DNA of 64,000 bases from Eledone cirrhosa (Eukaryota). Positions 1-64,000 of this stretch are shown here, in pieces (the stretch's first letter is position 1; each line of letters opens with the position of its first letter). The notes under the pieces are model-generated. The model was given only the letters and a program-made list of their open reading frames with translations. It made no database searches and was not told where the DNA came from. A program made the position numbers and the translations under genes. The DNA lies in the NCBI GenBank assembly GCA_964016885.1, contig OZ024740.1:403186001-403250000 (forward strand), read 5' to 3'.

Positions 1-463
1 AACCTGTCAAAGGGCAAAGGAGCTCTTAAGAGTCAATGGCCATCCAAAATCACCGGGAGAGATGACCCCTTAGCCTTTGTCAAGGCAGAATTCTAGGAGA
101 AGGAAAACTCTGATATAACACCTGCAACCCTGATGGTATCCAATGATGTTGACTTGTTCTTCTTTTTGGTAAATATCATCTTGGTTAAGAGAGTGGGACT
201 GGCTTTGTGCAGTGCCTTTGCTCACTATAAAAGCTTCACGGCACAGGCATTGCTTTATATCTGGAGATCTCTCTGCACTTGTCGTCACATGGTACCATGG
301 GCCCAGCACTATGTGTCAGTAATTGTCACAAGTGTAGTGTTTGTACCAGAGTTTTCAAGTCGCTGGCTGGACTAAAAAGTCACACTCGTTCAGCGCATCG
401 GTAGGGGTTCTCCTACATGGATATAAAGTAGTGGCCGTACTCGAAAACGAGTTGGCAGCCACC
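1..463. mobile_element. Copy 1 (cut by window edge) of an unclassified ~530-bp interspersed repeat
   Basis: Reverse complement of 27494-28025 and 28548-29079, near identical; ends in a (TATG)n tract. Confidence 0.85.
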
Positions 464-556
464 ATGTATGTATGTATGTATACAGTGGGTACATACGAAA
501 GAGAAGAGCCATCAACATATGTGGAAGTTGATAGTTTTAACAGTCGGACTTATATC

Positions 557-604
557 TGTATTACACATTGTTTCGCAGATGTGAACACACCTCTTTCAGA
601 TACA
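557..604 (-). ncRNA. Degenerate type I hammerhead ribozyme
   Basis: Minus strand: TGTAT-CTGAAAGA-ggtgtgttcacatctgc-GAAA-CAatgTG-TA-ATACA; stems I and III in register, one extra A in the core. Confidence 0.5.
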
Positions 605-2495
605 ATGGTCGGGGCATGTTATCTCGGGCCGCCTTTACTGGGTTCCGACCATTTGTTGGTGCTGGGGGTAAGATAGTGCCACGAATTGAATATGTGTTTG
701 GCGACAACTAGGTATCTTGGTGGCGTCTGATCTACGATGATCAGCTTAGCGACATCAGATACCTCAGTATGTATCCTACTGATGCTGGCAGATCTTCATC
801 TTGATGCATATGATATTGGTGTCTATGTTGCTTTTGTTGGTTTGGAGATGCTGTTGGATTGTATGGGCATTTTTATGGTGCCATTACTAATCCTAATGTG
901 GAGCCTGTTTGCTCTGCTTATACATATGGGCTGAGCTGTGTTTGTGGTATATCCGAGGCTCGAGATTGAAATTGCCTAACGATGCAATTCTCTGGTTGCA
1001 GCAAAACAATGTTGTGGGATATTGTAGTATACAAGCATCAGTTGTACTCCCGTTTTCCTGGCTAGCAAGGAAGTCTTCTATCAAGGATGTTCTGTTTAAA
1101 TCCCACCTCCCTGTACCACTTCATGTGGAGGTTCTACAGTCAAGGTTTTATTATCCCCAGTGGGCGCATTATGGACATTGCTCCAACAACGTGGTTCTTA
1201 TCGTTCCAAACGCCTTCGAAATTTGTGTTTAAGCCAAAGATGTTTCATTTTATTCCATGAGAAATACTGTGAACTTGCTGGCATACATCTAAATATTGAC
1301 TAAGACTTTCATCTCTACAATAATTTAAAAGGTAGTGGAAAAGATTCTTTCTCTCATATATACACCAGGGCAGAACACAAAGAACCAAACTCCCACTGCC
1401 ACTGTCTCCGTCTCTCCCACTCTCCCCATCTCTCTTTTGAGCAAATGGGGGTCCACGCACTGACCGAATAAAGAAGGCGTTTCCTCGGAAAGGTGAGAGA
1501 GACGCGCTAGAAGAGGCACTCCATTTACGAGGCTAACACTTGCAGGTAGCCAGCTCTGTGCCGATGGTTGTGAACAAGGAGGTGACCCTAGGGCCAAGGA
1601 CACCAGAAGTGTCCACTGCCATGAGCTAGACCGCAAACCTCTCGGAGAGCGACCGATATTTGGCCAGTTTGCCATCCTCTATCTGAAGTGCAGCAGAACC
1701 TTTTTTCCAAAAGACTAATAATCCCTCTCATCTCCTTTAGGCAAATGGCCTTTAGACCACCGTATTTGGACCTTTCCTCAATTTACCCTACCCAAAGATT
1801 GTTAATAACATGTTCATACATCTTTAAATTGTTTCCCCAACATTGCTCAGATAAACTGTGCACCAATATTTTATATTCTATGTTTTTTCCTTCAAATATT
1901 TATTATTAAAAGACTATATATTCTCTAACATTCTATTAATTCGACTTTGTTTTCCCCTTCAAATGCATATATACAAACATTGTCTTATATTAACACGTAT
2001 TTACGAATGTAATTTATTTTATTTTATTGTCTTACTCATTTTTTCAATGTACACATTCTCAGATTTCAAACTTTCAAATATTTAGGAATGAGGAAATAGA
2101 TGAATAGGAATACCTTTTCATGTCAATAAAAATAAATATAGGCAATGTAGTTAATTATACATTGAGATGTGTATTTCATTAAATTTTCTTATAACCAAAT
2201 AGTGTAACACACAGATTAGTTTGCAAAACATGGAGGTTTATGGCACTGATAGAAATTAAATGCAGAAGGAAAGTAATATTTCAATGTATTCTTTTATTTT
2301 AAATTATTAACAACATGTATGCATATTCAAGTTGCTCCAAAACGTTCACATAAATATTTATTGGAAGTTAAATAAATTAAATTGCCTAAATGGATTATTA
2401 TATTATTCTCTCTCTTTCTTTCTTACCCCCACGCTCTGTAAATATATTTATGTGCGTATATAATCATATATATACACACACATATACATAAACAA

Positions 2496-2590
<95 letters not shown>

Positions 2591-2600
2591 ATCAACAACT

Positions 2601-2649
2601 GAAGTTTATTATGTTTCCTGTTTGCCTATATGTAACAGACGTCAGCTTC
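2601..2649 (-). ncRNA. Decayed hammerhead-like motif
   Basis: Minus strand: GAAG-CTGACGt-ctgtt..aacag-GAAA-cataa-TA-aaCTTC; core A9 changed, stem III broken; lies in a (TA)n-flanked insert 2587-2877. Confidence 0.35.
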
Positions 2650-2869
2650 TGCTAAGTTTTTTAAATGTCGATGTTTTTCTGAGACAAACACAACTCCCAT
2701 GTTACTAAAACGTAAACCCAAAACAGATGTGAATCGAAATCCAATCTTTCAATATGTGGTGTCACTTTGACAAATCAAAGAGGAAAAACAGACCCTTAAA
2801 TGTGTCTCCCGTGCTATTTGAAACTTCATCTTTTCTCTCTCCACTGTTTTGTATAGAACCTCACTTCCC

Positions 2870-2951
<82 letters not shown>

Positions 2952-3189
2952 AATATAAATTTAGCGAGAATCGCATTTTGACGGGTAGAAATTATCGAAA
3001 CGCAACTTCCGTATTGCGTTGATAAGCGCTCTATGGATATGAAGATACCAGAGCTATAAACATAAGTTAAAAAGGTCATACAAACTGAGACGATGGTTAA
3101 GAAGCCATTTACCACCTGAGCCAATGCGTTGGGCAGGAAGCGAAATATTTACTTACTGTAGGGCTGGCAACCTTATAGTGTGGAAATAA

Positions 3190-3270
3190 GCTGTCTGAAG
3201 ATTCATTTCTTTCCATTGGAAATTCTCTGGATTTCCAATCTTTTGGAGTGATGAAACCGTCGGTAACAGC
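3190..3270 (+). ncRNA. Type I hammerhead ribozyme with extended stem II
   Basis: GCTGT-CTGAAGA-[long stem II with attggaaat/atttccaat hairpin]-GAAA-CCGtCGG-TA-ACAGC; GUA cleavage triplet; inside (TA)n-flanked insert 2949-3432. Confidence 0.9.
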
Positions 3271-3428
3271 AATAGAATAGGTGATTATTTAAATCGTTTT
3301 TTAATTTATTTAGAGTATTGTTTGATAACCGCTTGCTCCGCTATTTTTATATTGTTCTGGTATCTCAAATATTATAAACACCGTGCATATTTCTACAAGT
3401 ACATAGTGCCTGTTGAAGTATTCATCCA

Positions 3429-4182
<754 letters not shown>

Positions 4183-4352
4183 AGGTAAATATACACGGGT
4201 GTGTATGATTGTGTATAGAAGATTATATTAATAAGAGGAATTCCAACTTTGTCTGATTTACTCGTTTTATTTACAATCCTTTAAAATATATATAATATAA
4301 TATGGTATTATAATGAAATAGTATGATAGAATATTAAATTCTAAGTGTTAAT

Positions 4353-4391
4353 TGAACAAGTACTTTCATGCTTTCGCAATCTTCAGGTTCA
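4353..4391 (-). ncRNA. Minimal type I hammerhead ribozyme in the PLE 3' region
   Basis: Minus strand: TGAAC-CTGAAGA-tTGCgaaaGCAt-GAAA-GTAC-TT-GTTCA; palindromic stem III; ~370 nt downstream of the GIY-YIG ORF on the same strand. Confidence 0.9.
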
Positions 4392-4762
4392 TGATATGTG
4401 GTGACAGTCGAGTTTGCAATTTTCAACTGTAATGAGATGGGTAAATTTACTACCTTTTATACATTTTATACAGAGAAAAGTGGCTCCGGAATGCAAAGCC
4501 CTGTAAACTGTATTTCGACCAATCAGTGTGTAGTTTCACTGAATTACTACAGCTGATTTGTTTGAGCGTCACGGCTGGTTGAGCATGCTAACGTCCAATA
4601 GTCATACCCAACGTATCAATTGTTTTGCTTTTTGAAATGATGAAAATAGCATTTTCTATTAATCATCACCATCAACATCACTTTTATTATTATTATTATT
4701 ATTGTTGTTGTTGTTAGTGGTCGTGGTCATAGTGGTAGTAGAAGTAATACCCCTATGCGTTA

Positions 4763-5242
4763 TTATTGTTCATTTAGCTTGGGTTTGAATTTATCAATAA
4801 AATTCTTTTCTTTGATTTTTCTCTTGATTTCACTTGGGCTGTGTAATTTGTAGAATGGGAATATTATAAATATTCCCTGACCACATGTTGCCAGGTGGCC
4901 GCTTAGGGGTATCTGACGGACATTTGGGTCTCTGATTTGTTGACGGTGTACCCGTGCACGTTCCGATAGTGCATTTCCAGTTTGACCGACATATAGTTCT
5001 TCACAATTCGGGCATTTAATGCAGTAAATTAGATTTCTGCTTTTGCAGTTCATATTTGCATTTGTGAATATTTTTCCAGTTTTTGTTTTCATATATTGAC
5101 CGGCGTGTATGGATTGACATGTGCCGCATCGATTATCATTGCATTTAGATACAGTGAATGATTGGTCTTTGTTGTTACGGTCAAACTTTGCTTTTGTTAG
5201 TAATTGCTTCAAATTTTTTGGCTGTCTTTTACTAAGAGTCAA
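4763..5242 (-). pseudogene. C-terminal GIY-YIG endonuclease of a 5'-truncated Penelope-like element (Neptune-type)
   Basis: KCNDNRCGTC linker finger, NLIYCIKCPNC..LYVGQTG, R..HR, C-terminal PKLN; no RT upstream, (TA)n at the truncation. Confidence 0.9.
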
Positions 5243-5252
5243 AGATCGATCT

Positions 5253-5291
<39 letters not shown>

Positions 5292-5319
5292 TTTGCTTAA
5301 ACTTTAATCTGTTATTTTA

Positions 5320-5359
<40 letters not shown>

Positions 5360-5794
5360 CAAAGGAATTGTGGTAAGGAACCAGATGGACCATAACGCAC
5401 CAGAGTACTCAATACTTAGGATAGTAGAGTGGGAAATAGGAAAAAGTATGGACTCAGAAATAGCCGTCGAAACGGCTTAAGCTCTGCCGTCGGGGTCATA
5501 CTTTTTCCTATATATATATATATATAAATGGAAAAAATGAAACAAAATTTCATTTCTCACTCTTAGTACGGCTGTTACTTAAATGTAAGTATCTATGTAT
5601 ACGTATATACATATATGTATACAGACGTATAGTAGTATGTATATATATACATACATGTGCACATATATATATGTACGTATCGGTTTACCGAACATTTATT
5701 ATAATGTTCGGTTTGTTTGTAAACAAACATGCCGAATTAAGCCGTACAGTGTTTAGCAACCATTGTTGCCCTTTTGTTCAACACTGACAAAGGA

Positions 5795-5837
5795 ACGAAG
5801 TACTAGTTTCAAGCTTATTAGCTATCGTCAGCATCGT
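5795..5837 (-). ncRNA. Minimal type I hammerhead ribozyme (family shared with 58702-58744)
   Basis: Minus strand: ACGATG-CTGACGA-tAGCTaataAGCTt-GAAA-CTAG-TA-CTTCGT; in element 5528-6070, which has a partial direct repeat at 5959. Confidence 0.85.
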
Positions 5838-6339
5838 ATACCTTCCTGCCGGATGATTGAACGTCTGAAAGTATATACTTTCCTTATGCATATTAACGGC
5901 TGAGCAGCCTAATTTGCATATCGAGTGAGTTTATTTGGCCGGGCGCACCGAAAACGATAAATGGAAAAAATGAAACAAAATTTCATTTCTCACTTTTAGT
6001 ACGGCAGTTACTTAAATGTAAGTATGTATGTATACGTACATACGTATATGTATACAGACGTACAGTATATATATATAGAGAAGAAGCTTCTACAGGACTA
6101 GAACTGTTTCATTCGGGAGAAATCATGAGGGCTTCCTGATGATTTCTCCCTGTAGAAGCTTTTTCTATATTAAATATTTATACTCTGCTTTGTATTGAGT
6201 ACCTTACTTACTGTGGTTACCCCCGCTTGAATCCGGGATAAACTTATGTATGTATATATATAAATCGAACCGAGAAAACAAAGTTTCCGTTGCTCTTTCC
6301 AATTGCTAATACCTCTATCGGTCGCAATTCCAGGTAGCA

Positions 6340-6447
6340 ACGTGATATAAAGTGTCTTGCTCAAGGACATAACCCTCGCCCGCTCCGGTAATTGAACTGA
6401 CAACCTCACAATTGCAAATCCAATTCTCTAACTACTCAGCCATATGT
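6340..6447 (-). mobile_element. tRNA-derived SINE head with CORE-like segment (related copies ~18730-19025, ~59700-59975)
   Basis: Minus strand has GTAGTTAGAG..GTTCAATTACCGG A/B-box-like head then TCCTTGAGCAAGACACTT, resembling the CORE domain. Confidence 0.65.
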
Positions 6448-6565
6448 ATGATAGAATCCGCCTTGATCGGTTACAATGATGAGTGTTTCAGTTGTTCAGT
6501 ATATATATATATGTGTGCCTGTGTGTGTGTATGTGTGTGGTTGTGTGTGTGTGTGTGTGCCTGTT

Positions 6566-6602
<37 letters not shown>

Positions 6603-6653
6603 CTCCGTGTTTATGTGTGTGCGTCTGTGTGCGTATTTGTGTTTGTATACATA

Positions 6654-6775
<122 letters not shown>

Positions 6776-6886
6776 GAAGCAGCAGAAACATAGAGAAAGG
6801 GCGAAGGCTTCATGAACATCATCTTTTCCGTTCCCTTGTCATTTTAATTTGGATTACCTCGAGAACGTAACCTTATTATGTAAGAA

Positions 6887-6961
6887 GCTGTCTGATGAGA
6901 TCATGGCACTGGTTAGGCGGAATCGCGTGGCAACTGTTGTCATTGAAATATCTATCACAAC
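6887..6961 (+). ncRNA. Partly decayed type I hammerhead with long stem II
   Basis: GCTGT-CTGATGA-...-GAAA-TAtcTA-TC-ACAAC; one stem I mismatch, imperfect stem II. Confidence 0.65.
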
Positions 6962-7008
6962 AAATGACTTTAACATCTGAAACTAATTCGCATTTTGTTA
7001 TAATATAA

Positions 7009-7067
<59 letters not shown>

Positions 7068-7420
7068 CTGCTTCCCCCCTCTCTCTGTATCTCTCACCTT
7101 CTTTTACCCCTTCTGTCAGTCACACTCTCTCTCGAATGGCCTCTTCCTCACACTTCCACTCACTCACTCTCTGCTTCTGCCCCTCTCTCACTTACTCCCG
7201 TTTGACCTGTGTGAAATCCTTTTCTCGCTCACATCTCACCCATGTCGGATGGTCTGTATATCCCTCTCGCCTATGAATTCACCAAGCTTAAGCTTAATAG
7301 ATATCGTGGACTTGTTTCTTCCTATCTTTCCGTTGCAATACCATCTTTGTTTATTTACATGTCTTGCTCGCTTCACGCTACATTACTTGTCGCAATAGCT
7401 TTATTTAGCTATTGCTTGCA

Positions 7421-7490
7421 CCAACTATAGCTATATGATTTTTAAAGAGATGAAATACCTATGACGGTTAGAAAATAACTGATGAAGGAC
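7421..7490 (+). ncRNA. Non-circularly permuted hammerhead-like motif, diverged copy
   Basis: gcta-TA-TGATTTT..GAAA-TACC..AAAATAA-CTGATGA; homolog of 17763-17827; in (TA)n-flanked element ~7068-7548. Confidence 0.6.
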
Positions 7491-7721
7491 TTATTTTATT
7501 CATATGTAACCCATGTGCAACCACGCAGCACTCCATTCTTCTCATATTTATATATATATATATATATATATATTATTATGCTTTGGGAGGGTCATGTTGC
7601 CAATAACACACGCACCAGTTGCATTCACTCCAATTTATTATAAATTAAATTTATAAATTTAAGAATTCATAAATTTCCGGTTGGTTGTTTGGTTCCATAA
7701 CCGGACGGTTGTTCATATATT

Positions 7722-7764
7722 GTCAAAGTTCTTTCGTCACACATCATGTGACTTCTTCAGTGAC
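7722..7764 (-). ncRNA. Minimal type I hammerhead ribozyme
   Basis: Minus strand: GTCA-CTGAAGA-a-GTCACAtgatgTGTGAC-GAAA-GaaC-TT-TGAC. Confidence 0.85.
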
Positions 7765-7849
7765 TGGGGATTCTTTTCTTTGTTTTGTTTCTGTCCTTTA
7801 TTCTGTCCTACGCCATCTTCTATATATATATATCAAAATAACAGATTAA

Positions 7850-7900
7850 AGTTTAAGCAAATAATCGCTGCTTTCACCCTTAACGGGATCTTCAGAAACT
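7850..7900 (-). ncRNA. Type I hammerhead ribozyme; inverted copy with mutated core at ~8350-8400, halves at ~8280-8312 and ~10375-10440
   Basis: Minus strand: AGTTT-CTGAAGA-tCCCgttaaGGGt-GAAA-GCA..TGC-TT-AAACT. Confidence 0.88.
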
Positions 7901-8552
7901 AAAAAAATCAATCTGTGAACGCAGAAGTAAATATTTCGAAAAACGTTGCAACCGAAGGAAGAGAGGAAGACGATACTTTGGTTCGTTTCCCTGATTATCG
8001 AAATAAAAGGTACGCTAACGCAACCTTTTAACGAACGAGTCTGTTTTCTGTATCAGGAGTTTTAGGTATTTCTTCCTGCTTGGTACGGGTATATTCTTTG
8101 TAGAAATATTCAGATGTTGTTTCTGCATGATGAATATAAGTCAATAGAGTGCTCAACCGAGGGAGCCAAATAGTAATAATAATAAATTTGAAGACTAAAA
8201 TCTAAAGAGGGCTCGATAAGGATGAATATATATCAAATATATAAGAACCGTAGAAAAAATATTTATTAAAATAACAGATTAGAGTTTAAGCAAAGAATCG
8301 CTGCTTTCACCCTGAAATATTTACTTCTGCGTTCACAGATTGATTTTTTAGTTTCAGAAGATCCCGTTAAGGGTGAAAGCAGCGATTCTTTGCTTAAATT
8401 TTTATCTGTTATTTTAATAAATATTTGCTCTACGGTTCTTATATATTTGATATATATTTATCATTATCGAGCCCTCTTTGGATTTTAGTCTTCAAATTTA
8501 TTATTATTACTATATATATATATGACAGTATCGGAGACGAATTCATATACTA

Positions 8553-8646
8553 AGCATATCTGACGACCTTTCGATTACAGAGTCAGGTTCGATCTATACT
8601 ATGTCTTACCTCGAGCTGATCGATAGTGAAACATATGTAATATGTT
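8553..8646 (+). ncRNA. Type I hammerhead ribozyme with extended stem II
   Basis: AGCATAT-CTGACGA-[tcgat..atcga extended helix]-GAAA-CATATG-TA-ATATGTT; palindromic stem III. Confidence 0.85.
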
Positions 8647-8695
8647 ATTAAATATGTTATAATGCAACACTGAATCCTTGTTCCTTATCCTTATA

Positions 8696-8791
<96 letters not shown>

Positions 8792-8831
8792 TAAATAAAA
8801 GTCAAATGATTAAAATTTAGCTTCGTTTATT

Positions 8832-8886
8832 ACTGCTATATATATTTCAGTGACAGCCATCTTTGGCTGTGACCTCTTCAGGCAGT
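8832..8886 (-). ncRNA. Type I hammerhead ribozyme
   Basis: Minus strand: ACTGC-CTGAAGA-ggtcACAGCCaaagatGGCTGTcact-GAAA-TATATA-TA-GCAGT. Confidence 0.88.
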
Positions 8887-10029
8887 TTGAATTAGTATGG
8901 TATAGACAAGTACATATGTTGTTTAGGTGTATGATATTGTCAATACTCTGATATGCCCAGTTCCTTGTTGGGTTGTTAATTCACTGGGGAACTGGAGTCA
9001 TATGAATTCAAACAAACGAATTTTCGTGTCACAGGTCCCCTTCTCCTCTCATTGGTCAGTTATTAGAACATTCCTCATTCTAAGTGTTGTTATTGTTGGA
9101 GTTAGCTTAAAAATTGATAAAATGGTAGAAGGGACAGGGTGTTAAAGGAACAAAATAACAAAAAAAGTGTCAAACTTCCCATTGTTCAGTTCTGAGAGCA
9201 TTCCTCAGTCAGAAGTCTATAGAATTCTTTCTGGGGTGAGGCTCCCTGTAGTGTTTTTGCCTGCTATTGTTCAGTACATTTGACCTCCACCATTATTTTG
9301 GTACTGTTGTTGTTGTAGTGGTCAGCTTATATCTTGCTGCTGCTGCTAACAATTTAGAAGTATCCAGTTTGTGTTTTTTCTTCATCCCTCCCGCCACCAT
9401 CGTAGTGGTGGGGTGGGGGGGGTTCTTTCATGTATATGAAGAAATATAAGGCAATAAATGAAGAAAACAGAAAATAAATAAATAATATAATAAAATAAAA
9501 TAATTAATATAATTTGTGTAATTTGAAAATAAATAAATAAATAGAGAATAAAGAATAAAGAGTAAATGAGAGATTGGTGAAAAAGTAATGATAATGTATA
9601 TGGAGAAGTGAGGAATAATGTAGGATAAAGTGTGTGTGTGTGTGCTATAACCAATCTCAAGGTCAGAATATGTTGGATAGATTGGTATGATACAAGATGT
9701 TAAGATGAGATATTCAATGTGTTTGTGTTATAATCTATCTCAACTTAAAATAAATATAAGGTGATACAGTGAAGAGGGCAGAAAACAAATAACAAATTAA
9801 TAAAGAGAAATCAAGATTTAAGATTGGAACTTAAAATCTGGTAAATTAAAAGTGTTTGTGTTATAGATGTTGGCCAAATTATTATGGCTGTGTCCGATTC
9901 TATCTCTAGGCTATCATGGTGTCTGCTCCGCCTGGGTTGTTCCCTGTGGCTTGAGGGGAGTTCACAACCTAGGGTGTTGTTATTGCCCATATAGCTTGGG
10001 GGAGGTCTGGCCGAGAGGTGTTTTCAAAA

Positions 10030-10080
10030 TGCCTGAAGAGGTCACAGCCAAAGATGGCTGTCACTGAAATATATATAGCA
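10030..10080 (+). ncRNA. Type I hammerhead ribozyme (inverted partner of 8832-8886)
   Basis: TGC-CTGAAGA-ggtcacagccaaagatggctgtcact-GAAA-TATATA-TA-GCA. Confidence 0.85.
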
Positions 10081-10227
10081 GTAATAAACGAAGCTAAATT
10101 TTAATCATTTGACTTTTATTTAATTTATTTTACACTACTCCGGAGTAACCAAACCAACCTGCGCACTTCGTCGAGTGCTCCAGCCTGCATACTGAGGTGT
10201 TGGTATACAACCAACATAAACTCAAAA

Positions 10228-10274
<47 letters not shown>

Positions 10275-10454
10275 ATAATAATAAATTTAAAGACTAAAAT
10301 CCAAAGAGGGCTCGATAAGGATAAATATATATCAAATAGTTCCTAGAGCAAATATTTATCAAAATAACAGATCAAAGTTTAAGCAAAGAATCGCTGCTTT
10401 CACCCGTTAAGAGTGAAAGCAGCGATTCTTTGCTTAAATTTTGATCTGTTATTT

Positions 10455-10543
<89 letters not shown>

Positions 10544-10934
10544 GGAAAAGAAATCGAAAATGCAACTGGAGTCTTTTAAGAATATTTATTTATTTACTTT
10601 ACCGGTTTCACATTTCTTACGATTTTCTAAAGTAGAATTGAGATGGAGGGTTTGTGCTTCTGTTTGTGTTTCTGGTCTTAAAAGACTCCAGTTGCGTTTT
10701 CGATTTCTTTTCCTTATACTTTCACTCGTGAGAACATTTCATTTTTTTTTTCTTCTGTTGTTTTTTATTTCAAAAAAATCATTTTCATGTGTGTGTGTGT
10801 GTGTGTATGTGTGTGTGTAGTTAGCAATCAGTACCAATTCCTTTTCCCTCCCTTTCTCTTGGTAACAATACTAGTTTCTTTCTTTATTGCTCTTTGTCGA
10901 AAACAAATTATTATTCTTTCACTCTCACCTCCTT

Positions 10935-11087
10935 CGTTCCTACTCCCTCCCTCTCTCATCACTCCCTCCCTTTCTCGTCACCACTTCCTCTCTCATCACC
11001 GCTCCCTCTCTCATCACCACTCCCTCTCTCATTACTCCCTCCCTCTCTCATCACTCCCTCCCTCTCTCATCACTCCCTCCCTCTCTA
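10935..11087. repeat. Pyrimidine-rich 15-19 bp minisatellite (ctccctccctctctcatca)
   Basis: Direct reading. Confidence 0.85.
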
Positions 11088-11119
11088 GATGTCTACACTT
11101 CCTCCCTGTAATTATCATA

Positions 11120-11497
11120 TGGGTGGTGGGTTGGCATAATCGGTAGAGGGTCGGACGCCATGCTTTGACGCATAGAGTTACGGCCCTTGCCATTCTGAGT
11201 TCAAATCCCGCCGAGGTTTACTTTGCCTTTCATCCTTATGGGGTCGATAAAATAAAGTACCAGTAATACACTGGATAATTGCTGGCCTTGTGCCAAAAGT
11301 AGAAATAATTATTATATGGCAGTATCGGTAGAGCGTCGGACGCCATGCTTTGACGCATAGAGTTACGGCCCTTGCCATTCCGAGTTCAAATCCCGCTGAG
11401 GTTAACTTTGCCTTTCATCCTTACGGGGTCGATAAAATAAAGTACCAGTAATGCACTGGGTATTTGCTGGCCTTGTGCCCAAAAGTAGAAACAATTA
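11120..11497 (+). mobile_element. Two tandem copies of a ~180-bp tRNA-derived SINE
   Basis: GGCAGTATCGGTAGAG (A-box-like), GAGTTCAAATCCC (B-box), GCCTTTCATCCTTACGGGGTCGATAAAATAAAGTACC body, AAT-type tail. Confidence 0.85.
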
Positions 11498-11593
11498 TAT
11501 GTCCCATTGTCATATTCTTCCTCGTTATTTACATCTCTCATTGCCCCTCACACACCTTTTTGTGTTTTCTCCTGACTGTTTTTCGATTTACTA

Positions 11594-11760
11594 CACACAC
11601 ACACACACACGCACACATTCACACACACACACTGACAAACAAACAGACACACATTCACTCCCAGATACACACACACACTCACACACACACACACATTCAC
11701 ACACACATACACACACACTGACAAACACAAACAAACATATAGACACACATTTACTCCCAG

Positions 11761-11835
<75 letters not shown>

Positions 11836-12120
11836 CACACTGACAATTACAAACACAAACAAACAAATAGACACACATTCACTCCCAGATACACACACAC
11901 TCTCACACACACACACGCTGACAATCACAAACACAAACAAACAAATAGACACACATTCACTCCCAGATACACACACACATACACACACACACACTGACAA
12001 TCACAAACACAAACAAACAAATAGACACACATTCACTCCCAGATACACACACACTCACACACACACACACGCTGACAATCACAAACACAATCAAACAAAT
12101 AGACACACATTCACTCCCAG

Positions 12121-12164
<44 letters not shown>

Positions 12165-12236
12165 ACAATCACAAACACAAACAAACAAATAGACACACAT
12201 TCACTCCCAGATACACACTCACACTCACACACACAA
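11594..12236. repeat. Compound minisatellite: 7 units of a ~50-bp cassette separated by variable (CA)n
   Basis: TGACAATCACAAACACAAACAAACAAATAGACACACATTCACTCCCAGATA repeated. Confidence 0.9.
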
Positions 12237-12408
12237 ATAAAAATACTCACATACATGTACATTCCTACATCCGTTTTAACATATTTTGCTAGTGTTATAA
12301 GCTCGTTCCGATATTATATTTGGATTATTCTCTGTTGCAGCTCTTCTGTTCTAAATGCAATTAATATTAAACATATGCAGTCTGAATTTTTAAAACGTAT
12401 TAATATTA

Positions 12409-12951
12409 TGGCAGTATCGGTAGAAAGTCGGACGCCATGCTTTGCAGCATAGAGTTACAGTCCTTTATCATCTGAGTTCATATCCCGCCAAGACTTTGCC
12501 TTTCATCCTTACGGGGTCGATAAAATAAAGTACAAGTCACGCACTGGAGTCGATTTAATCGACATTAGCCCCCCCCGCCCAAATTGCTGGCTTTGGGCCT
12601 ATATAAGAAATTATTACTATTAGGAATTGGCAGTATCGGTAGAGGGTCGGACATGCTTTAGAGCATAGTTACGTCTCTTTGCGATCTGAGTTCAAATCCC
12701 CCGAGGTTAACTTTGCCTTTCATTCTTGCAGGGTCGATAAAATAAAGTACCAGTAATGTACTGGGTATTTCTGGCCGTGTGCCAAAAGTAGAAACAATTA
12801 TTATGAATAATTGGCTGTATCGGTAATGGGTCGGACGCCATGCTTTGCAGCATAGAATTACAGCCCTTTACAGTTTGAGTTCAAATTCTGCCGAGGTTAA
12901 CTTTGCCTTTCATCCTTACAGGGTCTATAGAATAAAGTACCAGTAATGCAC
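12409..12951 (+). mobile_element. Three tandem copies of the same SINE
   Basis: Same head, body and tail motifs starting ~12409, ~12627, ~12812. Confidence 0.85.
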
Positions 12952-13026
12952 CTTATTTACGCCACAGATTTATGGGCAAGCTTTGAAACCCTTACATGTG
13001 TTGAGTAACATTAATATATATATATA

Positions 13027-14382
<1,356 letters not shown>

Positions 14383-14421
14383 TTATTTTATTTATTTATT
14401 TATTTATGTATATATATATAA

Positions 14422-14748
14422 TCTATATACTACTAAAACTCTGTGATTGTGTGCTTGTCTGTAAATTTCCCCTTATGCGACAAAATGGCGCATAATGGGA
14501 AAATAATTTGAAAGGAAGTTGCTCCTAAAATGGGAATACAAATGGAATAAAACAAGTTTCGCGTAAATCGGAACACAGGGTCCCGAGATACGGGGGTTTT
14601 CCGGGTACCTTCGTAAATGGAAAGTCAGAAAGATAGAGAGAAAGAGATAGTGGCTGTGAGAGAGTAGATTGAAAGATGCCCACAGGCGTATAATTATATA
14701 CACACAAACACACATATAGATATATATATGTATTCACACTAAACACGT

Positions 14749-14808
<60 letters not shown>

Positions 14809-14932
14809 GCCTTCCAATTTAATTTTACATTACATACGTATATTTTAAGTATTTTAAAATTATTTTTAAGTGAACATGATTTTAAAAATACAATTTTAGG
14901 TGAACGTGACCCAACGTTCTAGTTGGGTCTAG
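14422..14932 (+). mobile_element. Non-autonomous Helitron
   Basis: A|TC start (TCTATATACTACTAAAA), 3' hairpin GACCCAAC/GTTGGGTC and CTAG|T end. Confidence 0.7.
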
Positions 14933-15174
14933 TATAATATAAAAGTAACGAAGATCGCTGGCATTAAGTCAACGATCTCCGACCAACGTCTAGCTCACTC
15001 AATGAATCAGCTGAATTGTAGTAATGCAGCTGCAATCAGATGTTCAGCAGATACGGTGGCTGTGTTTTGGTAGAGATAAAAGTAAATACATGCATATATA
15101 TATATTTGTATATATATATATAACGAAGGAAATGTGGCAAGGAACCAGGTGGACCATAACGCACCAATAACGTT

Positions 15175-15217
<43 letters not shown>

Positions 15218-15382
15218 ATGTATGTGTGTGTGTGTGTGTATATACATTCCTATAAGTTTAAGTACTTAAATATATTTTAATATGGCTACGTGATGAGTCT
15301 TCTTACTTTGGAGTTTCACAGGATCCTCAGACAATACAGAATAATAAAATTCATCAGTAGCCATATTAAAGGGCATATTCAA

Positions 15383-15414
<32 letters not shown>

Positions 15415-15437
15415 TATATATATATATATATATATAT

Positions 15438-15620
15438 AATTGTTTCTACGTTAGACACAAGGCCAGCAATTACCCAGTGTATTACTGGTACTTTATTTTA
15501 TCGACCCCGTAAGGATGAAAGGCAAAGTTAACGTCGGCGGGATTTGAACTCAGAATGGCAAGGGCCGTAACTCTATGCGTCAAAGCATGGCGTCCGACCC
15601 TCTACCGATACTGCCAATCC
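15438..15620 (-). mobile_element. tRNA-derived SINE copy (further copies ~30125-30335 -, ~30738-30916 -, ~36249-36435 +, rearranged ~55437-55690 +)
   Basis: Reverse complement of the 11317-11497 unit. Confidence 0.85.
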
Positions 15621-15959
15621 AATGATATGATATGATATAATACACACACACACACATATGTGTGTGTGTGTGTTTTATCCATTTCCAAATTTAATTCACG
15701 AGCTATTAGTTAATATGATGCTTTGGCAGAAAAGATTTTTCCGATTAACAGCCATAGATATTTTCACCGGGGACATAAATTTAAACTTGTGATTTTGCAA
15801 ATGATAATTACTTCTGCTCAGAAAAGAAAAGTAATGTAAATTATTCTACTAATCAATAAAAAATAAACGAGTGATACAAAAAAAAAACAATACTATAGTG
15901 AAATAATTGTGTTAGGTTAAATAGTAAACGTGAATAATTTCTCATTTCAGCCAATCTTC

Positions 15960-16260
15960 TGATTGAACCAGGGAGACATATTCATGTCAGATATTTTGCT
16001 CCAACAAACACAGTTGCATCACCTCTTCAGTCCAGTATCATTAGAATTATATCAATAAAGTTGGCAGTTTCTCTCCCACAGTGAACTTGTGTATATATTG
16101 GCTGCCATAGCAGTAGATTTGAAACCATATTTTCATGATGTCTCACAATGACCTGCCGATCGCAAATTTCGCTGCGCTTCCTTTTCAGTTTACTTTGGCA
16201 GACCATTATAATGTTTTGCATTGGGAGTGGGGCTCTTTTAAGTGATATTAAGAATCATCT
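15960..16260 (-). pseudogene. Highly decayed RTE-like LINE C-terminal fragment
   Basis: RHHENMVSNLLLWQP..GR..NFID resembles RTE-group C-termini. Confidence 0.45.
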
Positions 16261-16852
16261 GTAACATGCGGGAGTATATTCCGTTTCGCTGATTTTCATA
16301 CTTCTGTGTGAGTAATCATAACGATGATATATTTAATACTAAGATACATTTAAGGAGGTGCTAAAAATATTCCCATGTAAATTTTCTATTTATTAACATT
16401 ATTGAAAACACAGACACGGATATAGCTTATGATCTCATCTGAAACTGATGAGTTGCCTTCGGATGACATCAGAGATATGTGCTTGTTTTTTGGATAACTA
16501 ATAAAGGAAGTTATCTGATGACATGTTTGGGCTCAGGAAATACAACACATTAAAAAAGCCCTATGTGTGCAACAATATAATCGTATCATTACACATATAC
16601 AGACTCGCTCGTACATACATACTTGAAACACAGAAAGTTACACACACACCCACTAACAGACACACACGTGTGTGTGAGTGTGAGTATCTATATATATAAA
16701 CAGACATATACACATGTATGTAGGTATATATATGTATATATATGTGTGTGTGTATGAATATATATATACATACACTCACAGATATACACTCACACAGAAA
16801 TGTGCGTTTGTGCGTGAGTGTGTGTGTGAGTGTATATCTGTTAGAGTATATA

Positions 16853-16886
<34 letters not shown>

Positions 16887-16992
16887 TTGAAGAAAGTTGC
16901 TTGATCAAAAATCTGCCAACTTATTCTTAAACAGACGTGAAGCACTCCACGGTTTTTGTTCCGTATGATTTTCTCCGTAAGGTAACGTTGGG

Positions 16993-17031
<39 letters not shown>

Positions 17032-17044
17032 TAAAGTTAGTCCT

Positions 17045-17109
17045 TCATCAGTGATCTTCCAACCTTCATTGGTATTTCATCGCTTTAAAGACCATATACC
17101 TCCGGTTGG
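17045..17109 (-). ncRNA. Non-circularly permuted hammerhead-like motif
   Basis: Minus strand: CCAACC-gga-GGTA-TA-TGGTCTT-taaagcgat-GAAA-TACC-aatgaa-GGTTGG-AAGATCA-CTGATGA. Confidence 0.75.
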
Positions 17110-17762
17110 TGCGAGCAGCGGCTAAAGAAAGTTGTTGGGACACGTAAATAAGGGGAACGAGCGAAACTGTAAACAATCAAAGATGGTAATGCAACGAAAA
17201 GTGAGGAAGAAAGAGTCAAGTCCCAGATTTCCATGATATAAGTTCGGTGAAATCGTGAACGAGAGAGAATAAAGACCATCAAACCTACTCGAAATGTGAG
17301 CAAGGAAGTGAGTGAGTGAGTGAAGGGTGAGGAAGAGGTTAACAGAGAGAGTGACTGTTAGAGAGGGTAAAGGGAGGTCTCACTCTCTGCTACTACCTCT
17401 CCTACTTCCTCCCATTTGACCTGTGCGTAATTCTTTTCTCGTGCACGCTTGACCAGGCTGGTTGTTCCTTTTTTATCTCTTGTCTACGATTTCACAGAAC
17501 TTATGTTCACCGAATTCAGGGACTAGACTCCTTCTTCCGCCCGTTTGACCTGTGCGGAATTCCTTCCTTGCTCACATTTCAACCAGGTTTGATGGTCTTT
17601 ATTCTCTCTCGTTCACGATTTCACCGAACTTATATTCATGGAAATCTGGGACTTGACTCTTTCTTCCTCACTTTTCGTTGCATTACCATCTTTGATTGTT
17701 TACAGTCTCGCTCGTTCCCCTTATTTACGTGTCCCAACAACTTTCTTTAGCCGTTACTCGCA

Positions 17763-17827
17763 CCAACCGGAGGTATATGGTCTTTAAAGAGATGAAATAC
17801 CAATGAAGGTTGGAAGATCACTGATGA
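17763..17827 (+). ncRNA. Non-circularly permuted hammerhead-like motif
   Basis: GGTA(17772-75)/TACC(17798-801) = stem III; AUA triplet; TGGTCTT(17778-84)/AAGATCA(17814-20) = stem I; GAAA 17794-97; CTGATGA 17821-27. Confidence 0.78.
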
Positions 17828-17886
17828 AGGACTAACTTTATTCATATGTAACCAATTTTCAACCACGCAGCACGTTTGTTTTCATA

Positions 17887-17926
<40 letters not shown>

Positions 17927-17997
17927 TAATGGTAGCTAAGATAATTCCATAGGCGGTATGCCGGTTGAGCACTCTATGCTCCTACAGAGCAGAGTAT

Positions 17998-18309
17998 GAT
18001 AGAATGGAAAACGAAAAATCAGTGATGCATCGGAACTCAATTTATTGCGTATTGCAATTGTTTGAACGGCGAACAGCTTGAGGTGAGATCTGTGTGTCGA
18101 TCTACCTGACTCTGGATTCACAGGCTCCTCGGATACGTCTATTGATTTCGGAGCAGATCCTCATTCTAAATCAATAGACGTATCTGAGGGACCTGTGAAT
18201 CCAGAGTCAGGTCGATCCACACACAGATCGCACCTCGAGCTGTTCGCCGGGGAAACAATTGTAACACACAATAAATTGAGTTCTGATGTATCACTGATTT
18301 TTCGTTTTC

Positions 18310-18316
<7 letters not shown>
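17998..18316. mobile_element. Palindromic element with two decayed hammerheads related to 8553-8646
   Basis: ~150-bp inverted arms; arm consensus CGTAT-CTGAGGA..GAAA-CAATTG-TA-ATACG, each arm with different core mutations. Confidence 0.7.
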
Positions 18317-18396
<80 letters not shown>

Positions 18397-18555
18397 TCGG
18401 TGCTCTGAAATAGCGATGTATATATAGTGTATATATAGTGTATATAGTGTATTTGGTAATACACTGTATGCTTAATTAAAAGCATTTTGAAGACCTTACG
18501 CTATTATTTTAAAGTAGTGACTATGTCACTTCTTTTTTCAACAAACAAAGGGAGA

Positions 18556-18603
18556 TAAGCTGACAGATCTCTGTTTCATACTGTTGGTATTCCTCAGAGC
18601 TTA
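18556..18603 (-). ncRNA. Canonical type I hammerhead ribozyme
   Basis: Minus strand: TAAGCT-CTGAGGA-ATACcaacaGTAT-GAAA-CAGAgaTCTG-TC-AGCTTA; GUC triplet; stem I extends (aaagggag/ctcccttt). Confidence 0.93.
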
Positions 18604-19481
18604 GCACTCCCTTTATTTATTGGTTGAAAATGATGAATGTTGAAAATTATGAATGTTGGATTCTTAAATGCTTTTAATTAAGCATACAGTGTATTACCAA
18701 ATATACTATATATATATATATAATATAAAGGTAAAGACCACTTCGGTCACGAATGACCATGGAATTTGCAGCTAAGATGTTCTCCACCAAGGCACAAGTC
18801 GGGGCAAGACTGTTTGTAGAAACCAGCAGTAATCCATGCATACTGGTCTCCCCTTTCCACGCCACCAATGTTGCCCAAGCTGAAAGTCTATGGCTGATAC
18901 AGCTTGTAACCAGTCACGTTACAACTTATTTTGACAACTAAGTTAATTGGAGCAACTTGAAAAATAAAGTCGAACAACCTCATGATTGCAAAACTAACGC
19001 TCTAACCACTAGACCATGCACCTTCACATACACACATGTATGTATGAATGTATGAATGTATGTATGTATCTATGTATGTATATATATATATAAAAACATA
19101 TAAATGCATATTATTTTGAGATTATTTCGGTAGGGCAGTTACAAAGAGAAGCGATAGGGTGGCCGAGAGTATCGGGTTTATGTATCTTGGGAGGGAGGAG
19201 TAGATGGTGAATATTAAAGACCCCCCCCCCCCGCAAGAATATAAAAGACGAGAGGGGGCATTCATATATTCTAGAGATCCTGCATCCGAAGAGGGCACCG
19301 AGACCGGTTATGCTATAAACAGATCACCCTTTCATACACGTTCGAGTAACATACAATGATGAGAAACCCACCGAAGCCATATTTGTTTCCTTAGAGTTGC
19401 ATGGAATAAGATAGAGCTTGGTGTGGGTGGAAATGTCAGGTAGCGCACATATTTGAGTATATTGATTGATACCAAACTACA

Positions 19482-19684
19482 AGAAGATGATGATGATGAT
19501 GATGATGTTGATGATGATGATGATGATGAAGATGATGATGATGATGTTGATGATGATGATGTTGATGATGATGATGATGATGATGTTGATGATGATGATG
19601 AGGATTACGACAACGATATTGAGTTTTGATGAGTATACTACTACTACTACTACCAATACTACCACTACTACTACTACCTCCATC

Positions 19685-19725
<41 letters not shown>

Positions 19726-19962
19726 CACTACTACTAGTACCTCCATCACTACTACTACCACCACCACTACTACTACCACCACCACTACTACTACCACCAC
19801 CACTACTACTACCACCACTACTACTACTACTACCACTACTACTACTACTACTACTACCACTACCACTACTATTACTACTAGTACAACTACTACTACTACC
19901 ACTACTGCTGCTGCTACTACCACCACCACCACCACTACTACTACCACTACTGCTGCTGTTAC

Positions 19963-20007
<45 letters not shown>

Positions 20008-20150
20008 AACTACTACTACTACTACTACCACTACCACTACTATTACTACTACTACCACTACTACTACCACTACCACTACTACTACCACTACTACTACTAG
20101 TACTACTACTACTACTGCTGCTGCTACTACTACTACCACCACCACCACCG

Positions 20151-20181
<31 letters not shown>

Positions 20182-20197
20182 CACTACTACTATTACC

Positions 20198-20253
<56 letters not shown>

Positions 20254-20276
20254 CACTACTACTACTACTACCACTC

Positions 20277-20307
<31 letters not shown>

Positions 20308-20582
20308 CACTACCACTACCACTACTACTCCTCCTACTACTATTACTACTACTACCACTACTACTACCACTACTGCTGCTGCTGCTACTACTACTACTAC
20401 CACCACGACTACTACTACTACCACTACTGCTGCTGTTACTACTACTACTACTACTACTACCAGCACTACTACTTCCACTACTATACTACTACTACTACTA
20501 CTACCACCACTACTACTACTACTACTACTTCTACTACTACTACCACCACTCTACCATTACTACTACTACAGCTGCTGCTGCA
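19482..20582. repeat. Compound trinucleotide microsatellite (GAT)n then (TAC/CAC/TGC)n
   Basis: Direct reading; explains the poly-M/T/V/L ORFs. Confidence 0.97.
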
Positions 20583-21789
20583 CCGTCGCCATATTGAAAA
20601 TCATCATGATCATCACTTCATTAAGGCCCCCCTTATATTGTCTCTCGTATTATTGTTTGAAATAGTTCTCTTACCTTCGGTTTCTCAAGTTCTGTAGAGA
20701 GTTGTGTGTTTACGAATTAGTCAATAACGAGTATAGGTTTATTACGTACACTTGCGTATTGTTTTAACTAAAACAATAGCCATCACAGCAAGAAGAACAA
20801 CAGCAATAAATATACACCTTATACAAATACAACTGATCAGCCTCAACTTTTTAGGAGCTGCAGTCACAGCAACATCTACAGCAATAACAGTAACAGCAAT
20901 AGAGTTGCAGATCAAATATATATAGAGAGAAAGAACAGCAAATCTCTCACGCTTGAATCATTAAATCAACATTTGATGATGAAATTGGTATACCAAGTGA
21001 TATATACAGAAAACACAGCCGAGAAAATATACAATAGAATATAATATATAATAATGCAATATAATACAATATAATACAATATAATGTATAATACCGACGT
21101 AGAGTTAAAAATTGTATACATTGGCTTCTTCTATGACTTATATGTGTGTGTAGTATGTTTATATTTGTGCAATGTATTGATTACTGTGTCTTTATACAGT
21201 ATTTGTTGGTTAGAAACCACAACGGTTTTACCTGTTTATCAATATATATTTCCCTATTATATCCATACACTGTTTTTCGTTAAGACAAAAGAAAAAAAAG
21301 CTGATCCGTATTTTGGTACAACCATTGCATACCTTTCCGATAAATATGGTTTATCAATCGATGTGGTTAGGTGATTGTTTGGGTCTTTGTTTCGTTTAAA
21401 AAACATTCTCGTATTTATTTTATTTACATTTTTTGTTCATATTTCTATTCGATTTCTTTTGCATGAAATGCACACATGTGAAATTGTATATATGTGTGAC
21501 TCTCTCTATCTCTATCTCTCTCTCTCTCTATCTCTCTATCTATCTATCTATCCATCTATCTATCTCTCTATCAGACGTGTGTAACTTCGCGGAGAAGTTT
21601 CCGTTAATTTATGTAAGAAAAAAACGTGAGTTTTTAGTTAAATTTTATATCATTGTGTAACTTGACCCCCCGTCTGGACCTTCAGGTGGTGGATCAACTC
21701 ATTTTCGCCCCTACAGGGGCGGAATATCCATTTAAAAATTTTTTCTCCATCGAATCTTGGAAAAAATATTGTAAAATTTTGATTACGTT

Positions 21790-23687
21790 ATGAAGGCTGC
21801 GTCCAACGATAATGGTGGTGGAGAGGCGGTAAGACTACAAAGCTCGCAGTCAACAACGTCTTCTTCACTAGATACTATAGAGATGGAAAGACGAAATGAA
21901 AATGTAAAAACGAATTCATATCCAAACAACACAAATGACACCAAACAGTTCAATGACAACAAAAATAACAGCAACACCAATAATGATGATAAAAGCAACA
22001 ATGATAACAACAACAAAGAAAAAAATAAAGACAACACCAATAACACCAGCATCAAAGACAACAACAACACCAAGGAAAATACGAACAATACCAACATCGG
22101 TGACAACAAGAATAACAACAACAATAACAACAATAATGACAACACCAACAACACGGATTCCACAAAGAAACCAAAATCTCCTTTGCAGAGAAAGTTCAAA
22201 AAAGGAAGAATTGATATATCTCGACATAACAAATGCTGAACAACTTTTAAAGGACGCTAGGAGATATGTCAGTTTCGAAAAAAATGGTGCTTTCAGCATC
22301 AATTCTCCGGTAGAAATTCGCAAGGAAACTGCTCTCAAAACGATAGTTTTTAGGACAGTTTCCAATTCTACCCGAAAACCAGTCCAATTGTCACAGAAAG
22401 AAATTGACTGGTTTTCAAAAATTCAATGAATGATATTGCATTCATTCAAAGAAGCAAACTTTTTGGGAGTATTTCGGTACTCATGAAGGATCAATTGACG
22501 GCCCAAAATTACTCTGTGTCGCCAATTGTATCCAACCTGTACACCTTTTTCCCTACATACATGGTAAAAAGGACACAAAAGATCAGAATCACGAGTGTCA
22601 CACCAAAGGTGAACATATGGTGGATACTGTGCGGCTTCATCAATTTTGATGAAGACAGAATACTGTCAGTAGGCAAGTCCCCCAGAGATGTATTCAATGG
22701 GACTAGCATTGAAGCCCAGAGCGAATAGCTATGATCCCACAACGTGTACTCCTGGACGGACTCACCTACATAAACTTTTCGGTTAAGGGTAGGAGGCCTT
22801 CATGTTACCATTGCTTTAGCAGGGGTCACCTGAGGGCTTCCTGTCCTAAATTAATGAATAAAAAAAAGGCTCTTCTGCCGACACCCATTAAAACAACACA
22901 ACCACCAACACCACCACAACAACAACAACACCAACACACAAAAATAACCACAACAAACACAGTCCCACCCAACCCCACTCCACCTAAAACCACTGCAAAA
23001 TCACATACAGACACAACAGCTCCCCAAGACATACCCCTCCCCAATCACACAGACGATACAACAGATGAGGCTATCTCGCCATCACCCAGTGAAGACGAGG
23101 GAGAACCCCATCGCTCGAAAAGAAAGAAAAGACATCACAAAAGCAAAAAAACAGCAAACACTACCACAAACATACAACCACCAACACAAACAACAAAAAC
23201 ATCACAAACAAAACCCCCACCTCCTGAAAACAAAATACCTACAACAAAACGAAAGCACACACAAGAACTACAGACAAAAACAAACACAACACAAGAAAAT
23301 TACACTTACACTTACATAAACACTGAAAACAAAACACTAATGGAGACCATCACGAACGACCCTTCGGTGAAAACCGAAGGGAAAACTTTCGCCCACTCTA
23401 TTAAAAATAGCAAAAAACTGAACCTAAAACTGATTAGGGTCCCTATACAAACTTATAGGTCCCTAAAAGAAACATTTGAGAAGGATGTGGGGAATTCCTG
23501 CGTGAAACCACTCAACCGCGTCCTTCTCAAATGTCGCCCCACCCCAGACACCCCCACCCCACCAGACCCCACCCCACCAAACATCTCCGTCCCCACCCCG
23601 CCGGAAACCACCACCCATCCAGACAACCCATCCAACACCCTCATGGAAATCGTGCGGCCTGGTCCCCAGGAGATGAAGGGTGAGTGA
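21790..23687 (+). pseudogene. Tx1 family A ORF1 (frameshifted), zinc knuckle plus Pro/Thr-rich tail
   Basis: Split over several frames; CYHCFSRGHLRASC CCHC knuckle; homologous to 53475-51605. Confidence 0.85.
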
Positions 23688-23720
23688 TCTCTTTTCCTCT
23701 TTTAACTTTTCAGTACCAAC

Positions 23721-26700
23721 ATGGCCAATATAAGAGTTGGATGTGTGAACGTACGCGGCCTGGGGATGCCCTGGAAACAGGGCAAACTCTTAAACGACCT
23801 CAGGTCGCACAGTATGGATGTGGTAGCCATTTGCGAGTCCAGGATCCACAGCGAGCGACAGCTGGCTCCCATCTTCGATGACTTTGAGATCTACGCATCT
23901 CTCTGTCAACCGGGGGGTGGGGGAGGAGTTGCCGTTTTGCTGCAGAAACACCTGGGCCTCGTAACGCAGACGGTACATCTGGACCCGGAGGGTCGACTGG
24001 TGGTCCTAGACGTTGACGGTAGTGAAGGTGGAGCCTTCAGGCTGGTGGCCGCATATGCCCCATCCGGGACACCGCGGCCAGACTTCTTCAAACGTCTAGA
24101 GACTTTTCTGGGAACGTCCCGCTCCTTGCTTTTAGTGGGGGACTGGAATGGAATCCTAGATGCACGTTGGGACTATGTGGGAGCATGTCCCGATAAAGGG
24201 GGGGGGTGTAACAGCCTCAAACAGTTAATCGACCGATTTGACCTGGCCGATAGATATCGACTAGATTTTCCGACTGCGCCACTGTGGACGTGGAGTAATC
24301 GTAGCGGAACATCTAGATCGTACCTAGATAGGGTTCTAGTTAGAAATAAGGATAGGGACATATTAAGCTGTCCACAAATGTTCATGGTTGCCTATTCAGA
24401 TCACAAACTAGCGACCTGCATGGCCAACCTTGATAGAACCCATAGACAAGGACCCGGCTACTGGAAGCTGAACTTGTCGTTACCGACAAGCAAAGCCTAC
24501 AGTAGACGGATTAGCACTTTAGTTAAGGAGAACTTGACAGGGGCCATTGTCAACAACAGATGGTGGTACTCTCTGAAGAGGGCAGTTAAATTAGACTCGA
24601 TAGTTTTTAGTAAAGAATTAGCGTTAGATAGAAATAGAACCGAGAAGGAACTGGTAGATAAAGTAGAAGAGGCAATGAGAAGTGGCAACGTAGCCAGCGT
24701 GCTAGCAACGAGAACGGCCTTGGGCCAGTTCTTCGACGCAAAGCACGAGGGCTGCGTTGTCAGAAGCAAAATACGTGCTCTGGGAAACGAGGGAGCCAAA
24801 GCTGTTAGCTGGGCCCGAGTGACGGAGGCAAAAAGTGGGAACAAGTCGACGATTCGGTCTTTGAAGGACCAAAACGGACGCGTGATACGTGAGCCGAAGC
24901 AGATGTGTGCGGCTTTTCGGCGGCACTTTTCTCAGCTGTTCGGGGGGGAGAGGCTATGGATTTCGGTCCATACCTCGACGGCCTACCGCGACTCTCGGAC
25001 AGCGAGGCAAAGTTCTGCGAAAAGCCGATTTCAGCCACTGAGATAGGGGACGCGCTGAGCCAATGCGGCAAACGTAAAACTCCAGGTCTCGACGGTCTAC
25101 CCTACGAATTTTACGTAGCAATGCCGGACTTATTCTCCGGTCTCCTGGAAGCGGTCTACTGCAACTGGCCAGTTCTGTAACCGGGGGCGTGGTCACACTA
25201 ATCAGGAAGGACGAGAATAAGGGGGATGACATAGGCAACTTCCGGCCCATAACTCTGCTAAACACAGAGTTACAGATTTTGGCCAAGGTGTTGGCAAAGA
25301 GGCTGGCGCTTGTCGTCGAGAACCTGGTTGGAGAAGCGCAGACATGCGCAATCCCGACCAGGTCCATACACGACAACCTCCACCTCATGCGATACATCAT
25401 AGAGAGGGTAGGGTGTAAACCCGGCTTTAGTGGGGCCCTGATCAACTTGGATCAGTCTAAGGCTTTCGATAGGGTTGACCATCGTTACCTGGATGCGGTG
25501 CTCGAGGCGGCAGGCTTCGGACCCGTGTCAGGGGCTGGATTGCTGCAATGCACAACAGCAACATCTGCTCAAGGGTCAAGGTGAACGGCTACCTCTCGGA
25601 ACGTTCCATATTACGCGATCCATTCGACAGGGATGCCCTCTCTCCTCCCTTCTGTACGTACTGACTCTCAAGCCACTACTGCGGAAGCTGGAGCTATTGC
25701 AGGGCATCCCTCTGGAACCGGGACTGCGGAAAGCGGTGTCGGCCTACGCCGACGACGTGACAGTAATGGTGTCGAGCGCCTCGCAAATCGAGGAAGTCGG
25801 CACCTTACTGAAGGAATACGAAAGTCTCACAGGAGTGAAGCTGAACCGGGGCAAGTCCATCGGTTTGCAACTCGGATCGTGGAGAGGCAAACCGATGCCT
25901 TCCGATGGCGTCGTCGGACGCTGGACGGAAGGACCGGTAAAGCTGCTCGAGGTCTGGTTTTGTCCGGACCTCCAGGTGGAGAAGAACTGGAACGAAGTGA
26001 CGGCCAAGGTGTTTGCACTCACCCAGAAGTGGGCGGAGTGCAAACTATCCTTGAAAGATCGAGCGGAGGTGGCGAACACTTTTATAGCGTCCGCCATCTA
26101 CTACCGCTTGACCGTCGTGCTTTGTCTAGCCAAAACGCTCGCCAAAATTGAGCGCGCGCTCTTCCAATTCCTTTGGAAGAGGCGGGCTACTTTGGTGAGA
26201 AGATCCATCTGCTGCCAACACCCTTCTAACGGAGGGCTGGGGATGCCGTGGTTGACGATGCGCAAACACGCGCTGAGGCTGCGGCATCTCTACGTATTCC
26301 TCACCGGACAACTGGTGTGGGCCCCGTTCGTGAGGCGAGCCTTCCCACGACTCGTCTCGCTGACCGAGCTGCAGTCCTGGGTCAAGCAAAGACCGAGGAA
26401 AATGGGCGACTGGCACATCGAATGTGCTCAGGCGCTCACAGCCCTCTGGCAGGGGGACCCGGCGATCAGTGGAGGCTCCACTTCGTCATTCTATAGAAGG
26501 TTGGTCCGCAGCAAGTGCGACGACGCGCTCGGTGAAACTCTAGGCGTAGAGGAAGATGAACTGGCCAGTCTGTTCGGTAGGACTTTCCGCCCGGGACCGA
26601 TGGACAACTTCCAAAAGTGCCTGGCCTGGCAGTGCTACCGAGGAGCTCTACCAGTTCGAGACAATCTCTACAGACATGGGCGCCCGGGCAGGGACCCTGC

Positions 26701-27127
26701 AAAAAAGATCTGTCCGAGGTGCGTGCGAGACGAAGAAACCGTCGCGCACACATTCATACAGTGCCCGGGCGTCACTGACCTGTGAGGCTATGTAGAACGA
26801 CTATTGTGGCGGGTGGGACCAATCCGGTTGACCACCGAGTCCATTGTCATGATCAAACCGCCACCCTCCTTCAAAAACGAAGGAGAGGCGGTTTTCCTTT
26901 GTGTGATAGCTATGGCGAAAGAGGTTGTATGGTGGACAAGGTTGAAAGGGCTGAGGTCAGACACCTTTCTCTCCGGCCAACAACTGATTCTTTTTTTCAA
27001 ATACCACTTTGGAAGAAGAATCAGGATGGAGAGAGAGGTGCTGTACCCCAGCAAGTTTTATGAAAGGTGGGTGAAAGTGGCGAGAATGGCCCGAGTGAAT
27101 GGGCCTTCTCTCTATATCAGCCTGTAG
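23721..27127 (+). pseudogene. Tx1 family A ORF2: APE endonuclease, reverse transcriptase, C-terminal Cys motif
   Basis: NVRGL, GDWN, SYLDR, SDH, GPGYWKLN, FRPITLLN, KAFDRV, RQGCPLS, AYADD, CPRC..ETVAH..C; frameshifts, a deletion near 25170 and a stop at 26785. Confidence 0.95.
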
Positions 27128-27443
27128 GTTGAGGAAAAGGGGGAGGAGAGGAAGGGAGTACAAACTCTTCGTACTCCTGGAGATGAGGGTTGCACATTTT
27201 TTCGGGGGTATGTGTTACCCATATAAACTGTCTCCCTCTATTGGGGAAAATCGACTAACTTTTTAAATTGCATTTGTGATAACATTTTACACGTTTTTAT
27301 TGTATGTAAACTTCCCCCTTTGTATTTGTCCCCTTGTTTTGTGCCCCTGTGGCTAATAAAGAAATATATCTATCTATCTATCTATCTCACCCTCTCCTTC
27401 TCTCTCTCACTCACTCACGCTCTCACTCTCACTCTCTCTCTCT

Positions 27444-27493
<50 letters not shown>

Positions 27494-28025
27494 GGTGGCT
27501 GCCAACTCGTTTTCGAGTACGGCCACTACTTTATATCCATGTAGGAGAACCCCTACTGATGTGCTGAACGAGTGTGACTTTTTCGTCCAGCCAGTGACTT
27601 GAAAACTCTGGTACAAACACTACACTTGTGACAATTATTGACACATAGTGCTGGGCCCATGGTACCATGTGACGACAAGTGCAGAGAGATCTCCAGATAT
27701 AAAGCAATGCCTGTGCCGTGAAGCTTTTATAGTGAGCAAAGGCACTGCACAAAGCCAGTCCCACTCCCTTAACCAAGATGATATTTACCAAAAAGAAGAA
27801 CAAGTCAACATCATTGGATACCATGAGGGCTGCAGGTATTATATCAGAGTTTTCCTTCTCCTAGAATTCTGCATTGACAAAGGCTAAGGGGTCATCTCTC
27901 CCGGTGATTTTGGATGGCCATTGTCTCTTAAGAACTCCTTTGCCCTTTGACAGGTTTTGTTTTTAGTCCTGCAGGATGTCCAAAGTCACCCTCCTCACCA
28001 AGAAACCTTGGTGGGGTTGCCAATT
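27494..28025. mobile_element. Copy 2 of the ~530-bp unclassified repeat
   Basis: Matches 28548-29079 and the reverse complement of 1-463; (TA)n flanks. Confidence 0.9.
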
Positions 28026-28027
28026 GT

Positions 28028-28088
<61 letters not shown>

Positions 28089-28155
28089 CAAGGTTTAGCA
28101 TTTAAGAAAAAGTTTTAAAATAAATTTTAAAAAATTCACTATACCTGCTGTAGTT

Positions 28156-28240
28156 ACCCTTACCGTACGGTTTCAAGTCTCAAAATAAATGGATAGTCCA
28201 TGCAGATATCCATTGAAAAGGAAGACTCTCGTCAGAGGGT
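28156..28240 (-). ncRNA. Type I hammerhead ribozyme with extended stem II
   Basis: Minus strand: ACCCT-CTGACGA-GAGTCT..atggata..tatccat..AGACTT-GAAA-CCGTACGG-TA-AGGGT. Confidence 0.92.
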
Positions 28241-28547
28241 TCTTTTCACTCGGAGAATATAAAATTCCTGAGTTCAAATTACGAACTGGCGCTATTCAAA
28301 ATTGTTTCAGAGATGAGAGTGAATGATATAGAAGCAATTCTGTCCAGTACCGTGTGCAAAGATAGAAGGCAGAGGCGGAAAGGTCAATCCACTGCCACTA
28401 GAAATAGCAGCAGTCACAATGACCAAAATATTATCTCGACCAGGGGAGATTAATAATAATAAAGTATGTATTCCTACATGAAAAATACATATAGGGACAC
28501 ATGTATTATCCAGCCATATGCCCATGTGGTTCTATGTATATATATAT

Positions 28548-29079
28548 GGTGGCTGCCAACTCGTTTTCGAGTACGGCCACTACTTTATATCCATGTAGGA
28601 GAACCCCTACCGATGCGCTGAACGAGTGTGACTTTTTAGTCCAGCCAGCGACTTGAAAACTCTGGTACAAACACTACACCTGTGTCAATTATTGACACAC
28701 AGTGCTGGGCCCATGGTACCATGTAATGACAAGTGCAGAGAGATCTCCAGATATAAAGCAATGCCTGTGCCGTGAAGCTTTTATAGTGAGCAAAGGCACT
28801 GCACAAAGCCAGTCCCACTCTCTTAACCAAGATGATATTTACCAAAAAGAAGAACAAGTCAACATCATTGGATACCATCAGGGTTGCAGGTGTTATATCA
28901 GAGTTTTCCTTCTCCTAGAATTCTGCCTTGACAAAAGCTAAGGGGTCATCTCTCCCGGTGATTTTGGATGGCCATTGACTCTTAAGAGCTCCTTTGCCCT
29001 TTGACAGGTTTTGTTTTTAGTCCTGCAGGATGTCCAAAGTCACCCTCCTCACCAAGAAACCTTGGTGGGGTTGCCAGTT
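28548..29079. mobile_element. Copy 3 of the ~530-bp unclassified repeat
   Basis: As copy 2. Confidence 0.9.
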
Positions 29080-29082
29080 TAT

Positions 29083-29179
<97 letters not shown>

Positions 29180-29209
29180 CATACATACATACATACATAC
29201 ATACATACA

Positions 29210-29241
<32 letters not shown>

Positions 29242-29725
29242 AACTTTACATTACAATCCCTAAACTAGATATAGATAGATGCAGAAATAGATAGATTACA
29301 TACATACCTAGCATATATATCTGAGGGAAGGTGGTAGATATAAGGTGTGACACCGAGTGATCAACCTATACTTATATGGAGCCACATTTACAGTATAAAC
29401 GATATGATGAAAATACCACAATGATAAATATGTACCGAGATCGAGTACATGGACACAGAATATGGAAGTTCAAACCAGTACAAAACTGAAATATTTCCCC
29501 CTTAATACACCAAAGTGACTTACCGTACTCATATAATTTGTGTAAACTAATTCTTGACGAAATTCTACACGATGCGGTCAACCTCTTATTCTGTCAATTT
29601 CATATTTATTTCTATCTATTTTTATTTCTTTGTGTAGTGAAATATGCATGTCAACACCTATATAGTTATATGCTATATACATATGTACGTTTGTGTGTGT
29701 GTGTTTGTTTGTTTGTGTGTTTGTG

Positions 29726-29798
<73 letters not shown>

Positions 29799-31399
29799 AG
29801 TGCTGTAGGAATGCATGGGAAGGGCGCTTTTTACTTTGTGGAGAAGGGGGACGGCGTTCTCTCACTATTTCAAATAAATCAGATTTAAAATTCTCTATCT
29901 TTTAATTTCCACACCCAAAAGAAAAGAAATATAAGGAAGATTCATTAACCGTCTCATTTTGTTTAGATCGGTTGCTGAGCTGACGAGACATTCCTTTTTT
30001 CAATATTTGTAAAAAAACGTAAACCACTGCTCCCGCTTAATTTTTACATATAGTCGGCCACTCCCTTCGCTTGGATATTAGAACTCCCAGCTGCCATGTA
30101 CTTTAAATTTGATGAAGATGATTTCTAGTATAGGCACAAGGCCAGTAATTTGGGGTGAAGGGGAAAGTCGATTATATTACTCCAGTACGTTACTGGTGTT
30201 TTATTTTATCGACCTCGTAGGGATGAAAGGCAAAGTTAACCTCGCTGGGATTTGAACTCAGACCGTAAAGGACCATAACTCTATGCTACAAAGCATGGTG
30301 TCCGCCTCTCTACCGATACTGCCAATCCACCGCCCTTAAATCTGATAAAATAAAAACACGTTGAGTCTTATATTTTATATTTGTTTCACTTTTCATGTTT
30401 GTCTATTTCATATACTCTTAAGGTATTTCAATATAATTCATTGGTATAGTGAGTTCTTTTCTTTTCTTAATAAACAGCAGAAATATTATTTTAAATTTTA
30501 ATTAATATGTATTACAGAAATCTAGAATACTAACACGGTACCTTTGCAGCAGCTACCGTGTCGCAGGAGAGAACTGGGTATTTTTTTTTTTTTTTTATTT
30601 GGTAACTCTGGAGAAAGAAGCAGCGCATAAGGTCTTTTTAAGCTTTCCGAAAGCAGAGAGATTGATTCTGATAGTGTTCCACTGAAACTATTGCGCGTTC
30701 GCTCCATTTAGAAAAATATGAGTATATACTACAATAATAATTGTTTTTACTTTTGGCACAAGGCCAGCAATTATCCCAGTGTATTACTGGTACTTTATTT
30801 TATCGACCCCGTAAGGATGAAAGGCAAAGTTAACCTTGGCTGAATTTGAACTCAGATCATAAAGGGCCGTAACTCTATGCTGCAAAGCATGGCGTCCGCC
30901 CTCTATCGATACTGCCACAATTCTAGAAGTATCCTCAAAATGCACTGGAAAAAGTCATTAGTAAAAACGTATTATAACATCTAACTGAATTCGAACGCAG
31001 TTTAGTAGGGTTTCTATTAGTAAATAATTTAGCCCGTAAATATCATATAAACAATTAGTCTTTGGTATTTTAAAATTCCTATTCTATAATCAAATAGTAG
31101 TATGTTCTCTATCTTAAAGGTAGCTCTACAAAGTACAACATGCCCTCTTTTATGTATATGTATGTGTATATGTGTGTGTATATGCGTGCATATGTACGTG
31201 TGTGTATGTGTGCGTATGTGTGTGTATGGATGTGCGTATTTCTCTCTGTCTAGTCTATTTCTGTACGCATGTAAGTTCTGTAGATTCTCGGCGGAGGCGA
31301 GTAATGAAAGACATGATCAGAGAGCGACAGTTGCTGTTCTTCTGCACTTATCATTTGTGATGATATTTCCTAGAACAGTGTTTAGAGCTATTTAGAGTT

Positions 31400-32170
31400 T
31401 TGGTGCTGTAACCAATTCTGTATCTATGTATATTTTATGGTTGTCTCAGTTGATATGTGACTGCCATGCTGTAGGGTTGTGGGCTGCATATTTGTTTGAA
31501 TGTTTGGAAGTGAGTTTTCCTGTAGAAGCAGGGGTTTCGTTGTCAGGGTTTCTTGTATTAGTTTTCTTTTAGTATATTGTGGTTTATTACAGAAAGTTTA
31601 ATGTGGGAGACACAACCAATATAGTCCATAATGAAGCGAATATATTGGTTGTAATCTATTGTTGTCGTTTCTATCTGTTAAACAAATGATACCTGTGACT
31701 TATCTAAGTATCTTTTCTACGTGTGATATAGATGTTGTGGAAGTGTAACTCCTAGTATATTTGTCATCTATATAAGTATAATATATCTATGGCTTTGAGT
31801 GTGATGATTAGTTATATCTGATGTTCTCTCGAAAAGAGATTGTGTATTCGATAGGTGTGTCATAAAATCTGTAATTTTCGAGCCAGATTTCTCGGTGATT
31901 TATGTAGAGTTTGATTACTTGTACAGCTGTGTCAGGAAAATGGCGGTAGGATATGGGTGTGCTGTCATCTGCTTATGAGATGATATGTATACTGTGAGGT
32001 GTGCCAAGGTTATGTAGTATAGAGTGAGTAAGATACCGATTATTTTCGTACGTCGTTCGGAATATTGAAAATGTCTGAAGTATTACTTTAGTACACTATA
32101 TATCATAGCATTGGTGACCTGACAGGTAGTTTGCTAACCAGCGTTTTATGTTTTGTTTTAAGGAGGTATT
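31400..32170 (-). pseudogene. Old LINE reverse transcriptase remnant
   Basis: Minus-strand translation gives IKRWLANYLSG and IIS*ADDST (decayed YADD); boundaries approximate. Confidence 0.55.
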
Positions 32171-33661
32171 GACACGTTTTTTAGCCTTAAGTCAGCCCTG
32201 AATGGGCTGGCTTATCATCTAACTTAATTCCTTCGTGCTCACATTGTATTTTTTCATAGAGACATTACATCCAGAATAACATACTTCAATGTGCTTTTTT
32301 TATACAAATGATAGAGCGGGATTTGAGTGATATTTGGCTGCTATTTCTAACTGTTCAAGTGATCGTATAACACTTCTCCCATTGACTCGTGCTTCTGAGG
32401 TGTTGACTATTTTCTGTAGGAATGTAGTGAAAAGCCAGATCCAGATTTCTTTAATATTAGGGTTAAGCGTGAAGTAAAAATAAAAAATACAAAACAAAAA
32501 AATTGAGCTACCGAGGGAAATTCTCCGCCATCATTTTACTTGCTAGAAATAACAGCCAAATCTCTCTCAAATCACATTATTATCTTTAAAAAACAAAAAG
32601 ACACATTGCATAATGTAGTCCTCAATAAATTATTTGTAAACGACGGACGGTTACAGCTGAATTTCTTTGATCATAGACTGGCACACAAGGTCGACCTGGT
32701 GATGAAAATTAAGGGAAAATCAAATGTTTAGGAACGCGAACTCCATTTCTGAATTTTACGAAATTGCAATTGGTGTTTGAAGACTCTGCTCCCAAGACCC
32801 CCCTCAGGAATAATTAAGTGGGCGAAGAAGAAGTGTTTCAAAACATATTGATAAGAGATTAACATATACTATACATGCATCCCAGCCATAGGCCCTGATG
32901 GAGTCTTTGGAGCACCGTTGTGACATCTTTAACATTGTGGAGCCCATGCCTCACCAGTTCTGAACACAGCTGATCTCTTTCAACGAGAGAGAGAGGGCCG
33001 GATCGAATAGCGCAAAGCATTCTACTCGACGCTCTATCGACACTGGCAATTTAATGCCTTGTATATATTATAACAAAAATAACACCGGAGTTGCCTCTCT
33101 CCATGTGCTACAATACTTACAGTCTTCTGCATATATAAACGATAACTTTTTAACCACGTATGATTATCGTCAGTATCAAATGCTTCCAAAGAAAATTCAT
33201 TTGCTTCGTAAGCATGCTATTTGCCTTCTGATAACCTTCAGTCTTCCTTATCTAATAATAGGTCAAGTCAACTGCACTGCACCACTAAATTAACTGAATT
33301 CACTTCCGTTTTCCCTCCACTTATACATTGCTACACTTATCACTAACCACACTATCTTTTAAAATCCCTATTTTTCTATCTCAAAACAACTTTCCAGTCA
33401 ACCGAACGCGCAGCTCTTAAATCATAGGCCTATTATCACTTGGTAATTTTGTTTTATTTGTTCGTATAATGCTTGCTAGATTATTAACTAACATCCAATA
33501 GTACAGACTTTACTGTAAACAGTTTAAACATTTCCATAATATTTCTCCTGATACTCTACAGCAAATAATTGTTTCTACTTTAGGCACAAGGCCAGCAATT
33601 ATCCAGTGCATTACTGGTACTTTATTTTATCGACCCCAGCAAATAATAACAACAATTTGTC

Positions 33662-34125
33662 TCTTCTTCTTCTTCTTCTTCTTCTACCACTACTACCACT
33701 AGTACTACTAGTACTACTACTACTTCTTCTTCTATTACTACTACTACCACTACTACTACTACTACTTCTACTACTACCACTACTACTACTACTACTTCTT
33801 CTTCTACTACTACTACTACTTCTACTACTACTACTACTACTTCTACTACTACTACTACTACTACGACTACTACTACTACTACTACTACTACTTCTTCTTC
33901 TACGACTACTACTTCTTCTTCTACTACTACTACTTCTTCTTCTACTACTACTACTACTACTTCTTCTTCTCCTCCCCCTCTCCTCCTACTTCTTATTCTT
34001 CTTCTCCTTTTTCTTCTTTGTGTATGCAAAATGATTTTACGTAAGCGAAAACAATATTACGTAAAAAAAAATGGAAAAAGAAAACTATAAGAAAGAATAC
34101 AATAACGAAAGAAAGAACAAAAGAG

Positions 34126-34192
<67 letters not shown>

Positions 34193-34305
34193 AAAAGAAA
34201 GAAAAAGAAAGAAAGAAAGAAAGATTAAAAGAAAGAAAGAAAGGAAGAAAAATAAAGAAAGAAATAAAGAAACAAAGAAACAAAGAAACAAAGAAAGAAA
34301 GGAAG
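33662..34305. repeat. (CTA/CTT)n and (GAAA)n microsatellites
   Basis: Direct reading. Confidence 0.95.
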
Positions 34306-35177
34306 AATCTGATATAGGAAGAGTAGGGAATTTGTTGTGAAGTTGGGGTTAGGTATTATCAGTAATTTGAGGGTGAGAACTTGACATTAATGCTAATAAT
34401 GTCAAATATATGTTTCACACGATAAACTAAATCAGAAGCAAAAAAACACAGGAAAAATGCCTGTCACCTCACGTCGAAATTGCAAGAGCTCAGCCGTTGA
34501 GCCCTGATTTTCTACTATATATGCAGGATGCCGATATAAATCAGGAGACGACAATTGTTAAAAAAAAGTATTCATTTTATTATAGAAATGACTCTTAAAT
34601 GATTACAACTTTCATTTCGGCGGGTAGAAAAAGCGAAACGGGTAGAAAAAGCGAAACGAAACGCAAAATCAGAGTTATGCTGGCAAGCGCTCTATAGTTA
34701 AAAAAAACTAGAGCTAAACATAAGTTAAAACGCCATACAAACTGAAAAAGTGGTCAAGAAGGCATTAACCACCTAACCCAAAAGACAAGTGAAGCTAAAC
34801 AGGCCAAACAAAATAAATGATAAAATCATATATATATATATACATATACAAATAAATATATATATATATATATATACGAAGGTAGGCTGAAACATTCATA
34901 GGCTGATTATGAAGGAGTGATGCTAGTGTTTGGTTGTGATGATGTTATATGCTTATAAAATTAACATACATATAATTAACTATAAAAGAATTTATAATAC
35001 AAGTGGCCCGCAAGTAAGTACCATAACACCAAATACAAAACATAAGCATATAACATCATCAAACCAAACACTTATCTGAATACATCACCACAATACATCA
35101 ACAAACCCAATTCTCAGCCCATACATAACAACCAACAAAACCATATAGAAGAACCGGCGCATAGAAAAGCATCTAAA

Positions 35178-35596
35178 TGTAACTGCCACCTACTTGACAA
35201 ATGCCCTTTACAAAACAGATGGCTAGAGACAAATATAGTATACCTATGTACTATAAATTCAGGTAGCTTAGCATGGCATTACATTGGTTCCACAGCTGGG
35301 GAGTTTCAGAAAAGGTACATAGAGACTCTATGACTAACAGGAATCTCTCAAAGACAACAATTCTCGCCAATAAAATCTGGCAACTTAAAGATGCAAACAT
35401 GGAATATAAAATCAGCTGGACAAAGCTATTAAAAGCAAAGGCCTATCAAATTGGTATGTCCCACTGTGGTCTCTGTAATATGGAACTTTTCCAAATTTTA
35501 AATTACAAAGAAATTCTTCTTAACAGTAAAATTGAAAAAAACATTTTTTGTCGACATAAATCGGCAACTAAATTTGAGAACTTTAGACCAGCTTAA
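35178..35596 (+). pseudogene. GIY-YIG endonuclease remnant of a Penelope-like element (CxCx5C linker, Nematis-like)
   Basis: CNCHLLDKCPL..NIVY..HYIGST..FQKR, frameshift, then IWQLKD..ISW..CGLCNME..LLN..CRH. Confidence 0.85.
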
Positions 35597-35640
35597 TTCC
35601 ATCTTATCTATTCCATAACCCAGATTGTACCACTTAGATC

Positions 35641-36219
35641 TATAATTGTTTCTACTTTAGGCACAAGGCCAGCAATTACCCAGTACATTACTGGTAGTTT
35701 ATTTTATCGACCCTGTAAGGATGAAAGGCAAAGTTAAACTCGGCGGGATTTGAACTCAGACTGTAAAGGGACGTAACTATGCTAGAAAGCATGGCGCCCA
35801 ACCCTCTACCGATACTGCCAATTCACCGCCAATTAGATCTATAATTGTTTCTACTTTAGGCACAAGGCCAGCAATTACCCAGTATATTACTGGTACTTTA
35901 TGTTATCGACCCCGTAAGGATGAAAGGCAAAGTTAACCTCGGCGAGATTTGAACTCAGACTGTAAAGGGACGTAACTATGCTAGAAAGCATGGCGCCCAA
36001 CCCTCTACCGATACTGCCAATTCACCGCCAATTAGATCTATAATTGTTTCTACTTTAGGCACAAGGCCAGCAATTACCCAGTACATTACTGGTACTTTAT
36101 GTTATCGACCCCGTAAGGATGAAAGGCAAAGTTAACCTCGGCGGGATTTGAACTCAGACTGTAAAGGGACGTAACTATGCTAGAAAGCATGGCGTCCAAC
36201 CCTCTACCGATACTGCCAA
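35641..36219 (-). mobile_element. Three near-identical tandem SINE copies (~198-bp period)
   Basis: Units start ~35641, ~35840, ~36038 with a shared AATTAGATCT spacer; an oppositely oriented copy follows at 36249. Confidence 0.9.
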
Positions 36220-37320
36220 TAATGATATCACATTATCAACATCATCAAGGGCGGTCAATTGGCAGTATCGGTAGAGGGTTGGAAGCCATGCTTTCTAGCA
36301 TAGTTACGTCCCTTTACGGTCTGAGTTCAAATCCCGTCGAGGTTATTTTTGCCTTTCATCCTTATGGGGTCGATAAAATAAAGTACCAGAAATGTACTGG
36401 GTAATTGCTGGCCTTGTGCCAAAAGTAGAAACAATTATCATTTTAATTATAATTATAATTGTCATCATCTATCAAAGAACAACATCAAAAGCTCTTATAT
36501 TTACATTCTTATTTTATAAATATATATTTTCACTCTTTATCTTAATATCTCTCTCCCTAAATTTATCTCATCTCTGTCATTCATATAATGTAACTTAAAA
36601 CTAATTAATCAATTTATTTATTAAAATAACCAATTCACACATAAATATATTTAACATTATCTTATTTTCACCATTTCTTCATATATTTTTATATATGTAT
36701 TTTTATTTTTATTTACATTTATTCATACATTAATGTTTATTCATCTATTTGTCCCTCTATCCTTCTTCTCGTCTCTATCATACGTTTATTCTTATTTACG
36801 TTTGTCTCTCATATCTAGACCATCATCTTCTATATATCTTCCTCTCCTTATATTTCTATCTACAATAATTTCTCCTTTTCTTCTTCTTTCTCTTTTTCTT
36901 TTTCCTTCTCCTTCTTTTTCCTTCCTCTCCTTTCTTTCTTTACTGTATCTATCTCCCTTTCTTCCTCCTTTTCTCTCTATATCTTTATTATTAATATTAT
37001 TATTGATGATGTAATTTGAATTTGTAAATTTCCGGTTACATATATATGTTTTTAACAGTTTCCGATGATCTAGTAGAGTTAACATCGTATTTAAAATTGA
37101 GTGGAACTGCTTTTAGTGTTCAGCAATTTTTAGACAACTTTATCAGTGAAACAATTGTTAGACTGCAAATAAATGCCCTTTTTTGTACTGTTGACCATGT
37201 TATTCTCCACTTTTTCAATTTATATATATATATGTGTGTGTGTGTAGTTAAATATTAGACAGGAACGAAAAACAGAGAGACAGTACAAATGGTAGTTTAT
37301 TAGGTTCACGCTTTTGAGAG

Positions 37321-37380
<60 letters not shown>

Positions 37381-37382
<2 letters not shown>

Positions 37383-37565
37383 GGAAAAGAGTCAGGACCC
37401 CGATGGCTGAGCTCCGGCCGTTTTGAGAGCTAGATCTGAACAGTTCAGATCTAGCTGTCGAAACGGCCGGAGCTCAGCCGTCGGGGTCCTGACTTTTTTC
37501 CTATTACCCACTCTACTACCCTAAGTATCGAGTACTCTGGCGCGTTATGGTTCCTTACCACATTT
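37381..37565. mobile_element. Fold-back element with ~60-bp arms carrying the 3' half of a hammerhead (relatives ~5358-5510, ~15122-15172, ~58810-58868)
   Basis: Palindrome 37381-37503; GAAA-CGGC..GCCG-TC-GGGGTC, no upstream CTGANGA. Confidence 0.65.
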
Positions 37566-37644
37566 CCTTCGTTATATGTATGTATATATATATATATATA
37601 TATATTTATATACGGGGGTCGACTGAAAAGTATATATATGTATA

Positions 37645-37795
<151 letters not shown>

Positions 37796-37800
37796 GTATA

Positions 37801-37850
<50 letters not shown>

Positions 37851-37872
37851 ACAAATAATAATATATATATAA

Positions 37873-39085
37873 ATTCCAAACCTGGAAGCAGGGACTAGAG
37901 AGAAAGGGCCTCAAAGTCAACATGACAAAGACTAAGGTCCTTATAAGTAGACGAGAAAACAGAACCCAGATCCCCTCAGGGAAATGGCCTTGCTCAGTAT
38001 GTAGGAAAGGTGTAGGTAGGAACTCCATTCTTTGCCCCAAATGCAAACAATGGGTACACAAGAGATGTAGCGGGATCTCAGGAAGCTTAATTAAGAATGT
38101 AGGATTCACATGCAGCAGCTGTGCTGAAACAGCAAGCAAACAGCCACAGGAAACAAGTACCACCAATCTCTGGGAGGGCCCTGTAGAAACAGTAGACAGC
38201 TTCTGCTACCTAGGTGACCGAATTAGCAACGGAGGTGGGTGCTCAGAAAGTACAATAACTAGGGTAAGAACGGGATGGAAGAAGTTTAGGGAACTACTAC
38301 CACTGCTAGCTGCAAAAGGCTTCTCCCTCAGAATGAAAGGCAGACTGTATGATGCGTGTATCCGAACAGCGATGTTGCATGGTAGTGAGACCTGGGCGCT
38401 GAAGGTGGAAGACTTACGTAGATTAGAGAGAAACGAAGCCTGCATGCTCCGATGGATGTGTAACAGTAATATACGTGAACGACAAAGCATAAATGAATTG
38501 AGAGAGAGACTGAGCATAAGAGGAATCAAATGCTGCGTGCAGGAGAGGCGGTTACGCTGGTATGGACATGTGATGCGTATGAAGGATGACAGCTGCATAA
38601 AAAGGTGCAGAGCACTAGAAGTTGATGGAAACCGCGGAGTGGGGAGACCCAAGATGACTTGGGATGAGGTGATAAAAGCCGACCTTACCCAACTACACCT
38701 CTCAAAGTCAATGACACACGACCGTGACTTCTGGCGTCACGCAGTAATACAGGGTACCCGACCTCCCATGGGTACATGCTGAAGCATATAAACAATATGC
38801 CCCCCCCCCCCCACCGCAAGGTGGTCGTGGAGGTGCCACGGCAAAAAAGCACCCAGCCCACACTGTAAAGTGGACGTGTAGGCGCCACGAAAAAGCACCC
38901 AGCACTCACTGTAAATGAGGTTGGTGTTAGGAAGGGCATCCAGCTGTAGAAATCAAGCCAGATCAGTTCCTGTATGAGCAAGGCATGGTCAGCCGACCAG
39001 ACACTGCCCACAACAGGACAACCCGTCTAACCCATGCTAGCGTGGAAGAACGGACGTAAAACGGTGATGATGATGATGATGATGA
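37873..39085 (+). mobile_element. 5'-truncated RTE-clade LINE with (GAT)n tail
   Basis: ORF 37922-38782: FCYLGD, MLHGSETW, RRLRWYGHVMR, GRPKMTW; 3'UTR ends in (GAT)n; inserted in (TA)n. Confidence 0.9.
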
Positions 39086-39134
39086 TATATATGTATATAT
39101 ATGTATATATATATGTATATATATATGTATATAT

Positions 39135-39283
<149 letters not shown>

Positions 39284-39401
39284 TAGACATAGAATATTCG
39301 AAAATATTCTGTATGTTTATAATAAACATTTTGAAGACCTAATCGCTATAGAATAGAATACGTCACGTATTACAATTAGATTCTCGATAAAAGCAAGGGA
39401 A

Positions 39402-39445
39402 GTAAGTCTACGCGTTTCATTCTTGTTAGAATTCATCAGGACTAC
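39402..39445 (-). ncRNA. Minimal hammerhead (also 39713-39756, 40024-40067, 40335-40378, 40646-40689)
   Basis: Reverse complement of 41055-41098. Confidence 0.92.
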
Positions 39446-41054
39446 ATATCCAGTGCTTTTATCGAGAATGACACAGCTAGAGACTTATAGAATACTTAGC
39501 TGTGTACAGGAACTGGTTTGAAAGAGCGGTTGCCGGTCCGGCAGAAATTAGAAATTGGAATAAATGCTCTGAAATAGCGATATATATGTGAATATAGACA
39601 TAGAATATTCGAAAATATTCTGTATGTTTATAATAAACATTTTGAAGACCTAATCGCTATAGAATAGAATACGTCACGTATTACAATTAGATTCTCGATA
39701 AAAGCAAGGGAAGTAAGTCTACGCGTTTCATTCTTGTTAGAATTCATCAGGACTACATATCCAGTGCTTTTATCGAGAATGACACAGCTAGAGACTTATA
39801 GAATACTTAGCTGTGTACAGGAACTGGTTTGAAAGAGCGGTTGCCGGTCCGGCAGAAATTAGAAATTGGAATAAATGCTCTGAAATAGCGATATATATGT
39901 GAATATAGACATAGAATATTCGAAAATATTCTGTATGTTTATAATAAACATTTTGAAGACCTAATCGCTATAGAATAGAATACGTCACGTATTACAATTA
40001 GATTCTCGATAAAAGCAAGGGAAGTAAGTCTACGCGTTTCATTCTTGTTAGAATTCATCAGGACTACATATCCAGTGCTTTTATCGAGAATGACACAGCT
40101 AGAGACTTATAGAATACTTAGCTGTGTACAGGAACTGGTTTGAAAGAGCGGTTGCCGGTCCGGCAGAAATTAGAAATTGGAATAAATGCTCTGAAATAGC
40201 GATATATATGTGAATATAGACATAGAATATTCGAAAATATTCTGTATGTTTATAATAAACATTTTGAAGACCTAATCGCTATAGAATAGAATACGTCACG
40301 TATTACAATTAGATTCTCGATAAAAGCAAGGGAAGTAAGTCTACGCGTTTCATTCTTGTTAGAATTCATCAGGACTACATATCCAGTGCTTTTATCGAGA
40401 ATGACACAGCTAGAGACTTATAGAATACTTAGCTGTGTACAGGAACTGGTTTGAAAGAGCGGTTGCCGGTCCGGCAGAAATTAGAAATTGGAATAAATGC
40501 TCTGAAATAGCGATATATATGTGAATATAGACATAGAATATTCGAAAATATTCTGTATGTTTATAATAAACATTTTGAAGACCTAATCGCTATAGAATAG
40601 AATACGTCACGTATTACAATTAGATTCTCGATGAAAGCAAGGGAAGTAAGTCTACGCGTTTCATTCTTGTTAGAATTCATCAGGACTACATATCCAGTGC
40701 TTTTATCGAGAATGACACAGCTAGAGACTTATAGAATACTTAGCTGTGTACAGGAACTGGTTTGAAAGAGCGGTTGCCGGTCCGGCAGAAATTAGAAATT
40801 GGAATAAATGCTCTGAAATAGCGATATATATGTGAATCTATAGCGATTAGGTCTTCAAAATGTTTATTATAAACATACAGAATATTTTCGAATATTCTAT
40901 GTCTATATTCACATATATATCGCTATTTCAGAGCATTTATTCCAATTTCTAATTTCTGCCGGACCGGCAACCGCTCTTTCAAACCAGTTCCTGTACACAG
41001 CTAAGTATTCTATAAGTCTCTAGCTGTGTCATTCTCGATAAAAGCACTGGATAT

Positions 41055-41098
41055 GTAGTCCTGATGAATTCTAACAAGAATGAAACGCGTAGACTTAC
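41055..41098 (+). ncRNA. Minimal type I hammerhead (also 41366-41409)
   Basis: GTAGTC-CTGATGA-ATTCtaacaaGAAT-GAAA-CGCG-TA-GACTTAC; palindromic stem III; 16-bp stem I extension attctcgataaaagca/tgcttttatcgagaat. Confidence 0.93.
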
Positions 41099-41578
41099 TT
41101 CCCTTGCTTTTATCGAGAATCTAATTGTAATACGTGACGTATTCTATTCTATAGCGATTAGGTCTTCAAAATGTTTATTATAAACATACAGAATATTTTC
41201 GAATATTCTATGTCTATATTCACATATATATCGCTATTTCAGAGCATTTATTCCAATTTCTAATTTCTGCCGGACCGGCAACCGCTCTTTCAAACCAGTT
41301 CCTGTACACAGCTAAGTATTCTATAAGTCTCTAGCTGTGTCATTCTCGATAAAAGCACTGGATATGTAGTCCTGATGAATTCTAACAAGAATGAAACGCG
41401 TAGACTTACTTCCCTTGCTTTTATCGAGAATCTAATTGTAATACGTGACGTATTCTATTCTATAGCGATTAGGTCTTCAAAATGTTTATTATAAACATAC
41501 AGAATATTTTCGAATATTCTATGTCTATATTCACATATATATCGCTATTTCAGAGCATTTATTCCAATTTATATATAT

Positions 41579-41615
<37 letters not shown>

Positions 41616-41626
41616 AATATATATAT

Positions 41627-41766
<140 letters not shown>

Positions 41767-42189
41767 TGACATAACTAATAACTTTAGCACAAGGTCACAC
41801 ATTTGAGAGAATGATAATAGTTGAGACTTTTATTTTTCAATGAGGCGTGAGTAGTGGGCGTTCCATAGGATAAGGAAAGAAACATCAACTATATGCAGCG
41901 CCAAATGGAAGGCTACTTCAGTGCAGTCACCATTAGTCACGTGAAAATTCTAACAGAGGAAGTACAACTGTACTTTGAAATGTTACAGACAGCGCTGTCC
42001 GGAGGTGGGAATGAAGGGATGAGAGAATGAAGGGAATGGGTGAATGAGTGAATGTGAAGCGAATTGGTAAATGTGAGAAAAAGGGACGCGCATGAAAAGA
42101 GCGAGAGATAGAAATAGAGAAAGATAGAGATAGGGGAGAAGGTCTGAACGTGTGAGGGAGAGGGCGGGCGTGATAAGTGAGAAAGAGAA

Positions 42190-42266
<77 letters not shown>

Positions 42267-42435
42267 TATATCTGTTTGTGTGTGTGTGTTCACAACACGT
42301 ACACATACGCAGACACACAAAACACAAACACACACACACGCGCGCGTACATGTACATATATAGAGAGACAGAGAGAGTAGGGGATAAAGAGAAAGAGAAA
42401 GATAAAGACAGAAAGAGTGAGTGAGTAAATGAGTA

Positions 42436-42520
<85 letters not shown>

Positions 42521-42924
42521 TAGTAGGCAGTTGAGAAGTTCCGGAAGCAATGAGGGTGTATGAAAGAATAAACTGAAGAGAAAGAGAGGGGATAGTCATA
42601 AGGGGAGATAAGATATTTGATAATGAAAAATAAAGATGGTGGAGTAAAATGTAAGAGGGATAGAAAAGACAATAAGAAATTAGAGAGAGGGGAAGAGAAA
42701 GATAGAGAGAGATAGTATAGAAGGCATATAGGAATAAAATTAGAGATATCGACAGGAAAAAGAAAAGTAATTAGATACATATAGAAGTAAATCAACAAAG
42801 AGAGAAACAAATCTATTTCAATAACAACACTACAGGTATTTAAAATAGGAAAATGAAGGGAAAGGCAGGGTCTCTAGTGTCACAGAAGAATGGGAAGGGA
42901 GGGGGAGGATGATGGGCGCTGGGC

Positions 42925-43150
42925 CTAGGGTGCGGCGGTGTTTTGGTTGCGTCGCGTGGACAAGACCTTAAAGGTATTTTCGCGGACAATGGCCAGCGAT
43001 ACCCGCTGCAATAGCCACCTCAACTCACGAGGATCCTTCTTCAGACGGGCTGCTGATATTCCAATCTTGCGGAGGAGCTCGGTAGTACGGAGTCCAAGTA
43101 CGCCTGAGGTCCCGAGAGCGACCGGTTGGAAAAGAAAGCGGCCGGACATG
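42925..43150 (-). pseudogene. CRE-clade non-LTR retrotransposon C-terminal (restriction-like endonuclease) fragment
   Basis: FQPVALGTSGVLG..LLRKIG..DPRELRWLLQRVSLAIVREN matches the F.P.A.ET.G..QR.S.A..RGN pattern. Confidence 0.75.
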
Positions 43151-43810
43151 AGAAATATAAAGGGAGATAGGAGTAAGAAAAAGAGTAATAGAAACAGTGA
43201 GATCAGGCAGTTAAGTAACTGAGTACGTCTAAGTGAAGCGAGGTTAGCTTTGCCTTTTATCGTTACGGGTTCCATAAAATAAAGCACCAATAATGCACTT
43301 AGGTAGAGCTAACTCGGTTGAAAGGACTCGGCTGCTATTTCTAGTTGTCGATAACCCTATTCACGCCACAGGGATGGAGCTGGTACGATGTGTGTATTTT
43401 TGAAAAATGCAACACGTGCTGCTAGTCATTCGCAGATTTGAATTTGTTGTGTAAACACAGATAGTTGGATCTTCTCCCTTGTTGAAATTCCGGATTTGGC
43501 TACTGTGGTTTATCGATCGATTAATGGTGAAATATATTTCTTTAATGAAATATATAAGGAAGATTAATCAATTTATAAGGTATCTATTTTTAAAGTTCTA
43601 GTTAAACTTTAATTAGTTACCTACCTGGCTGTGTGTGCTTTACAAATTATTCCCTGTGATTGTTTCATATGTTTATTTTAGATATATATATATATGTCAA
43701 TCAATTTCTAGTTGATATAAAATGCTCGGAACTATTCATTGGAATCTTGGAGCATATTCTACAGTGGATATGGCGCATGTCTCTCTGACATGACACCCTT
43801 AATTTAATTT

Positions 43811-43877
<67 letters not shown>

Positions 43878-43882
<5 letters not shown>

Positions 43883-44590
43883 GCTGCACAGGGCATAACT
43901 CCTCGCTTAGGTTCACCATTACTGAACTGCAGGCTATCTTGGCCATAAGTCACCGAAAGACGTTTCCCACTGCTATCAGTAGGATGCCTCAGTCATTCTT
44001 CTGCAGCGCAGTCACCTTAACTGAGAAGAAAAGATCAGGGTTATTGTGGGGGAATACCGGCTTGGAGAAGATTGTTTGTTAGAGCAATAATCGACCAAGG
44101 CAAATGTACTCCTGCCTCAGTTAAGTAAGGGGACATTAGATCTCTTAGGTGGCTAGGTTACAGGTGAATCTGCTCCACCGGAAGAGAATTGCGTGTGCCG
44201 TGTTGGAGCAAAGGAAGAGCTGGAGATAAGGAGAGGCTTGTTGCAGGGGTTGGCAAAAGGAAGAGATGTTGTCTCTGAACCTCGGAGTCAAGGAGGGGAC
44301 TGAAACCTCCCAGGCTTTGGGATCCGAAATGCTAGTGTCACAAAATCGAATATTTTTCCAGTCTTATGGGCTGTTGGTGTCAAACGCCTGGTCATTGAAT
44401 GATACTAGCACTTCAACCCTGAGACTGTGGACCGTTTTGGGGATGCTAATAATAAGTCACCGGGACTGCCTGAGGCGGGAGATCGCTACCAAGATCTCGT
44501 CAGGGCTGAACGGTGTTAGGTTAGCAATGAACTGAGCTCCTGAGTCTACATGTGGCGTCAAGAGGATTGTGTCCTCAACGAACCGAGCCC
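43878..44590 (-). pseudogene. CRE-clade reverse transcriptase N-terminal fragment
   Basis: FFSVKVTALQKND*GILLIAVGNVFR*LMAKIAC..LCPVQQG resembles ALxKKDGGIRPIAVG..RRL; truncated at (TA)n. Confidence 0.7.
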
Positions 44591-46986
44591 CAGTGTCTAA
44601 CTGAGGCATCGAAAGTGTTAAATAATGCAGTCAGTGCCACCAGTACAAGGTTTCTGACGGGTATCTAGTGAGTTTTACGTAAAACAGGTGAGAAAAAAAA
44701 GTGTTACAGTGGTAACACTTCTTTCTTTTCTTCCGATTCATGTTCGTAGCGCTACTAGACACATTGAGGGATAGGTAGCATAGAAAAGGAGGGGCCATGG
44801 ACATTACTATTTTCAAAGCAACCTTATACAATGCTACGTTCTCCAGGGAAACAACGTTTCTTCAAATCGTTTCCATCCTCCTAAAAAAAATGAATCATAA
44901 AATCCTGGAAACCGGTATGTCAGGTATTGAAAATACGACCAACTTTACTTTGCTCTCTTTTCAAAGCAACCGTATATAATGATATCCTGTAGTGAAATAG
45001 CGTTTCTTTGCATCGTTTCTAACACTTTGAAAACAATTAGTCATTAAATCCTGGAAAACGGAATGTCCGTTAATGAAACAACTGTACATCAAATTTACTC
45101 TTCTCTCTTTTCATATCAACTCCTATTTAATATCTAACGTGATGGCTTGCAGCTTTCCTTTACAATACTTCATATCTGAGATGTGTTGATTCTTCTAGTT
45201 TATTTTTTTTTACTGTAAACACTTATGTCGCAACCCCAAATAATTCATAATTTATAGAAATAGATGTTAAGTATTTTTGGTGAAACATACTTGACAAATG
45301 ATATGCTATACTCTTTTGAGTACATATGTCTTTTGTTTTCTACTTAGTAGGTTTGGAGGAAGTCACTGTCCCCATGATTTTCACAAGCACTCCGGAACAA
45401 GAGAGATCGTAGTTGATGTTCTATTCAAATCATTGCAGGTCCACTCCTTATGAAAAGACATAAGCAAGAAGGAAGGTCCAAATGTCCAAAAAATACAGTG
45501 ATTAGTCCGAGACATGGTGAGGTTGGACACAACATGTGTGGGAAAGGGTCATGATATTAGTAAGTCAGAGGTGCCTGAGTGGAGATTCTATATTACAACA
45601 TTCTAGCGTAGTTTTCATTCGGTTGGATATATGTGTTGTTTTCAGCACGTTCGTCAAATCTGGGCAGTTTTCTACCTCACCCAACATAATGAAAAGCTGG
45701 GCTCAGAAGGATTCTGTCTATTACATAACCCGAGGAGAGTTATTATTCTTGACATATAACGTTATATAACGGATGACTTGTTACGAGATAAGATCAAGCA
45801 TATTGCCTTTCTATTATGTACCAGAGTTAGACACTTACTATTTCTCTCACTATATGTGTGTGTCAATGCTTGTACATGTGTGTCCATATTTGTATGTATA
45901 CAGGTATGTGTATCTACGTAAGTACGTATGTAATTTTTTTTTTTTTTTTGTGGAGCGAGAGACTGCTAGTCTTCATTAAGACATCTCTCTAGAAGAAGGT
46001 CGCTCTGATATAAATCCTGCGACTAGAAAGTTGGATTGAACCCGTTCAAAGTCTTTCCTCACTTAAAAAAAAGCTTTAAACACAGGCATCGCTTGATATG
46101 TGACATCGATGCATGGTATTTCTGGCCATAAGCAAGTCCTTAGCAGTACTAAAACGCCACGTCCGTGATGCTCATGCTTAAGTATCAAGCGATGGCATTA
46201 CTGAAAATCGAGTGATAGCTATCATCATCATGTATGTAGGTACAGGATGGCCCAGAGAAACGACTGATTATTTTTGGTCACATACTCAGTACCATTCAAT
46301 ATATTTACATGTAACTTTCACAAAATATTCAGAGTGACCTGTAATTTACATAATCTTGATAACATTATAAATTAATAATTTTGTAATTTTTTGTAATTCT
46401 AATGTTATAAACTTCCACAGTAAAGACACATGCTAAATGTACAGTGTGGTTTGATTTGATAGAGAACGATTTTCTTTCACCAAATAGTCAATTTCAAACG
46501 GTATAATCATGTCTAAAAAGGAGGTCTGGAAGAGTGTCAAGGCGCTACACTTTGAAAATAAAATAACCTTTATGTAAATGGTGACTTGTAAAACTCATCA
46601 GTCAGAGTGCAGCATATTATAAGATGGATGGATCGCGGATGCGTGGCTATATCAGGGCTGGGTCCCCGGATATTTCATCTTTGTATAAGGATTCATGATA
46701 TCAAATGGTTACCATCCTCCTCCACAAAGCCTACCAGAGATCTGAGATGTGTCATGTCACTCTACTGGAAGAGCATTAAAGGGTGAATAAAGTTGTAGAA
46801 TCTGGAGGTTCCCATATCGAAATCAACATTTATTTTTCTAGCTAGCTATATTTGTGTGCTTGTGTGTGTGGGGGGGGGTATGATATAAATGATATATATA
46901 TATATATATTATATGTATATAAATATGTATATATATATATATATGTGTGTGTGTATAATGTGTGCATATATATATGTGTGTGTATA

Positions 46987-47026
<40 letters not shown>

Positions 47027-47398
47027 ACTTGGATGCGAGTGCTTTTCATTTGATTCCTTTCACTATTTTCACATTAAATTTCCCTTGACCATTCCACTCC
47101 ACACTTTGGCTACATCCATATTCTTGTTTTCTTTCTCTGTTCCTCCCAACCTTTTGTTTACTGTGCAGGGCAAACAGTGTGATGGGTGTTAATGGCCTTA
47201 AAAAAGAACAGACTCATTATACAACAATACTAAACCACATCCAGCGTATTCCATTTAATTCCACTTTCGTCGATATTTATTCCATCAAAATACTTTTCTA
47301 ATTCTTTTCTCTTTATCAAATAATCTGTTTCTCTTCTCTATCTCGTTCCTTTTCACGCTGCCTTTCCAGCAAGCTCTCTTTCTTTCTCTCTATCCGCC

Positions 47399-47468
<70 letters not shown>

Positions 47469-47764
47469 CGCTTGCATAGATTTATTTAAACGCACCTACA
47501 TCTACACATTTACACAGAATCAAGCAACAGCCACATGTATGCACGCCCACAAAAACAGATGCACGCCCACATAATGTTTGCCACGGAGGCAGTGAGCGAT
47601 TGAAGAATGTTCTATGAGCCTTGATTAAACATGAAGCAAACACATCCATTGTCTCTAATATATTAAATAACCATTTCACTGTGCTTATATATATATATAT
47701 ATATGTGTGTGTGGGTGTGTGGGTGTGTGTGTAATATATATATATATAGAGAGAGATAGATAGA

Positions 47765-47916
47765 TATATTTCTTTATTAGCCACAGGGCACAAAAGAAGG
47801 GGACAAATACAAAGGGGGACGTTTACATACAATAAAAACGTGTAAAATGTTATCACAGATGGAATTTAAAAAGTTAGTCGATTTTCCCCAATAGAGGGAG
47901 ACAGTTTATATGGGTA
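47765..47916 (-). mobile_element. 5'-truncated Tx1 family A 3' end
   Basis: Reverse complement of ~27216-27366; sits in the (TATC)n tail of the family B element. Confidence 0.9.
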
Positions 47917-48169
47917 ATAGATAGATAGATAGGTAGATAAATTTCTATTTATTTGCCACGAGGGCACAAAAGAAGGGGACATTTACACAGTGGGGGAGTT
48001 TACATAAATCGAGTAAAGAAAAAGGAATAACAATAATAATATAACAATAAAAAGTCCTCAAAAGGGAGGGGGCGTGTTGGGGATTGCACATACCCCCGAA
48101 AAGTGTGCAACTCTTTTCGCGGGAGAAGCCCAGAGAGGAGGCGCTCCCCCTTTCCTCTTCACTTCTTCA

Positions 48170-51100
48170 CCTACAGAACAATGTAGAGAGAAGGCTCATT
48201 TACACGGGCCATTCTCGCTTCTTTCACCCACCTTTCATAAAACTGTCTGGGGCCATACTCTCTCCATCCTGATCCTTCTTCCGAAGTGGTATCGGAAGAA
48301 GTAAACCAGGTGATGGCCGGAGAGAAAGTCACCCGACCTCAGACCTTTCAGGCGCGTCCACCACACAACCTCTTTCATCATGGCTATTACGCACAGAAAG
48401 ACCACCTCTGCTTCATTTCTGAAGGGAGGAGGTGGCTTGATGTTCACCACAGACTCGGCGGTTAATCGAATCGGCGCCACACGCGACAGCAGTCATTCGA
48501 CGTAGCCCCACAGATCGGCAACGCTCGGGCAGTGTACCAGTGCATGCGCAACGGTTTCCTCGTCGCGCACGCATCTGGGACAGATCTTTTTCGCGGGATC
48601 CCTGCCCGGGCGCCCGTGTCTGTAGAGCTTTTCTCGAACGGGCAGAGCCCCCCGGTAACACTGCCAGGCTAGGGACCTCTGGAAGTTGTCCATGGGTCCC
48701 GGGCCGAAAGTTCTACCGAACAGGCTGGCCAGTTCGTCGTCCTCCATGCCTAGCGACTCTCAAAGGGTGTCGTCGCCCTTGCTAGCCACCAACCATCTAT
48801 AGAATGTCGAGGTGGATTCTCCACTGATAGTCGGGTCCGCTTGCCAGATAGCCGTGAGCGCCTGGGCACACTCGGTGTGCCAGTTGCCCAGTTTTCTCGG
48901 TCTTTGCTTCACCCAGGATTGCAGTTCGGTGAGCGAGACGAGCTGTGGGAAGGCTCGCCTCACAAACGGGGCCCACACCGGCTGACCGTTGAGGAATACC
49001 TGTAGATGCCGTAGCCTCAATGCGTGCCTACGCATCAACAGCCACGGCATACCCAGCCCTCCTTTCGAAGGGTGCTGGCAGCAGATGGATCTCCTCACCA
49101 TGGGAGGCCGCTTCTTCCAGAGGAACTGGAAGAGCATGCGTTCCATGATGGTGAGCTTTTCCTTGGGGCAAGGCACGACGGTCAGGCGGTAGTAGATGAC
49201 GGACGCTATGTAAGCGTTCGTCACCTCCGCCCGACCTTTCAGTGATAGTTTGCACTTGGCCCACTTCTGGGTCAGCGCAAACACCCTGCTCGTCACCTCG
49301 CCCCAATTCTTCTCCACCTGGAGGTCCGGTCCGAACCAGACCCCGAGCAGCTTCACCGGGCCCTCCGTCCACCGCCCGACGACACCGTCTAACGGCATCG
49401 GTTTGCCCCTCCACGTTCCGAGTTGCAAACCGACTGACTTGTCCTGGTTCAGCCTAGCCCCCGTCAGCCTTTCGTATTCCTCCAGTAGGGTGGCGATCGC
49501 CCCGATTTCCGAGGCGTCCGCCACCATTACTGTTACGTCGTCGGCATAGGCCGAGACCGCTTTGTGCAATCCCGGTTCCAGGGGTATGCCCCGCAGCAAC
49601 TCCAACTTCCGCAGCAGTGGCTCGATAGTCAATACGTACAGAAGGGAGGAGAGGGGGCACCCCTGTCTGATGGAGCGGGTGATTTGAAACGGCTCCGAGA
49701 GGTAGCCGTTTACTTTAATCCTAGAGTAGATGTTGCCACTGTGCATGGCAGAAATCCAGCCCCTGAAAACGGGTCCGAAACCCGCCGCCGCTAGCACCGC
49801 ATCCAGGTAACCATGGTCGACCCTATCGAACGCCTTAGATTGATCCAAGTTGATCAGGGCCCCATCAAAGCCGGGTTCGTTGCCAACCCTCTCTACGATG
49901 TATCGCATGAGGTGGAGGTTGTCGTGAATGGACCTGGACGGGATAGCGCATGTCTGCGCGTCTCCCACCAAACCACCCACCACAAGCGCCAACCTCTTCG
50001 CCAACACCTTGGCCAAAATCTGTAACTCTGCATTTAGCAGAGTTATGGGCCTAAAGTTACTTAAGTCGTCCCCTTTGCTCTCGTCCTTCCTCACTAGCAT
50101 GACCACGCCCTTGGTCACAGAACAGGGAATTCTCCCGTTCTGTTGCCAGTTGCAATAGACAGCCTCGAGGAGTTCGGAGAACAAGACCGGCATAGCTAAA
50201 TAAAGTTCGTATGGTAGACCATCGAGACCCGGAGATTTGCGTCTGCTGCATTGGCTGAGCGCTTCCCCGATTTCAGTGGCTGTGATTGGCCTTTCACAGC
50301 ACTCCGCTTCGCCCCTCGAAAGACGCGGTAGACCGTCGAGGTATGGACCGAAGTCCACATCCCCGTCCGGCCCCCCGCCCCCTCCGAACAGTCGAACAAA
50401 GTGCCTTTGAAAGGCCTCGCACATCCGCTCAGGTTCAAGGATCACCCGTCCATCCTGGTCTCGCAAAGACCGAATGGTGGATTTAATCCCACTCTTGGCT
50501 TCTGTCACGCGGGCCCAGCTAACAGCTTTGGTCCCCTCGTTTCCTAAAGCACGTATTTTACTTCGGACAACGCAGCCTTCGTGCTTCGCGTCAAAGAACT
50601 GGCTCAACGCCGTTCTCGCCGCTAACACTCTGGCCACGTCTCCGCTCCTAATCGCCTCTTCTAGTTTATCTGTTAACTCCCTTTCCTTCCTATTTCTATT
50701 TGCCGCTAGTTCCTTACTGTAACCTATCGGACTTACTCTAATCTCTCTCTTTAGAGATACCCACCACCTGCTGTTGACGATCGCTCCCGTCAACCGCATC
50801 TTAACTAAGCTACTAATCCGGTTCCTGTAATCTTTCTTTGCCGGCAAGGACAAGTTCATCTTCCAGTAACCGGGACCCTGTCTATGCGTTCTATCAAGGT
50901 TGACCACGCAGGTCACTAATTTGTGATCTGAATAGCCAACCATGATCAGTTCTGGACAACTAAATACGTCCCTATCCTTACTCCTAACCAAAAACCTATC
51001 TAGGTACGATCTAGATTGTCCACTGCGGTTTGCCCAGGTCCAGGTTGGCGCAGTTGGACAATCTAGTCGAAATCTATCGACCAGGTCGAATCGATCGAGT

Positions 51101-51608
51101 AACCCCTTGAGGCTGCTACACCCCCCTCTATCGGGACATGCCCCTGCATAGTCCCAACGCGCATCTAGGATTCCATTCCAGTCCCCCACTAAAAGCAGGG
51201 AATGCGACGTTCCTAGAAAAGTCTCCAGACGCTGGAAGAAGTCGGCTCTTTCCGCCCCGAAGGGGGCATAAAGACCGACCAGTCTGAAAGCCCCGCCTTC
51301 ACCGCCTCCGACGTCCAGCACCAGTAATCGACCCCCCGGGTCCGAGTGAACAATCTGTACGTCGAGAGCCAGACGTTTATCCAGCAGTACGGCAACTCCC
51401 CCCCCCCCCCGCCTCCGGGTCGACAGAGAGATGCGTGCATCTCAAAGTCATCGAAGGCGGGCGCCAGCTGTCTCACGCTGCTGATCCGACTCTCGCAAAC
51501 AACCATCACATCTATACTTTGTGACCTGAGGTCATTTAGAAGCTTTGCTTGCTTCCAAGCTGAGCCCCGGCCACACGCGTTCAAACAGCCAACTCTCAAT
51601 TGATCTAT
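48170..51608 (-). pseudogene. Tx1 family B ORF2 (APE-RT-Cys motif)
   Basis: 853-aa open stretch 51321-48760 with RQGCPLS and AYADD; frameshift near poly-G 51398-51410; probable start ATG>ATA at 51608; stop at 48760. Confidence 0.95.
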
Positions 51609-53475
51609 TTTGGTGCTGAAAGTGAAGAAAGAAAAGCACCTACCTCTCCGGGTTGTGTAATTTCCATGGCATCAGGTGTGTTGGGTGGAGGGATGTTTTG
51701 TGGTGGTGTGGGGGTACCCGTGTGTGGTGGGGTTGGGGTATTTGGAGTTGTGTCAGGGAGAGGGGCGGTTATGGGGAAATCTTTCAAAAGGACGCGATTT
51801 AACGGTTTTAAACAGGGGGGGGGGCTCACGTCCCGTCTAAATTGTTCTTTTAAGGAACGATAAAGGTCCAGAGGGACCTTTATCATTTTTAAATGGGTGA
51901 AGTTCTCTGTTGAGATAAAGTTTGGCCCTTCGGTCTGCACCATAGGGTTATTGTTTATTAATTTAACCAGTTTTTTGTTTTCTTTATTTATATATGTGTA
52001 TTGCAACGTCTTTTTTTGTGATGCTGTCAATGTTTCGGAGAGGGGAGGCGCAGATTTATTTTTGTTTGTTGAGGGTGGGGTGTTTTTGATTGGAGTTGGT
52101 GTTTGTGTGGGGGTTATTTGTGGTGTGCTGGGTGTGTGTTTTCTTTTTTTTCTTTTAACTTGTCTGAAGGCTTCTCCTCCTTCTTCTTCAGAAGTTGGGG
52201 GGAAACTCTTCAGCGCTAGGTGGGAGGGACGTGTTGTGTGGTTGTTTTTTTTTGCGGGAGGGGTAGATTTGTTACTGTTTTTTTATTATTTGTTTGGAAT
52301 GGGTTTTGTGGTGGTGGTGGTGGTGGTGGTAATGTTTGTGTCGTGCTTGTGGTTGGTGATGGTGGTGGTGATGTTTGTGTTGTGGTTGGTGGTGGTGATT
52401 TTTGTGTCGTGCTTGTGTTTGGTGCTGGTGGTGGTGATGTTTGTGTTGTGTTTGTGGTTGGTGGTGTCTGTATTTTGTTTGCTGTGTGTGGTATTAGTGT
52501 ATTTTTGGAGGTGGGTGGTGTTGGTGTACTGTTTGTGGTGGGTGTGGGCAATAGTCCTTTTTGGGGGATACGTTTCGGGCAGTTAGCCTTAACGTGTCCC
52601 CTTTCCATGCATAAATAGCATGCTGGTCTTCTCCCCTCTACAATTATATCTATTGGGGTAAGGTCATCCAGCCAGATGCGATCCGGGATTTGTGCTATTC
52701 TTTCGGGCCTCATTTGGACTAGTATGTCGAGGCCCATTCCCAGGAACGCATCTCCAGTTGCCTTCCCCATTGACAGCATTGTGTCTTCGCCCATGTCTAT
52801 GAAGCCAGCAATAGCCCACCAGAAGTCCATTGTGGGCAGCATTGTTTTTACTTTTACTCTCTGTGTTCTTCTACCCATGTAGGAGGGATAGAAGCTGTAT
52901 GTTGTCGATGAGAGTGGGCTTAGGGAAAGCTTCTCCGCCGTTTCCTTGTCTTTTGTTAAGACCGAAATGCTGCCATAGAGTCGGTCCTTTCGTATGAAGA
53001 GAATATTCTTCATATAGTTTTTTAGGACCAACTCTATTTCCATTTGGCTGGGCTGTGCTGGCTTTCTTGTTTGGTTCAGTATAGTTCTGAAGAGAACTGT
53101 GCTCTCTGTTCTGGCTTTCTTGAATTCTGGGGGGGAGTTAATGGAAAACATTCCGTTCTCCCCCAAGACTATTTGTTTTTTCGCTTCGGCCAGTTTTTCT
53201 CTGGCGGCAGTTAAGTCAATTGGTGTGTATGTTATGGATTGTTTTGTTTTCTGGGCGAAAGTTGCCCTGTTGTTATTTGTATTATTTTCTGTTTGTTTGT
53301 TTTCCGTTTGCTCATTTTCATTAACATTTGTTTTTTCATTTTCCTTGTTTGTTTCGTTGTCTAATTTTGTTGTAATTATTTTTTGTTCTTCAGACTTGGG
53401 GGGCGTGGCAGAGCTAATGGCAGACATGTCTGCCATCTTTTCCGCCATGCTGCCAAGAAAGAAATTTTTCGGCAA
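51605..53475 (-). pseudogene. Tx1 family B ORF1 (frameshifted)
   Basis: CYLCMERGHVKANC knuckle; FSINSP and KPLNRVLLK blocks shared with family A. Confidence 0.88.
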
Positions 53476-53700
53476 AAAAATAGATATTTATTTTACCCCC
53501 TAAAAAGGGGGTAAATGCAAAAATGTTTCCCTAAATAACAGGGGTTAGTGTTCCAAATGTGTTGCACTGAAAAATTTATCCGGTACTTACTATAGTAAGG
53601 GTAAATCCCGATGGAATAGCGGAGCCGATTTGAAGCGTGTCTTACTCTATCAAGATAGATTGATAGATAGATAGATATAGATATAGATATAGATATAGAT

Positions 53701-54201
53701 ATGAGAGACGTAAAATAAGAAAATTATAAAAATTAACTTACTTACTAAAATTTCACTCCAACTAATTAGTTTCTGAAAGGGAATAAACGTAGTTTCCGAA
53801 GAAACGTACGGAGAAGCCTTTCGTCATCAGGGAAGTCTATTCTCAGCTAAGTTTCCAGGCAATACGTGGACACAGGGGACTTATACAAAAATAATTCAGT
53901 GGATGGAAAAAAGCAAAGCGTGGACTAAGTTCCAAGCCATTGAAAAAATTACTGCCTACTGCGTCGGTGGCAAATTCAAAAGAATCAATCACGTGACATC
54001 GAGGTCAATCAGTGAAGAGTGGTTTGTTAAGAAGACAGCAGCCGGTCTGTTACTATGAACTAGAGTAGCAGTTTTGGCCAATTTTGGCTCGACAAAATAA
54101 TTTAGAGATAATTATAAAGAATTAGTATATTTACTAACATATATATATACAGATGCAGAAGTAAGTTAATTTTTATAATTTTCTTATTTTACGTCTCTCA
54201 T
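53701..54201. mobile_element. Short element with 43-bp inverted termini containing a hammerhead
   Basis: 53701-53743 is the reverse complement of 54159-54201. Confidence 0.75.
53755..53836 (-). ncRNA. Type I hammerhead with long stems II and III
   Basis: Minus strand: ACTTCC-CTGATGA-CGAA..TTCG-GAAA-CTA..TAG-TT-GGAGT. Confidence 0.7.
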
Positions 54202-54332
54202 ATTATTGTTCTGCATCCCCTTGCATTGAACCACAAAGTTACTAAGACAAAACCTATATATTTTCTGGCATAGGTATGCATCTGTATATATATGTTAGTA
54301 AATATACTAATTCTTTATAATTATCTTTATAG

Positions 54333-54440
<108 letters not shown>

Positions 54441-55961
54441 TTTGTGTGTGTGTGTGTATTTGTTCTCAGTAGAATAGCTCTTTTCACAACTTTGGATATT
54501 TTTCCCATGTAACACCCTATCAAAACTTTGGTTTCGATTTCCTTTATAGAGCATCATTACTCAACTTTAATTCTAAAGAGTGCCTAAAAGCCAAACATTT
54601 TTCGGTCTATAATTTTGAAAAATAATACTGACGCAATACATATTTGTGTGTGTGTTTGTATATGTTTGTGTGTCTGTGTCTGTGAGTTTGTGTGTGTATG
54701 TGTGTATTTATTGTGTCAGCCTATGTGTTTATCAGTGTGTGTGTATGAGTATTTATATATACATAAATCCATATCTGTACTCAAACAGTACAGGATTTAA
54801 CCAACGGTGAGAGCAATGTGGATGTAAACATATATATTTATAGACATAAACATGTCTTATTGTCGTATTTCTCCGTAGATTGAAAGAGCTGAATAACTTG
54901 GCCCGAATTTCGATCTTTGATGGGACATCATCAGAAACTATCTACGTTGATATAATCCATGACGAAATATGTAGCTGAAAACCTTATAAACCCAACAAAT
55001 GTAGGAATAAAAACTTTCATAATGTTAGTGCTTAGGTGTTGTTAGTTCAGATATATATTGAATTAGACACTAAACATGTGAAATATACCATACATTGATA
55101 TCCGTTCTCAAACTACAGAATTTAACTGAAACTGCGAAAATATGTTTGTAAACACATGAATATGTCTTTTTTGTAAATTTACCTGAGAATTTCACGTGAT
55201 GCAACTAAAAACGCTATCCTGGGCAATAGGTTTTCTTTTAGATATTTATATATTGATCTTGTACTAATAGTCAATATAGATAAATATATGGATACATTTG
55301 CTTTCTTAGATAGTTTTATTTTGTTTATTTAGACTGTTGTTTACATGTTTATGATGTTACACAATTGGATTTATATTTGACATTAACAATCGATAGTTAT
55401 CAATCAAGTAATATCTCTATTATTGACGTGGTGAAGGGCGGTGGATTGGCAGTATCGGTAACGTAGTGGGGTCGAATTAATCGAACCCCACTCCCCACCC
55501 CAACCCCCCAAAAATTACTGGCCTTGTGCCTATACTAGAAATCATTATTGACGAGGTGTGACAGAGTCATTAACAAGTCGGATAGAATGCTTTACGGTAT
55601 TAGTCCCACCTCATTGCGCGCTCTGAGTTCAAATCCCGCCGAGGTTAACGTTGCCTTTCATCCTTACGGGGTCGATAAAAACCAGTTTAGTACTAAGGTT
55701 GATTCTTTAGAAAAAAATCGGTTGTGTTTAGACCTGGAGATGGTTGGGCTCCACCACGTTTAAAAGTGCCCTAGACATTCTGTATGACGGTGCCTCTATG
55801 ACTCTACAAGGAGTTATGGGATTTTTATCCTATCCATGTTCTCACCTCCTGAGACTTTTCCTAGAAGGGTTCTGTATTATTTAATAACCACCTTCCATTG
55901 CTAGTGTTTAAGTGTGTGTTTGTGCGTTTATGTGTGCGCAAGTGCCGTGTATGCTGTAATA

Positions 55962-56180
55962 TCTTTATATATATAAAAGCGAGGATGTGAGTGTGTCTGT
56001 GTACAACTTTGCATGCATAAGGCTTTCACAATTACCAACTTTATTGACAATCGTTTGCATTAATTATTGAAGACTTCTGCTTATTTTGACAGGTTGGGGA
56101 CAAATAATGTTCTTTTACTTCCTAGCTGTATATTCTTAGTATAATTTCAAACCCCGAGCAACGCCGGGTAAATCTGGTAG
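55962..56180 (+). mobile_element. Non-autonomous Helitron
   Basis: A|TCTTTATATATATAAAAGC start; CCCGAGCAACGCCGGG 3' hairpin; ends GTAG|T (CTAG variant). Confidence 0.7.
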
Positions 56181-56392
56181 TATTTACTAAGTGGCAAGAG
56201 AGTTCTATATCAGTTTATGGATTTCCACCACTAAGCTTCCTCGTAAATTGAAAGAAGGATAAACACCTTTAATCGATTTTTGGATCTAATTGGACTTTCA
56301 TCAGTATGTATATCATCCAATCAAACACAATGAAACATGTATTTGATGAGTATATATACCTATTCACCAGTATTATTCTGAAACTAACGTAC

Positions 56393-56464
<72 letters not shown>

Positions 56465-56621
56465 GTGTGTGTGTATGTGTGTGTATGTGTATGTGTGTTT
56501 GTGTGTGTGTGTGTGTGTAAATGGCTACTGCAATAGAAATGTTTTTCTCAAAGAATTGTTTTCGTTTCTGCCACTGCCAACTCACCTCTATCTTTCTATT
56601 TCTTCGTTAATTTCTCATTTT

Positions 56622-56659
56622 ATTTTCTGATGAAGGACTGGCGTCCGAAACGTTAAGAT
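56622..56659 (+). ncRNA. Minimal type I hammerhead
   Basis: ATTTT-CTGATGA-a-GGACtggcGTCC-GAAA-CG-TT-AAGAT. Confidence 0.82.
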
Positions 56660-57889
56660 TTCTTTTCCTACTATGTCAAGCGTAAAATTAATATATTTCT
56701 GCATTGTACTGACCTCTTTGAAGAGGAGCAACACCAACTCTTTGAAAGTGAAAGATATCGTTACTCATCGTTCCTCCATTTGATGGTCTCCATTTCGAGG
56801 AGAATGGATACATTGTCGTGATCTAGCCACTACATGAAGTGAGAAGAAAGGCACACGTGGCCTTTGCATCCAAACATGGAGGGTAAGGCCATGTTATGTC
56901 TGTAACGAAAGCTGTACAACAATGATCGTGATGTTACAAAGATCCACAAATGTAATAGATGTTATCCATCACTGAATTTGATGGAGAACAATAAATATGT
57001 ATGAATATAAGTCTGTGTGAGGGAAGAGATATTTCTGACTTTATCCTGTTGTAAAACCGTGTCAAATTGTGTCTCTTTATATCAAAAGGTAACACTTGCA
57101 TATTTTTGACGATCGATATGATAAAATACCAGACTGAAATCAGTATTGGCTTCGATATTTTCGACAAATGTACCTACATGACGTTGCTGTAGTATGGCCG
57201 CAGTCAAATCTGTGAAAACAATAAAATCATAAAAGAATACCAATCCCAGATAACCTCAATCTTCACCACCAAATCGATTACAAAGGAAATTGAACAACAA
57301 TAAGACACACGTACAACTTTTACAAACAGCAACACATGTTTCCCCATGACTTCAACTAGGTAAACCACAGCTACGACCACTGTTACCAATAAAACTAATC
57401 ACTACAACAATAAGAAGTATAATGACATGAGAAGTTAAATATGCGTTCATAAACTCCACACTTCATAGAAAGTTTTATTACCACGAAATCCAAATGAAAG
57501 ACAGATGTTCGGAAAATTGTAAGGTGTGTTTTCTGTGCATAACACATGAATTCGTAAATAAATTTTACTCTTTAACCCCAGAATTCCCACCGCATTTATA
57601 TCACATTAATTTATTTTATACTCAATCAACTCGAATCAAATACACAGCAAACAATACACATCCTACGGTTTTTGCCTCACTCTCCTGCGAAACAGAAATG
57701 GGCGTGTGTATTTGTATATTAATATATAGTGGCCAGTAAGTGGGTTGCTTAAATTAATTCTTGTATACCTCCTTTTATAAAGAATTTTACTGCACCAAAT
57801 AACCCCACTGAGAAATGTCCTAACTCCGTTGTTACATCTCTCTATCTGTCAGTGAGTCTACCTATACATCTGTTTCTGTGTACAGCATA

Positions 57890-58035
<146 letters not shown>

Positions 58036-58389
58036 GTGTGTGTGTGTGTGTGTGCGTGTGTGTGTGTGTCTGTACATGTGTATGCGTGCATGTGTACATA
58101 TATATATACTATATATATATATATTAATTCAAAATATTAACAAAATAGATATTCTTGTGATCAAGTATATTTTATTATACATATTTAAGAGGTACTGAGT
58201 TAACTTCAACAGTACGTCCTCATCAGATAAAATAAGATGATGCATGACATACCCTGACATAGTAGATGGTTAAGATTCAGTCATGGTAGGTTAATATTAA
58301 TAACTCTGGAAAACCATTTGTTGAGTGCTTCCAATCTATTGTAAAACTCATTTTTTGATTTATTCATTGAACCTTGTTTAACTTTTAAA

Positions 58390-58425
<36 letters not shown>

Positions 58426-58525
58426 GGAAAAATGAAACGAAATTTAATTTCCCACTCTTAGTACGGCTGTTACTTAAATATAAGTATGTATACGTACATA
58501 CATATATGTATACAGACGTACAGTA

Positions 58526-58562
<37 letters not shown>

Positions 58563-58701
58563 CATGCACACATATATATCTGTACATATAGATTCACCTA
58601 ACATTTATTATAATGCTCGGTGTGTTTGTAAACAAACATCCCGTATTAAGCCGTAGTGTCTAGCAACCATCGTTGCTCGTTTGTTCAACACTGACAAAGG
58701 A

Positions 58702-58744
58702 ACGCTGTACTAGTTTCAAGCTTATTAGCTATCGTCAGCAACGT
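58702..58744 (-). ncRNA. Minimal type I hammerhead
   Basis: Minus strand: ACGTTG-CTGACGA-tAGCTaataAGCTt-GAAA-CTAG-TA-CAGCGT; element 58422-58800 homologous to 5528-5895. Confidence 0.9.
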
Positions 58745-59305
58745 ATACCTTCCTGCCAGATGATTGAACGTCTAAAAGTATATACTTTCCTTATGCATAA
58801 GACTTTCTAGTCCAGAAATAGCCGTCGAAACGGCTTGAGCTCTGCCGTCGGGGTCATACTTTTTCCTATATATATGTATATAGGGGGTGCGCACGTGTGT
58901 ATGTGTGCGTGTATGTGTCGGTGTGCTTTAGAGAGAGGGAGAGTTAAAGTTTGAGCAATTTGTAAAGTTAATGTTTTTAATTTGCTATCTTGAGTTCAAA
59001 TCTGCTAGAAGTATTTCTGAGCCTGTCTCAATCAATATAGCATGAATCATCAGTTTAAGGTGGATGTATCTATAATTGTTAGTTAATAAGTATTGTGGGA
59101 AAGGTCATGGATGCCGATGATCACAAAAGGGATATGAGGAAAGTGCGTGGGATAAATAAGTGTTTATATATGCATACATATATCAATATACATAACATGC
59201 ATGCATACATGTGTGTGTACATACATTTATGTACATATATATATATATATATATATACGTGTGTGTGTGTGTATGTATATATATGTATATATATATCTAT
59301 GTGTG

Positions 59306-59345
<40 letters not shown>

Positions 59346-59350
59346 CACAC

Positions 59351-59400
<50 letters not shown>

Positions 59401-59975
59401 TTAACACGGTTCGACTTTTGTATACATATGTATAGTTCAGAGGTGGCATATGGTTCTTACGAAATTATAACATCAGGTAGTATTTTACAAAGTTGGTGAT
59501 ATGAAGCCCAGAATTCGGTCATCATATAAATACTTCGTTGAATACTAATCTACGTAATCTCAGATCGTAGCTAGGTAAAACTAACGTAGATTACTTTAGA
59601 CAGATCACATCATACTTCCTTGATTGCTGTGATTGTCAGTGCTGTGATAAAATACAGCATTGACAATCAATTAACATTGAAATTAAAACAACTATGTATA
59701 TAAAGAGACCACCCACTTCGAATGACCATGGGATTTGCACCTCCAAGACATAAGTCCAGGCAAAGTAGTTTGTGGAAGACCAGCAGTCATCAATGCATAC
59801 CAGTCTGCCCTCTCCACGCCACCGATGTTCTATTTATACGGCTGTGTTACTTGAAATAAATGGACCAACTTGAAATAAAGTGTCTTGCTCAAGAACAACA
59901 CAACACAAAATCCGGTCCGTGAATCGAACTCACATCCCGATCATAACCCCGACGCTCTAACCACTAAGACATGCG

Positions 59976-60029
<54 letters not shown>

Positions 60030-60098
60030 TCTTCTTCTTCTTCTTCTTCTTCTTCTTCTTCTTCTTCTTCTTCTTCTTCTTCTTCTTCTTCTTCTTCT

Positions 60099-60133
<35 letters not shown>

Positions 60134-60361
60134 TTTTTTTTCCCCCCCGTTAGACCTGTGCGAAATTCTTTCCTTGCTCACATTTCAACCAGGTTTGATG
60201 GTCTTTTGTCTCTTGTTCACGATTTCACCGAGTTTATATTCATAGAGATCTGGGACTTGTCTATTTCTTCTCACTTTCCGTTGCTTAAACCTTTTTTGTT
60301 TGTTACCCTGGCGTCCCCTTTGTTTACGTGTCCCAACGACTTTTTTTAACCGTTGTTCGCA

Positions 60362-60426
60362 CCAACCTGAGGCATATGGCCCTTAAAGCGATGAAATGCC
60401 TGGGACGGTTGGAGGGTCACTGATGC
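60362..60426 (+). ncRNA. Non-circularly permuted hammerhead-like motif, diverged subfamily
   Basis: CCAACC-tga-GGCA-TA-TGGCCCT-taaagcgat-GAAA-TGCC-tgggac-GGTTGG-AGGGTCA-CTGATGC; compensatory changes relative to 17763; A9>C. Confidence 0.7.
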
Positions 60427-60479
60427 AGGACTTACTTTTTCATATGCCCCACCATTTGCAACGCGCAGCCATCATTATT

Positions 60480-60540
<61 letters not shown>

Positions 60541-61131
60541 TTGTTTGTTTGGGTGTTGTTGGGTGTTGTAGAAATTAGAAGACCAAAGCTAAACAGAAAG
60601 AATGAATGGAATAACAACAACACCCAAACAAACAACACTGACCTAAGAGAAGTATAAATAAGTAAATAAAATAAGATAAATAAATAAATAAATACACAAG
60701 CACAATAACAACAAGCACATAAACATACACTAGTCACCCATCACACAACAAACATAACACTATACACACACGCAAACGCATGCGCAAAGAAAACAAAATA
60801 AAATAAACAAACAAGCAAATAAATAAGTAAATATATAGACAGACTGAATAAAAATGGCGTAGACATACAACACAACAGGAGGAAAATATAACACCACTGA
60901 CGATGTTGCAGATGTGCAACGAAAGATTTATGATAAACTATATATATGTGTTTGTGTCTATATTGTATCTGTATTATTTTTTGACCGTCGGTCAGTCAAT
61001 GGCAACGTTGAGGACCGAGTAAGTTAGATTACCGATATAAAAGACAGCGAGAGGCGAAAACCAACCAAACAGTGAGTGTGTTCTGTTATTAATTCTGGCA
61101 ATATTACACAAGTATGACCCTCCCCAAGTAT

Positions 61132-61207
<76 letters not shown>

Positions 61208-61211
<4 letters not shown>

Positions 61212-62036
61212 GGAAATTAGTAAAATCGAATATCAGGCGGTTTGCAAGTAAATTCGGCCTTCTTATATGAAATGATGAGTTAGCAAAGCACTCGATAAGT
61301 TAGGGCCTTAGAGTAATAACAGACGTTTAAATAGCTTGACAAATCGAACATTGTGGTAGGCGAATCTAACACACAATATATACCAAAGTAACTATAGAAC
61401 TAATCAGGTTGAGTAAAATACACCTGGACAAATCAAACGATCAATCGTTTAAAGTGTTTCTTTGAATCTGAAATCAAATATCAGACTTACGTGGCTGGCA
61501 ACCTCGTGGTATTCATGATCGAACGGAGGATTCAGTTTTTCAACAGGCTTTTCGTTCTACCTAGCACCGAAGTGATAAGCTAAATGTTGCTGCTATATAT
61601 GCGGCGTATCGTATCTATAGCTGTCACGTGTTAATTCCGGCAAGGGAAATAACCTCCGATTTTTGGCGGGTCATTCAAAATGTTAGACAAAGGAAATATT
61701 TTAATTTCCGCTAATCATCATGATAAGCTGTCAACTAGATTTTATAAAACAAACACAAATAATTAACCAATCAACAGAATTGTCTAATTAAATTAATTAG
61801 TTAATTATTAAATCTAGGAGAATAATATAATTGGAAATTAGTAAAATCGAATCTCTGGCGGTTTGCAAGTAAATTCGGCCTACTTATATGAAATGATGAG
61901 TTAGCAAAGCACTCGATAAGTTATGGCCTTAGAGTAATAACATACGTTTATATAGCTTGAGAAATCGAACATTGTGGTAGGCGAATCTAACACACAATAA
62001 TATACCAAAGTAACGATAGAACTAATCAGGTTGAGA
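61208..62036. repeat. (TA)n-flanked element with ~205-bp direct terminal repeats
   Basis: 61208-61413 approximates 61829-62035. Confidence 0.85.
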
Positions 62037-62177
62037 AAAAAAATATATATATATATATATCAGGTTGAGAAAAATAAAATATATATATATATATCAGGTT
62101 GAGAAAAAAAAAATATATATATATATGCAGATTCCGGCGGTTATATATATATATATATATATATACTTAAATATATA

Positions 62178-62250
<73 letters not shown>

Positions 62251-62257
<7 letters not shown>

Positions 62258-62321
62258 CATTAGAACAGGAAACAAGGAAATAGAAACTAAGAACTAGAGC
62301 TATAAATTTTACTTAGATTCA

Positions 62322-62378
<57 letters not shown>

Positions 62379-62452
62379 CTGAATCTAAGTAAAATTTATA
62401 CCTCTATTTCTTAGTTTCTATTTCCTTGTTTCCTGTTCTAATGCATTCTATA
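62251..62452. repeat. ~75-bp inverted repeat centred on a (TA)n tract
   Basis: 62251-62326 versus 62375-62452. Confidence 0.85.
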
Positions 62453-63154
62453 TATTTAAGTATCATATTTGCGTTCTTACATATGTCTGTCTCTTGTGTT
62501 GTAATTTGTGTCTGTGCATAAATTTTTGCAGCTTTCTTTTATACAACGTGTCGGTTATTTTCTGTTCATTTAATACAACTAAATAGATTTCATCAACTTG
62601 TATACAGCTTCACATACTCTCTGTATATATATTTTTATTATTTTACTTTTTATTTTATTTATAGTTGCCAGTAAAGAAATAATTATTTTACTTCCATTTA
62701 CTAGCTCCACTTTTTAGACTGCGGCCATGCTGGCTTCCTGCCTTAAAAGAATTTAGATGATCATGTCAAACCCAGTACTTATTTATTCCAAGACTACTTC
62801 TTACATTTCGACCTTTATTTTGTGGAATCACTAACTTATGAGATATAGAGACAAACAGTGAGAAGGGGAGAGGGAGAGAGAGAGGGAGAGAGAGAGAGAG
62901 AGGCGGAGAGAGAGGGGGAGAGGCTTCTACGCCTTTAACATTGTAACGATCTAAATTCCTCATTATATATGTAGTCTTGAGTGTGTGATCAGCCAACTTT
63001 GGACATGCATTGCCACCGAAACCACATGGGAAGGGCCTAAAAAAGGTGACCTAGACAAAGCCTGTTCAGTTATCAAACTTCCCAGCAGCCTGCAGTTGGA
63101 GGTGGTTCATAATAGCAGGGCAAAAACCAAGAGATACTACAAAAAAAGTACAGA

Positions 63155-63910
63155 TTGAATGTCGTTACTTGGAATATAAGGACACTTCTTGACCGCAAGG
63201 GCTCCAGTAATCCTGAACGACGAACTGGTTTGATAGCAAAAGAAATGTCTCGGTATAGTATTGACATAGCTGCACTCTCTGAAACACGGCTGGGTGGTGA
63301 AGATCAGTTGACAGAATCCGGGGTGGGTTACACATTTTTCTTGAAGTGCAAGCTCGAGGGAGGAAAATATGAGTGATGTGTAGACTTTGCCATAAGAGCT
63401 GAGCTAGCCAGCCATCTGGGCTAACCCTATGGTGTTAGTGATAGAATCGTAGTCCTCCGAGTTTCCTTACTACACAGCCGTTCTTTGGCTATATTTTCCG
63501 TTCATATTCCGACTCTCTTCAATAACGAAGAATCCATAATGGCATTTTATCAAGATATTCGATCTGTCATTGTCAAAGTTCCAAAAGCAGGCAAGATCCT
63601 TCTCCTTTGTGACTTTAACGCCAGGTTTGGTAGGGATTTCGAGAATTGGGAAGCATTGGGGAAGTAAGACCTTGGAAACATGAAGACAATGGATTGTACC
63701 TTCTTCAGCTCTGCACTGAATTTGAACTCGCCATTTGCAACTTCTTTTTCCACAGGAAGGACGCTCATAAGGCTACTTGGATTCACTCAAGATCAAGATC
63801 CAAATATAGGTATATTCTTGACTATGTCATCTGTTGTAAACGAGACTTTCAGAATACCTGCATGGTTTGGGACGTGGATGGTGCTAAGTGTGGGACAGAC
63901 CATAGTCTAG
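63155..63910 (+). pseudogene. Decayed APE endonuclease of an RTE/BovB-type LINE
   Basis: TWNIRTLLD..PERRTGLIAKEMSRYSIDIAALSETR..GYTFF; CDFNAR; DH remnant; stops and frameshifts. Confidence 0.88.
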
Positions 63911-64000
63911 TACATGACAAAATGGAATTCCACATCAAACATAAAATAATATCTAATGGGTCAAGGCTTCCTGGGCGTGAAGAGGGTTCGAGATTGCAGA

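Follow-up and report, generated by a model that had tools for sequence, protein, structure and literature searches.

Hammerhead ribozymes can be divided into three blocks, S (the cleavage site), G (GAAA) and C (a stem I strand, CUGAnGA and a stem II strand in a row), and natural ribozymes with the block orders SGC, CSG and, weakly, GCS have been found to cleave (Eckert et al. 2023, PMC10085705). The six permutations considered in that work presuppose that CUGAnGA cannot be parted from the stem strands on either side of it. Its type SGC alignment shows a U inserted just 3' of CUGAUGA and an interaction helix that comes one purine behind stem II; type CSG is represented by two sequences. Hammerheads "containing additional helices" are mentioned elsewhere (PMC13725137). 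In the parts of the literature covered here, including PMC3088659, PMC13725137, PMC10162972 and bioRxiv 10.64898/2026.09.16.752053 (subscription papers and preprint supplements lie outside this scope), we found neither a hammerhead split between A9 and stem II nor a description of permuted hammerheads in Naiads. The insertions of Penelope elements are marked by partial tandems, inverted 5'-truncated copies, a tail at one end, and microsatellite or (TA)n targets, and Naiads, 54 of which appear in the accompanying sheet, were reported to be without canonical hammerheads, eight of them being flagged "HHR_half_core" (Craig et al. 2021, PMC8557442).

The DNA analyzed here, referred to as the window, is a 64,000-nucleotide stretch of the Eledone cirrhosa genome (contig OZ024740.1) in which (TA)n tracts and animal retroelements abound. 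A preliminary description of the window had placed four copies of a ribozyme-bearing repeat in it, and all four were recovered where expected, as matches at 17521-17900 (+), 17022-17308 (-), 60143-60499 (+) and 7191-7560 (+). The Penelope-like architecture proposed for the host element was also borne out: a partial tandem, an inverted 5'-truncated copy, a tail at one end and a (TA)n target are all seen. The inverted tail-less copy adjoins the direct copy with its 47-nt tail, and a 319-nt self-complementary element (17999-18317), related to 8557-8773, adjoins the insertion. The copies are as follows.

17379..17897, + strand: 5'-truncated direct copy of a 641-nt tandem monomer, 95% to monomer positions 243-641 and 1-120
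17851-17897, + strand: 47-nt tail closing the direct copy, followed by (TA)n
17022-17308, - strand: inverted 5'-truncated copy without a tail; predicted ribozyme 17037-17145, H17 at 17095
17307-17378, - strand: short inverted piece beside the inverted copy, recognized by monomer comparison (17022..17378 together with that copy)
60111..60500, + strand: subfamily B copy; predicted ribozyme 60326-60434, helices intact, core A9 changed to C
7066..7553, + strand: subfamily C copy; predicted ribozyme 7385-7493, decayed

The strand order originally noted, in which the cleavage site is followed by GAAA and then by CUGAUGA so that stem I must form as a pseudoknot, was upheld, and the precedent invoked for such non-circular permutation proved to be type SGC (Eckert et al. 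2023, PMC10085705). The prediction of a cut after 17777 was likewise sustained, H17 mapping to that position. Other parts of the first model needed revision. The predicted RNA begins about 32 nt further 5', at 17731; the partner strand of stem II lies 5' of the cut site (17758-61/17789-92), and two further helices, stems IV and V, had been overlooked, so that the construct then suggested (17755-17850) leaves both of them out. The helix taken to extend stem III does exist, with 6/6 pairs present and 5/6 changed on both sides, and it sits instead where the stem I-II interaction helix of Eckert et al. is found. The anatomy of the six-helix model on the direct copy is given below.

17731..17832, + strand: whole predicted split-core hammerhead
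17731..17734, + strand: stem IV 5' strand, partner 17829-17832; 130-136 of 140 copies paired per position
17735..17756, + strand: hairpin V, 7 bp in the model, 4/7 pairs kept in this copy; 4/7 with both-side changes
17758..17761, + strand: stem II 5' strand, 5' of the cut site, partner 17789-17792; 126-139 of 140 copies paired per position
17762, + strand: single purine spacer before the interaction helix
17763..17768, + strand: stem I-II interaction helix 5' strand, partner 17808-17813; 5/6 pairs with both-side changes
17772..17777, + strand: stem III 5' strand, with U16.1 at 17776 and H17 at 17777; predicted cut 3' of 17777
17778..17784, + strand: stem I 5' strand, partner 17814-17820 (pseudoknot); 4/7 pairs with both-side changes
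17789..17801, + strand: stem II 3' strand, position 11.1 (17793), GAAA (17794-17797) and stem III 3' strand
17814..17832, + strand: stem I 3' strand, CUGAUGA (17821-17827), base N (17828) and stem IV 3' strand

Read 5' to 3', the RNA thus presents a stem IV strand, hairpin V, a stem II strand, an interaction-helix strand, stem III and the cut site, and then stem I, the stem II partner, GAAA and the partners of stem III, the interaction helix and stem I, followed by CUGAUGA and the stem IV partner. Pair counts, alignment and descriptor all place stems I and III in register with the core, and both the position of the interaction helix and its purine spacer match helix "I" of the SGC alignment (PMC10085705). 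The core (CUGAnGA, GAAA and UH) is complete in the repeat family, the exception among the window copies being 60326+ with its A9 to C change. H17 is A, C or U depending on the subfamily (A 105, C 33, U 1 and G 1 among 140 copies, core letter counts in this set being biased because the copies were chosen by a core pattern). Counted on the model, the direct copy (17727+), the inverted copy (17037-17145) and 60326+ each have 7/7 pairs in stem I, 5/5 in stem III and 6/6 in the interaction helix; the decayed copy 7385+ has 6/7, 4/5 and 5/6. Three letters that break pairs, at 17739, 17756 and 17790, are private to 17727+, where they weaken hairpin V and stem II; most contigs carry pair-restoring letters at these positions.

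Two sets of copies were used to evaluate the model. Per-position pairing was counted in the 174 of 228 copies whose 5' part is in register (140 distinct), and two structural alignments were built from 18 and 17 hand-picked copies. Across the 18 main-family copies 93.6% of 594 cells are paired, 15 of 33 pairs are altered on both sides, and none of 500 shuffles, made without correction for relatedness, reaches the real pairing level; in slid controls 25-49% of cells are paired. The both-side changes fall in hairpin V (4), the interaction helix (5), stem III (2 of 5 pairs) and stem I (4 of 7), in agreement with the covariation initially claimed for stems I and III. Stems II and IV do not vary in the main family, where they show no both-side changes; they covary only across families. 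One position of hairpin V is paired in just 69 of 140 copies. Without prompting, RNAalifold recovered stem IV, hairpin V, the interaction helix and stem III. In RNAfold, z scores for five main-family copies were weak (-0.34 to -1.74) with competing folds present, and stem II appeared in one D copy and one copy of the unrelated family H described below.

A sequence-free descriptor requiring only stems I and III found the permuted order in 191 distinct cores from the window and 269 loci, and found none in the same sequences reversed or complemented. The full set of stem II, interaction helix, hairpin V and stem IV accompanied 110 of 196 cores, as compared with a mean of 12.1 and a maximum of 19 when the upstream part was shuffled. 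This strict test was failed by 86 of the 196, including both intact window copies. A looser test with stem II and the interaction helix was passed by 137/196 real and 60/196 shuffled cores, a high chance level. The conserved RNA structure is real. It behaves as a hammerhead in each sequence test apart from the stem II contiguity on which the classical and SGC definitions both depend.

Stem II is where the repeat departs from type SGC. The strand after CUGAUGA and the strand before GAAA are paired in 1, 0 and 7 of 140 copies at three successive positions, and a stem II joined directly to A9 and G12 was not found in the main family, which has at most one contiguous pair, and only 2 of the 191 descriptor cores have a contiguous stem II of at least 4 bp. 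Since the partner of stem II lies upstream and the bases after CUGAUGA belong to stem IV, the core is therefore opened at A9 in the model. The base immediately after CUGAUGA (N) pairs with position 11.1 in 128/140 copies (AU 92, UA 26, GU 7, GC 3), while the base preceding the upstream stem II strand does so in 2/140. Thus, stem II of the main family may begin with a pair contributed by the catalytic strand, through the base next to A9, and continue with pairs contributed by the leader strand. A viroid hammerhead tolerates an additional base behind A9. A U-U mismatch occurs at the base of helix II in an axolotl hammerhead (PMC7229834), and we found no report of a hammerhead tolerating a two-helix domain between A9 and 10.1. 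Several other pairings were considered and set aside. Reading through one tandem revealed no other G block elsewhere in the monomer that pairs with the strand after CUGAUGA, and two further pairings, one between the interaction strand and the 3' flank and one between the stem I strand and the sequence 3' of CUGAUGA, are lost in subfamily B, C, D or E.

Relaxed patterns extended the search to other families in the Eledone cirrhosa genome, giving 105 and 357 matches against 0 and 2 for the controls. Family H, with 1088 first-look candidates, is unrelated to the main family and has the identical layout with different letters in every helix. Its upstream stem II is 5 bp long with the canonical G10.1-C11.1 pair, its 5-bp stem IV directly follows A9, and its hairpin V has 11 bp; 93.0% of 661 cells are paired. 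When one copy was folded with RNAfold, stems IV, V and II formed, with a z score of -5.07. In the modeled structure of family H the core split is complete. Two single copies representing further families (L222 and L235) also have an upstream stem II when read by eye. An older, decayed family I (L190-L219, L238, L239) makes up most of the 100 matches listed of the 357; it shares the order of the core, stem IV and the interaction helix with the main family but apparently lacks hairpin V.

The host repeat is non-coding, tandem and Penelope-style, with units of 445-720 nt. The pattern linking GAAA to CUGAUGA has 10,860 exact matches in the 3.0-Gb genome, a lower bound on copy number, as compared with 0 for the reversed pattern, and DNA probes for four subfamilies gave 286, 925, 1582 and 1350 first-look candidates. 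Seven measured tandems have monomers of 521-652 nt with 42-44% GC, one predicted ribozyme each and no long ORF, the longest Met frame being 48-162 aa. Same-strand spacing is mostly 500-720 nt, 25 neighbor pairs are divergently inverted, and copies run into (TA)n at one of two distances past the core, about 12 nt or about 50-72 nt, some with and some without a tail. Subfamily monomers are 60-93% identical, and young copies of 97-98% identity are present. Among six monomers 60-86% identical, 56 of 104 columns are invariant in the ribozyme span, as compared with 120 of 324 outside. Within the monomer a segment of about 130-150 nt is duplicated (77% identity; 17399-17675 in the window), which explains much of the length difference between subfamilies.

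The window holds other elements as well. A tandem and inverted array of 311-nt units at 39085-41743, with seven small conventional type I hammerhead cores (stem III of 2-3 bp), is a classical non-LTR retrozyme. Further conventional type I candidates occur at 4386-, 7760-, 8881-, 18597-, 56627+ and 58738-, the first of these 3' of a GIY-YIG frame (4763-5296), and in several of these candidates CUGAnGA is followed by one additional base, or stem II opens with a U-U pair. Two opposite-strand LINE copies, 79% identical, lie at 23693-27387 and 47919-53487, with endonuclease and RT frames and an ORF1-like frame upstream.

Rfam gave no hammerhead among its three matches at E up to 10 for 17690-17870, nor among the matches listed (150 of 199) for the whole window. 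HH9 was matched weakly by one of the conventional hammerheads in the window. The lack of a hammerhead match at the repeat is expected because the form is permuted.

Comparison by eye with motif-chosen passages of File S5 of PMC8557442 suggests a possible source for the ribozyme. The split layout is present at the 3' ends of 10 published Naiad consensus sequences, three Acropora families included. Five of the ten, Naiad_Amil, Naiad_Aacu, Naiad_Anas, Naiad_Obim and Naiad_Ovul, take their names from the header after each; the five that are unlabelled stand, by file order, among records of ctenophores, hydrozoans, cubozoans to acanthocephalans, and ostracods. A further five ends, from nematode records by file order, have plain type CSG with an interaction helix, and one more passage was set aside as unreadable. 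The linker spacing and layout of the repeat ribozyme resemble those of Naiad_Obim and Naiad_Ovul. The passages covered from the Naiad paper contain no description of the split fold (PMC8557442), and the split ribozyme, as far as these sequences can be read, may be the one thought to be missing from Naiad retrotransposons.

In the octopus's own genome, searches with endonuclease, RT and family K probes did not find an intact Naiad ORF joined to the ribozyme, and a GIY-YIG plus RT ORF of Naiad type is absent from the monomers and from the long frames of the fetched loci. The single genome match to a Naiad endonuclease motif was judged to be chance. A Naiad RT motif gave 3 matches against 3 in the control, and two of them translate as decayed Naiad-like RT: these remnants, at G000:C1:98073780 (L278) and G000:C2:353769484 (L279), are 72% identical to each other, one has a DKA motif, and no ribozyme was recognized downstream of either. 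The family K search gave three genome matches, all without an ORF. With no ORF joined to the ribozyme, the Naiad link depends on the passages compared by eye. RT and GIY-YIG frames near nine loci were considered as an autonomous partner and rejected, as they belong to C-terminal-endonuclease elements set apart from the repeat by (TA)n; these elements carry conventional type I hammerheads. Because young copies exist, the present mobilizer may be another (TA)n-targeting element, for instance one of the C-terminal-endonuclease type.

Taken together, we assign a probability of roughly 0.7 to the reading that the repeat RNA is an active, non-circularly permuted split-core hammerhead, as modeled above. 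Another explanation is that the fold is hammerhead-like and either inactive or protein-dependent, retained because the retrotransposon machinery recognizes it. A split core without tested precedent and the 10.1/11.1 mismatch of the main family are consistent with it, as is the 2-bp stem I seen by eye in the first Naiad record of File S5 (PMC8557442). We nevertheless regard this as unlikely, since subfamilies 60-86% identical, and families with no relation to one another, all retain the catalytic letters and obey the H17 rule, features that binding would not obviously require.

The ribozyme could instead be of plain type SGC, with a stem II of one pair plus an internal loop and with leader helices that play an accessory part or come from a different fold. 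The preliminary description had left stem II unclear, with one A-U pair and possibly a further helix (17785-89/17836-40) beyond an internal loop. The N-11.1 pair occurs as four pair types in its 128 copies, two positions past the 3x3 loop pair in 136/140 and 120/140, and the further helix is kept in subfamilies A, B, C and E, with 5/5 pairs in 72 of 101 A and C copies and 4/5 in B and E. It is reduced to 2/5 pairs in 30 of 42 D copies. The three successive unpaired positions, the rarity of a contiguous stem II among the descriptor cores, the conservation or covariation of stems IV and V, and family H, which lacks such a pair and has a full upstream stem II, make this account improbable in our estimate. 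Finally, a C/D-box snoRNA-like or chance motif spread with the repeat is suggested by a weak Rfam snR66 match (17777-17821, E 0.073, 24.1 bits where the gathering score is 65) and is very hard to credit, as no D box lies inside the stem, subfamily D and family H have lost the C-box-like letters, control matches are 0, and six helices and an entire hammerhead core would go unexplained.

If the repeat RNA is indeed a split-core hammerhead, it would probably cleave itself 3' of 17777, yielding RNAs of unit length from tandem transcripts, and a Penelope-like element would probably copy these into (TA)n sites. Stems IV and V may stack end to end as a splint, with a nick flanked by A9 and the start of stem II. 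Such a splint would hold A9 beside the start of stem II so that the core could assemble as usual. The cut ends would presumably stay paired through stem IV, stem II, the interaction helix and stem III (about 19 bp), which would favor ligation into circles, and these could be copied by a Penelope-like RT as in the retrozyme model (PMC7229834; bioRxiv 10.64898/2026.07.22.740005). The ribozyme itself may have its origin in a Naiad 3' end. We also favor, with less assurance than cleavage itself, a broader joint reading: that this would be a seventh natural form of the hammerhead, opened between A9 and stem II and rejoined by a coaxial two-helix splint; that it would be the 3' ribozyme of many Naiads in animals as far apart as ctenophores, corals and octopuses, with type CSG taking its place in those of nematodes; and that it would drive more than 10,000 long retrozymes here.

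Cleavage by this RNA would break the stated assumption on which hammerhead permutations are possible and would mean that a non-covalent splint can stand in for a backbone link beside an active site. Non-circular permutations would go from rare metatranscriptome contigs to being among the commonest ribozymes of an animal genome, and descriptor searches would be overlooking whole classes of ribozymes and retrozymes. The Naiad link, if true, would explain both the reported want of canonical hammerheads in Naiads and their unexplained "half cores".

Among described ribozymes the closest is type SGC (HRIMA-1, SGC variant), with which the repeat shares the block order, the full core, a short linker between stem I and stem II, and an interaction helix that comes after a stem II strand and one purine and before a stem I strand (PMC10085705). 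In the repeat, the first strand of that helix lies 5' of the cut site. The repeat differs in that the 5' strand of stem II is upstream of the cut site and not after CUGAnGA, in that helices IV and V stand where SGC has one inserted U, and in that block C, an uninterrupted run in SGC, is not intact. The portion of the SGC alignment available consists of IMG/M contigs (PMC10085705), whereas the repeat is genomic and from an animal. Like non-LTR animal retrozymes, it forms non-coding tandem monomers with one hammerhead each (PMC7229834; bioRxiv 10.64898/2026.07.22.740005), with 42-44% GC, thousands of copies and co-occurring autonomous Penelope-like elements (Cervera and de la Pena 2020, PMC7229834). 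The retrozymes described there have type I hammerheads and are about 170-400 nt long, whereas the repeat has a permuted split ribozyme and is mostly 500-720 nt; they are defined by linear and circular monomer RNA, and the repeat is known here from its sequence. A Naiad has an ORF with an N-terminal GIY-YIG and a C-terminal RT, unlike the repeat, and the two have in common (TA)n targets, partial tandems, inverted 5'-truncated copies and a tail at one end (PMC8557442).
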